DNA of 43,926 bases, taken from a virus. The DNA lies in UHGV virus genome UHGV-0164981; one strand, 5' to 3'. Positions within the stretch are counted from its first letter, which is position 1. The number at the start of each line of letters is the position of its first letter. Position numbers and translations under genes: made by a program. This document shows, piece after piece, positions 1 to 43,926 of this stretch. The notes under the pieces are model-generated. The model was given only the letters and a program-made list of their open reading frames with translations, was not told the DNA's origin and did not search any database.

Positions 1-53
1 AAGTAAGCTCATAGATAAACCCTGTGGCGCTAAAGTTAATAGCATACTATAAG

Positions 54-74
54 AAAGCCCCTTTCGGGGCTATA
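54..74. terminator. GC-rich hairpin (AGCCCC-TTTC-GGGGCT) downstream of the portal gene
   Basis: Inverted repeat read directly from sequence, flanked by A/T runs; lies just past the 3' end of the minus-strand portal ORF. Confidence 0.45.
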
Positions 75-81
75 TGTGAAC

Positions 82-1563
82 TTACTGCTGAGTGACATCT
101 TGTTGCTGCGCCGACTGCGGAATCTCTCCTGCCACCTGAGTAACAGCACCTAACGGCAGAGGTGCGTCCTCAATAGCGTTCTGAATATCCTCGTCGGTCC
201 AGTCAGTCACCCCTGCTTTACGCAACGCGGCGTAGTATGCGGTCGCTGGCAGCAGACCGGCATTAATGTCCGCCATCCACTGAGCGCGGTCCTGAGCGGT
301 CATCGGTTGCAGGAAGAACTCCATATTCAGCTTGAACTCAATCTCAGTACCGTCACTAAGCCCGAGCATCGTGGCTACCCAGCGCAACGCATCGGTATAC
401 GCCATGCTTACGTTACGTGCGATTGTCGCCATAACGGACGTGTCAGCACCACGTTGCAGGCGGGCCGATTCAGCGGTGATTTGCTGCGTCGGGGTAATAA
501 GCTGTGCGCCAATCTGGATGGCCTGATTCTCTTTATCCAGCATATTCTGTTTAGCCAGGTTATTCTCTCCTGCCTGAACAAGAAACGCGTTGCCGCCGTA
601 ACCGATGTTATGGCCCGAACGTGAACCCATTCGCACGCCGTGGGGGTTGACCTCTTTCCACTGCTCCATGCTCATGTTCTCGCCCGGGGCGATGAACAAA
701 GTTGGCTGGCCTACTACGAAGCTGGATTCCTCATTGTCCGCGCTGTTGCGGAAATGCCCGATATTAAGTTCAGCCAACGGCAGCAAAGGTGCGTCATCAA
801 CCGTCGCGTCGTTATTACTCGCACCAATAAACGTGAATGGGATTTTTCCGCGCAACTGTTCGCCCAGTTCCGGGAAGATTTCTTTTACATCACCCTGCGC
901 ACCACCTTCGGCATCGAAACGGTATATGCGCTGGCGATAGCGGCTGTCAATCAGGTCAAGGACACGGTATTGCTCACCGAACTTGGTTTCAAACTCTGCG
1001 CCAGGTTCTGAGTATTCCCACACCTCACGCAGCACGACCATTGTCACACGGTTAACCGAACCGATGCGGGTCAGTCGCCAGTTGATGATGTTCTCTGCGG
1101 TATAGAAAGCGATGACCGGGTTTAATAATCCAGCGTTCTGCTCTGCTGCCGTTGCGGCGGCGGTCTCCGGGGCGTCCACCAGCAACCCGCCACGACCCAC
1201 CGAGTCAATCTCCATTAGCGTATCCTGGGCGTGCTGCCACAGCCCTACACCTGAGCCATCCGCGTTGCGTAGCAGGTACTCTAGTTCAGGAGGGATAATC
1301 TGCTCCGGGTCTTTGCGCATGACACTGCCAACCATCCCCGCCAGAGTGCGCTTGGTGAAGTTGTAGCAGATAGCGCCGTTCTCATATTCTTCCTGGCGCT
1401 GTGCTGCGTAGGCCGGATCCGGTTCGTTCTTCCCTACGTTGCGCAGATAGCGAATAAGGTCACCTTCCAGAGCGTGGCGCACCTTCTGCCATTTATCGAA
1501 GTGATGCAGCCATTCCCGGTGTTTTGTCTTAACACCCTGATTCTGACCGTTCATAGTTAACAT
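82..1563 (-). CDS. putative portal protein
   Basis: 493-aa ORF immediately downstream of and co-oriented with the large terminase gene (12-nt gap); ATG at 1563 preceded by AAGAGGA. Size and position are typical for a portal; no motif-level confirmation by eye. Confidence 0.55.
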   Translation of the reverse strand: MLTMNGQNQGVKTKHREWLHHFDKWQKVRHALEGDLIRYLRNVGKNEPDPAYAAQRQEEYENGAICYNFTKRTLAGMVGSVMRKDPEQIIPPELEYLLRNADGSGVGLWQHAQDTLMEIDSVGRGGLLVDAPETAAATAAEQNAGLLNPVIAFYTAENIINWRLTRIGSVNRVTMVVLREVWEYSEPGAEFETKFGEQYRVLDLIDSRYRQRIYRFDAEGGAQGDVKEIFPELGEQLRGKIPFTFIGASNNDATVDDAPLLPLAELNIGHFRNSADNEESSFVVGQPTLFIAPGENMSMEQWKEVNPHGVRMGSRSGHNIGYGGNAFLVQAGENNLAKQNMLDKENQAIQIGAQLITPTQQITAESARLQRGADTSVMATIARNVSMAYTDALRWVATMLGLSDGTEIEFKLNMEFFLQPMTAQDRAQWMADINAGLLPATAYYAALRKAGVTDWTDEDIQNAIEDAPLPLGAVTQVAGEIPQSAQQQDVTQQ

Positions 1564-1575
1564 TGAATAATCCTC

Positions 1576-2826
1576 TTAAAGTGCGAAAGTCACCGGGATG
1601 TTGATTACTGGTTTAACCACCGGCATCTCGTAAACTACAGGATAGCCGAGAGCATCCGCCATATGGTCAATGATGCCGTCTTTAGCTGGCTCTCCGTTAT
1701 CGTCGTATGCCTGCTGCTCCAGCGTCTTTGCTATCTCAGGGCATAAGTGGTCGTTAACCCACAGCTTACCTTTTTCCAGCGCGGTATTCACGGCTAAAAC
1801 ACGGTCTTTAACCGGTGGGTTGGCGGATTTAGCGCGGACATCAAAACCGGCCTGCTGTAGTAAGGCAATATCGGAGATTGATGCCGAGTTGGTTTTGCGG
1901 TTCTTGCCGCTGGCGTCGGGGTAAACGACGATGCGGTGGCCTTGTGACTTCCACTTCTCAGTAATTACGCGCACGGTGTCTGGTGTATCGAACAAGCCTT
2001 TCAGTTCTGCTACCGCGTGCCAGCCGTCTTTACGTTGCACATACACGGCGCTGGCGTTTTTCGTAACGTTGAAGTCCTGCCCGATGTACAGTGTGTCGCC
2101 TGGCTGAATCGTCTCTTTGCTGCGGTGCTTGCGACGGTCATACGCGTAATACACGCTGCCGGATGTCAGGTTGACGAACTCACCGTTCAGATACGCGTTA
2201 ATCAACTGTGCTGGGTAAGTCTCTGTCAGCGAGCTGATGTAATCCGGTGGCAGGAAACGCGCGTTCTCGTGTGTTGAAGCCTGCACCATCGAGTAACTCG
2301 GTGTCGGATTCTCTTTGAACTTGGCGTAGACGAACTTGAACCCTTCCGGCGTCGTGGTTACGGAGATGTGGTTAATTACACCCGGGATAACCAGACGCAT
2401 ACGGGCTACAATTTTGTTCCACGCCAGTTCCGCCTTCTCGCGGCTCAATACGTCCAGTTCATCCACGACCGCAGCAGCGATTTTGAAACCTACGATAGAG
2501 CCAGGGTTATCCATCGAACGGCAGATAACCGTCCCGAGAACCGTCTTACCGCGAGTAACCACGACTTCTTTGTCACCGGATTTAACCAGCACATCAAGGC
2601 CGAGCAGGTTAGCCGCTTCCTCGAATGTCGGGTAGAAGATGTCGCGGATAGCTGGATATGTGGGGCCGAAGTAACCCAGGCGCGTACCTGGATGCTTGAG
2701 CATAAACGTAAGCAGGTCAAGGCAGCCAACAAATGTCTTTCCGCTGCCGAAGCCTCCGACGTAGGCCTTGTACTTGTTATCGCAATTCAGGAACAGCGCC
2801 TGAGGGGCGGATAGCTGAATACTCAT
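1576..2826 (-). CDS. terminase large subunit
   Basis: 416 aa; N-terminal Walker A-like GGFGSGKT, Walker B-like VVDELD; ATG at 2826 overlaps the stop of the upstream ORF; portal follows. Confidence 0.85.
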   Translation of the reverse strand: MSIQLSAPQALFLNCDNKYKAYVGGFGSGKTFVGCLDLLTFMLKHPGTRLGYFGPTYPAIRDIFYPTFEEAANLLGLDVLVKSGDKEVVVTRGKTVLGTVICRSMDNPGSIVGFKIAAAVVDELDVLSREKAELAWNKIVARMRLVIPGVINHISVTTTPEGFKFVYAKFKENPTPSYSMVQASTHENARFLPPDYISSLTETYPAQLINAYLNGEFVNLTSGSVYYAYDRRKHRSKETIQPGDTLYIGQDFNVTKNASAVYVQRKDGWHAVAELKGLFDTPDTVRVITEKWKSQGHRIVVYPDASGKNRKTNSASISDIALLQQAGFDVRAKSANPPVKDRVLAVNTALEKGKLWVNDHLCPEIAKTLEQQAYDDNGEPAKDGIIDHMADALGYPVVYEMPVVKPVINIPVTFAL

Positions 2827-3368
2827 TCCTCTACCTCGCCCATGTTTGTGGTAACTATTTTGCCTACGGGCTCCGCAACACTGAAAATAATCTCAGTCGG
2901 TGCCGTTTCTTCGGTGGATTCGACCGGTTTCTCTTTGCTAAGGCCTAGCTTCGCGGCAGCAAATGTAGCCGAGATGCCCGCGGCCCCGGTCTCGGTGAAG
3001 TATGCCTCTTCCAGTGCCTGTGCAGTTTCATAGGCTTCTGCAAATGCGGGAATCTCGCGCAGCCATAGCTTAATAATCGGGATAGTGACGCCGATGTGTA
3101 AGGCGAAGCGGGCCAGTGACGGTGGTTTATCCTGAATCAGCGGGCGTTCGTCACCCTTGGACGTAGGTACAAGTTCCCACGACGTGCGGTCGAAGAACTC
3201 GATTAACGCGTCGCAATAGTCCGGGTCCCACAACGCGGCGGAATTACGGGACGATTGATAAAGGCTCTGTTTCCCACGCGGTCGCCTACGGCGGCGGTTT
3301 GCACTAACAGCTTCTTCATGTGCAGCTTGCACCACCTCTGGCGATGGCTGCTTGAGTTTCAGCTTCAT
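2823..3368 (-). CDS. putative terminase small subunit
   Basis: ORF directly upstream of and overlapping TerL (ATGA-type junction). Track ORF extends to 3407 with a non-ATG start; the internal ATG (MKLKLKQ...) at about 3368 has an AAGGGGA RBS. Arg-rich N-terminal stretch; call is by position only. Confidence 0.4.
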   Translation of the reverse strand: MKLKLKQPSPEVVQAAHEEAVSANRRRRRPRGKQSLYQSSRNSAALWDPDYCDALIEFFDRTSWELVPTSKGDERPLIQDKPPSLARFALHIGVTIPIIKLWLREIPAFAEAYETAQALEEAYFTETGAAGISATFAAAKLGLSKEKPVESTEETAPTEIIFSVAEPVGKIVTTNMGEVEE

Positions 3369-3466
3369 AGAATCCCCTTGCATATGCGTCTGACCATCAG
3401 AGCGCACCAGACGCGCCCTACGCGTCTAAAGGGATTATATAAGGGGATTGGGCGGGATGTACAGAA

Positions 3467-3486
3467 AAGCCCTCCGTAGAGGGCTT
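3467..3486 (-). terminator. hairpin GCCCTC-CGTA-GAGGGC followed by a U-run on the minus strand
   Basis: Read from sequence; separates the small-gene block from the packaging genes. Confidence 0.5.
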
Positions 3487-3578
3487 GTATCAGTTATATA
3501 GGCCGTGTCGTGGTGCTCTCTTACCGTCGCCGTCGTAATGGTCATTAGCTACGGCGATAGCCCAGGCGTTAGGGATGA

Positions 3579-3821
3579 TTAGTAACCGCATTCGTTCTCC
3601 TCTTTAGCAATACGTTGTTCAGTTTTAGTGATGCCACGGCGCGTGAATAACACCGGGCTTGTCTTAACGTGCGTCATCAGACGGTTGTTATAGATTACGT
3701 GGCGCTCACATTTCACGTCTTTGCTGTACTTCGCGATCGTCATTTCGTTGAGGCCAGTTTGTCGGCATGTCTCCGCCATCGTGCCGAATTCTTTAATCAG
3801 GTTAGGAATGCTGGTAATCAT
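3579..3821 (-). CDS. small hypothetical protein with possible HTH
   Basis: Track ORF 3579-3845; internal ATG at about 3821 overlaps the upstream stop. Segment ETCRQTGLNEMTIAKY looks HTH-like. Confidence 0.3.
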   Translation of the reverse strand: MITSIPNLIKEFGTMAETCRQTGLNEMTIAKYSKDVKCERHVIYNNRLMTHVKTSPVLFTRRGITKTEQRIAKEENECGY

Positions 3822-4012
3822 CCTAAGAAATTCCTCGTTGTCCACATCGCATTCGGATATTTGTTATCGCGGTCCTGCACTACGGCAATCACGTTACCAC
3901 GTTGCACCAGGCAGAAGTGCCGTTGTTGCTCACCGTTGTAGCGACGCCAGATTGCTTCTTCGATTGCCGCATTAATGTCACTGAACACTGTCTCTACCCC
4001 ACATAAACCCAA
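3818..4012 (-). CDS. hypothetical protein
   Basis: 64-aa ORF in a tightly packed co-directional series of small genes. Confidence 0.3.
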   Translation of the reverse strand: MGLCGVETVFSDINAAIEEAIWRRYNGEQQRHFCLVQRGNVIAVVQDRDNKYPNAMWTTRNFLG

Positions 4013-4181
4013 TCAATACGCCGATAAAATAACCTGCTGCGACAAGGCCAATAACCACCTCAAGACTCATACTCAACCCTCCATACTTAATAGCACGTAT
4101 CCAGGCAGTTCCGCCAGCTTGATTCCTGCCATAACAGGCTCAAAATGCTCAGGTAATATCTTTAGTTCGTGAAACATACTC

Positions 4182-4364
4182 TCACCCAACTATCTCATCA
4201 CCAAGCCACGCCGTTTCTCGTATATCATCGACCACACAGGCGGCGTGCTCACGGCTAATTGCAAAAATGTAGAAACTAAACTTCTTCCCGTCGGCGTCGA
4301 TATGGTTAACCGAGTAGGGTTTCCACAGGACACCATCAATTACTACTGGTTTAGGCGACTTCAT
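4182..4364 (-). CDS. hypothetical protein
   Basis: 60-aa ORF, co-directional small-gene block, overlaps neighbour by 14 nt. Confidence 0.35.
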   Translation of the reverse strand: MKSPKPVVIDGVLWKPYSVNHIDADGKKFSFYIFAISREHAACVVDDIRETAWLGDEIVG

Positions 4365-4599
4365 ACGCTTTACCGCATTTTAAGCATGTGACTCGATGCA
4401 CCCCATCAACTAAATGCAGGCGGTAATCATGCTCGCAGGCGTTCATCTTTTCCCCTTCTCCTCTCAACAACATGAGAAGAACCTTAAATGCGGCTAACTG
4501 GTACTCACCGTTAATCGACAGTTGCCCGCCTAGCGTCTGTTTCTCCGACTCAAGCACCAGAATACGGCGCTCGAGCGATGCGATTGTGATTTTAGGCAT
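4351..4599 (-). CDS. hypothetical protein with C-terminal Cys/His cluster
   Basis: 82-aa ORF; C-terminal CEHDYRL...CLKCG suggests a zinc-ribbon-like element; stop/start overlap with next gene. Confidence 0.35.
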   Translation of the reverse strand: MPKITIASLERRILVLESEKQTLGGQLSINGEYQLAAFKVLLMLLRGEGEKMNACEHDYRLHLVDGVHRVTCLKCGKAYEVA

Positions 4600-4823
4600 T
4601 ATTCTGCTCCCTCATAAAAATAACCATCGAAACTGTCGTTAGTAGGGGAAGGTTTGTTCAGGTTAAAGCGGTTAATCAGTTCGCGGCGTTGCTCCATCAG
4701 ACGGTCTACCTTATTTGCGTAGTACTGAATCATAGTATCCAGGCAAGCAATCTCTGATTCGCCGTTGTCGGCAGGGCGGAGCGCAGCTTCTACACACGCT
4801 TTCTCATATTCACGGTCAGTCAT
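4599..4823 (-). CDS. hypothetical protein
   Basis: 74-aa ORF in the same co-directional series. Confidence 0.35.
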   Translation of the reverse strand: MTDREYEKACVEAALRPADNGESEIACLDTMIQYYANKVDRLMEQRRELINRFNLNKPSPTNDSFDGYFYEGAE

Positions 4824-5381
4824 TTTTACGCTCTCCCCACATGCGATTGAGATACTTGTTCTTGTCCGGCCCAGGGAAACTGTTACGTTTCATCAGTTCC
4901 TCACGTGTCGGGAACGGTGTGTGACTGACTTTACGGCCTACTCGTAATGGTTGGCTTACTTGACCTTGTTCGCTCATCACTTAACCTCAACATAATCGGT
5001 AGTAAGGAATACAATTTCGCCGTTAACAATCAAAAGCGGTGTATCTTCGATGACGCTTTTAACCTCTACAAAATACCCACCGTAACTGTCGTCTATAAAC
5101 AGAACGTCTCCAGGTACTAAATCTGCGGCTAACTTGCTCATTTCTTCTCTCCTGCATAAGCTGCTTTCAGTGTCTGCATCGCGGCGAACCAGAACGCGTC
5201 CGCGGGAATGCTGTTGCTCAGGTTACTAACGGCGATTCGTGCCATCAGTTGTGCGTCTTTGAATGCTTCGATGTCTGTGATTTTCATTTCTCTCTACTCC
5301 GTTCTCGTTGTCGATGGAGTAAATATAATAGGGTCGAGGGTAATAGTCAACTAGTCATTGCAGAAAATAGATAAAAAAAAT

Positions 5382-5402
5382 CCCGGCTAGGTCAGGGCCG
5401 GG
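5382..5402 (-). terminator. rho-independent terminator (stem CCCGGC/GCCGGG followed by U8 on the minus strand)
   Basis: Forward strand shows A8 then the inverted repeat; on the minus strand this is a hairpin plus poly-U, downstream of the lysis cassette. Confidence 0.6.
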
Positions 5403-5585
5403 AGAAACAGAGAGCAGAGGGATGATACAGGAGGTTGGTGAAACCAGTATGAAGCTGCCGTTGTTGGGTGTCAACAGAGATTTCCGGCTCGCGTTACCGC
5501 ACATCGGCCTGACCTTGTCACAGGTCCGCGCGGGGGATGATACCCGGAATGCCCGCAATGTTGTTTATCTTCTGTTGACGAAATA

Positions 5586-5612
5586 AAACCCGGATTCGCG
5601 GTCCGGGTTTCG
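5586..5612 (-). terminator. hairpin CCCGGA-N7-TCCGGG with U-rich tail on the minus strand
   Basis: Immediately downstream of the endolysin stop (5649). Confidence 0.5.
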
Positions 5613-5648
5613 GGGTGGGGCAAGCACAAACAGCGCAGGGTGATTATA

Positions 5649-6137
5649 TCAGCCTTTCACCGCACGTCCAATAGCAACCGCCTCTTGCCACGGTTTACCG
5701 TCGAACAGTGCCAGACGTCCAGCGGTACGGCGGCGCAAGCCAAGTAATGGTTTGCCGTTCTGGTTGATGAACAGCGCCAGCTTGGCCCGCAGTGTCGCAA
5801 CGTCGCCTGAGCGCAGTGCCTTACCGGTACCGGTAGTAGCTGCGATAACGCCAGCACCCGCGTTAAATACCAGGTCGCACACTGCATCGAACTGCGCCTG
5901 TGTCAGCGAATGGTGTGCGGCGGCGTCAACCGCAGCTACGGCCTTAGCCATGTCGCGATTCAGTAACAGGAGGCCTTGGCCTGGTGTGATGGTCTGCCCG
6001 GCCTTAACATGTGGGCCATAGCTTCCGTACCCAATAGTAAGGTACTTCTCATTTGGCGTAGCACGATACGCAGTCCCGCGGAACCCCTCGAACGCGGCGG
6101 TGAAATGCAGTCCATTATCTGAAATATTTCGAGACAC
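5649..6137 (-). CDS. endolysin, GH24 (T4/P22-type) lysozyme
   Basis: Motifs ISDNGLHFTAAFEGFRG...YLTIGYG...QAQFDAVCDLVFNAG...LLGLRRRTAGRLALF match the conserved layout of phage lysozymes. Track ORF starts at a TTG (6188); a GTG at about 6137 with a GGAGGA RBS gives an N-terminus like P22-type lysozymes. Confidence 0.75.
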   Translation of the reverse strand: MSRNISDNGLHFTAAFEGFRGTAYRATPNEKYLTIGYGSYGPHVKAGQTITPGQGLLLLNRDMAKAVAAVDAAAHHSLTQAQFDAVCDLVFNAGAGVIAATTGTGKALRSGDVATLRAKLALFINQNGKPLLGLRRRTAGRLALFDGKPWQEAVAIGRAVKG

Positions 6138-6387
6138 GCTTATGTCCTCCGTATGACAGCCACGCCTGACGAATCTGGCGCAGCGCAACTAATGTGATTA
6201 ATGTCTCAGGCAGCGTTGGTGACACGCTGCCCTGTAACAGGTGGATACATCCGGCGGCGCAGACGATAGCAGTCAGGATATAGAGCACCCGGCCGAACAG
6301 CCCGTCATCAACGCTGGGATGGTACACATTAAACAGCGATGTACCCCCGATTGCCAGCATACCGCCGAACCAGAATAACTCATTCAT
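6115..6387 (-). CDS. holin/antiholin-like small membrane protein
   Basis: About 90 aa from the internal ATG (MNELFWFGGMLAIGG...) with GAGGAGG RBS; two hydrophobic segments; sits between holin and endolysin. Confidence 0.5.
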   Translation of the reverse strand: MNELFWFGGMLAIGGTSLFNVYHPSVDDGLFGRVLYILTAIVCAAGCIHLLQGSVSPTLPETLITLVALRQIRQAWLSYGGHKRVSKYFR

Positions 6388-6688
6388 CCGGGCCTCCTCG
6401 ACGTGAGATGTATTCCCCGGCGACGATACCGGAGAGGCGGGAATAGATAGGCATCCAGAGAATAGCGATGATGAAACCCAGACCAGCGATTTCACGCTCC
6501 CCGGTAATGCCGAACCATTGGGCAGCGAGAGGCGCACCGAATACGGCGCAAGCGAAGCCGGTTACAATAAAGAATAAGCCGTCGATGGGTCCAGAAATAA
6601 CGGACTTATGTTGTCGTAGTCCGATGACCCCTCCGGCGAGTGCGGCAGCGAGAAGCCAGCCTGTCACTGTTTCAGTAAATTTATCCAA
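6380..6688 (-). CDS. holin
   Basis: 102 aa with multiple hydrophobic helices (WLLAAALAGGVIGL, LFFIVTGFACAVFGAPLAA, GLGFIIAILWMPIY) and a charged C-terminus; first gene of the lysis cassette; TTG start with GGAGGA RBS 6 nt upstream. Confidence 0.55.
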   Translation of the reverse strand: MDKFTETVTGWLLAAALAGGVIGLRQHKSVISGPIDGLFFIVTGFACAVFGAPLAAQWFGITGEREIAGLGFIIAILWMPIYSRLSGIVAGEYISRRGGPDE

Positions 6689-6763
6689 GATGAATCCTCC
6701 AGGTGCGTATTAAGTATGCAGTAACTGGAGGATAGCACGGTTAGGAATTATCTTAATAACGGT

Positions 6764-7057
6764 TTATTTATGACGCCAGATGTATTGTCGTCTCTGCGGT
6801 TTCGTCGGAATATCATCGTATCCGAGCGATTTCCAGTAATTAAATAACCGATTAGCGATTGCAGCGCGTTCCTGCGTTTTAAACTCACCGAGATTCACGG
6901 CCTTCCAGTTCTGGAATCCACAGGCGCGGACAGCTTTGCGTCGGGCCTGAATCTCAGGGTACAGCGCGTTACCCCGACGCTTGCATATCTGTGTTTTAGC
7001 TCTCGGTGACAGCGGCGAGAGGCCGCTTCGTTTCAGGATGTCAGTTGCAAGGCTCAT
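6764..7057 (-). CDS. hypothetical protein
   Basis: Track ORF 6764-7102; the internal ATG at about 7057 overlaps the upstream stop. Confidence 0.35.
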   Translation of the reverse strand: MSLATDILKRSGLSPLSPRAKTQICKRRGNALYPEIQARRKAVRACGFQNWKAVNLGEFKTQERAAIANRLFNYWKSLGYDDIPTKPQRRQYIWRHK

Positions 7058-7245
7058 ATACCGAGAATCCCGCTGGCCATTTCTTCGGTAGCTTTCGAAC
7101 ACGGCTCATACATTACCTGTTCAGCGAAGTTACGCAGCTTATGCTCAAGCGCCGCGTAATCATCGTATGTCACATAGTCGCCGTAGTCCCATTTAGCCAT
7201 CTCAGGCTCTTCCCATCTGGTAGATAATTCGTATCTCTGTACCAT
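7054..7245 (-). CDS. small protein, tandem paralog B (MVQRYELS...)
   Basis: Internal ATG of track ORF 7054-7368 with a G-rich RBS; N-terminus MVQRYEL and a W..Y..Y/AxLxxxL pattern shared with the adjacent gene. Confidence 0.4.
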   Translation of the reverse strand: MVQRYELSTRWEEPEMAKWDYGDYVTYDDYAALEHKLRNFAEQVMYEPCSKATEEMASGILGI

Positions 7246-7442
7246 CACTCCACCCCTTCCACATGTGTAACTGACCCACAGTTCGCGCACTCGACGTAAT
7301 CCGGGAACTGGTCTTTGTATTTCTGCAACTCGGCTTTTAGTTTCGCATAGTCCCTGTAGCCAACCCATTCACCGTCTGCGTCTTTCTCTAAATCGATATG
7401 CCCGGTAACCCAGTCTTCTTTTAAATCATATCTCTGCACCAT
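7245..7442 (-). CDS. small protein, tandem paralog A (MVQRYDLK...)
   Basis: Internal ATG of track ORF 7245-7514 with CAGGAGAG RBS; paralogous to the downstream gene. Confidence 0.4.
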   Translation of the reverse strand: MVQRYDLKEDWVTGHIDLEKDADGEWVGYRDYAKLKAELQKYKDQFPDYVECANCGSVTHVEGVE

Positions 7443-7443
7443 G

Positions 7444-7647
7444 TTATCTCTCCTGTTTACCAAGTCGCTTAGGTGAGCAGATAGCGCGTACCTCTGAATC
7501 GTTTGGCTTGTCACCCTGAAACAGGAAGTGCGCGTTCTCTGCGGCGCGTGCCGCTGACTGGCACGCCTCCATCGAATAAAACGTTTCTGATGCAGCGAGT
7601 TGCATCTGGCCTGCGGACAATACCCAGATAAATAAGATGCTGGTCAT
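7444..7647 (-). CDS. small protein with signal-peptide-like N-terminus
   Basis: From internal ATG: MTSILFIWVLSAGQMQLAASETF... (hydrophobic core then AxA-like site). Confidence 0.35.
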   Translation of the reverse strand: MTSILFIWVLSAGQMQLAASETFYSMEACQSAARAAENAHFLFQGDKPNDSEVRAICSPKRLGKQER

Positions 7648-8192
7648 GTCGTCTCTCCACATCTGCGGCACACAAAATAATCCTCGTCGGCATCAAGAAC
7701 CCAATCATGATCACATTCCTGAGTATCGTTTTTCGGTTTATATTCCTTGTCGTCCCACTCACGTTCACCACATTTAGAGCAAAGCTCGCTACCAGGAACG
7801 TTGTTCGGATTGCCTTCGCTGAGAAACAACCCAGGCATAATAATCCAAGAGTGCTCGCATTCCTGGGTATCTTCTTTACGGCAACCAGATTGCTCCGGCG
7901 GTACAGGCGTCTGGGTGCACCGACAATTTACCGTTGGCCCGGGCGCATGTTCGCCAACCACGTAGCTCTGGCCCCTAGAAATGTACCCACCCTTACGCAC
8001 AAGTTTGTAAGCCTCTACATCCCCGGTGGCGGTAGCCAGCGCCATATGTAACTCCTTAATCTGCACCGAAGCATCACGTAACTGATTCTTAAGTGACTGC
8101 ACCTCATGAGCCAGGTCTTCGCTCCGGCTGTTATTTACCTGCTGCCGTAGCTGGTCGATCAGGTACTCGAATATTTCGTTTTTGTTACTCAT
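7644..8192 (-). CDS. hypothetical Cys-rich protein
   Basis: From internal ATG (MSNKNEIF...) with AAGGGGTG RBS; N-terminal coiled-coil-like segment; repeated TQEC(E/D)H(S/D)W and CxxC elements. Confidence 0.4.
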   Translation of the reverse strand: MSNKNEIFEYLIDQLRQQVNNSRSEDLAHEVQSLKNQLRDASVQIKELHMALATATGDVEAYKLVRKGGYISRGQSYVVGEHAPGPTVNCRCTQTPVPPEQSGCRKEDTQECEHSWIIMPGLFLSEGNPNNVPGSELCSKCGEREWDDKEYKPKNDTQECDHDWVLDADEDYFVCRRCGETT

Positions 8193-8349
8193 CAGCTTCA
8201 CCCCTTTTCTCATCCACCCCGACTAGCAGCGATTTAGTGTCGCCGTCACACACCGAAGTGCTACTAATTATTTCGTAAGCGTCTACCAGTTCGCCTAAAG
8301 TCCAGCTACCGTACCAGCCCATCTCTGTCTCTCCTCTCGCTTGTGTAAA

Positions 8350-8381
8350 TGAATAGTAGCCTATTCTATCTTAGCGTGCAA
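8350..8381 (-). promoter_or_regulatory. class A promoter (TTGCAC-17 nt-TACTATTCA) reading leftwards
   Basis: Reverse complement reads TTACTTGCAC gctaagatagaataggc TACTATTCA; lies upstream of a small ORF starting at about 8332. Confidence 0.5.
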
Positions 8382-8538
8382 GTAAATTTTATTGGTGTTT
8401 GTATTGTTGTATCTCCCGCAATAGTCGCTTCGATTGTGGCGTTTGGTGAAAGTGTCGCTTTTTGACGACACTAAGTTAAAGTTGTACGCTGCTGTGTAGC
8501 AGCGTAAGTCACTCAGTAAAATCCCAAACTATTGAACA

Positions 8539-8742
8539 TCACACTTCTGGCGGCTCAGGTAACGGCATCCAGTGAGAAAACACTTCCTGCGCATGTTCCC
8601 CGTAGTCCGCCCGGAAATCACACCAAGTTACCCCATCCCACTCGTACACATTGTTCTGGACAACACCGCCCATACTACTGACGACCAAAACTGGTTGACC
8701 TAGCCCCGGCATCCGCGCACTACACTTAACCCACTCGCCCAT
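8539..8742 (-). CDS. hypothetical protein
   Basis: 67-aa ORF in the early-type minus-strand block. Confidence 0.4.
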   Translation of the reverse strand: MGEWVKCSARMPGLGQPVLVVSSMGGVVQNNVYEWDGVTWCDFRADYGEHAQEVFSHWMPLPEPPEV

Positions 8743-9040
8743 AAATCACCCCTTATTCATCGCAGTTTGCACACCAGCTTTCCACGCCCGCCACGCGAGA
8801 CGCGTCTTAACGTTCAGGTACTCTTTCTTTGAACCCTTGTTAACCGGCAGACCCTCGACCACAGCCCACCGTTCAAATGCTTCTCTCATACCAGAACCTC
8901 ACATTCATCCCGATACACGAACAATAACGACCCTTTGTACTCAATCATAAAACCATAATGGTTGCTGCTGAACGCCAGAAAAACATCACCTACCGAGATA
9001 CCGAAATCTATAAGCCTGCGGTCAGTTATACGGATTCGCA

Positions 9041-9229
9041 TTAACGGCAACCTCCCTCAGAGTCTTCGGCACGAGCATCATGATTCGATGCCGTTCTCTC
9101 CCGCACTTCTACCATCCTTCCTACCACTGCGGCGTAATGCACATACAGCTTTATTGCGTAATCTTTATTACTTGTCGTCTCTGTTATGACTCCGTCGACG
9201 TATACGTCGTAAATTAATTCTTCCATCAC
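9041..9229 (-). CDS. hypothetical protein
   Basis: 62-aa ORF, co-directional, 4-nt overlap with neighbour. Confidence 0.35.
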   Translation of the reverse strand: MMEELIYDVYVDGVITETTSNKDYAIKLYVHYAAVVGRMVEVRERTASNHDARAEDSEGGCR

Positions 9230-9417
9230 TTCGCCCCTTTGAATTTAAAATTGTTGCCGATTAGCTTTAAATTCTCTTCCGCTACGTATACCACCGAATT
9301 TACTCCTCTCACCTTTTGCACAGTAACTCCGTACTCTCCCGGAAATAAAGCGGATTTTAATTCAATCACACCGTATTTACCGTCGGCGCATTTAACCAAC
9401 TGACCCTTCTTAAACAT
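9226..9417 (-). CDS. hypothetical protein
   Basis: Track ORF 9226-9426; ATG at about 9417 (MFKKGQLVK...) has a GAGGAG RBS and lies just downstream of the class A promoter at 9449-9480. Confidence 0.4.
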   Translation of the reverse strand: MFKKGQLVKCADGKYGVIELKSALFPGEYGVTVQKVRGVNSVVYVAEENLKLIGNNFKFKGAK

Positions 9418-9448
9418 AACCACCACTCCTCTGTCTCGTTTCGATAAG

Positions 9449-9480
9449 TGAATAGTATCCTATTATATTGGGGTGTGCAA
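9449..9480 (-). promoter_or_regulatory. class A promoter (TTGCAC-17 nt-TACTATTCA) reading leftwards
   Basis: Reverse complement reads TCTTGCAC accccaatataatagga TACTATTCACTTA, nearly identical to the element at 31631-31670. Confidence 0.55.
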
Positions 9481-9724
9481 GAGAATAGTTACGTTGCCGT
9501 TGTGATTCTTTCGTTTCTTTAAAGAGTACGCAACGCAGTGGGTGGGCGATAGCCCACCCCAGCGGAGTGAAGTACTCTCTACCTTGCTTACGGCAACTAA
9601 AGAAACTTTTAATTATCAAGTACTTATGAATGGAGGTAAAATTTAAATAGACGGGGTCTTTCTTGTCACTTGCTGTTACTTTTAGGAAACTTAGATACTA
9701 ACGTTACCAAGAGTACTGTTTAGC

Positions 9725-9744
9725 GCCCCGCTTTAGGGCGGGGC
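9725..9744. terminator. hairpin GCCCCGC-TTTAGG-GCGGGGC in a 400-nt non-coding divergent region
   Basis: Read from sequence; the same stem recurs at 40836-40855. Confidence 0.4.
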
Positions 9745-9901
9745 TTTAAGTACCCGAGACTTAAGAATAATGTTTCTAAGTAATTCTGAACTAAGGCCCT
9801 TCGATACGTTGATTTTACAGCTACATTTTATTTTGTCAATAGGTTGTGTTTAGTTATTATAGGTGTTATAGTTGTTTAACTTGATAAAGAGGGCGTGTAA
9901 A

Positions 9902-10081
9902 ATGACACAGAAAGAAGTAGCAGACTTAATCGGAGTTTCCACTATGACTCTTAATCGCTGGCTTCGGTCCGGTAAGTTCCCGGAGTGTTGCCGTGTTATT
10001 AACGGCTACCGGCAGCCAGGTACGTTTGACCGCGCTACCGTGGAGGCGTGGATTAAGGAGAACGTGAAAGATGCTAACTAA
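9902..10081 (+). CDS. AlpA/Xis-like HTH DNA-binding protein
   Basis: MTQKEVADLIGVSTMTLNRWLRSGKFPE is a typical AlpA/excisionase-type HTH; ATG at 9902 with AAGAGGG RBS; first gene of the rightward module. Confidence 0.55.
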   Translation: MTQKEVADLIGVSTMTLNRWLRSGKFPECCRVINGYRQPGTFDRATVEAWIKENVKDAN

Positions 10082-10346
10082 ATTCCAGAAACACATATTA
10101 ATGTGTGCGCGCAGACTTACCGAGGCGAACGGTGCTTTTACGGTAGATGGGCTTCGTAGATACCGGTTAGATAATTACGGTGTAAATCCGATTAAACATG
10201 CTTTAAATGTTCTTGAGCAACACGGAGAGGTTCTTAATAAAGGAAAGTTTTATCGGGCAACAAGAGCAACGCCGATTACAGAGAAAGCGAGAAGTATTGG
10301 AAAAGTGTTGGTCCCCGAGGGTAATATCTCCCGCGACCTGGAATAA
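10071..10346 (+). CDS. hypothetical protein
   Basis: 91-aa ORF overlapping the upstream stop. Confidence 0.4.
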   Translation: MLTKFQKHILMCARRLTEANGAFTVDGLRRYRLDNYGVNPIKHALNVLEQHGEVLNKGKFYRATRATPITEKARSIGKVLVPEGNISRDLE

Positions 10347-10404
10347 AAGAAAGCCCCGACGCGGTGAACGCCGAGGCCAAATTACTTACTGAAGGAAATA
10401 CAAC

Positions 10405-12672
10405 ATGTCCGATGTAATTTTATCCTACTCGTGGTCTCGTCGCAACGCGCGGGCAGAGAAAAAGGATATAAACGTCAGAACCACACACACGGCAACACTG
10501 GACGACCTGAAAGAGTTAATCCAGCCGCTTGATGCTGTCCGTGACGGAATTAACCCGAAGACAGCGCCCGGTTATATCACCGCCGCGTGCGACTCAACGC
10601 ACAGCACCGTAAAAGACCCGGAAACCGGTGACTTTAAGCGAGCGCGTAAAGGCTTCTTCTATCGCTGTGACGCGTCTGTAAGCAAATCATCGCTGGCGTA
10701 TCTGGACTTTGACAGCGCAACGCCGGAAGAGTATCAGGAAGCGGTGCGCCTGGTTAAGCGTAGCCGCCAGGCTATGTGTCTCTACACCACGGCATCCCAT
10801 ACCGATGAGTCACCGCGCTTTCGCGTCGTCATGCCGCTGGGCCGCCCGGTCGAAGGGGGCGACATCATCCGCATACGTCATGGATTGCTGGAGCACTTCT
10901 TCAAAGGCATGGGCGCTGACCGTAGCGGGTTCACTTTGTCTCAGCCCATGTACCTTCCTCCGGTAGGCTCTCAGGTTATCTGGTCGCGCCGTAACGACCT
11001 TATTGACCCGGAAGAGTTACTGGAAGGCATCCCCGCCGTTGACGTTAGCAGCGCATCTGACTACCAGATACCGGAAGAACTGCGCACTGCATTTACTGAT
11101 GCGTTCGAGGCACTGGCGTTCGAATACGGCGGCATCATGACGCCGCGTGGCCTTAAGATGCCCGCCACACCGGAACACGCAGAAAACTACAGCGACCCGA
11201 CCCCGCGCCCGGACGACTTCCTGCTGTGCTTCCCGCGCGAGGGATATGAAGCGCCGAACGTAACGATGATTCACGACACCGACATCACGGCAACCGAAGG
11301 CATGTCGCCGAAAGAGGTGTGGAAGTATGCGTGTGATGCGACCGGACTGCCGTTCAGTGAAGTCGCAGAGGCCATCGGATGGGGCGCGCGTGAAGCCGTC
11401 TCATGCAGCCTGGATGACCTTGAAGACGACGAGGACTCAGAGGAGGACGAGTTACCGGAACCGGTAAAGGCTGATTTCGTCGTTGAGGGGTACATGCCGT
11501 CGGATTGTATCTGGGATATTGTTGGGGAGTCTGGCACGTATAAATCATTCTATACGCTGGGGATGATGTACCTGAGCGCCGCCGGATACCGGTTTGCCGG
11601 GGCAGATACCCAGCGTTGCCACCATTTCTATATCGACGGTGAGGGCGGTGCCACTACACGCACCCGTATTGATGCACTCGCGGCTAAATATGGCGAGGAA
11701 GGTAAAGATTATGTACATGTTATCGATATGGGTGAAGTCGGAAAACTGAAAAGCCTGATTAAGTTAATGCGCGAAACTGCGGGTGATGAACCCATCGGCA
11801 TGGTCGCGTTCGACACCCTTAACCAGACGCTGGCCCTGACGATTGATAAGTTCGACGAGAACAGTTCATCAACGGCAATCGGCATGGGTAAAGTTATCGC
11901 CATCCTGAAAGAAGTACGCGACGCAACTAAAGCCGCGGCAGGCGTTGTACACCATACGCCGAAGGGTGGAAAGAAAGCCCGTGGCAGTGGAGCATTGTAT
12001 GCTGGTGTCGACGTGGAACTGACAATCGAACGTGCTACCGACCGTCAGATAAACGTATACCACTCTAAATTTAAGCACGGGCCTCAACAGAAGACGGTTG
12101 GCATGGTACTGGAGTCGGTACAGTTTCGTGAAGCACCGCCGCCGAAAGAGTACCGCGCGGTTGAGTTCCTCGGTAGCACAGAGGAATACGGCACAATAGT
12201 AAACCTCGACCTGCCTGAGCCGCACAAGGCGCTTGTGCTGATGCCGTGGGGCTTCGAGCCGTTCAAGACTGATGAGGAGAAAGAGCGGGAAGAAGGGTTA
12301 ACTAACGAAGGTAAACAAAATGTACGTAAAACCGTAGAGAACGCCGTCAACAGTTCCGAGTCCACTATACTCGCGGCGTTTGAACTGGCGGAGGGGACCT
12401 ACAACGGCAACGAAGGTATCACGGTATCCGCGGCGAATAAGCTCGCACAGTCTGACCCCAACGCAAAGGCGTTTAACTCCAAAGAAGCCATAGAACGCGG
12501 GAAGATTAAGAAAATGGTTGAGGCTGGGTATCTTGTTCCGGGTACTGACGAAAACAATCAGATAATCCCAGGCCGTTACAGACTTAACACCCGGATAACG
12601 GATAACAAGATTCCGAAGACAATATACGAACCCAATGAGATGCTGACAGTGACAGAGGAGGATTTGGAATGA
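10405..12672 (+). CDS. putative primase-helicase fusion (primase-polymerase-like N-terminus, P-loop helicase C-terminus)
   Basis: 755 aa. N-terminal half has LAYLDFD and SHTDESPRFRVVMPL elements suggestive of archaeo-eukaryotic-type primase motifs; C-terminal half has Walker A GESGTYKS and a RecA-like ATPase pattern. Acidic linker (DDLEDDEDSEEDE) between halves. Confidence 0.65.
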   Translation: MSDVILSYSWSRRNARAEKKDINVRTTHTATLDDLKELIQPLDAVRDGINPKTAPGYITAACDSTHSTVKDPETGDFKRARKGFFYRCDASVSKSSLAYLDFDSATPEEYQEAVRLVKRSRQAMCLYTTASHTDESPRFRVVMPLGRPVEGGDIIRIRHGLLEHFFKGMGADRSGFTLSQPMYLPPVGSQVIWSRRNDLIDPEELLEGIPAVDVSSASDYQIPEELRTAFTDAFEALAFEYGGIMTPRGLKMPATPEHAENYSDPTPRPDDFLLCFPREGYEAPNVTMIHDTDITATEGMSPKEVWKYACDATGLPFSEVAEAIGWGAREAVSCSLDDLEDDEDSEEDELPEPVKADFVVEGYMPSDCIWDIVGESGTYKSFYTLGMMYLSAAGYRFAGADTQRCHHFYIDGEGGATTRTRIDALAAKYGEEGKDYVHVIDMGEVGKLKSLIKLMRETAGDEPIGMVAFDTLNQTLALTIDKFDENSSSTAIGMGKVIAILKEVRDATKAAAGVVHHTPKGGKKARGSGALYAGVDVELTIERATDRQINVYHSKFKHGPQQKTVGMVLESVQFREAPPPKEYRAVEFLGSTEEYGTIVNLDLPEPHKALVLMPWGFEPFKTDEEKEREEGLTNEGKQNVRKTVENAVNSSESTILAAFELAEGTYNGNEGITVSAANKLAQSDPNAKAFNSKEAIERGKIKKMVEAGYLVPGTDENNQIIPGRYRLNTRITDNKIPKTIYEPNEMLTVTEEDLE

Positions 12673-12866
12673 GCGGTAAATTTAAAGAAGTAAGCGACGA
12701 ACTGAAAGGCAATAAATACACCAACCACAGAGGCGAAGTAGTTGAAGTTCTTAACGTAGTTCCTTATGGGCGCGGGTATCATGTTGTGTACAGTTACACA
12801 GAGGCTTACAGCGTGTACTGCGGGTTAGGTAAGTTTCGCAAAAGATACCCGATAAAGGTGCAATAA
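12669..12866 (+). CDS. hypothetical protein
   Basis: 65-aa ORF translationally coupled to the upstream gene (GAGGAGG RBS inside the upstream stop region). Confidence 0.45.
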   Translation: MSGKFKEVSDELKGNKYTNHRGEVVEVLNVVPYGRGYHVVYSYTEAYSVYCGLGKFRKRYPIKVQ

Positions 12867-12870
12867 AAAG

Positions 12871-12892
12871 AAAGGGGCATTAAGCCCCTTCA
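12871..12892. terminator. bidirectional hairpin GGGGC-ATTAA-GCCCC between convergent genes
   Basis: Inverted repeat flanked by A-run and T-rich sequence, between the 12669-12866 (+) and 12880-13095 (-) genes. Confidence 0.5.
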
Positions 12893-13095
12893 CCTAACGC
12901 CAGCCACTTGGCGTCTACTTCCAGCACTTCCGCCAGTTTAAACAGCGTTGCCGGGCGGACGTCCTGAGTTACACCGAGAGCCAGCTGGTTAATCGCACCC
13001 TGGGAAACGCCAGTCAGGACAGCCAGCCGGCGCTGGGAGATGCCGAGTTCTTTACGGCGTTGCTCTACACGGATTCCTAGTTCAGATGGTTGCAT
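12880..13095 (-). CDS. XRE-family (Cro/CI-type) HTH transcriptional regulator
   Basis: 71 aa; LGISQRRLAVLTGVSQGAINQLALG is a classical Cro/CI HTH; the only minus-strand gene inside the plus-strand replication module, with its own upstream promoter and AAGGAG RBS. Confidence 0.7.
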   Translation of the reverse strand: MQPSELGIRVEQRRKELGISQRRLAVLTGVSQGAINQLALGVTQDVRPATLFKLAEVLEVDAKWLALGEGA

Positions 13096-13126
13096 GTCAA
13101 TTACTCCTTAGTCAGTTGATATGTGA

Positions 13127-13155
13127 ATAGTACCATATTAATTATTTTAGAAAAG
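13127..13155 (-). promoter_or_regulatory. class A-like promoter (TACTATTCA -10 region) for the XRE regulator gene
   Basis: Reverse complement reads ...TTAATATGG TACTATTCA CATATC followed by AAGGAG and ATG; -35 is weak. Confidence 0.45.
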
Positions 13156-13159
13156 CCCA

Positions 13160-13188
13160 TTGACATGTGAATAGTTCGCTATTATAGT
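13160..13188 (+). promoter_or_regulatory. class B promoter (TTGACA-17 nt-TATAGT) with GAATAG-N4-CTATT inverted repeat in the spacer
   Basis: TTGACA tgtgaatagttcgctat TATAGT; divergent from the XRE gene promoter. Confidence 0.6.
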
Positions 13189-13218
13189 TAGCCCATACCA
13201 AACGAGAGGAGAGACAAA

Positions 13219-13380
13219 ATGAAGTTCAGAGTAGACATGCAACCAACAGAAGAAATGTTAAAAGCCGGCATAGACCAACTGATATACTACATCCCTGGCA
13301 TCGAGGATGAAGTCGATGAAGAGCAACTATCAGACGCCGTTTATTTTATCTGGCAAGCAATGATTCAAGCGTCAAAATAA
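13219..13380 (+). CDS. small hypothetical acidic protein
   Basis: 53-aa ORF (not in track) with GAGAGGAGAG RBS 6 nt upstream of ATG; coordinates approximate. Confidence 0.35.
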   Translation: MKFRVDMQPTEEMLKAGIDQLIYYIPGIEDEVDEEQLSDAVYFIWQAMIQASK

Positions 13381-13395
13381 ACAGGAGAACAAATA

Positions 13396-13917
13396 ATGTT
13401 AGAGAAATTCTTAGTATTACTGGAACGTTTCGTAGTTGCACATGAACTGATTGCTGCGAACAGTGTGAAACAACCGACTAATAAATCTGTAGGTGAATTG
13501 ACTGTTGACGTCGCGGTAACTGGGGTGGAGACAGTTAAAAAAGAACTGGCTAAAGCACTTGAAGAAGTCGAGAAGGCGAAAGAACTCCCAGTCGAAGGTG
13601 AAGACCTCGTTGACACTAAACCGGCGGAAGAAGAGAAGCCGAAACGCAAGCCGCGTAAAGCTAAAGTAGAGGAGCAGACGCCAGAACCGGAAGAAGAGAA
13701 GGAAGAAGTCAATTATCAGTCTCTGCGCGACCAGATTCAGGCTATCGACGATGCGATTAACGAAGGTCCGAGTGACACCGCGTGTGATGATTCCGATGAA
13801 CTGCTGGAAGAGTTCACTGGTAAGAAGATGAAGATTGCTGCTATTAAAGACGAAGACCTCGCCGAGTACCTGGAACGCCTGACAGCAATCAAGAACAAGT
13901 ATTTCGAAGAAGAATAA
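13396..13917 (+). CDS. highly acidic, low-complexity protein of unknown function
   Basis: 173 aa with long E/K/P-rich central region (PAEEEKPKRKPRKAKVEEQTPEPEEEKEEV) and acidic C-terminus; AGGAGA RBS. Confidence 0.5.
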   Translation: MLEKFLVLLERFVVAHELIAANSVKQPTNKSVGELTVDVAVTGVETVKKELAKALEEVEKAKELPVEGEDLVDTKPAEEEKPKRKPRKAKVEEQTPEPEEEKEEVNYQSLRDQIQAIDDAINEGPSDTACDDSDELLEEFTGKKMKIAAIKDEDLAEYLERLTAIKNKYFEEE

Positions 13918-13923
13918 TCATCT

Positions 13924-13945
13924 GGCGGCCTTCGGGCCGCTTTAA
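13924..13945 (+). terminator. hairpin GGCGGCC-TTCG-GGCCGCTTT
   Basis: Directly after the stop of the acidic protein gene. Confidence 0.45.
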
Positions 13946-13960
13946 CTGAGGGTCGGAATT

Positions 13961-14239
13961 ATGATTTACCAACTCTACCGCGCCTTTGACAGGCGGGATA
14001 ACACGGAGGCGTTGTGGTTATTGCGTGCGCCGTCCGGTGCACACCAGATGGAAGAGATGGCGTACTTAGGAAAAGTGCCACGGCCTAAAGATATAGGCCG
14101 CCACGTGTCGCAGATTAAGCGCACGACTTTCGCCAAACCTGACTTTTACGTCTTCGAGTCGATGTATGGCTGGGCCATGCATTGCGACCATAAGACAAGA
14201 CATTTAATTGACCAGTGGGAGAACAGGGTATGTTTGTAA
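13961..14239 (+). CDS. hypothetical protein
   Basis: 92-aa ORF after the terminator-like hairpin. Confidence 0.45.
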   Translation: MIYQLYRAFDRRDNTEALWLLRAPSGAHQMEEMAYLGKVPRPKDIGRHVSQIKRTTFAKPDFYVFESMYGWAMHCDHKTRHLIDQWENRVCL

Positions 14240-14366
14240 TTATGTATTCAATCGGTGAGGAAGAGTACGAACACAGTAGATACCTTACATCCGCAGAGGC
14301 TGAGAATATAATACACGAACTTGACGCTGACAGTTTTGACTACGCATGGATTGAGGAGATTACGGA

Positions 14367-15608
14367 ATGATTCTTAAAGAACGTGGTGGCAATAACGATG
14401 TGCACGCAATACTGTCGCCGTCTGGCGCTAAAAAGTGGTTAAGTTGCGCGGCATCACTGGCATGTGAAAAAGATATTCCTAACACGTCCGGTAAAGACGC
14501 CGTATTAGGCACGGCTATGCACACGATAGCGGAGATGCACCTTAACCAGTACATCAAAGGCACTGCGCTGCCGTTAGAGCGTGAAGTCGGCGCTTACGTG
14601 ATGGATGAGGGTAAAGGTCAGATTAAGGCGCTAATCAGTCCGATGAAAGGCGCGGTGCTTATTACGGCGGACATGATTGAGCAGGTGCGCAAGTACACCG
14701 ACTACTGCAAAGCGATTATCGATGTAGCTACTTACGCCAAACTCGAGATGCGCGTCAATCTTACTGAGGTATTGCACCCCGGTTACGAAGGCGTTGAGAC
14801 ATTCGGAACCGCTGACCTTGTTGCCGTCCAGGAACTGGCGAACATCGACGAGCACATGCTTATCATCGGCGACCTGAAAACTGGACGGCATCGTGTCGAA
14901 GCGAAAGAAAACAAGCAGCTTATGCTATACGCTCTCGGTGTTTATCGCCGACTAAAGAGACGTTATAACATCACAGTTGTTCGTCTGGTCATCTTCCAGC
15001 CGTACGCGGGTGGCGCGTCGGAGTGGGACATCTCGGTCGAAGGTCTGGAACTGTTCGCCAAGTTCGCACAGAAACGCGCACTGTTGGCTCTTGATGCATA
15101 TTTCCGCGGTAAGAAGAACCTGAAAGCGTCTGACTTCAAGCCGTCGGTCGATGGTTGTCAGTGGTGTCGGTTCTCTGAACAATGCGCCGCGCGTACAAAG
15201 ACGGTCAATTCTGTACTGGCGGAAGAACTGGAAGACGACTTTGCACTGGAACTGACGCCAGAGCAACTCGTAGCTGAGTATGAGAAGCTGCCGTTGTTGC
15301 GCCAGCACATCGACAAGGTTGAGAAAGCTATGGTCGCCGCGTTGCATTCTGGTAAGAAAGTGCCGGGGTACAAATTGGTTGAGGGTCGTCCAGGTAATCG
15401 TGCGTGGAAAGATGCCGATGCGGTATTCGAGAAGTACGGTACTATGCTGCAAAAGGTAGTTCTGATGACACCAACCGAAGCGGTTAAAGTAATACCAGAA
15501 GAAGAACTGAAAGACTTCATTACCCGTAAGCCAGGAGCGCCATGCGTCGCAACGGCGGATGACAAGCGTCCTGAGTGGAATCAGGTAACAGAGGAGGATT
15601 TGGAATGA
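14367..15608 (+). CDS. PD-(D/E)xK-family nuclease (Cas4/RecB-like, DUF2800-type) with C-terminal Cys cluster
   Basis: 413 aa; N-terminal ILSPSGAKKWLSC, central DLVAV...IIGDLKTG...EAKENKQLMLYALG resembling a D..(D/E)xK core, and CQWCRFSEQC resembling a Cas4-type Fe-S cysteine cluster. Confidence 0.55.
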   Translation: MILKERGGNNDVHAILSPSGAKKWLSCAASLACEKDIPNTSGKDAVLGTAMHTIAEMHLNQYIKGTALPLEREVGAYVMDEGKGQIKALISPMKGAVLITADMIEQVRKYTDYCKAIIDVATYAKLEMRVNLTEVLHPGYEGVETFGTADLVAVQELANIDEHMLIIGDLKTGRHRVEAKENKQLMLYALGVYRRLKRRYNITVVRLVIFQPYAGGASEWDISVEGLELFAKFAQKRALLALDAYFRGKKNLKASDFKPSVDGCQWCRFSEQCAARTKTVNSVLAEELEDDFALELTPEQLVAEYEKLPLLRQHIDKVEKAMVAALHSGKKVPGYKLVEGRPGNRAWKDADAVFEKYGTMLQKVVLMTPTEAVKVIPEEELKDFITRKPGAPCVATADDKRPEWNQVTEEDLE

Positions 15609-15778
15609 TGGTTTATATTCTCACGCGGTATCACCGCCGATACTCTATTCAAGAACTTGATATTGTTTCTGTCCACGCTAAACGCGCCGACGCCGACAAA
15701 ATTGCAGAAGAGAAGAACTCGAAGCATGAGGCGGTGCAGCCATATATTTATAAGGTGGTTCCGAAGAAACTTAAATAA
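15605..15778 (+). CDS. hypothetical protein
   Basis: ATG at about 15605 overlaps the nuclease stop (ATGA), GAGGAGG RBS; track ORF begins at 15575. Confidence 0.4.
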   Translation: MMVYILTRYHRRYSIQELDIVSVHAKRADADKIAEEKNSKHEAVQPYIYKVVPKKLK

Positions 15779-15782
15779 AGTG

Positions 15783-15811
15783 TTGACACCTGAATAGCAA
15801 GCTATTATAGT
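15783..15811 (+). promoter_or_regulatory. class B promoter (TTGACA-17 nt-TATAGT) with GAATAG-N4-CTATT inverted repeat
   Basis: TTGACA cctgaatagcaagctat TATAGT upstream of the SSB-like gene. Confidence 0.6.
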
Positions 15812-15870
15812 TCTAATCACTGGCCGGGCAGCTTCCCGGAGTAAACGAAACTGAAAAGCGAGAAATCACG

Positions 15871-16503
15871 ATGGGTATTAAACTGAATCTGCGTAAAGTA
15901 AACACTGCTTGGGTTAACGTATTCGAACGCGAAAAAGACCGTGAAAACGATGATGGCTCAATCACTAAAGGCCAGTACAGCGCGACTATCATCCTTCCGT
16001 CTGACCATGCTCAAATCGACGCGCTCTACGACACCGTTTACGCTGTAGTTGAAGAAGCGTTAGGTGCAGCCGCCGCCGAGAAGTGGATGAAGTCCAACTA
16101 CGGCGAAGGTAAGCACATGGATAAATGTGCGATTAAAGATATCGCTGAGCGCGACAATCCGTTTGAAGACTTCCCGGAAGGCTTCTACTTCAAAGCGAAG
16201 GCACAAAAACAGCCGCTGATTGTAACCTCTAAAAAAGGTGAGACTCAGGTAGAGCAGGACTTCAACGTAGACGGCGAACAGATTGAAGGTGAACAGGTTT
16301 ACAGCGGCTGCGTAGCTAACGTAAGCGTTGAAATCTGGTTCAGCCAGAAATACAAAGTTCTCGGTGTTAACCTGCTGGCGATTAAATACGTCGGCGAAGG
16401 TAAGGCGTTCGGTGGTTCTAAAGTCGCCGCAAGCGTCGACGACCTGGAAGACGACCTTGAGGATGATGGGCCAGCACCACGCCGCGAACGTCGTCGCCGC
16501 TAA
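15871..16503 (+). CDS. putative single-stranded DNA-binding protein (DUF2815-like)
   Basis: 210 aa with acidic C-terminal tail (DDLEDDLEDDG) as in SSBs; sits between the nuclease and the DNA polymerase, an arrangement seen in phage replication modules. Family assignment is from memory. Confidence 0.5.
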   Translation: MGIKLNLRKVNTAWVNVFEREKDRENDDGSITKGQYSATIILPSDHAQIDALYDTVYAVVEEALGAAAAEKWMKSNYGEGKHMDKCAIKDIAERDNPFEDFPEGFYFKAKAQKQPLIVTSKKGETQVEQDFNVDGEQIEGEQVYSGCVANVSVEIWFSQKYKVLGVNLLAIKYVGEGKAFGGSKVAASVDDLEDDLEDDGPAPRRERRRR

Positions 16504-16524
16504 TATCTGAATAAATTTAACTAA

Positions 16525-16550
16525 GGCCCTTCATTGGGCCTTTTTACTAA
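16525..16550 (+). terminator. hairpin AAGGCCC-TTCATT-GGGCCTTTTT
   Basis: Directly after the SSB-like gene stop; followed by a T-run. Confidence 0.55.
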
Positions 16551-16562
16551 GGGTCGAAAATA

Positions 16563-18812
16563 ATGAGTTACCTGTTCTTAGACTTTGAAACATTCTCCGA
16601 AGCCGATTTGAAGAAAGTCGGCTCCTATGCTTACGCTGAGCACCCAACTACCGAAGTGCTTATCTGCACATACGCTTTTGACAACGAGCCAGTGCAGATA
16701 TGGGATTGCACCGACGGCAGCGACATGCCTGGCGATTTGCACCGCGCACTACGCCGCCTGGTTAAACCAAACAGTCGCATTAAGATGGTGTGGCATAACG
16801 GTGGACTTTTCGACAGGCTCATCATGAAAAACTGCTGGGACTTTGATATTCCGGTAAGCAACACCATTGATACTATGATTTGGGCGTTTCGCCACGCGCT
16901 GCCGGGTTCGCTAGATGCGCTGTGCGAAGTGCTTGGCGTGTCCGCCGACAACGCGAAAGACAAACGCGGCAAGGCGCTTATTCAGCGTTTCTCTAAACCG
17001 ACACCGAAGAACTACAAAATCCGCCGATACACCGCCGAAACGCACCCGGATGAGTGGGCGCTGTTCATCAAGTACGCCGTGAGCGACATCACTGCGATGC
17101 GTGAAGTCTTCCATAAGCTGCCGCGTTGGGGTAACTCAGAGTTCGAAGACCGTGTACTGGAACTGGACCAGTTAATCAATGACCGCGGGTTTAAGGTCGA
17201 CGTTGCACTGGCGGAAGCCGCGATTGAAGCCGTGGAGAAGCACAAGGCGCAGTTACAGGAAGAAGCCCAACGTAAATACGGCGGGTCGCTTACCGGTAAA
17301 GACTTTCTGCCTATTCTGCGTGAACTCGCTCCTGCGCACAGAATCCACAACGCGCAGAAGTCGACGCTGAATGACCTGCTGGCTGATGATGATTTACCGG
17401 ACGACGCTCGCGCGATTATCGAAATGCGCCTCGGGGCGGCGTCCACTGCGTCAACGAAATATAACCCGCTGCTGCTAGGACGCTCGTCGGACGACCGCCG
17501 TCGTGGTTGTATCCAGTACGGAGGCGCTAAGCGTACATTACGGTTTGCGGGTAAAGGCTTCCAGCCACAGAACCTCGCACGCGGGTACTATCACGACGAC
17601 CCGAAGAATAAAAAGAAGAAAGTACGTTATGACTGGATGTCAGAGAAGGACTGGTGGAGAGTAACGCACCCATTGTCCTACGGAATTGACCTGCTGTTTA
17701 AAGGCCGTGCGCATCGCCGTTTTGATGTGGCAAAACTGACAGCATCTACGGTGCGTAGCTGCATCATACCGGAAGCCGGGCATAAGTTTGTCGTAGCTGA
17801 TTACTCTAACGTTGAAGGTCGCGGGTTGGCATGGCTGGCAGGAGAAGAAACCGCTCTCGATACCTTCCGTGCGGGATTGGATATTTACTGTGTAACCGCG
17901 GGTAAGATGTTCGGCATGGACCCTGATTACATTCTCGAAAGCCGTAGTGACCTACGCCAGATAGGTAAAGCATGTGAATTGGGCCTTGGCTATGCTGGTG
18001 GTGTCGGTGCTTTCGTTCAGTTTGCTAAGAACCTCGGCTTAAACCTGGTCGATATGGCTAAAACAATGGACGGGACTTTCCCCGACCATATATGGGCCGC
18101 TACTGCACGCGGATACGAGTGGGCGCGTATTCAGGAAGCCAAGCGACCGCCACGCCCCGGTGAAAAAGATGACCGGCCATCATATATTCTCGATAAGAAA
18201 GTGTGGCGCACATGTGATGCAATCAAGCGTATGTGGCGCGAGTCTCACCCTGAAACAGTAGCATTCTGGCGTGATATTGAAGACGCAGCTATGGCGGCTA
18301 TCCGCAACCCAGGTAAAGAGTTCACTGCAGGTCCGCGGGGAGTTAAGTTTTCGCGTAACGTAGAAACAGATAACAACGGCAACAAAGTCGCTGGTTGGTG
18401 GTTGCGGATGACGTTGCCGTCGGGTCGCGTTATGTCATACCCCGGCGTCGGGTTAAGTGTATCGAAAGAGACAGACGAAGACGGAAAGGTGTCTACTAAC
18501 GTGCGCATCAAGTACCAGGGGGAAAACCAGTTAACCCGTCAGTGGGGCTTCCAGTACACCTACTCCGGTAAACTGGTGGAAAACTGCACTCAGGCGCTGT
18601 GCCGTGATTTGCTGGCTAACGCCCTGCTGAATGTAGAAGCAAACGGATATCCAATTGTGCTTCATGTTCACGATGAGATTATCTGCGAGACCCCAGATTT
18701 ACCAGAATACAATGTCGCAGAGCTTGGGCGGTTGATGTGCGAATTACCGGAATGGGCCGAAGGGTTCCCTCTTGTAGCGGAAGGTGCGGAGATGATGCGT
18801 TATGCCAAGTAA
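16563..18812 (+). CDS. DNA polymerase, family A (Pol I-like, with 3'-5' exonuclease domain)
   Basis: 749 aa; N-terminal FLDFETFS (Exo I-type DxE), later YAVSDI, and C-terminal HVHDEI resembling the family A motif C; length and layout fit a T7/Pol I-type enzyme. Confidence 0.85.
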   Translation: MSYLFLDFETFSEADLKKVGSYAYAEHPTTEVLICTYAFDNEPVQIWDCTDGSDMPGDLHRALRRLVKPNSRIKMVWHNGGLFDRLIMKNCWDFDIPVSNTIDTMIWAFRHALPGSLDALCEVLGVSADNAKDKRGKALIQRFSKPTPKNYKIRRYTAETHPDEWALFIKYAVSDITAMREVFHKLPRWGNSEFEDRVLELDQLINDRGFKVDVALAEAAIEAVEKHKAQLQEEAQRKYGGSLTGKDFLPILRELAPAHRIHNAQKSTLNDLLADDDLPDDARAIIEMRLGAASTASTKYNPLLLGRSSDDRRRGCIQYGGAKRTLRFAGKGFQPQNLARGYYHDDPKNKKKKVRYDWMSEKDWWRVTHPLSYGIDLLFKGRAHRRFDVAKLTASTVRSCIIPEAGHKFVVADYSNVEGRGLAWLAGEETALDTFRAGLDIYCVTAGKMFGMDPDYILESRSDLRQIGKACELGLGYAGGVGAFVQFAKNLGLNLVDMAKTMDGTFPDHIWAATARGYEWARIQEAKRPPRPGEKDDRPSYILDKKVWRTCDAIKRMWRESHPETVAFWRDIEDAAMAAIRNPGKEFTAGPRGVKFSRNVETDNNGNKVAGWWLRMTLPSGRVMSYPGVGLSVSKETDEDGKVSTNVRIKYQGENQLTRQWGFQYTYSGKLVENCTQALCRDLLANALLNVEANGYPIVLHVHDEIICETPDLPEYNVAELGRLMCELPEWAEGFPLVAEGAEMMRYAK

Positions 18813-19092
18813 ACTTATTATCGCGGTACTGGCGGGATTCGCCGCCGGTGTCTACTGTCACGAGGGCCAATACGGCATGATGGTTGCCGTGTTGGGCATG
18901 TTCATCGCAATTTATCTGTGGGTGCTGGAATGAAAATTTACTGGTTCTACGAAGAAGACTGTCGAATCTGTCCGCGCTGCGGGATTGAACATACGAAACG
19001 TGAGGGGTGTGTATTATGACAATGCTTACCACTATTATGATAATCGTAGCCGTGTTTTTAGGTGTTGCCGTTTTGAGTAAGGTAACGGACTG

Positions 19093-19377
19093 ATGACCCC
19101 GGAAGGCAAAATACAGAAATACGCGAAAGAGCGATTCGAGGCCCTCGGCGGCCTCGTTCGTAAACTTTCCTATGAGGGGCGCTCCGGCGCTCCCGACCTG
19201 CTGGTGATTCTCCCCGGCGGCATCGTCTGGTTCGTCGAGGTTAAGAAAGACGAAAACACGGAACCAGACCCACACCAGTTACGAGAGCATGAGCGGATGC
19301 GTAAACGTGGCGCGAATGTTTTTGTCGTCGGATCGTTTAAACAGGTTGACGACCTAATAGCGAACTATTATAGTTAG
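19093..19377 (+). CDS. VRR-NUC domain nuclease
   Basis: 94 aa; PDLLVILPGGIVWFVEVKKD...QLREHERMRKRGANVFVV matches the VRR-NUC layout (PD...(D/E)xK with trailing Q..E). Confidence 0.6.
   Translation: MTPEGKIQKYAKERFEALGGLVRKLSYEGRSGAPDLLVILPGGIVWFVEVKKDENTEPDPHQLREHERMRKRGANVFVVGSFKQVDDLIANYYS
19346..19374 (+). promoter_or_regulatory. class B promoter (TTGACG-17 nt-TATAGT) with AATAG-N4-CTATT inverted repeat
   Basis: TTGACG acctaatagcgaactat TATAGT, embedded in the 3' end of the VRR-NUC gene, upstream of the 19408 ORF and helicase. Confidence 0.5.
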
Positions 19378-19407
19378 CCCTACACCAACAATATAAGGAA
19401 TTGAGAA

Positions 19408-19599
19408 ATGAAACACGAATATGACCGCAAACCAGCACGTGACATCGTACCTGGTGACATGATTTTCAACGTTAAGACCCGTCGCCCTGTTGCCGTTGAT
19501 ACGGTGTTCGTCGAGTCGAATGGTAAACTGGTTATTGAAGACGTAACCGGTAACGTTACGGCGTTCGGGCGTAAAGAGTTAGTTCTGGTGGCAAAATGA
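19408..19599 (+). CDS. hypothetical protein
   Basis: 63-aa ORF with GGAATTGAG RBS-like sequence; stop overlaps the helicase start (ATGA). Confidence 0.45.
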   Translation: MKHEYDRKPARDIVPGDMIFNVKTRRPVAVDTVFVESNGKLVIEDVTGNVTAFGRKELVLVAK

Positions 19600-21020
19600 G
19601 TAAGTTTCAAAGGCGCGAATACCAGAAGCTCATGACTTCGTTCATGCTGCAACACCCGCGCTGTAATATCTGGTGCGGCATGGGAGGAGGTAAAACCTCC
19701 TCCACTATGTGGGTGCTAAACCGCCTGTTCCGCAACGGGCAGCTTACCGAAGAGGACCGCGTGTTAATCCTCGCCCCGTTGCGCGTTGCGTCCGGTACGT
19801 GGCCTGCAGAACAAGAGAAATGGAACTTTCCTTGTCTGCGTGTCGTAGATGCGACCGGTTCAGAGAAGCGCCGCATCGCGGCGCTGGAGTCTGATGCTAA
19901 CGTGGTGTGCACGAACTACGAAGTTATCGAATGGCTGATTGACTACTACGGCAAAGACGACTGGCCTTTTACGGTTATCGTTGCCGATGAAAGCACGAAG
20001 CTTAAATCATTCCGCAGCCGTTCGGGTGGTAGCAAGCGGGCAAAGGCGCTTAGTAAAGTGGCGTTCGGTAAGGTTAGGCGTTTCATCAACCTGACTGGTA
20101 CGCCGTCACCAAACGGCCTTAAAGACTTGTGGGGTCAGAACTGGTTTATCGACGCGGGCGAGCGCCTTGGCTCATCATACACGGCATTCACCGACCGCTG
20201 GTTTAACTCGGTACAGAAAGGAAAATCTGCGATGGCTCGTGAATATCACGCACGACCGGGTGCGGATAATGAGATTCACCAGAAGATGAAAGACATCAGC
20301 TTGACCATCGACCCCGCCGAGTGGTTTGGTTGCGAAGCTCCTGTTATCGTACCGGTCGAAATAGACCTGCCGAAGAAAGCGCGTCAGGCGTACATAGACA
20401 TGGAGGAGAAGCTATTCGCGGAACTGGAGAGCGGGGAGGTTGAAGCGGCTAACGCCGCGGCGAAGACGTCGAAGTGTTTGCAGATTGCATCCGGTGCCGT
20501 ATATGTGTCGGGGTCAGACGGCGAAGCAACCAAAGAATGGGAGAAAGTGCACGACACGAAACTGGATGCGCTGGAGTCAATTGTTGAGGAGTTACAGGGT
20601 GCACCGTTACTGGTGGCCTATCAGTTTAAGCACGAACTGGAGCGCATCCTTAAGCGATTCCCGCAGGCGCAGGCGTTTGCCAAAGGTGCGAAGGGTAATA
20701 AGCAGATGGAAGCGTGGAACCGAGGTGAAATCGAAATCATGTGCGTGCATCCTGCGTCAGCCGGGCATGGTTTGAATTTACAGGACGGCGGGCATCATCT
20801 TGCGTTCATCTCACAAGGATGGAACCTTGAGCACTATTTGCAGGTCGTTGAGCGCATAGGCCCGGTACGCCAGAAGCAGGCAGGCCACGAGCGCCCGGTG
20901 TTCCTTTATCACATAGTCGCTAAAGACACGCTGGATGAGGTTGTTGCCGCGCGTACAGACGATAAGAAATCGGTACAGGAAGAATTGCTCAATTACATGA
21001 AGAGACGAGGTACGAAATGA
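19596..21020 (+). CDS. SF2 helicase (SNF2/DEAD-like ATPase)
   Basis: 474 aa; Walker A CGMGGGKTSST, DExx-type VIVADESTK, and a C-terminal helicase region (HPASAGHGLNLQ) consistent with SF2 motifs. Confidence 0.7.
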   Translation: MSKFQRREYQKLMTSFMLQHPRCNIWCGMGGGKTSSTMWVLNRLFRNGQLTEEDRVLILAPLRVASGTWPAEQEKWNFPCLRVVDATGSEKRRIAALESDANVVCTNYEVIEWLIDYYGKDDWPFTVIVADESTKLKSFRSRSGGSKRAKALSKVAFGKVRRFINLTGTPSPNGLKDLWGQNWFIDAGERLGSSYTAFTDRWFNSVQKGKSAMAREYHARPGADNEIHQKMKDISLTIDPAEWFGCEAPVIVPVEIDLPKKARQAYIDMEEKLFAELESGEVEAANAAAKTSKCLQIASGAVYVSGSDGEATKEWEKVHDTKLDALESIVEELQGAPLLVAYQFKHELERILKRFPQAQAFAKGAKGNKQMEAWNRGEIEIMCVHPASAGHGLNLQDGGHHLAFISQGWNLEHYLQVVERIGPVRQKQAGHERPVFLYHIVAKDTLDEVVAARTDDKKSVQEELLNYMKRRGTK

Positions 21021-21154
21021 ACATCATAGCCCCGATTCCGGCGTTGCAAAAACGTATCAAGGAACTCGAAGAAGAGGTTCTACGACTACGGCAGCAAAGG
21101 GACGCCGCTAATGCGCAACTGGCGTTTGTACTGGAGAAGTTGTCAGAAGAGTAG
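21017..21154 (+). CDS. small coiled-coil protein
   Basis: About 45-aa ORF (not in track) overlapping the helicase stop: MNIIAPIPALQKRIKELEEEVLRLRQQRDAANAQLAFVLEKLSEE; coordinates approximate. Confidence 0.3.
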   Translation: MNIIAPIPALQKRIKELEEEVLRLRQQRDAANAQLAFVLEKLSEE

Positions 21155-21157
21155 AGA

Positions 21158-21180
21158 AAAGGCCCCGTTTGGGGCCTTAA
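21158..21180. terminator. bidirectional hairpin AAGGCCCC-GTTT-GGGGCCTT between the convergent replication and tail modules
   Basis: Perfect 8-bp GC stem with A-run and T-run flanks, at the strand switch. Confidence 0.65.
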
Positions 21181-21185
21181 GGCTA

Positions 21186-23639
21186 TTACACCTGATATAC
21201 ACCACTGTTTACATAGTTAGCCTGAATTCGTGTACGGAACGTAGAATCAGCAAGCTGATATGAATTTAACTGGACCAGAATCGCGCATCCGGAATATTTA
21301 CCTGTGGCACTATTCGCGGACTCGTTAGCCCCAAAAAGCAGGCCTATTGTTGAGTTAGATGTTTCAGTTACTCCAGTTATGGCTGAAATCCATCCAAACA
21401 CGCAACTGGTAAAATCAAATATCCCGGTCCTGTACCCCCCGCTACTGGACCAACCTAACCCATAGATTCGACAGTTGTTAAAGAAAATTCTGTTGTATGA
21501 AGCGGAAGTGCGAGCGACCGCGCCGTCGATGTAACCCATTGCCATATCCTGGTCAGACACTCTTATTAACATATCATTCCAGGCCCCTACATAAGGCACA
21601 CAGTTAAAGCTATCAGATATAGAAATATCTTGCGGCACACCGTATGTGGTGAATTTAAAAGTTTGCACGTTATATCGCGGGTTGCTTGATGATACGGTGT
21701 TACCTAATCTTGCCAAATCGACGTTCTTAACGGTTAGTTTGTATTTACCGCGACCAACAATCGTTGATAGTTGGGATGCTGTCAGGCTTGAGTAATTCCG
21801 CCGGTTAGAAACCACGTTAGCCGAAAGTGAAGCGCCGTATGACCGTGTCCCTACAACCTTCACATTTTCAATATAATGACTGTTAGGGAGAATCATATAT
21901 TGTTCGTAGTTGCTTCCTGGGGACACCCCGAGGTCAAGAATACGCAAGTCGACAAGGCCAGATGCGTTAGTAAGGTCAAGAGATACATCCTTTATGACTA
22001 CATCCGGGCTTGTAGCTATAAAATTACCGTTATATTTAGGTTCCAGGCTGCTGACGACAAAGTATCCTGTACATGTGGACGGCAGCACCACGCGCAAACC
22101 CTCTACGCGCACCTCACCGTCCCACGACGACATATAATCTCGTTTAACAGAAAAGAACTCCATTACATCTTTGCCGTACAGGCCGAGGTGCTTGCAGTTA
22201 GTGGCAACCCACTCCCCCCATCCTTGCGCCGTGCAATGGTAGCGTACAGTTGTCTCATTCACGTAAATGTCGGAGTTACTGAAATGCCCACCTACCCCCG
22301 CCAGGTCGCAACGGTTTATGTGCACATTACGCGTCATATTCCCGTCATACCCACCCCACCCATTGATGTTTGCGCAATCCTCTACCACTACATCAGAACA
22401 TTTCTCAGCAAGAATAAAATACGCGGCCTCATCCCTTCCCGCTGGTAACGATGGCGCTGTTCCACTAAGGTAGCCAACCGGTGACATATAGATTTTTGAC
22501 GCCTTAACGCGCGAACACCCCTGTAAATTAATAGCCTGTCGTGCGCTCCCATTGTTACTGATAATTACGGTCATACCTTCAATTACGGTATTATTTCTCT
22601 CGCATAGAATAATGTTGTTGATGCGCGCACCATCTAGCGCTACCCGCGGCGGCTTGACTACCATTGTGCCGACAAACGGCTTATATGACACAGTGGGTGT
22701 GGAGCTATAAGTGTAGTAGTTACGGTATCTCAGAGTGCCGTCGGGGTCGATTTCGTGAACCTCTGTTTTTGTTTTACTTTCGCCAGTGTCGCGTAGCATG
22801 ACGACATCTGTAGAATCAAGAATAAGAGACCCCTGTAACCCAGTAACAGGGAAGCTCGTCTGCCCTTTCAGGTAACTTACTGCGGAAAACATCGAAGTTA
22901 CGTCAGTAGTAGATTGAGGTATATGAAAAAGAGTAGTGTCAAGGGACCACACATCGCCGGATTGATAAGTAGAACATGTGACAGTTGCCCCGCTCATATC
23001 CGCAGGCACTTCTATAGATAACGGGTCGCTACTGCTTGCCGTCAAAACATAATCACCATTTGCCAAAAAAGATGAGCCGCGTGATTTAGCTTCCGCCAAC
23101 GCAGCTTTCCACGCAGCGGTGTGGTCTGTCTCCAGCCCTGTCATAAACATCTCTGGTGTCACGGGGGTAGCGGTCTTAATATGGTCAAGTTCTTCTGCAA
23201 TTGTAAGACCGGAAGAGTGTCCAACAAGAGCGCTGCCAGAGGTTGATGCTAATTCTTCACGTAAATCAGGGTCAGTCTGAGACTTCCAGTTAGCGTTACC
23301 AACGGGGTTAAATGCCGCCGGAACCGTAACAGGCAGTGTGCCGGCATACGAGTACCATGTCTTACTTACAGGGTCGTAAACGACTTTGTCGCGGTCATTA
23401 ACTGTTAACGTACCGCCGGTGGAAAAGTCCCATGACACTGGAGAAAAACCAGCGTCACGCAACACGGCAGGAAGCGTCTTCTGAGTCTGCCCAGTAACTG
23501 CGTTGGTCGCGTAATCAATATCCGCACCCGTAGCCACACCGCCCGCTTTACCCGTGATAACCTCGGCTTCGAAGATCTGGTGTTTCTTGGCGGTTTGTAA
23601 ATCCGCCAGGCTTAAAACGTCACCGCATCCGCTTGACAT
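21186..23639 (-). CDS. tailspike / tail fiber protein with probable beta-helix (depolymerase-like) domain
   Basis: 817 aa, last gene of the minus-strand virion module; Ser/Thr/Asn/Gly-rich repetitive central region typical of right-handed beta-helix receptor-binding proteins. Confidence 0.6.
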   Translation of the reverse strand: MSSGCGDVLSLADLQTAKKHQIFEAEVITGKAGGVATGADIDYATNAVTGQTQKTLPAVLRDAGFSPVSWDFSTGGTLTVNDRDKVVYDPVSKTWYSYAGTLPVTVPAAFNPVGNANWKSQTDPDLREELASTSGSALVGHSSGLTIAEELDHIKTATPVTPEMFMTGLETDHTAAWKAALAEAKSRGSSFLANGDYVLTASSSDPLSIEVPADMSGATVTCSTYQSGDVWSLDTTLFHIPQSTTDVTSMFSAVSYLKGQTSFPVTGLQGSLILDSTDVVMLRDTGESKTKTEVHEIDPDGTLRYRNYYTYSSTPTVSYKPFVGTMVVKPPRVALDGARINNIILCERNNTVIEGMTVIISNNGSARQAINLQGCSRVKASKIYMSPVGYLSGTAPSLPAGRDEAAYFILAEKCSDVVVEDCANINGWGGYDGNMTRNVHINRCDLAGVGGHFSNSDIYVNETTVRYHCTAQGWGEWVATNCKHLGLYGKDVMEFFSVKRDYMSSWDGEVRVEGLRVVLPSTCTGYFVVSSLEPKYNGNFIATSPDVVIKDVSLDLTNASGLVDLRILDLGVSPGSNYEQYMILPNSHYIENVKVVGTRSYGASLSANVVSNRRNYSSLTASQLSTIVGRGKYKLTVKNVDLARLGNTVSSSNPRYNVQTFKFTTYGVPQDISISDSFNCVPYVGAWNDMLIRVSDQDMAMGYIDGAVARTSASYNRIFFNNCRIYGLGWSSSGGYRTGIFDFTSCVFGWISAITGVTETSNSTIGLLFGANESANSATGKYSGCAILVQLNSYQLADSTFRTRIQANYVNSGVYQV

Positions 23640-23651
23640 ATAGAGTCCTCT

Positions 23652-26207
23652 TTAATTAAAACCATTGCTGAATCCGTCGGAGAAACCGCTGCCGTATGGC
23701 GCGACGCCGTCGTATTTATAGAATCCGTCGTCATAGTTGTAGCCCGTAATCTTGACCGTGCGGTCGTCGCCGGGGTCGATTGAAGAAACAACTATCTTCT
23801 GAGCATTATGCCTTGCTTCGTTGCCGAATGAAAACTCAGTTTTTAGTGCACTATTCCCCGTGTAGATTGCTTCCTCCGGCGCGGAGAGCATAATCACTTC
23901 GCGGTCATGGCTTCCTTCGATAACGGATATACTCTGCACGGAGCCGTCTCGCTTCTTGAGGATGATGGAGTGGTCATCGCCGGGGGTAAACGTAACAGGT
24001 TGCGATAGCGTCAGCGTAAGCCCATTAACGGCAACAATGTAGCCATCCTGCGGTGCAATACGGGAGCCTTTAACCACGCTGATTATGCCGCCGGGTGTGG
24101 CGAGAGCACCTTCTTCGGTAGCTTCGAACTCTACGACAACTTTACTTAACGCGTTGCGCTGGTAGCGACGCCACGCCAGCCAATATGCCTGCTGATAGTT
24201 ACGTACGCCCTTCGATTCATATTCCTCGGTGTTTGCTCCGAGTTCTTCCGGGATATAAATCGTTTCCTGTACGTTAGTATCCGGGTCGATGTATGAGAAC
24301 GACAGGCTATCGTAGGTTGTAGAATCGTTGAACGTGCGGGTCCATTTCTCCGTACCGGTAGTTTTGCTGCGGTGGGTGAACACCATTTCAGGCCCCGCAA
24401 CCGGACGATCGAATCGCAGCATAATATCCGCACCTTTACGGTACGCAGTACAGAACACGGCTTCCGCTATGGTCTGAACAATGTCCTGCATGGTTGTGTC
24501 GTAATCGTCGAACGTGTAGCAGAACTGACCTGCTAATTCGCTACCGAAATATGACTCAATCTCTTCCTGCACGGCGAGTAACTTGTCCATGTTTGCGGTT
24601 GTCAGTTCCAGATTGCCAACCACCGGGTCGCGCGCCAGTCGGATTAGCGACTGCACAGCCTGGGTATTTGGCGTCATTACTGTATCGAATACGCCGTTGC
24701 CTAAGTATTTGTAGCACATCTCGGTTGCAATCATGCGCAGTTCCGGGTTGTCGATACTGGCGGCCCGCGGCGTCTGTTTACGGGCGCAATGTACTGTTGT
24801 CCTGTTGCCGTAGTGCGGGGTTGTGTCCAGAGACTGCCCGTACAGGTTGATGAACGTTATCTCGTCGCTTACCGTTCCGTCGTAGTCCTTATCGAAATTC
24901 GTTATACGGCGCATACGGGCGCGGAAACGCGATGCAGTAGGCAACTGCCCATAAATGGATGTACCGACGTAATCCGTGCTATTACCGGTAATTGTGGCCT
25001 GTACCGTGTAAATACCGCTCAACGGGTTACGCTGAGAGTCAATCATCTGGTACTGGAGTTCTACGGTTACGCTGGTGCGGTTATAGCCGCCATCGTATTT
25101 GTAGAGGCCGTTCTGCCCGGCAACGTTAGCAAGCACACGGTCAACTTCCCCGCGCACCATGTAATACCAGTCGGTCAGGGATACGTCATAGGTGTTGCTC
25201 GGGCCAATAAACGTATCTGAACGCTCTGTTAGGGTGTACGTCTGCCCGCTGGTCAACGCCGCCCAGTTAGACGCTCCGTTTACCGCTAATCTAACTTCGA
25301 AGTCGTCGACATATAAAACTTCAAACGAGCCGTTCAGGTTAGTGACGTCCGCAACGTCAAAGTTGCTCAGCACCGCTACGTCGCCAACGCTAAGAAACTC
25401 AGAAAAAGCAGAGTCGCCTGACGGGTCATAAATGTAGCCGGTGTTTGAGATACGTTTGGCTGTGCCGTCGGCGCTTGGGTTAGCTCCGATGTCGTTTGGT
25501 GCTTTCAGTACGATACCGTCAACGTCGTCGTTGGAGTATGTCACATAGAGTTTCTGGTCAATGACGTCGCCGATTTGTAGCTGCGGCGATGCGGTGTTGT
25601 TCGGGGAAGTATACGGCGCATACACGGCTACAGAGGAGCCTGTGATGTCGCTTATCAGGGTGTCGCCTTCCGTTACGCCATCAGCCTCAATATGCAGATG
25701 CCCGCGCCCCGCGTCATAATACGAATACTCCAGCAAAGCACCCGTGGAGTTGAACGCTTTATACGTCTGCATCAGGTCGTTAGGGATTGTCTGCACAGTC
25801 CCGCAGATGTCATAGGAGCGCTCGTAAGGACGAGGCTTGTTGGAGCGATCTGTTAGGCTGTTATTCGGTGACGTTGTCTGATTGTTAGTCGCCGTGTAGT
25901 TGGCGTTTGCGGACATGTTCAGACCAAACAACTTGGCAATTGGCTTAAGGATAAAACCAAACACCTTACTAACCGCACCGAGCGCCCCGCTACCCGCACC
26001 CTCAATAATGTGGTACACGGCGTCTTCGTCTTTGAGCGCGTCGAAGTCGTCTGTCACATCAGTATCATCGCCAATCTCACCGAGGTAGACGCGCACAGGC
26101 ACGCCGTCCGGGATACGGTTAACGACAAACTCCATCGGCATCCCGACGTGTTTTGTACGGTCGAAAGCGCCGTCGGCGTTTCGCGTGTAGTGCAGGATTA
26201 TCGCCAA
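23652..26207 (-). CDS. tail fiber / host-specificity (central tail tip) protein
   Basis: 851-aa ORF between minor tail genes and tailspike; TTG start with GGAGAT RBS; Gly/Ser/Phe-rich C-terminus (GSGFSDGFSNGFN). Confidence 0.5.
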   Translation of the reverse strand: MAIILHYTRNADGAFDRTKHVGMPMEFVVNRIPDGVPVRVYLGEIGDDTDVTDDFDALKDEDAVYHIIEGAGSGALGAVSKVFGFILKPIAKLFGLNMSANANYTATNNQTTSPNNSLTDRSNKPRPYERSYDICGTVQTIPNDLMQTYKAFNSTGALLEYSYYDAGRGHLHIEADGVTEGDTLISDITGSSVAVYAPYTSPNNTASPQLQIGDVIDQKLYVTYSNDDVDGIVLKAPNDIGANPSADGTAKRISNTGYIYDPSGDSAFSEFLSVGDVAVLSNFDVADVTNLNGSFEVLYVDDFEVRLAVNGASNWAALTSGQTYTLTERSDTFIGPSNTYDVSLTDWYYMVRGEVDRVLANVAGQNGLYKYDGGYNRTSVTVELQYQMIDSQRNPLSGIYTVQATITGNSTDYVGTSIYGQLPTASRFRARMRRITNFDKDYDGTVSDEITFINLYGQSLDTTPHYGNRTTVHCARKQTPRAASIDNPELRMIATEMCYKYLGNGVFDTVMTPNTQAVQSLIRLARDPVVGNLELTTANMDKLLAVQEEIESYFGSELAGQFCYTFDDYDTTMQDIVQTIAEAVFCTAYRKGADIMLRFDRPVAGPEMVFTHRSKTTGTEKWTRTFNDSTTYDSLSFSYIDPDTNVQETIYIPEELGANTEEYESKGVRNYQQAYWLAWRRYQRNALSKVVVEFEATEEGALATPGGIISVVKGSRIAPQDGYIVAVNGLTLTLSQPVTFTPGDDHSIILKKRDGSVQSISVIEGSHDREVIMLSAPEEAIYTGNSALKTEFSFGNEARHNAQKIVVSSIDPGDDRTVKITGYNYDDGFYKYDGVAPYGSGFSDGFSNGFN

Positions 26208-26563
26208 AATTCAATCTCCGTGTACGTGTCTCTGAGGTCCGCCAGCCTGTCAAGCCGTACCTGACGTGACGCAAGCTCACAATGACTCACCATCCCGTCG
26301 AAGTAAACTCCCGCATGCCACACGATACGACCACCACGGCGATACCCCATAAGAACCGCGCAGAAGTTTTCAGGCGTATCAATTTTCGTAAGCCCCTTCG
26401 TGTCGCGGTGGCCTTCGTCAAACGCTTCGTTAATTGCCGTAGGGCTTGTAACGTCAAACGCCGGGGTCTCTAACCCGGCATCGGCCCGTACAATGCGTAC
26501 GTGATGCCAGCAATTGCGTTTGCGAAAGTCGTAAGGTATGCCCGTGTAGTCGTTAATATTCAT
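26198..26563 (-). CDS. putative tail assembly protein
   Basis: 121 aa with conserved Cys/His residues (NCWHH...HAGVYFDG...HCE); position equivalent to the small tail-tip assembly genes of siphophages. Confidence 0.35.
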   Translation of the reverse strand: MNINDYTGIPYDFRKRNCWHHVRIVRADAGLETPAFDVTSPTAINEAFDEGHRDTKGLTKIDTPENFCAVLMGYRRGGRIVWHAGVYFDGMVSHCELASRQVRLDRLADLRDTYTEIEFWR

Positions 26564-27075
26564 GTGGTCAACAGGCCGCGTAATAACGGTATCTCTTTAG
26601 GTGTCATCAGTATACCAGTGCTTCGTTGATTCAGCATAGGTGTACCGACATCTGCGGAGAACTCGCCCTTCTCCTGGTTGATGGCCTGCAACTCGTACAC
26701 GACCGGGCCGTCAGCCGGGTAAGACAGGTCGGTGCTGACGTAACGGCGGAAGACGAATTTCGGCAACTCGGTATTGCTCATCGGAATTTTATCCATCTCA
26801 TCATCCAGTTGATTGAGAATATCCGGTAAAGTAAACGTCGTCGTCTGGTCCATATCGCTATTATTAGCGGCCCCAGACGCTTCCATAGGGGTGGGTTCGA
26901 ACGTGATTATTTCGCCAGTCTCCAGTGTTGCCGTAAGTTCCTGTAACCCGCGCACAAGATAGTACGTCTTCGACAGCAACGGGTGGCTGATTTGCAACGT
27001 GATGTAATCCATCTCGCCGTCTGGATTTGAGGCCAGCTTACGGCGATAGGCTGCTTCTACTGATTCCTGGCTCAT
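26560..27075 (-). CDS. minor tail protein
   Basis: 171-aa ORF in the tail-tip block, overlapping neighbours. Confidence 0.4.
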   Translation of the reverse strand: MSQESVEAAYRRKLASNPDGEMDYITLQISHPLLSKTYYLVRGLQELTATLETGEIITFEPTPMEASGAANNSDMDQTTTFTLPDILNQLDDEMDKIPMSNTELPKFVFRRYVSTDLSYPADGPVVYELQAINQEKGEFSADVGTPMLNQRSTGILMTPKEIPLLRGLLTT

Positions 27076-27078
27076 AAG

Positions 27079-28479
27079 TTAACCGTCCACATTAAAATCA
27101 ATACGGGTGATATATTTACTACCCCACGCAGAATCGGCCTGAGGGATAGTCGCGTAATCATCTACAGCCTGAACGTTTACCACAGAGCCATCGGAATAGG
27201 TTATGTTGATGCTTGTCGCGCCATTCATGGTTACTTTCGCGGACGCTGTCGAGCGGGTGACAACAACGGCATCGGTTATTACCGGGGATGTTGTATTTTG
27301 GTTTACCTCTACAGTAGCCGCGGATAATTTAACCCCTGAAACGCCATCCCCCGTAAATGACCCGGTAACTCCGTCTGAATATATCCATGCGTCCATCCGT
27401 ATGCTCATTGTTTTATCTTCTGTTGCGGTAATCGTCTCCGATATTCGGAACCACCCTCCGCCTACGTCGGTTACATCTGTACCGCCTGGGCCGGAATAAA
27501 TGCTACCATCCCGCAAATCAACAACTGCTGAGCCTAATACTGTAGGAAGTTCTCGCACGTACATCCGTATGAAATTGTATCCGTTTGCTTTTGCGAAGAA
27601 ACTAAAAGTAACCATGTCGCCAACACCAACGCTAACATCTACAGTCTGGTTTATTAGGTGGTTACCGCTTGTGGCGGTAGCAGTTACGTCGTACGTGCCT
27701 GCGGCTGTTAAAACACCTGTTTCAGATACTGATACACTCACCAAACCTTTGTTCCAGTTTGACGAAGAGAAATTGCTTGAATATAGGAATCTGTTAGTTA
27801 CTGATGCCTCCGGTGGCACACGCCCAACTGCCGAGCCATCGATAAACGTAAGTGGCCATTCACCGGCGGCGGACTGCACAAGATTGCCGTTTCGGTTGAT
27901 GTAATAAACCTGCGGCCCGTCATACACAATGCGGCTATCAAGAGTCGACGCCAGAAGGTTAATCGGCGGGTATCCTGCAGGCCCTTCATTGCTCCAGATG
28001 CGCGGGAACGTCGTCTCGTAGTTCGCATATATTTTCAGGAAACTACCCAGACAGTCCCCGTAACAACCGTACAAATCCGGAAGATTGTTAATCAGGCACT
28101 GGTTCTCAAGGTCCTGGAACGGCGATTTCTCGGCGGTTGCCGTGAAAGTAATCGTCCAGTTAATGCCATCTTCGGTGGACTCAGCGATGGTGGACGTGAT
28201 TGTTACCTGGTAATCCTCAATACCCATGCCGAAGTCGTGCGCCATCCAGAAACTTGACGCACCGCCGTCTACTTTTTCTAGGAACGACAGAAATGCCTGC
28301 CGCCCCAGCGCCGATGTAATCAAGGTTACGCTCACCGGGAACACGTCGTAATATGTGTCGCGTCCCTGACGCACCCCGCCACCGGCTAAATCTACACTCC
28401 AGACGTTGTTGCGTCTGGTCATTGAGTAGCCTTTCGACACAATAGGCTTAAGGCTACGTGGGAAATATAAGTCGGTCAT
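27079..28479 (-). CDS. minor tail protein (distal tail / baseplate hub-like)
   Basis: 466-aa ORF immediately downstream of the tape measure gene (stop/start overlap). Confidence 0.45.
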   Translation of the reverse strand: MTDLYFPRSLKPIVSKGYSMTRRNNVWSVDLAGGGVRQGRDTYYDVFPVSVTLITSALGRQAFLSFLEKVDGGASSFWMAHDFGMGIEDYQVTITSTIAESTEDGINWTITFTATAEKSPFQDLENQCLINNLPDLYGCYGDCLGSFLKIYANYETTFPRIWSNEGPAGYPPINLLASTLDSRIVYDGPQVYYINRNGNLVQSAAGEWPLTFIDGSAVGRVPPEASVTNRFLYSSNFSSSNWNKGLVSVSVSETGVLTAAGTYDVTATATSGNHLINQTVDVSVGVGDMVTFSFFAKANGYNFIRMYVRELPTVLGSAVVDLRDGSIYSGPGGTDVTDVGGGWFRISETITATEDKTMSIRMDAWIYSDGVTGSFTGDGVSGVKLSAATVEVNQNTTSPVITDAVVVTRSTASAKVTMNGATSINITYSDGSVVNVQAVDDYATIPQADSAWGSKYITRIDFNVDG

Positions 28480-30752
28480 TATTTAAACCCCGGCGCGTTT
28501 CTTGTGGCCTTGCGGGCCTTGCTAATCTTACTGTTGCTGTTCTGCAAAGACGCGGCGACTTGCTCCTCTATGATGATACGCAGACGGCCTTCATCATCTT
28601 GTTCTGTGGATACGTTGCCGATTTGAGAACTTGTGTTGTTTACGATAGTAACATTAGACGGGCCGGAAGAAGACCCGTTTTGCCCCATAATTTCTTTCAT
28701 CTGCTGCGCGGTGCGCACGCGTGATGCACCAGCTGGCATGATAACTTCTGGTTTACCACGTTCTGCGATGGTGGAAGCCTGCCCCGCAGATAACTGACCG
28801 CCCTGTTCACGCGCGGACCGGATAGCGGAAACCTGCGCCATACCTGCACCAACGGCAGCGGCAGCGGCTACAGGGGCCAGGAACGGGCCAACTACAGGTA
28901 TAGCTGCCGTTGACTTGTACGCCTCAATAGCTGCGGTGTACGTGGCGATAGTGGCCTGTACGATAGCGAATGCCTTGTACGCGCCAGAAGCCTCACCCAA
29001 CGCAGACCCGATGTTTGAGGCCATGTTACCAAAGGCCGTTGCCGTTGCATCGGCACGTTTGGTTGCGTATTGCTCGTTGATGGCGTTAAGAGCGGCCTGA
29101 TACTGCTTCTCGCTAATCAAACCCTGCTCGCGGTACTTATCCGCTACCGCCAGTTTCTGCTGTTCCTGGATGTCGAGAAGCTCAAGCTCAGTAGCGTTCT
29201 GACCCATAATCTGAGCCATGAAGTCGTCACCTTTCTGCTGCTTTTCCTGGGCTTCTTTCTGGCGTTTATCCAGTTCATCTTGTCGTTTTTGCCCGGCTTC
29301 GAGGACGATAGCTGTTTTAGCTTGTTCATATTCTTTCAGGGACAACGCGCCCTGGCTGTAGAACTCTTTTGCCTTAGCCAGTTTCTGCTGTTCCTGCGCG
29401 TCGATAGCCTTTAACTCGTCGTTGTTCTGACGGGCCAAAGTGTCGAGGTAATCTTGCGCCTGATTCCGCAATTGCTCTGCTTTCTTGGCGGCGGCTTTTG
29501 CTGCTTTATCGTCGGTTGTCCCCACCCCACCAGTTCCGCCCTTTTTATTAACAAGGCTGGCTAAGTCAATTTCTTGCTTCTTACGCTCGTCGTACTGCTT
29601 GCGCTGTTCCTCAATTTCTTTCTTACGCTGTTTCGAGCGGTCAGTTATTGCCTGTGATTCTGCCTCCGCGCGTTTTATGCTAGCGGCGTACGCGGCGTCG
29701 GCCTCTGCGGTCAGGTTTTTAAATGTTAGCGCCGCCGTTTTGCTCGGGTCAAACACGTCGGCAAGGGTCTGCCCTAACGCTACAGCGTAATCGTCGATGC
29801 GCTGGAACCACGCAATAACCTCGTGAAATGTCTGCTGGATGTCCGGCAACCACTCACGGATAGCATCCGGTATAGTCCCCAGCGAGTCAGACATATCAAC
29901 GGATTTGTCCTCGGTATCGAATGCCAGGTCATTCAAGGCGTCGGAAATAAACTTGAATGACTCATTGAACAGCGCCACCCAATCCTGGAGCGTGGCGGCT
30001 ATCTCATTAGACGCGATGGCGTCGGTAAGCGCCGTGATAGCGTCTTCCGCTGTGGCCGCTTGCTCACCTACGGCGTCGCCAAAACCAGACTGCGCCACCG
30101 CAAGAACAAGACCGTCGAAGGAGTCGGCGAGGCTCGATAACTGGCCGTCTAGCGTCTTAGAGCGCGTCTCCATCGCCCCGGCAAAATCGGTGTTGCCGAT
30201 ATTCAGGAGGTATTTCTGAATCTCTTCGGAGTTCTTCTTAACCGTGGTCGTTACGCCGCGGAACGTGAACGAAACTGTATCTGCCTGTTGCGACGACTTG
30301 ATGCCGAACTCTTTTAAGCGCTCAAATTCAAATGTACTGGCGTCGGCAACTGCCTCAATCATCTGATTAAGGTCTTTACCCATAGCCGCCGCGGTGTTGC
30401 CGTAGGAGATTAACGCCTCTTTGCTGGGGTTCAGACCGAGCGCAACGAGCTTGGTAAACCCCTCTACCGCCTGATTGAGACCATACGGGGTCTCTTTTGC
30501 GAACTGTTGCAGGACGCTGAAAGCCTTAGCCGCGTTCTCGGCGCTCCCGGTCATCGTGATGAGGCCGGAGTTCAGCTTATCGAAGTTTCGCTGGGAATCC
30601 ACCAGCGCGCTGAACACCTGCTTAGCGGTTTCCAGACTGACAACGGCGGCGGCGGCGGCCCCCGCCGCCTTGGTAAGCCCGTTCAGTTGTGATGTGGTTT
30701 TATCGACGCCGGTCGATGATACTCGTACTATCAAGCTAGCGGTATCAGCCAT
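28479..30752 (-). CDS. tail tape measure protein
   Basis: About 757 aa from the ATG at 30752 (GAAGGT RBS); Ala/Gln/Glu/Lys-rich with long heptad-like stretches, Gly-rich segment (GGTGGVGTT) and position downstream of the chaperone pair. Confidence 0.7.
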   Translation of the reverse strand: MADTASLIVRVSSTGVDKTTSQLNGLTKAAGAAAAAVVSLETAKQVFSALVDSQRNFDKLNSGLITMTGSAENAAKAFSVLQQFAKETPYGLNQAVEGFTKLVALGLNPSKEALISYGNTAAAMGKDLNQMIEAVADASTFEFERLKEFGIKSSQQADTVSFTFRGVTTTVKKNSEEIQKYLLNIGNTDFAGAMETRSKTLDGQLSSLADSFDGLVLAVAQSGFGDAVGEQAATAEDAITALTDAIASNEIAATLQDWVALFNESFKFISDALNDLAFDTEDKSVDMSDSLGTIPDAIREWLPDIQQTFHEVIAWFQRIDDYAVALGQTLADVFDPSKTAALTFKNLTAEADAAYAASIKRAEAESQAITDRSKQRKKEIEEQRKQYDERKKQEIDLASLVNKKGGTGGVGTTDDKAAKAAAKKAEQLRNQAQDYLDTLARQNNDELKAIDAQEQQKLAKAKEFYSQGALSLKEYEQAKTAIVLEAGQKRQDELDKRQKEAQEKQQKGDDFMAQIMGQNATELELLDIQEQQKLAVADKYREQGLISEKQYQAALNAINEQYATKRADATATAFGNMASNIGSALGEASGAYKAFAIVQATIATYTAAIEAYKSTAAIPVVGPFLAPVAAAAAVGAGMAQVSAIRSAREQGGQLSAGQASTIAERGKPEVIMPAGASRVRTAQQMKEIMGQNGSSSGPSNVTIVNNTSSQIGNVSTEQDDEGRLRIIIEEQVAASLQNSNSKISKARKATRNAPGFK

Positions 30753-31077
30753 GATTTCTACCTTCAAATATTGCTTCTAAGCCCATGATAATGTCTATCT
30801 CGAACAGGCTAAGCTGTTTTTGCGTAACATCGAGATAGGCTTTCAGGTCTTGCCACGTAACAGATTCTCTTGCAAACAATACTACAGCGTCCTCGCGCAC
30901 GTGTCGCGTAAACTTAATGTCGCAATACGTCTCAAAGGTGGATATAAAAAGGGGCGGGCATTCTGGCCCACCCCGTCGCGCTGCACGTTTTTTCTTATCG
31001 ATTACACCCATCGCGATAAGCGCCTGTTCGTGTCCGTCGGCGATAGAATCAAACTCTCTGATTTTATGCTTATCCAC
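30745..31077 (-). CDS. tail assembly chaperone, downstream (T-like) frame, probably expressed as a frameshift fusion
   Basis: ORF has no ATG start in good context; its frame stays open upstream to about 31128 and overlaps the last 6 codons of the upstream chaperone ORF in the -1 frame. Confidence 0.45.
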   Translation of the reverse strand: MDKHKIREFDSIADGHEQALIAMGVIDKKKRAARRGGPECPPLFISTFETYCDIKFTRHVREDAVVLFARESVTWQDLKAYLDVTQKQLSLFEIDIIMGLEAIFEGRNHG

Positions 31078-31109
31078 AAACTCGTAGGTGGCGAACCTGT
31101 ACAGCGCGT

Positions 31110-31526
31110 CTACTTTTCCTGTAATGCTTTACGCTCGGCGTTATGGAACGCCGCCACCTGTGTACCTAATGCCTTGAATTGGTCGAGCAATTTGCTAAAC
31201 GCTTCCTTAGAGAAAGGCTCGTCAAAGCTCCAGCCGTTTACTACTTCTGCCGCAAGTTGCCGGTTGAGGTCTTCTGCCAGTTCGTTAACCGCCATGTTAT
31301 ATTCAGTATAATCACCAGAGTCTTTGGCAGCTTTTTCCAGTTCTTCAAAACGTGCCAGCCCGCGGCGGTACGCAATAATGAAAGCACGCCCCGCTTTAAC
31401 GGCGACATCCGCATCGGGACTTACAACGTTAAGCCATTCACCGGAGTCTTCGCCGTTTGGCAGCAGAATGGGCATCTTCTTGCCTACCAGTGCTTTCTCT
31501 TCGAAATAAAAATCAGAAAGTTTCAT
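31110..31526 (-). CDS. tail assembly chaperone (G-like)
   Basis: 138-aa acidic protein immediately upstream of the tape measure/chaperone pair; ends in GAA AAG TAG where a -1 shift enters the downstream ORF. Confidence 0.5.
   Translation of the reverse strand: MKLSDFYFEEKALVGKKMPILLPNGEDSGEWLNVVSPDADVAVKAGRAFIIAYRRGLARFEELEKAAKDSGDYTEYNMAVNELAEDLNRQLAAEVVNGWSFDEPFSKEAFSKLLDQFKALGTQVAAFHNAERKALQEK
31113..31120 (-). other. candidate -1 programmed ribosomal frameshift site (GAAAAG at the stop codon of the G-like chaperone)
   Basis: Minus-strand sequence ...CAG GAA AAG TAG...; slipping back one base at AAG gives AAA GTA GAC... which is the open frame of the 30745-31077 ORF. Confidence 0.4.
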
Positions 31527-31634
31527 TCTTTAATCCTTTGGTTAAGAGGTTACAGGTTAACGATAAATGCGCCAGACGGGAACCACCCGCTTTTCGTGTG
31601 CGACACTAGGCGCAAACTTATTCTATCACATTAC

Positions 31635-31663
31635 TTGCACACCCCAATATAATAGGGTACTAT
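31635..31663 (+). promoter_or_regulatory. class A promoter (TTGCAC-17 nt-TACTAT) driving the plus-strand cassette
   Basis: TTACTTGCAC accccaatataataggg TACTATTCACTTA; same element as at 9449-9480, 8350-8381 and 41133-41161. Confidence 0.6.
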
Positions 31664-31693
31664 TCACTTACACCAACAATGAAGGGGTTTAAA

Positions 31694-31885
31694 ATGTCCA
31701 GTTTACCAGTTTCCTTAATTCTGTTTGCACTGCTCGCTTATTTCGCGCCTTTCCTGGTTGCGTACTTCCGTAACCATAAAGCGAAGTTAGCGATATTCAT
31801 GGCTAATCTGTTTCTTGGTTGGGTTCTGCTGCCGTGGGTATTTATCTTAATCTGGGCGTGCAACTCGAATGTCAAAGAGAAGTGA
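31694..31885 (+). CDS. small two-TM membrane protein, superinfection-immunity-like
   Basis: About 63 aa from the second ATG (AAGGGG RBS): MSSLPVSLILFALLAYFAPFLVAYFRNHKAKLAIFMANLFLGWVLLPWVFILIWA; the YF.P..VA..R.H....I...N.FLGW pattern matches my recollection of the small Imm-type superinfection immunity family. Confidence 0.5.
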   Translation: MSSLPVSLILFALLAYFAPFLVAYFRNHKAKLAIFMANLFLGWVLLPWVFILIWACNSNVKEK

Positions 31886-31923
31886 GCTAGTATAGGACAA
31901 ATCCTAAACACGAGGAAGTAAGC

Positions 31924-33054
31924 ATGGCCCAGAAGAAAATAACCGACGAACAGTTACAGGAAGAATTGAACGCCGGGATGAAGAATGTAGACATCGCCCG
32001 TAAATACGGCATCTCAGACCGCGTTATTCGTATCCGTAAAGCGAAGCTGGCTAAGAAAGGCGTAGGTCACGGGCGAGACGTTAGTCACCTTGTGCCCGAT
32101 GGCTACAAGATTAAGGGTACATCGTCTCTGGTGGACGAGTTCGGCAACACTAAGTTGCAATGGGTTAAGACCGACACCGATGCCGAACGTCAGGTAGAGT
32201 TGATGAAAGCCGTAATCGAAGGAATGAAATCAGAGATTACGCCAGTCGCCCCTGTTAAAGCGGCACGCGCCAAACGTGACGATAAACTACTCAATCTTTA
32301 CACTGTGTCTGATTTTCATCTCGGTATGCTGGCATGGGCCGATGAGAGCGGCGACGACTGGGATATGAAGATTGCAGAAGACCTGTTCTCTCGATGGTTC
32401 GACGCGGCGTTTCAGAAAGCACCGGACGCGGGAACAGGAGTTATTAACCTTCTGGGCGACCTCGCTCACTTCGATAGTCTGGATGCAGTTACACCTGCAA
32501 GCGGGCATGTTCTTGATGCGGACACGCGCTATCAGAAACTTGTACGCTATATGATTCGGATGGTCCGCCGTGTCATTGATATGGCGCTGGTTAAGCATAA
32601 AAATGTTCGCTTGCTTATCGTGCAAGGGAACCACGACGAAAGCGGAATGATTTGGTTGGCTGAGATGTTCAGTACGCTGTATGACAACGAGCCGCGGGTG
32701 TTCGTCGATACGTCGCCGGATGTTTACAAGATGGTGCAACACGGCAAAACGACGCTGTTCTTTCATCACGGTCACAAAGCACGCTTCGACGCTATCGAAC
32801 CAGTTATGATTGCCAAGTTCCGCAAAGCGTTCGGCGAGAGTATTTACAGCTACGCCCACGTAGGCCATCTGCACCACCAGAAGATTGTAGAAAGCCGTAA
32901 CATGATTGTTGAGCAACACCGCACCTTAGCGGCTAAAGACGCCTACGCCTCTCGCGGCGGATGGATGTCGGGCCGCAGTGCAAATGTAATTACTTATAGC
33001 GCCGAATATGGCGAGGTCGCACGTTTAACTATTTCACCGGAGATGCTGGGATGA
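31924..33054 (+). CDS. HTH domain fused to calcineurin-like metallophosphoesterase (SbcD/Mre11-type motifs)
   Basis: 376 aa; N-terminal NVDIARKYGISDRVIRIRKAKL (HTH-like), then SDFHLG, GDLAHFD, QGNHDE, FFHHGH and GHLHHQ in the canonical order of binuclear metallophosphoesterase motifs. Confidence 0.7.
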   Translation: MAQKKITDEQLQEELNAGMKNVDIARKYGISDRVIRIRKAKLAKKGVGHGRDVSHLVPDGYKIKGTSSLVDEFGNTKLQWVKTDTDAERQVELMKAVIEGMKSEITPVAPVKAARAKRDDKLLNLYTVSDFHLGMLAWADESGDDWDMKIAEDLFSRWFDAAFQKAPDAGTGVINLLGDLAHFDSLDAVTPASGHVLDADTRYQKLVRYMIRMVRRVIDMALVKHKNVRLLIVQGNHDESGMIWLAEMFSTLYDNEPRVFVDTSPDVYKMVQHGKTTLFFHHGHKARFDAIEPVMIAKFRKAFGESIYSYAHVGHLHHQKIVESRNMIVEQHRTLAAKDAYASRGGWMSGRSANVITYSAEYGEVARLTISPEMLG

Positions 33055-33539
33055 AAGATATTGTAATTTTCGATTTAGACGGGACATTGGCCGACGGTAC
33101 CCATCGCTTACACCTGTTACCAAAAGATAACTACGGAGAAACGTGGGCGTGGAAGCCATTTAACATGGCCTGCAAAGATGACGCTCCGATATACGACAAT
33201 ATCCATTTGTGTAGCGTACTGTGGCATTCCGGACTTACTATAATTATCCTTACCGGGCGAAGTGATGACGCTGAGGAGGAGACTCGCGAATGGTTACGAG
33301 AGAATAACGTTAGGTTTGACACGCTAATCATGCGCAGCAAACACGACAACAGAAAAGACATCGTAATTAAAGAAGAGGTGTTGCGTGCTTTCGGACTGGA
33401 AAGAATCTTGTGTGCGTTCGACGACTCTCCAGCGGTAATAAAGCATTTCCGTGACCTCGGCATAACCGCACACGCAGTTACCGAATACGACTGTAACGGG
33501 AACTCTACACACTTAAAACCACACGGGAGCGATAAATAA
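33051..33539 (+). CDS. HAD-superfamily phosphatase (polynucleotide 3'-phosphatase / nucleotidase-like)
   Basis: 162 aa; motif I VIFDLDGTLA, motif II IILTGR, Lys-containing KHDNRKD, motif IV CAFDDS. Layout resembles the phosphatase half of T4 polynucleotide kinase as I recall it. ATGA overlap with the upstream gene. Confidence 0.7.
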   Translation: MKDIVIFDLDGTLADGTHRLHLLPKDNYGETWAWKPFNMACKDDAPIYDNIHLCSVLWHSGLTIIILTGRSDDAEEETREWLRENNVRFDTLIMRSKHDNRKDIVIKEEVLRAFGLERILCAFDDSPAVIKHFRDLGITAHAVTEYDCNGNSTHLKPHGSDK

Positions 33540-34093
33540 TGGCTAAGGTAATTATTCTTAATGGCCCTGCGGGTTGCGGGAAAGACACGCTTGCTATGGC
33601 GCTGGTAGAAATGGGCTTTGCGAAAGGAACTACCAGTTTCAAGAATCCAATGTTCAATATTGCTTTGGCAGCGTTAGGCCAGGATGCTTACCACGAATTT
33701 CTCGACGGCTACGACGACCGGGCGCGGAAAGAAAAACCCGAGGGTTTTCTTAATGGGTTGTCCCGCCGCCAGTTAATGATTGCCATTTCTGAGCAATTCA
33801 TTAAACCGGTATTCGGCGATGATTATTTCGGTAAGTATCTTGCTGAAAACTTGCCTGACGGCGACGAAGTTTTTGTAGTGTCCGACGGTGGATTCGCCAG
33901 TGAAGTTGCCCCTATCGTCGCCGCGGGGCATGACGTGCGAATCGTCCGCCTCCATCGTGACGGCTATACGTTCATCGGCGATAGCCGTGGCTATCTGTAC
34001 GATGTTAGTGGTGTAAAAGATTACGACACCTACATCATACCGGGTGACGTTAAATCGAACGTTATAGACATTGCTTTAAAATTAGGTTTGTAA
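33539..34093 (+). CDS. P-loop kinase (dNMP kinase-like / polynucleotide kinase-like)
   Basis: 184 aa; Walker A ILNGPAGCGKDT at the N-terminus (GKDT as in T4-type dNMP kinase), later Arg-rich lid-like segments; start overlaps the upstream stop (TAATG). Confidence 0.65.
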   Translation: MAKVIILNGPAGCGKDTLAMALVEMGFAKGTTSFKNPMFNIALAALGQDAYHEFLDGYDDRARKEKPEGFLNGLSRRQLMIAISEQFIKPVFGDDYFGKYLAENLPDGDEVFVVSDGGFASEVAPIVAAGHDVRIVRLHRDGYTFIGDSRGYLYDVSGVKDYDTYIIPGDVKSNVIDIALKLGL

Positions 34094-34096
34094 GAA

Positions 34097-34124
34097 AAAG
34101 GCCCCGAAAGGGGCCTTAGTTTTA
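34097..34124. terminator. bidirectional hairpin AAGGCCCC-GAAA-GGGGCCTT
   Basis: Perfect GC stem between the convergent kinase gene (+) and major tail gene (-), with A-run and T-run flanks. Confidence 0.65.
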
Positions 34125-35288
34125 TGCGTAGGTGATACGCTGGATAACAATAGACGACTGGTACTGGTTGCCAGTAGCCTGGCCTTCAATGGACTGAGTG
34201 ATTGACTCGGGTCCGCCAATCTCTGGTGTTACTGCTGTAAGCTCTGCGCGTTTCAAACTGAAAGACATCGCCCCGTTTACCCCAGCCAGAATAGAGTTAA
34301 TCTCTACCTGCTGTTCGTTGATAAACTTCTGGATCATCGCCATGTCGTACAGCTTGCCAGAGATAGAGAATGTGTTAGCTGCGCGTCCACGTTCGACGAA
34401 CGCCACGCTACTGTTACCGAGTTCGAACTGCGCGGAAGCTCCGTTGTCGTTGGTGATGGTGAGAGTATCGCAACGCAACGGCGTGGAGCCATCGAACACC
34501 GACACATCTACCGACGAGAACGGCTCATCGGTGAACGTAACCTGAGAGAAATCAGAGCCAGACGGCGGCGCGGTAAGAATCTCCTGACTCAGGCCGATGA
34601 ACGGGAAGCTGCCGGTGACCATGGCGTTAACCGCCTGCTCTACGGTAAAGCCAGAGATTTCCACACCTTTGGTCAGCATGTACGCGTCCGGGTTACCACA
34701 CTGGCCCTTGAACCACGTCAGGATGGAGAACGTCTTACACGCGTTACCGGTTTCCAGCTTGTCGCCAGTTTTTGCGTCAGTGGTTACTGTCTCTGCTGTC
34801 AGCGTGTGCTGAATACCTGCGCCCGTAACTACCAGAGCGGAAACCGCGGTCACGATAAACGGTTTTGCGTTGTCGCCGGTTAAGTCGGTGAACGCAATCA
34901 GGTCGCCAACTTCTACACCGTCAGTAATGAAGCTACCGGCAGCGCGGGTGAATGTTTTACCTGCTGGGGCGACCGTAATTTCGGCGCCAGTAATCTCTAC
35001 CCCAGCTTGCCACGTAGAAGTCATCGCTCCCGCAAGGAAATCATCCTGGCTACGAGAGCTAAGTTCGATGGCGTACTCCCCGCTAACCTGTTTGTTACCG
35101 GTTCGGATGGATGTAGTTTCACGGCTGCCGTCTAGTTCGTTGGAAGTCAGCGCATCGCGGGTTACGGCAGGAACACCGCCAGTGTTACGCAACGGCGACC
35201 AGACAGGGTTAGCCGGTGTTACGCCCGGGGTAGTTTCCGCCACATAGAATTGCGCGGTATTCGCGCCCTTAAAAGGAGTTGTAGCCAT
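34122..35288 (-). CDS. major tail protein (putative)
   Basis: About 388 aa from the ATG at about 35288 (AAGAGG RBS); track ORF begins at a GTG at 35294. Position between connector genes and chaperones. Confidence 0.5.
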   Translation of the reverse strand: MATTPFKGANTAQFYVAETTPGVTPANPVWSPLRNTGGVPAVTRDALTSNELDGSRETTSIRTGNKQVSGEYAIELSSRSQDDFLAGAMTSTWQAGVEITGAEITVAPAGKTFTRAAGSFITDGVEVGDLIAFTDLTGDNAKPFIVTAVSALVVTGAGIQHTLTAETVTTDAKTGDKLETGNACKTFSILTWFKGQCGNPDAYMLTKGVEISGFTVEQAVNAMVTGSFPFIGLSQEILTAPPSGSDFSQVTFTDEPFSSVDVSVFDGSTPLRCDTLTITNDNGASAQFELGNSSVAFVERGRAANTFSISGKLYDMAMIQKFINEQQVEINSILAGVNGAMSFSLKRAELTAVTPEIGGPESITQSIEGQATGNQYQSSIVIQRITYA

Positions 35289-35290
35289 AT

Positions 35291-35707
35291 TCACAGCCTC
35301 TTGGTGAATGCAATAAAGTTAATTGACAATGGTCTTTTGGCCCATCCGTTTTCTACAATCAGCGGCCCCAGGCTAACCGATTGAACCTCGGCGCAGATGT
35401 CGTTACGTGAAAATGACTTACCTGCTTTAAACGCCGTGTTAAGTAAGTCTGCCATTTTATTGATTGGCGCGCTACCTTTCACCGATGCGCAGTTAATGTC
35501 TACCTGATAAACACCTGAGCGTTGTTCAGTGAAGAACAAGTCTGCCTGTTCCGTATCTGCCAGCAACATGTAACTTGCCAGATACGGCGTATCGGTTGAC
35601 GTCGGCGCGTCGATGTTTTCAAGCGCGACCTTGATGCCGTTGGTTGTCCCGAAGGCTACCAGCGGCACGTCGAACGCTTTGGTTAAGTCCTCAAAGTAGC
35701 CCATCAT
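35291..35707 (-). CDS. tail/neck protein (tail terminator-like position)
   Basis: 138-aa ORF immediately upstream of the major tail gene; call by position. Confidence 0.35.
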   Translation of the reverse strand: MMGYFEDLTKAFDVPLVAFGTTNGIKVALENIDAPTSTDTPYLASYMLLADTEQADLFFTEQRSGVYQVDINCASVKGSAPINKMADLLNTAFKAGKSFSRNDICAEVQSVSLGPLIVENGWAKRPLSINFIAFTKRL

Positions 35708-36099
35708 TTCACCTTATTGGCTTCTTCATTAATTAGTTGCTGGAAGCGTGACACGTTAGTCCTGACCATGCCTTGCGGGGCCTGTTGCGACCAACCGTAC
35801 TCAAGAGGTTGGGCGTACGGCAGGTTATTAGTCAGCGTGAACTCGTGCCAGTCTGCGGCTTTCAGCACAAAACTAGTGGCGTTTCCTATTGCGATGTTAC
35901 CAGACTTGTCGGTAGCGTCTGTAGTTCCTGAAGCGGGGGTTCCTCCCGACGCCATCCAGTTCATACGAAAACGCCCTTTGTCTACCGGACTCGCCTTTAT
36001 AATAGCGGAAAACAGCTTGATAGACACCTGACGCATCACCGTTTCAGGATTCTTCTTCGCCTTCTCGACGAACTTAGAGACATCAAGCGCGAAACTCAT
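35704..36099 (-). CDS. head-tail connector / neck protein
   Basis: 131-aa ORF, ATGA-type overlap with neighbours; position between capsid and tail genes. Confidence 0.35.
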   Translation of the reverse strand: MSFALDVSKFVEKAKKNPETVMRQVSIKLFSAIIKASPVDKGRFRMNWMASGGTPASGTTDATDKSGNIAIGNATSFVLKAADWHEFTLTNNLPYAQPLEYGWSQQAPQGMVRTNVSRFQQLINEEANKVK

Positions 36100-36455
36100 T
36101 TTCTCACCTGAATGAAGTAGGCCACAACATCATCGTTAACCATCTTCTTCTCGATGGCTACTACTGACCATTGCTCGCCGCCGAATTGCACCTTGTCTTC
36201 CATTTTCGGAACGACGCTGTAATCGGCTTTAACAATCATGTCTCCGGCCTGAATGGTTGTACCGTTAACTAAACCTGCGTTAACCGGAACAGGCGCGGCT
36301 TTCAACGGCAGCACTTCATCCGCAGACCAGACGTATTCACCGAGAACCTCATCCCACACTTTCGAGCCAGCGCGAACCAGAGATACCGCGCTGCCGAATT
36401 TGGTTAGCAGGCGTGTACCCACGCCCTGCATACGTTTACTAAAGGCGGTGCTCAT
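36096..36455 (-). CDS. head-tail connector protein
   Basis: Track ORF 36096-36509; the internal ATG at about 36455 abuts the upstream stop, giving about 119 aa. Confidence 0.35.
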   Translation of the reverse strand: MSTAFSKRMQGVGTRLLTKFGSAVSLVRAGSKVWDEVLGEYVWSADEVLPLKAAPVPVNAGLVNGTTIQAGDMIVKADYSVVPKMEDKVQFGGEQWSVVAIEKKMVNDDVVAYFIQVRK

Positions 36456-37069
36456 TACGCAGCCTCCAGTCTCGAGATAACCAGTAACGCAGAAGGTGCT
36501 GTACCCCACGCGGTTACGGTCGCGGCCTGTGGGTATACACCGCCGAAGTTCGTCCCGGCACTGTCACGCATAATCTGAACGGCAAATGTTTGCCCGGCGG
36601 TTGGATTAATCACCACACGGGATTCAATAGGGATGGTGGTTTCCGCGCTAACCAGTTTCGTAGCTGCCGGTGAGCCGTATTGCGTGCCGTTAACCAGAAT
36701 GCGTGACAACAAGATAGACGTACCACTGGCTCCGGTGCGCCCGGCCTGTAACTTGATGCGAACGGCATAGTTACCGGCTGTGTTGAAAGTTACCAGACCT
36801 GCGGCGTTAATCATAACCGGGTCGGAGGCGCTACCTTGCGCGGCACCGAAGGTTAGCTGCAACGCGGTATCGACCGCGGACGGAGCCTGGACGACAGTAG
36901 ACGCAGCGCGAAGCACCTCAACCTCTTTCACGCCAGGAGTGGCATAAATAGGCGAGTCAGCCATTTGAGTGAGAACACCGCGTAACTTCTCCGGGGGGAT
37001 TAACCCGGTTGTGTTATCTGGCAATTCAGACCCGATTAGCGCAAATATCTCTGTTTTAGTCTTCGCCAT
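36455..37069 (-). CDS. virion structural protein
   Basis: 204-aa ORF in the head-tail joining block. Confidence 0.35.
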   Translation of the reverse strand: MAKTKTEIFALIGSELPDNTTGLIPPEKLRGVLTQMADSPIYATPGVKEVEVLRAASTVVQAPSAVDTALQLTFGAAQGSASDPVMINAAGLVTFNTAGNYAVRIKLQAGRTGASGTSILLSRILVNGTQYGSPAATKLVSAETTIPIESRVVINPTAGQTFAVQIMRDSAGTNFGGVYPQAATVTAWGTAPSALLVISRLEAA

Positions 37070-37071
37070 TT

Positions 37072-37584
37072 TTAACCCCGGTACACGTTAAACGAGAAGC
37101 CATTGTTAAGGCCGCCGCAAAGAAGCGGGCGCAAGGCATCATCCGCTGCGGTGATTGATGTAGTAGCGCCAGAGCTGCCGTTGTTGAAGTAGGTGACTGT
37201 TACCGCGCCCTCTACGCGCTCGGTCTGTACTGAACGCCCGTCTGAGTTGGCACGTACCTCTGTGCCAGAACCGTATGTTACAGAGGCGATTACCTGAGCA
37301 AGAATTACCTGCTTAGGAATTACATTATTAGCCACAGGGAAGCCGTTCAGCGTTACCCCGGTTCGCGGGTACGCCAGTGACTGCTCGGCGGACACACGGC
37401 GACCACACATCTGCGGTTCAGACAGGCCAACATAAGTAGCGCCGTTGCGCAGGGCCACCTCTGCGGCAGTATCGTCCGCAGGCAACTCCAGACCGTAATT
37501 AGCCGCTAACGCGCGGGCGTCAGCCAGACTAACGTAACTGTCAGCGTCAGGTACTATCGACCCGTCTTCCACGATTAGCGGCAT
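37072..37584 (-). CDS. virion structural protein
   Basis: 170-aa ORF in the head-tail joining block. Confidence 0.35.
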   Translation of the reverse strand: MPLIVEDGSIVPDADSYVSLADARALAANYGLELPADDTAAEVALRNGATYVGLSEPQMCGRRVSAEQSLAYPRTGVTLNGFPVANNVIPKQVILAQVIASVTYGSGTEVRANSDGRSVQTERVEGAVTVTYFNNGSSGATTSITAADDALRPLLCGGLNNGFSFNVYRG

Positions 37585-37803
37585 AAATTATTCCTCTGAC
37601 TTACGGCGACGACGCTTGGCACCACCGCCGTTGTTGTGCGCTTCTTCGTTGTCCGGTTGAGCTGCGACCAGTTCATCAGCTTCTACCACACCGCGAACAG
37701 GCATCACCTGACCGTCAACAACATCAACGTGGGTGTACTTTTCGCGGATTACATAATTATCTGCCATGGCCTTTCCTTATTACGGCCCCGAAGGGCCGTT
37801 GCA

Positions 37804-38157
37804 TTAAGATACAGTTACTACGGAGCTACTGGAGATAATATTACCATATACATCCTGAACAACCACTTTATACGTACCGGAATCGGTAGACGCGACGGTG
37901 GTTGATTTGGTGTACGTAGCTGCTGTAGCGCCTGCGATGGCGTTATTATCCTTGAACCACTGATAGGAATAAGGAGCCAGCCCACCGGTCGCCACAACGG
38001 TAAGGGTTAACGCGTTAGGTGCGGTAACCGCGGTAGTAGCCGCAAGCGGGGTAGAAAAAGATGCTGGTGAGATATTTGCCATGTCGATTTCAACCTGACC
38101 GTCGGCAGGAGAATCATCAGAAACACCGGTAATACGACGCTTGATTACATCAACCAT
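37804..38157 (-). CDS. Ig-like domain protein (possible capsid decoration)
   Basis: 117 aa; C-terminal APYSYQWFKDNNAIAGATAATYT...DSGTYKVVVQDVYGN fits an Ig-like beta-sandwich signature (Y.W.KD...Y.....D.G.Y.C/V). Confidence 0.5.
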   Translation of the reverse strand: MVDVIKRRITGVSDDSPADGQVEIDMANISPASFSTPLAATTAVTAPNALTLTVVATGGLAPYSYQWFKDNNAIAGATAATYTKSTTVASTDSGTYKVVVQDVYGNIISSSSVVTVS

Positions 38158-38168
38158 TTTTAATCTCC

Positions 38169-38423
38169 TTATGATTCGATTACACCGGCGGCGCGTAGTT
38201 GCGCCAGAAGTGCATTTAGTTTAGTGCCTACGGCGTTAACCGCGGTCTGTGCGGACGTAGCAACCGCGGCGACATCCCCACCAGTAACGGTTTGCGTACC
38301 GATGTTCGCTACCGCAGCACCCTTCTTAACCAGTCCGGCGGTTTCTGCCGTTGCTTCTGGCACAACATTACTGAAATCGGTGTTCTCAAGGCTGCGAGGC
38401 AAGCCTTTTCCGGTCTTAGCCAT
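38169..38423 (-). CDS. small virion protein
   Basis: 84-aa Ala/Thr/Val-rich ORF immediately downstream of the capsid gene terminator hairpin; AAGAGG RBS. Confidence 0.4.
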   Translation of the reverse strand: MAKTGKGLPRSLENTDFSNVVPEATAETAGLVKKGAAVANIGTQTVTGGDVAAVATSAQTAVNAVGTKLNALLAQLRAAGVIES

Positions 38424-38440
38424 AATTTACCTCTTAGTAA

Positions 38441-38464
38441 AAGAAAAGGGGACCGAAGTCCCCT
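38441..38464 (-). terminator. hairpin GGGGAC-CGAA-GTCCCC with U-rich tail, right after the major capsid gene
   Basis: Read from sequence; a strong stem-loop immediately after the capsid gene is a common attenuator position. Confidence 0.55.
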
Positions 38465-38481
38465 TAGATTATACATACAAA

Positions 38482-39531
38482 TTAAGCACCAACACCAGTT
38501 ACCAGGAAGGCAATAGGTACATGCTTACGGTCAACAACACGGTTCCAGTTGGAGGCGTTCGCCAGGTCCTGCCAGGAAGCAGAGCGGGCGATAGTCTCGG
38601 TCCCGTTGCCAGTGATTACCGCGCTGGTGAAGCTGTAACCAAACGGATGCAGCAACCAGGTCTTACGGGTCCACAGGGTTTCAACGCCACCACCGTTACC
38701 ACGAGACGCTTCGCGTTCGTATTCCAGCGGGTTAGACGGGTTGCCCTCGCCGTAACCGATAGCACCGTTACCGAAGATGATGGAGATGAACTTACGGCTC
38801 GGGCCGGTGCCGACTACGGTCATGCTGTCGTCAACAATCACGCGGTAGCCCTGGTAAGTAGCAAACATGGTGTTGTTATCGGCGTCGCGGATGAAGTCGA
38901 TAAGCTGCTGTTTACGTGCCTGCGCATATACGAAGCTGTGCATCGCGATAGCGCCCAACACTTCACCGCCGTTGCCCATCAGCGCATCACCCATAGTCTG
39001 GGTAGCGTCGATGAACGCGCCCGAGTCGAAGCCCAGGGTGGCGGACACGTCCACTACCATGTCGTTCTGCTCGTGGTATGCGTCGGTAGCGGCTACGTTG
39101 TCGTTGTACAGACCGAGCGCGGTAGCAATCAGACGGCGTTGTGCCTGACGCTGCCAGAAGTTATCCAGACGGGACGCTACGGATTGCAGCGGGTTCTGGC
39201 TGGTCAGTTCAACAGTCAAATCCGCCTGGCCGAAACCTTCGTTCAGATAAGCCACGCGAACATCCATCTCACCGGTTTGCACGTTACGTGGGGTGGCGAC
39301 ATCCTGATACACATCGTTCGAGTAGTTCGGTTCGATAGAGGTATCAATCGCTTTCCAGTACGGCAGAACAGCTTTGTTGGACGGGCCGTTTGCGATAGCG
39401 GCGGCGTACGGAGTCGAGGTAAGGATACCGGACTGGAAGAACGCGGTTTTCTCTACCGGGTCCTCTGTCATGTAGGACAGGATTACCGATTCTTTACCAG
39501 TTACGATATCGCCGATAGTAGTAATTGCCAT
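38482..39531 (-). CDS. major capsid protein (putative)
   Basis: 349-aa ORF immediately downstream of the scaffold gene (start overlaps scaffold stop, GAGGAA RBS) and followed by a terminator hairpin. Confidence 0.6.
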   Translation of the reverse strand: MAITTIGDIVTGKESVILSYMTEDPVEKTAFFQSGILTSTPYAAAIANGPSNKAVLPYWKAIDTSIEPNYSNDVYQDVATPRNVQTGEMDVRVAYLNEGFGQADLTVELTSQNPLQSVASRLDNFWQRQAQRRLIATALGLYNDNVAATDAYHEQNDMVVDVSATLGFDSGAFIDATQTMGDALMGNGGEVLGAIAMHSFVYAQARKQQLIDFIRDADNNTMFATYQGYRVIVDDSMTVVGTGPSRKFISIIFGNGAIGYGEGNPSNPLEYEREASRGNGGGVETLWTRKTWLLHPFGYSFTSAVITGNGTETIARSASWQDLANASNWNRVVDRKHVPIAFLVTGVGA

Positions 39532-40235
39532 TATTTTTTCCTCAGGGCTTTAAGTTGCCGTTCAAATTCGGCAGGGTTCGATTCGTACAGAGCGATACGC
39601 TCCGCTTCACTCATGTCTTTAAACGCTGGTGCGGCCCCGCCGCCTTTGCTACCGGAAGCCCCGCCGCCGGAAGCTGCATTTGCTTTAATCAAATGCGAAA
39701 ACGCTTTGTGTTCGCGCAGGTATTTGCGGAACTGTTCCGGGTCAGTCGTGATTACGTTGCCATCTGCACCGACAAACTTAGTAACCACGTCATCACCCTC
39801 GAACTCAGTCTTAACGAACGGAGCAAGAATGTCTACTGCTTCCGGGGTAATAAAATCACCTGCGAAAGAGCCTAACACCGCTTTACGTTCGCTGCCGAGG
39901 ATGCGCTCTGCCATTTTGGAGATGCGACCATCTTTCTCGGCTAACACCGGGTCATACTGGCTACGAATCGTCTTTTCGAACTCGTCCATCTTACCGGCGG
40001 CTTTTAGCGCCTCCTGGTGCGCGCGCTGACGTTCCTCTTCGGCCTCTTTTGCTTTACGGGCGGCTTCTTTCTTCTCCGCCAGCAATGCTTCCTGATTGGC
40101 CTTAAGTCCGGCAACTTCTTTCTCAATCATCGCCTGAACTTCTTCAGCGGTGAACATTTTTGGAGCGTCGCCACCGCCAGATTTATCTTCTGCCCCAGCT
40201 TCTTCCTGGAACGGATAGTGTAAAAAACGATTCAT
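39531..40235 (-). CDS. scaffolding protein
   Basis: About 234 aa from the internal ATG (MNRFLHYPF...); highly charged, Ala/Glu/Lys-rich coiled-coil-like sequence (KEAARKAKEAEEERQRAHQEALKAAGK) directly upstream of the capsid gene. Confidence 0.6.
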   Translation of the reverse strand: MNRFLHYPFQEEAGAEDKSGGGDAPKMFTAEEVQAMIEKEVAGLKANQEALLAEKKEAARKAKEAEEERQRAHQEALKAAGKMDEFEKTIRSQYDPVLAEKDGRISKMAERILGSERKAVLGSFAGDFITPEAVDILAPFVKTEFEGDDVVTKFVGADGNVITTDPEQFRKYLREHKAFSHLIKANAASGGGASGSKGGGAAPAFKDMSEAERIALYESNPAEFERQLKALRKK

Positions 40236-40317
40236 AGTCAGTATGTCCCCTGGACGTTGGAATCCGGGCCTCCCGGATTTACATGTCAAGAATAAATTAT
40301 TCCAACATACAAGGCAA

Positions 40318-40581
40318 CTATTCCAGAATATTCCTCACGTAATCCTGCAACATGAACACTTTCAGTCTCAGTTGCCGTGTGCATTCGGCGTTCTGAACGT
40401 CGATGGCTAAATCCTCGTCAGCGTCGCTACTTGGCGGTGCCAGTTTGCACGGTGGTTGCATCATCGTCGTATCCGGGGATGGAATTGGCGTTTGCAACGG
40501 CGCGGGACTTGAGCAGGACGCGAGCATCATCGAAAGTGCACACGCTGCGACCAGGCGTTTTAATGTACTTAACGACTTCAC
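40318..40581 (-). CDS. o-spanin (Rz1-like outer-membrane lipoprotein)
   Basis: 87 aa; signal peptide with lipobox (LAACALSMMLASC), Pro-rich mature part (PAPLQTPIPSPD...PPCKLAPP); starts inside and in a different frame from the Rz-like gene. Confidence 0.55.
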   Translation of the reverse strand: MKSLSTLKRLVAACALSMMLASCSSPAPLQTPIPSPDTTMMQPPCKLAPPSSDADEDLAIDVQNAECTRQLRLKVFMLQDYVRNILE

Positions 40582-40813
40582 GTGTAATTACCTCTGATTT
40601 CGTCTTACCTTCGTTGTCAGCGGCTGCGGCCTTTGATTCATCCTGCTGCTGCCGTTGTGTTTTCTTCGCTAGCTCAGCCTGTGCTTTCTGCTGTTGCTGC
40701 GAAACGAGATTAGCACGGCCTTCACCCCAGCCGCTGCGGTATTGATAGATGCCGTGTGCGTAGGCCAGGACGACGAAACATGCTCCGGCTACGACAGTTG
40801 CTTTAAGATTCAT
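40427..40813 (-). CDS. i-spanin (Rz-like)
   Basis: 128 aa; N-terminal TM (VVAGACFVVLAYAHGIYQY) followed by Gln/Ala/Lys-rich coiled-coil-like periplasmic region; overlapped by the lipoprotein ORF. Confidence 0.55.
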   Translation of the reverse strand: MNLKATVVAGACFVVLAYAHGIYQYRSGWGEGRANLVSQQQQKAQAELAKKTQRQQQDESKAAAADNEGKTKSEVITREVVKYIKTPGRSVCTFDDARVLLKSRAVANANSIPGYDDDATTVQTGTAK

Positions 40814-40835
40814 GTTTCCCCTTTCTCGATAAGTA

Positions 40836-40855
40836 AAGCCCCGCCTTAAAGCGGG
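40836..40855 (-). terminator. hairpin GCCCCGC-CTTAAA-GCGGGGC just upstream of the Rz-like gene
   Basis: Same stem as at 9725-9744; on the minus strand it is followed by a U-rich tract. Confidence 0.4.
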
Positions 40856-41064
40856 GCGCTAGTCCTTATCATTTAAACATAGAAACGGCGTAATCTCAGT
40901 AAACCAGTTACTTTTTACACAAGCAATAGAGTATGGCCCTTCCGAACGCGTCAGCGTAACTACACTCAGGACTTACGTCCCGCTCCGTTACCTGCCCGCG
41001 CCGCGGTCGCTTGTTCATACTTCACAAGCTCAGGTGGAGCTTATCATATTTTCAGTGAAAAGTC

Positions 41065-41080
41065 AACTATTCGAATAGTT
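41065..41080. promoter_or_regulatory. perfect 16-bp palindrome AACTATTCGAATAGTT (candidate operator)
   Basis: Read directly; uses the same CTATTC/GAATAG half-sites as the spacer repeats of the class B promoters. Confidence 0.5.
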
Positions 41081-41132
41081 TATTCCAACGTTTACAATTG
41101 AGTGGAATAACTGGAATACGTAAATAAATAGT

Positions 41133-41161
41133 TTGCGCACACCAACATAATAGGGTACTAT
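41133..41161 (+). promoter_or_regulatory. class A promoter (TTGCGC-17 nt-TACTAT) driving the 41189 ORF
   Basis: GTTTGCGCAC accaacataataggg TACTATTCAG, then CAGGAG RBS and ATG. Confidence 0.55.
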
Positions 41162-41188
41162 TCAGTTAACTTAAACAGGAGATGAGAA

Positions 41189-41710
41189 ATGGTTACTACA
41201 GTAATTACTTTCCCTGCGTATGTAGGGGCAAAAATCTGCAGGGCTAAAAATGATGTGCGCTACTATTTGAACGCTTTTTACATAGACCCTGAAGGATTGA
41301 TAGTGTCTACGGACGGTCATAGATTGTTCTGCGACAATGTGAAGACCAATGTTGAGAAAGGGACTCTCATAGACATCAAAGGGAGAGAGCCTTCTAAATT
41401 TAACTACGCAGAGGTAAACCACGACAACGGCAGTGTAACTTTCTATGACGATAATCGTGCGCTTATATGCACGCTTCCGGTAGATGTTGTAGAAGGAAAC
41501 TTTCCTGACTGGAGACGCGTGGCGAACATCACACCGGGTGTTGTCGATAGTATAGGGTTCACTCTGCGCTATTTGGCAGACGCGTACAAGATTTCTAAGG
41601 CATACAAAAATGAAATTGCTCGTTTCGATTTCCAGGACCAAACCAGAGGATGTAAAATACTATTTTCAAACACGGCCTTTATGGTGTTAATGCCTGCGCG
41701 ATTTAAATAA
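41189..41710 (+). CDS. hypothetical protein encoded by a plus-strand moron inside the head module
   Basis: 173-aa ORF with AGGAG RBS, own promoter and terminator; no recognisable motifs, no TM segment or signal peptide. Confidence 0.55.
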   Translation: MVTTVITFPAYVGAKICRAKNDVRYYLNAFYIDPEGLIVSTDGHRLFCDNVKTNVEKGTLIDIKGREPSKFNYAEVNHDNGSVTFYDDNRALICTLPVDVVEGNFPDWRRVANITPGVVDSIGFTLRYLADAYKISKAYKNEIARFDFQDQTRGCKILFSNTAFMVLMPARFK

Positions 41711-41714
41711 AACT

Positions 41715-41737
41715 AAGGCCCCATAATGGGGCCTTTT
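41715..41737. terminator. bidirectional hairpin AGGCCCC-ATAAT-GGGGCCTTTT
   Basis: Between the convergent 41189-41710 (+) and 41739-42197 (-) genes. Confidence 0.6.
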
Positions 41738-41738
41738 A

Positions 41739-42197
41739 TCATTCTGTCTTAGAGACCTTCGCCGCTTTGCTTACGGCCTCTGCACCATCGGCATCAGTAA
41801 CTTTAACGAAGTATTCACCAGCCGCATTAACAGTCAGAGACAGAGCCTCTTCCGGGGCGTTCACCACTTCCTTCCCGTCTTTGTACCAGGTCAGTACATA
41901 CGGCGCTTTACCCGCCTTAACTTCGACGGTGATGGTGGCGCTACCGTCGACCAGCTCGGTGTCTTTCGGTTGCACAGAGAAATACACATCACCAGCATCT
42001 GCCAGATACGGAATCTCATAAAGCATACCAGCAGCAGAGAGTGCGATACCGGTCTTGTCCGCATACGGCATCTCGTCTACAGGTGTACCTAGTACACTTT
42101 CATCTTCAACGTAGGTTACGTTCTCACCAGAACCGGATACACGGGCGTACTGGACTACGCGACGCGACGGCACATCAGTTACTTTAAAAAAGCCCAT
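41739..42197 (-). CDS. Ig-like domain protein (possible capsid decoration)
   Basis: 152 aa; C-terminal APYVLTWYKDGKEV...AGEYFVKVTDADGAEA fits an Ig-like signature; second such protein in the virion module. Confidence 0.5.
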   Translation of the reverse strand: MGFFKVTDVPSRRVVQYARVSGSGENVTYVEDESVLGTPVDEMPYADKTGIALSAAGMLYEIPYLADAGDVYFSVQPKDTELVDGSATITVEVKAGKAPYVLTWYKDGKEVVNAPEEALSLTVNAAGEYFVKVTDADGAEAVSKAAKVSKTE

Positions 42198-42200
42198 AAA

Positions 42201-42824
42201 CTAAACCTCTTTCATTGAGTTAATCTTACGTAAGACGCCTTCGAAAAGGCGTGGGTCTATGCTATCGCAAAGACCTTTGTATTCATATGCTAATTCAATT
42301 TTTCTATGAAACCATGCTACGTGTGCCTCTTGAGCGGTTTCGTAAGCGCCTATTTGTTCAGATACGCCATCCACGGATACTTGAGCGATGAATCTTTTCT
42401 TTTGTTTATGGAAATGTACGCCGAGTGGGTGTTCGCCTCGAAGAGCGTCGTGGGCTGTTAGGAAAGTATTGAGGGATTTAGGGATGAAAACACAGTTAGA
42501 AGCATCGTAAACCTTATTTCCCGGGTTAAGTAAATCCTTATCTATCTGCCACCCAGGTACATAAAAATCATCAAACCAGACCTTGAAATTACTGAACACC
42601 AACCAATCGTCCGACACGCGGCAACCTATATAAGTTCTGTTTCTTTGCTGCCATTTCTTGTCGTAGCACCTCTTTAACATGTTCTTCCATACGGCGTAGG
42701 ACGCTATATGCACCCCTCCGCAACTTATTGGTGAAACATCGTTAATACCCACACCAAAAACAATTCCCATATTAAACCCTATAAGAAAACCCCATGAAGA
42801 TTGGTCGATGCCAGAGATAGGCAT
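42201..42824 (-). CDS. putative homing endonuclease-like DNA-binding protein with AP2-type domain
   Basis: 207 aa; C-terminal KKRFIAQVSVDGVSEQIGAYETAQEAHVAW resembles an AP2 DNA-binding domain; N-terminal half with conserved aromatic/Cys pattern; free-standing between two structural genes. Confidence 0.4.
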   Translation of the reverse strand: MPISGIDQSSWGFLIGFNMGIVFGVGINDVSPISCGGVHIASYAVWKNMLKRCYDKKWQQRNRTYIGCRVSDDWLVFSNFKVWFDDFYVPGWQIDKDLLNPGNKVYDASNCVFIPKSLNTFLTAHDALRGEHPLGVHFHKQKKRFIAQVSVDGVSEQIGAYETAQEAHVAWFHRKIELAYEYKGLCDSIDPRLFEGVLRKINSMKEV

Positions 42825-42894
42825 ACCTTCATGGGGTTATATTCTTTCTCTATTTTTAGTAGTTCACCGACCAAAGCTAGCTACTAGATATACT

Positions 42895-43875
42895 TTATAC
42901 CGACCTAAGATATTCAGCAACCCTGTTATCTAACGCCGCCATCTCCTTCAAGGTTAAAGGTCTACCAAAAGCGTCGACGGATATTACCCGGAATTCCTCT
43001 GGGGATATCCCACTATTCCTGAATATAGCACCGCGGGTAGGTCCGAGTGCTTCATCCACGAACCATGCCGGTTGCTGTTTCAGGAACTCGTAATAGGTGG
43101 TGTCTGCGCTTACCTGCATACCGCCGTCCGCACCCTTAGCCGCGCGTTTTGCACCTTTATCTAGGAAGTCGAACTCCGAACTGATTACCGGTGCAGTGGT
43201 ACTTCGACATCCAAAATGGGCGGGGGGCATCGGACCTTTACCGATTTCCCACGTCATCCCGTCTCTGGCCCTGCAAATCGTACTGGTACGACTGTCCAGC
43301 GTTGACACCCATTCGTATTTCTCGATGATGTCGTCGTTCTGGCGGTATGTCTCGTTGCGGGCTTCGTTGGATACGTGAGACAGCGCGGTGCGGATTACCG
43401 TAGCCGCGTTGCGTTCAGAGATGTCCGCCAGCCCACCAGCGCCTACGACATTTTTAACAATCTGCCGTGTGGTTTGGCCCTGAACAAACCCCATCTTAAC
43501 GCCGGTTACGAGGCGCGCGGCCTCCGTTTCACCCCAGCCTGCCATCAGCTTAGTGAAATCGACGGGCTTGTCGCTTAATGATAAGGGTTGAAACTCGGCA
43601 GCGGACCACACCTGTTCGGCGGTAGGCGTAACAAATTCCGCGTCAACGTTGGCGGTCAGTGTTTTTACGTTCCACTCAGCCTCATATGCGGCCAGTTCCT
43701 TAAGGTCTTCTGCCAGTTTTGTTTGCCAGTCACCTGTAAGCCCGGTTAATGCTTCTTCGAGGTCGCGTAACAGTTTATTCAGTCGCGCAGTGCTTCGCCC
43801 GTCATCGCCGAAAAGCAGCACCTGCCGTTTGATTTCGTCCCGCATCTCCTGAATAAACGGTGCGAGGTCTTTCAC
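42895..43875 (-). CDS. head morphogenesis protein (MuF / SPP1 gp7-like minor head protein)
   Basis: 326 aa; C-terminal region (WVSTLDSRTSTICRARDGMTW...PPAHFGCRS) resembles the conserved C-terminal motif of MuF-family proteins. Track start is a GTG; true start uncertain (possible internal ATG 10 codons downstream). Confidence 0.55.
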   Translation of the reverse strand: MKDLAPFIQEMRDEIKRQVLLFGDDGRSTARLNKLLRDLEEALTGLTGDWQTKLAEDLKELAAYEAEWNVKTLTANVDAEFVTPTAEQVWSAAEFQPLSLSDKPVDFTKLMAGWGETEAARLVTGVKMGFVQGQTTRQIVKNVVGAGGLADISERNAATVIRTALSHVSNEARNETYRQNDDIIEKYEWVSTLDSRTSTICRARDGMTWEIGKGPMPPAHFGCRSTTAPVISSEFDFLDKGAKRAAKGADGGMQVSADTTYYEFLKQQPAWFVDEALGPTRGAIFRNSGISPEEFRVISVDAFGRPLTLKEMAALDNRVAEYLRSV

Positions 43876-43926
43876 TTCGCCGGATGCGGCGCGTTGCAGC
43901 CATATCTGGTGGCTGATTAGAGATGT

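Follow-up and report, generated by a model that had tools for sequence, protein, structure and literature searches.

The 207-codon open reading frame at positions 42201..42824 (minus strand) of the window, the 43,926-nucleotide stretch of phage DNA analysed here, is quite probably a free-standing homing endonuclease gene (HEG) of the IPA-HNH family, lodged at the junction of the MuF-like and Hoc-like genes of Guernseyvirinae phages. The assignment was drawn from sequence comparison. The gene is rare at its site, an intact empty site is found in relatives, an identical cassette sits in divergent backgrounds, with flanks that differ by ~10-15%, and the 3' end of the MuF-like gene next to it is recoded. 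These features support an earlier suggestion, made from the letters of the window alone, that the gene is a mobile insertion of the homing-endonuclease type. On the same comparisons the mobile unit is ~0.83-0.9 kb long and not the 2.6 kb that this sequence-only reading had proposed.

Gene context, start codon and family membership

The window derives from a Kagunavirus (Guernseyvirinae) coliphage. Over the segment 41000-43926 it shares ~97% identity with Escherichia phage vB_EcoS_fPoEco01, and 247 records of Escherichia and Salmonella phages were matched by the same segment. The ORF list places a 207-aa frame at the expected position on the minus strand, and between it and the MuF-like gene there is indeed a spacer of 70 nt (42825-42894, 35.7% GC). 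Both neighbours were also named correctly by the sequence-only reading. Upstream lies a MuF-like head-morphogenesis gene, the body of which occupies 43033..43926 on the minus strand (PF04233, E 8.5e-13; phrog_241, E 2.3e-139); its start must fall beyond position 43926 because the fPoEco01 homologue is 1044 nt long. Downstream lies a Hoc-like Ig-domain head decoration gene (41739..42197, minus strand; phrog_3945, E 3.8e-84), which is outside the mobile unit and is 100% identical to that of the relative Ivi as far as the junction. It is followed by the Rz/Rz1 spanins, the scaffold gene and the major capsid gene, and the neighbours are co-directional with the endonuclease gene. GC content is ~0.42-0.44 across the endonuclease gene against 0.52-0.57 in the flanks; taken over the cassette it is 0.42, where the window as a whole has 0.51 and the genes on either side have 0.52-0.55. 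No paralogues of the endonuclease gene were found within the window, and a regular-expression search of the window ORFs for canonical HNH motifs gave nothing convincing.

The encoded protein is 100% identical to PE1_004 of fPoEco01, annotated "putative HNH endonuclease", and ~97% identical to the "HNH endonuclease" of phage Schulenburg. It matched phrog_953 ("HNH endonuclease", E 3.3e-79), while Pfam, NCBIfam and PADLOC scans of the window protein gave no match. A dN/dS of 0.06 between the window and Schulenburg copies indicates purifying selection on the gene.

The 207-aa frame exists as an ORF; as a gene it is probably read 18 codons too long. The true start is probably M19, which would give a coding sequence of 189 aa at 42201..42770 (minus strand). 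The equivalent of M19 is the start in most homologues, the Schulenburg annotation is 189 aa long with its ribosome-binding site and start placed at the homologous position, and in phage pink a stop occurs within the codons upstream of the M19 equivalent. In the predicted model, residues 1-16 are disordered, with pLDDT <50, and the first 18 codons of the longer reading coincide with a conserved covarying hairpin. A probable ribosome-binding site (AGGG, 6-nt spacing) and the M19 ATG (42770-42768) can be read from the sequence at 42768..42781 on the minus strand.

The IPA-HNH family was defined by Barth, Dunham and Seed in 2023 on gp59, gp115-116 and gp209 of ICP1 (PMC10448857). As set out in the sections of that paper covered here, its members have an N-terminal HNH-like domain that is invisible to the Pfam HNH_3 model and a C-terminal AP2 domain, and they are free-standing genes near essential genes, at boundaries of genetic exchange (PMC10448857). 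The window protein carries a C-terminal AP2 domain; its HNH-related N-terminal domain goes unseen by HNH_3 and the protein is homologous to ICP1 proteins; and the gene is free-standing, between MuF and Hoc in the head module, near essential genes and at a recombination boundary. The ICP1 homology was seen by BLASTP (E 6e-18, residues 42-188) to an ICP1_2006_B protein with the motif LDKD...GNK.Y...C.F.P...N and an AP2 tail, which from its position we infer to be gp209. The window protein also matched multi-copy genes of the Rheinheimera Barba phages, which the same sections also name (PMC10448857).

Distribution and boundaries of the cassette

The outcome that would have refuted the sequence-only reading, lack of a nuclease fold together with conservation of the gene in every relative at this position, did not occur. 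A copy at the MuF/Hoc site was present in nine of the 363 related records that match the MuF tail (~2.5%; seven records from five phages and two of pink), and the nuclease fold discussed below is plausible. The five distinct phages that carry the cassette DNA are fPoEco01, fFiEco02, 536P11, K1ind3 and Schulenburg; Salmonella phage pink has a 52%-identical homologue at the same site. The possibility that the pink copy is a decayed pseudogene was ruled out, as it is an intact 189-aa ORF that has been annotated only in part. On metagenomic phage contigs, homologues of 60-74% identity are in every case flanked by MuF and a Hoc-sized gene; for those of ~40% identity the flanking genes are other conserved ones (MazG/dNMP kinase/PolA or PhoH).

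Comparison with HEG-less relatives, which had been put forward as a check, defined the insertion site. MuF abuts Hoc in Ivi, Snoke, Golestan, Bas73 and SETP13. At these empty sites the Shine-Dalgarno sequence of Hoc is located inside the MuF tail, and the stop codon of MuF overlaps the start of Hoc, as seen in Ivi. At the junction of the endonuclease and Hoc-like genes in the window (42192..42215, minus strand; read from the sequence, with the Hoc ATG at 42197), the Shine-Dalgarno sequence of Hoc (AAAGAGG) is instead supplied by the final codons of the endonuclease gene (..MKEV*), and the C-terminal ..SMKEV is kept in same-site homologues.

The window and Ivi are 100% identical over 41860-42179 and 43060-43539; what sets them apart is the gene itself and the final 46 codons of MuF. 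These codons and the stop (42895..43032, minus strand) form a recoded 3' end that is co-inherited with the endonuclease gene: 32 of the 46 differ from those of Ivi (22 synonymously, 10 non-synonymously), with 100% identity over the ~500 nt beyond them. Only in HEG+ phages is the recoded tail at least 94.6% identical to that of the window; the figure for pink is 79.6%, and the other 356 records lie at 60-80% (73-76% among those listed). Positions that are fixed in the five empty sites and changed in all HEG+ alleles are clustered in the last ~85 nt of MuF. The cleavage or recognition site is predicted to lie in the HEG-less MuF stretch that matches 42895..43032, a candidate target defined solely by the positions that differ between HEG+ and HEG-less alleles.

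Sharp boundaries were seen in other comparisons as well. The window and K1ind3 are 100% identical over 42180-43099 (~920 bp) and ~83-88% identical outside it; the chance of finding 920 identical bases at 13% divergence is ~2e-56. The Schulenburg cassette is 95% identical to that of the window, yet its Hoc flank is identical to the window's. Breakpoints in the identity profiles fall at ~42198 and ~43032-43100. They delimit a mobile unit of ~835 bp (42198-43032, 42% GC), or of up to ~920 bp by the K1ind3 comparison, that holds the last 46 MuF codons, the leader and the endonuclease gene. Recombination without a nuclease could in principle yield the same mosaic.

The sequence-only reading had joined the Ig-like gene, the spanins and a "moron" to the endonuclease gene as one inserted block of about 2.6 kb, and this part of it fell. 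HEG-less relatives, and Jerseyvirus as well, have the Hoc-like gene and the spanins next to MuF, and in more distant relatives that place is taken by a whole lysis cassette. A clamp-like ORF (41189-41710, plus strand) is a separate indel, and its presence is not tied to that of the endonuclease gene: in K1ind3 only the endonuclease gene is there, in Ivi only the clamp ORF. A single insertion made up of the Ig-like gene, the spanins, the clamp-like ORF and the endonuclease gene was therefore rejected, and neither the Ig-like gene nor the spanins nor the moron belongs to the mobile unit.

What is left is sporadic presence with an intact empty site in close relatives, and horizontal spread with co-conversion of flanking sequence. 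As far as alignments can tell, such a pattern is what a free-standing homing endonuclease classically leaves when it cuts the neighbouring gene in naive genomes and enters them together with a resistant flank.

Protein domains and the structured leader

Two domains were delimited in the protein: an N-terminal IPA-type HNH-like domain (residues 19-130; 42435..42770, minus strand) and a C-terminal AP2 DNA-binding domain of three strands and a helix (residues ~133-181; 42282..42428, minus strand). The AP2 signature that had been noticed earlier is real at the level of the family and of the structure, although the window protein itself has no Pfam AP2 match even at E<=0.1. PF00847 was matched by 13 of 33 homologues, and a profile built from the 33 matched the plant AP2 proteins WRI1 (7wq5, E 5.8e-5) and ERF1. 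No Pfam domain other than AP2, HNH_3 included, was found in any of these 33 homologues.

Conservation within the N-terminal domain points to a putative active-site motif, D95-K96-D97...N103...Y106...C111...N119 (42468..42542, minus strand). Its seven residues are invariant or nearly so in the 33 homologues and are kept in ~94-99% of 157 distant domains (from the 150 best of 23,455 matching cluster representatives). The model of the domain ends in a strand, a loop, a strand and a helix; the motif falls where strand 1 ends, in the loop and in the opening turn of the helix of this putative beta-beta-alpha unit. D95, D97, N103 and N119 occupy the expected Asp/Asn ligand and loop-Asn positions of the predicted fold, and these residues would bind metal. 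The position of the HNH general-base His is taken by Lys: K96 is present in all 33 homologues and in 149 of the 157 distant domains.

Searches for a structural or sequence link to characterised nucleases gave a less definite picture. Foldseek of the N-domain model against the PDB had a best E of 2.9, which is not significant, and the weak matches were mostly HNH domains. With phmmer and with whole-protein and N-domain profiles, PDB sequences were matched through AP2 only, with no match for the N-domain. Profiles of the N-domain (25 and 182 sequences) compared by hhalign with I-HmuI alone and with 39- and 120-member family profiles were not significant. The GenBank notes of the fPoEco01 and Schulenburg depositors give HHpred values of 97-98% to I-HmuI; we count these as not reproduced, because our own I-HmuI profile comparisons were not significant. 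A nuclease fold is plausible, and the conserved motif looks like a live active site; the nuclease chemistry of this family without the canonical His is putative. The IPA N-terminal domain occurs in >23,000 sequence clusters and has no curated model.

The ~105 nt from the MuF stop to M19, which had been taken for a spacer, is, on comparative evidence, a conserved structured leader with two covarying hairpins. Hairpin 1 (42858..42885, minus strand) has a 5-bp covarying stem; among 12 distinct sequences each of its five pairs shows changes in both partners. Its loop, CTAGCTTTGGTCGGTGAA (42863-42880), is 18 nt long and invariant. Hairpin 2 and a U-rich tract occupy 42781..42836 on the minus strand (hairpin 42790-42836). 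The hairpin has a 10-bp outer stem, in which 4 of the 10 pairs are compensated, and an invariant 5-bp inner stem, and it is kept in all homologous loci. It contains the first ATG (42824) of the 207-aa ORF, and the U-rich tract and then the ribosome-binding site of M19 follow it. Over the 12 distinct sequences, 98.8% of the cells are paired, compared to 30-40% when the partner columns are slid, and changes on both sides were seen in 9 of the 20 leader pairs. The folded leader has an MFE of -40.2 kcal/mol (z -2.5).

The 18-mer CTAGCTTTGGTCGGTGAA occurs once in the window. All seven loci at which it was found in IMG/VR lie between a MuF tail and an IPA-HNH gene, as do 9 of the 16 in a metagenome collection; the other seven are without hairpin 2, MuF or endonuclease and are about at chance level for that database. 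By the same kind of comparison the leader is better conserved than the ORF behind it. At two loci (L022 and L024) a leader that is nearly the same as that of a third (L011) stands before an endonuclease that shares no more than 40% identity with the window protein.

Rfam matches to 42600-43100 were at chance level only. When 41600-43200 was scanned for promoter and terminator consensus sequences, the spacer showed no sigma-70-like promoter, and hairpin 2, the stem of which has an internal loop, was not flagged. With its U-rich tract, hairpin 2 resembles a terminator or attenuator. Perfect complementarity links the loop core UUUGGUCG to CGACCAAA, the invariant internal loop of hairpin 2, and could reflect either a pseudoknotted attenuator or an operator for the AP2 domain. 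Our best guess is that the leader is an attenuator that would hold expression of the endonuclease low in the late operon. Three copies of TTTGGTNGR were also considered as AP2 operator sites. This idea was rejected because the copy in the MuF tail is explained by Phe-Gly-Arg-Pro codons and is missing from the more distant HEG+ loci. It could be speculated that the leader is an undescribed cis-acting RNA/DNA element of the homing cassette and, in addition, that the IPA N-terminal domain is a His-less beta-beta-alpha-Me nuclease with Lys/Tyr chemistry; we regard this combined proposal as tentative and rather doubtful.

Proposed mechanism, rival explanations and known systems

The homing reading can be written as a short series of steps. 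A carrier phage and a HEG-less relative would co-infect one cell. The AP2 domain would then recognise a sequence within the final ~85-135 nt of MuF in its HEG-less form, a highly conserved stretch, and the N-terminal domain would nick or cut nearby. Recombinational repair from the carrier would copy the gene, the leader and the cleavage-resistant MuF tail into the empty site, and the product of this repair would be the ~835-bp co-conversion unit that is observed. The cassette appears to be built to limit harm to the host operon, a view that is partly inferential. The MuF tail is swapped for a mostly synonymous version, Hoc receives its new Shine-Dalgarno sequence from the endonuclease's own last codons, and the structured leader with its terminator-like hairpin would probably keep expression of the endonuclease low.

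One alternative, which we consider unlikely, is that the protein is a nuclease-dead AP2 DNA-binding protein on a degenerate HNH scaffold, a regulator or silencer like CapR/CasPR that was spread by ordinary homologous recombination. Every member examined has Lys where the canonical His would be, sequence profiles gave no significant link to any HNH nuclease of proven activity, and the invariant complementary 8-mers of the leader are possible operator half-sites, all of which would suit such a regulator. There is also precedent for it, as HEG-derived AP2/CapR domains act as pure DNA-binding repressors according to the parts covered of two sources (10.64898/2026.02.23.707548; PMC10448857). However, the polar D-K-D, N, Y, C, N motif falls exactly on the metal-finger positions of the predicted beta-beta-alpha fold, and its ~94-99% conservation in distant relatives is unexpected for a dead active site. 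The absence of the His is in itself compatible with activity, since PacI is an active His-less beta-beta-alpha-Me nuclease with Asp and Asn ligands (PMC4081073). The strict link between the gene and the recoded MuF tail, with sharp co-conversion boundaries, is the footprint of break-induced homing, and the window protein has no CapR domain.

It is still less probable that the gene is an ancestral accessory gene, inherited vertically, lost in most lineages and no longer mobile. The cassette is 100% identical across phages whose flanks differ by 12-17%, and its boundaries are sharp. Ivi matches the window on both sides yet has no cassette and has the common MuF tail, which simple deletion could not restore, and the low GC of the whole cassette, the MuF tail included, points to its import as one unit. 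What speaks for the ancestral view is the occurrence of 52-74%-identical homologues at the same MuF/Hoc junction in distantly related phages, which argues that the tie of the gene to this site is old. We give almost no credence to a third proposal, a packaging-associated HNH protein that would assist the terminase in the manner of HK97 gp74. The gene is absent from ~97% of the related phages, which package normally; it is separated from the terminase genes by the portal and MuF genes; and the P22-type small terminase in the record annotation suggests headful rather than cos packaging. These points stand against the location of the gene within the head/packaging module and the assignment of such a role to other Kagunavirus HNH genes, Gp45c and Gp49c of fBC-Eco01 (PMC9825357).

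As a finding, a homing endonuclease gene at this site is ordinary, because fPoEco01, fFiEco02 and Schulenburg already have identical or nearly identical genes with the annotation HNH endonuclease, and the family has had its name since 2023. The structured leader may be the only part that is new. The locus is of value as a clean case from nature, homing by a free-standing endonuclease of a small siphovirus, for which public data hold the exact empty site, a sharp ~835-bp co-conversion unit, a recoded tail of an essential gene and the replacement of a neighbour's ribosome-binding site. The HEG+ phages fPoEco01 or K1ind3 set against HEG-less Ivi provide a cheap system for studying His-less IPA cleavage and the function of the leader. 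There is also a warning here for annotators, as MuF tails and capsid-module mosaics in therapeutic Kagunavirus phages would have been shaped by this homing cassette.

Several known systems resemble the cassette in part. The HNH-AP2 endonucleases of cyanobacteria, ciliates and phages (Magnani et al., 2004, as cited in PMC10448857, ref. 45, and in PMC3022922) likewise join a nuclease-type N-terminal domain to AP2 in a mobile gene; their HNH domains are reportedly of the canonical His-containing type, whereas the window family has Lys at the His position. The Seg and Mob homing endonucleases of T4-type phages are intergenic, cut the HEG-less allele of a neighbouring gene and spread with co-conversion of flanking markers, the target in the carrier being different, a general picture that PMC10448857 summarises. 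They are GIY-YIG enzymes or combine a canonical HNH with a zinc finger, and their cleavage and homing have been shown experimentally. The likeness of the window gene to them is one of mechanism and not of family, and for the window gene homing is deduced from sequences.

Of the nucleases compared for their active sites, I-HmuI, the intron-encoded HNH nicking endonuclease of SPO1 (PDB 1u3e), has a catalytic His and a different DNA-binding part. In the hhalign comparison, which was not significant, D95-K96 fell on its D74-H75, GNK on GNK and N119 on N96. PacI (PDB 3m7k / 3ldy) has Tyr in place of the general-base His and binds one metal via Asp and Asn; this restriction enzyme is a homodimer and has two Cys4 zinc sites (PMC4081073). 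Sequence identity to PacI is 12%, and the phage domain is without the Cys4 sites and has the invariant Lys at the His position.

The CasPR anti-CRISPR repressors and CapR proteins, encoded by phages or phage satellites, have AP2 or other DNA-binding domains of the HEG type, and the CasPRs are defined by the zinc-finger domain CapR together with AP2, as described in the parts covered of two sources (10.64898/2026.02.23.707548; PMC10448857). CasPRs are without an HNH-like domain, and the window protein, conversely, is without CapR and has a distribution with a homing signature. A search for CapR/DUF723 gave no match in the window protein, and PF05265 was matched in one distant relative only (P0032).

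The window protein is only ~27% identical to the ICP1 copies that define the IPA-HNH family, and the literature covered, including the sections consulted of the family-defining paper (PMC10448857), reports no cleavage by any IPA-HNH member. The Kagunavirus genes and the MuF/Hoc junction of Guernseyvirinae do not appear in the searched text and supplements of PMC10448857, nor do these mention a conserved structured leader like that of the window cassette. As far as those sections describe the ICP1 genes, the window gene shares their architecture and, like them, stands free beside essential genes, where it marks a boundary of genetic exchange.

A conserved structured leader upstream of the endonuclease gene

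The sequence-only reading described the DNA upstream of the endonuclease gene as an A/T-rich spacer. We find instead a conserved structured leader (42781-42885, minus strand) consisting of two hairpins, both with compensatory base changes, followed by a U-tract. An 18-nt loop of the leader, CTAGCTTTGGTCGGTGAA, is invariant. The same element occurs in the related phage and contig loci L004-L012, L022-L031, L033, L034, L036, L039, L041, and L044, and its sole context is a MuF tail on one side and a gene of the IPA-HNH family (N-terminal HNH-like domain, C-terminal AP2 domain) on the other. No Rfam family was found for this element.

The two hairpins could also contact each other. The loop core UUUGGUCG (within 42863-42880, minus strand) is perfectly complementary to the 3' internal loop of hairpin 2, CGACCAAA, at about 42800-42807 on the same strand. 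Both segments are invariant, and covariation is therefore uninformative on their pairing; the variant at locus L036, CGGCCAAA, would keep a U-G pair. One possibility for this complementarity is that the two segments form a pseudoknot; another is that they could be a pair of inverted half-sites in the DNA.

Different endonuclease ORFs behind one leader

In L022 (about 276-926) and L024 (about 752-1402), the IPA-HNH ORF is just 40% identical to the protein encoded in the window, compared to 69% for the ORF in L011 (3881-4573). All three loci share the MuF/Hoc site, and the leader of L022 and L024 is nearly the same as that of L011. Because ORFs of such different identity follow nearly the same leader, the endonuclease ORFs have apparently been swapped; the leader would thus appear to be the constant part, with the ORFs behind it exchanged. 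An intact IPA-HNH homologue of approximately 189 aa, 52% identical, is encoded in Salmonella phage pink (L005, 2503-3066, minus strand), where the annotation includes only the last 75 codons, as a hypothetical protein, and leaves the remaining interval unannotated. The pink copy and the homologous protein P0017 are almost identical over their C-terminal ~40 aa and divergent in their N-terminal domains.

The N-terminal domain (residues 19-130, window 42435-42770) belongs to a very large family: at E ≤ 1e-3 it comprises 23,455 cluster representatives (50% identity), of which 9,835 remain at the stricter E ≤ 1e-10. Some proteins of the family possess two copies of the domain. Pfam, NCBIfam, and PADLOC hold no model for it.

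The MuF-like gene as a target

The MuF-like gene (42895-43926, minus strand) extends past the end of the window. Its homologue in the relative fPoEco01 is 1044 nt long, and the true start must therefore lie beyond 43926; on these grounds we rejected the GTG at 43875 given in the ORF list. The recoded tail of the gene (42898-43032) includes the codons AGG, AGA, ATA, and TTA, which are rare in E. coli, and has a GC content of 0.47 as compared to 0.55 across the remainder. Rare codons and low GC are consistent with import of the tail, together with the endonuclease gene, from a donor of lower GC.

Escherichia phage Snoke (L017) has an annotated intein (2010-2639) within its copy of this MuF gene, some 100 codons upstream of the position occupied by the endonuclease cassette. 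Two distinct types of selfish element thus target the 3' third of MuF.

A clamp-like ORF as a separate indel

On the opposite (plus) strand, a 173-aa ORF (41189-41710; GC 0.40-0.45) lies beside a bidirectional terminator-like hairpin (41715-41735). It is a ~597-bp indel relative to K1ind3, a relative with the endonuclease gene, and its presence or absence among Kagunavirus phages is independent of that gene. Public records name it variously as a sliding clamp or a RusA-like resolvase. Its product weakly resembles the DNA polymerase III beta clamp in the central domain of the latter (phrog_3007, E 1e-35; TIGR00663, E 8e-4; PF02767, E 0.005).
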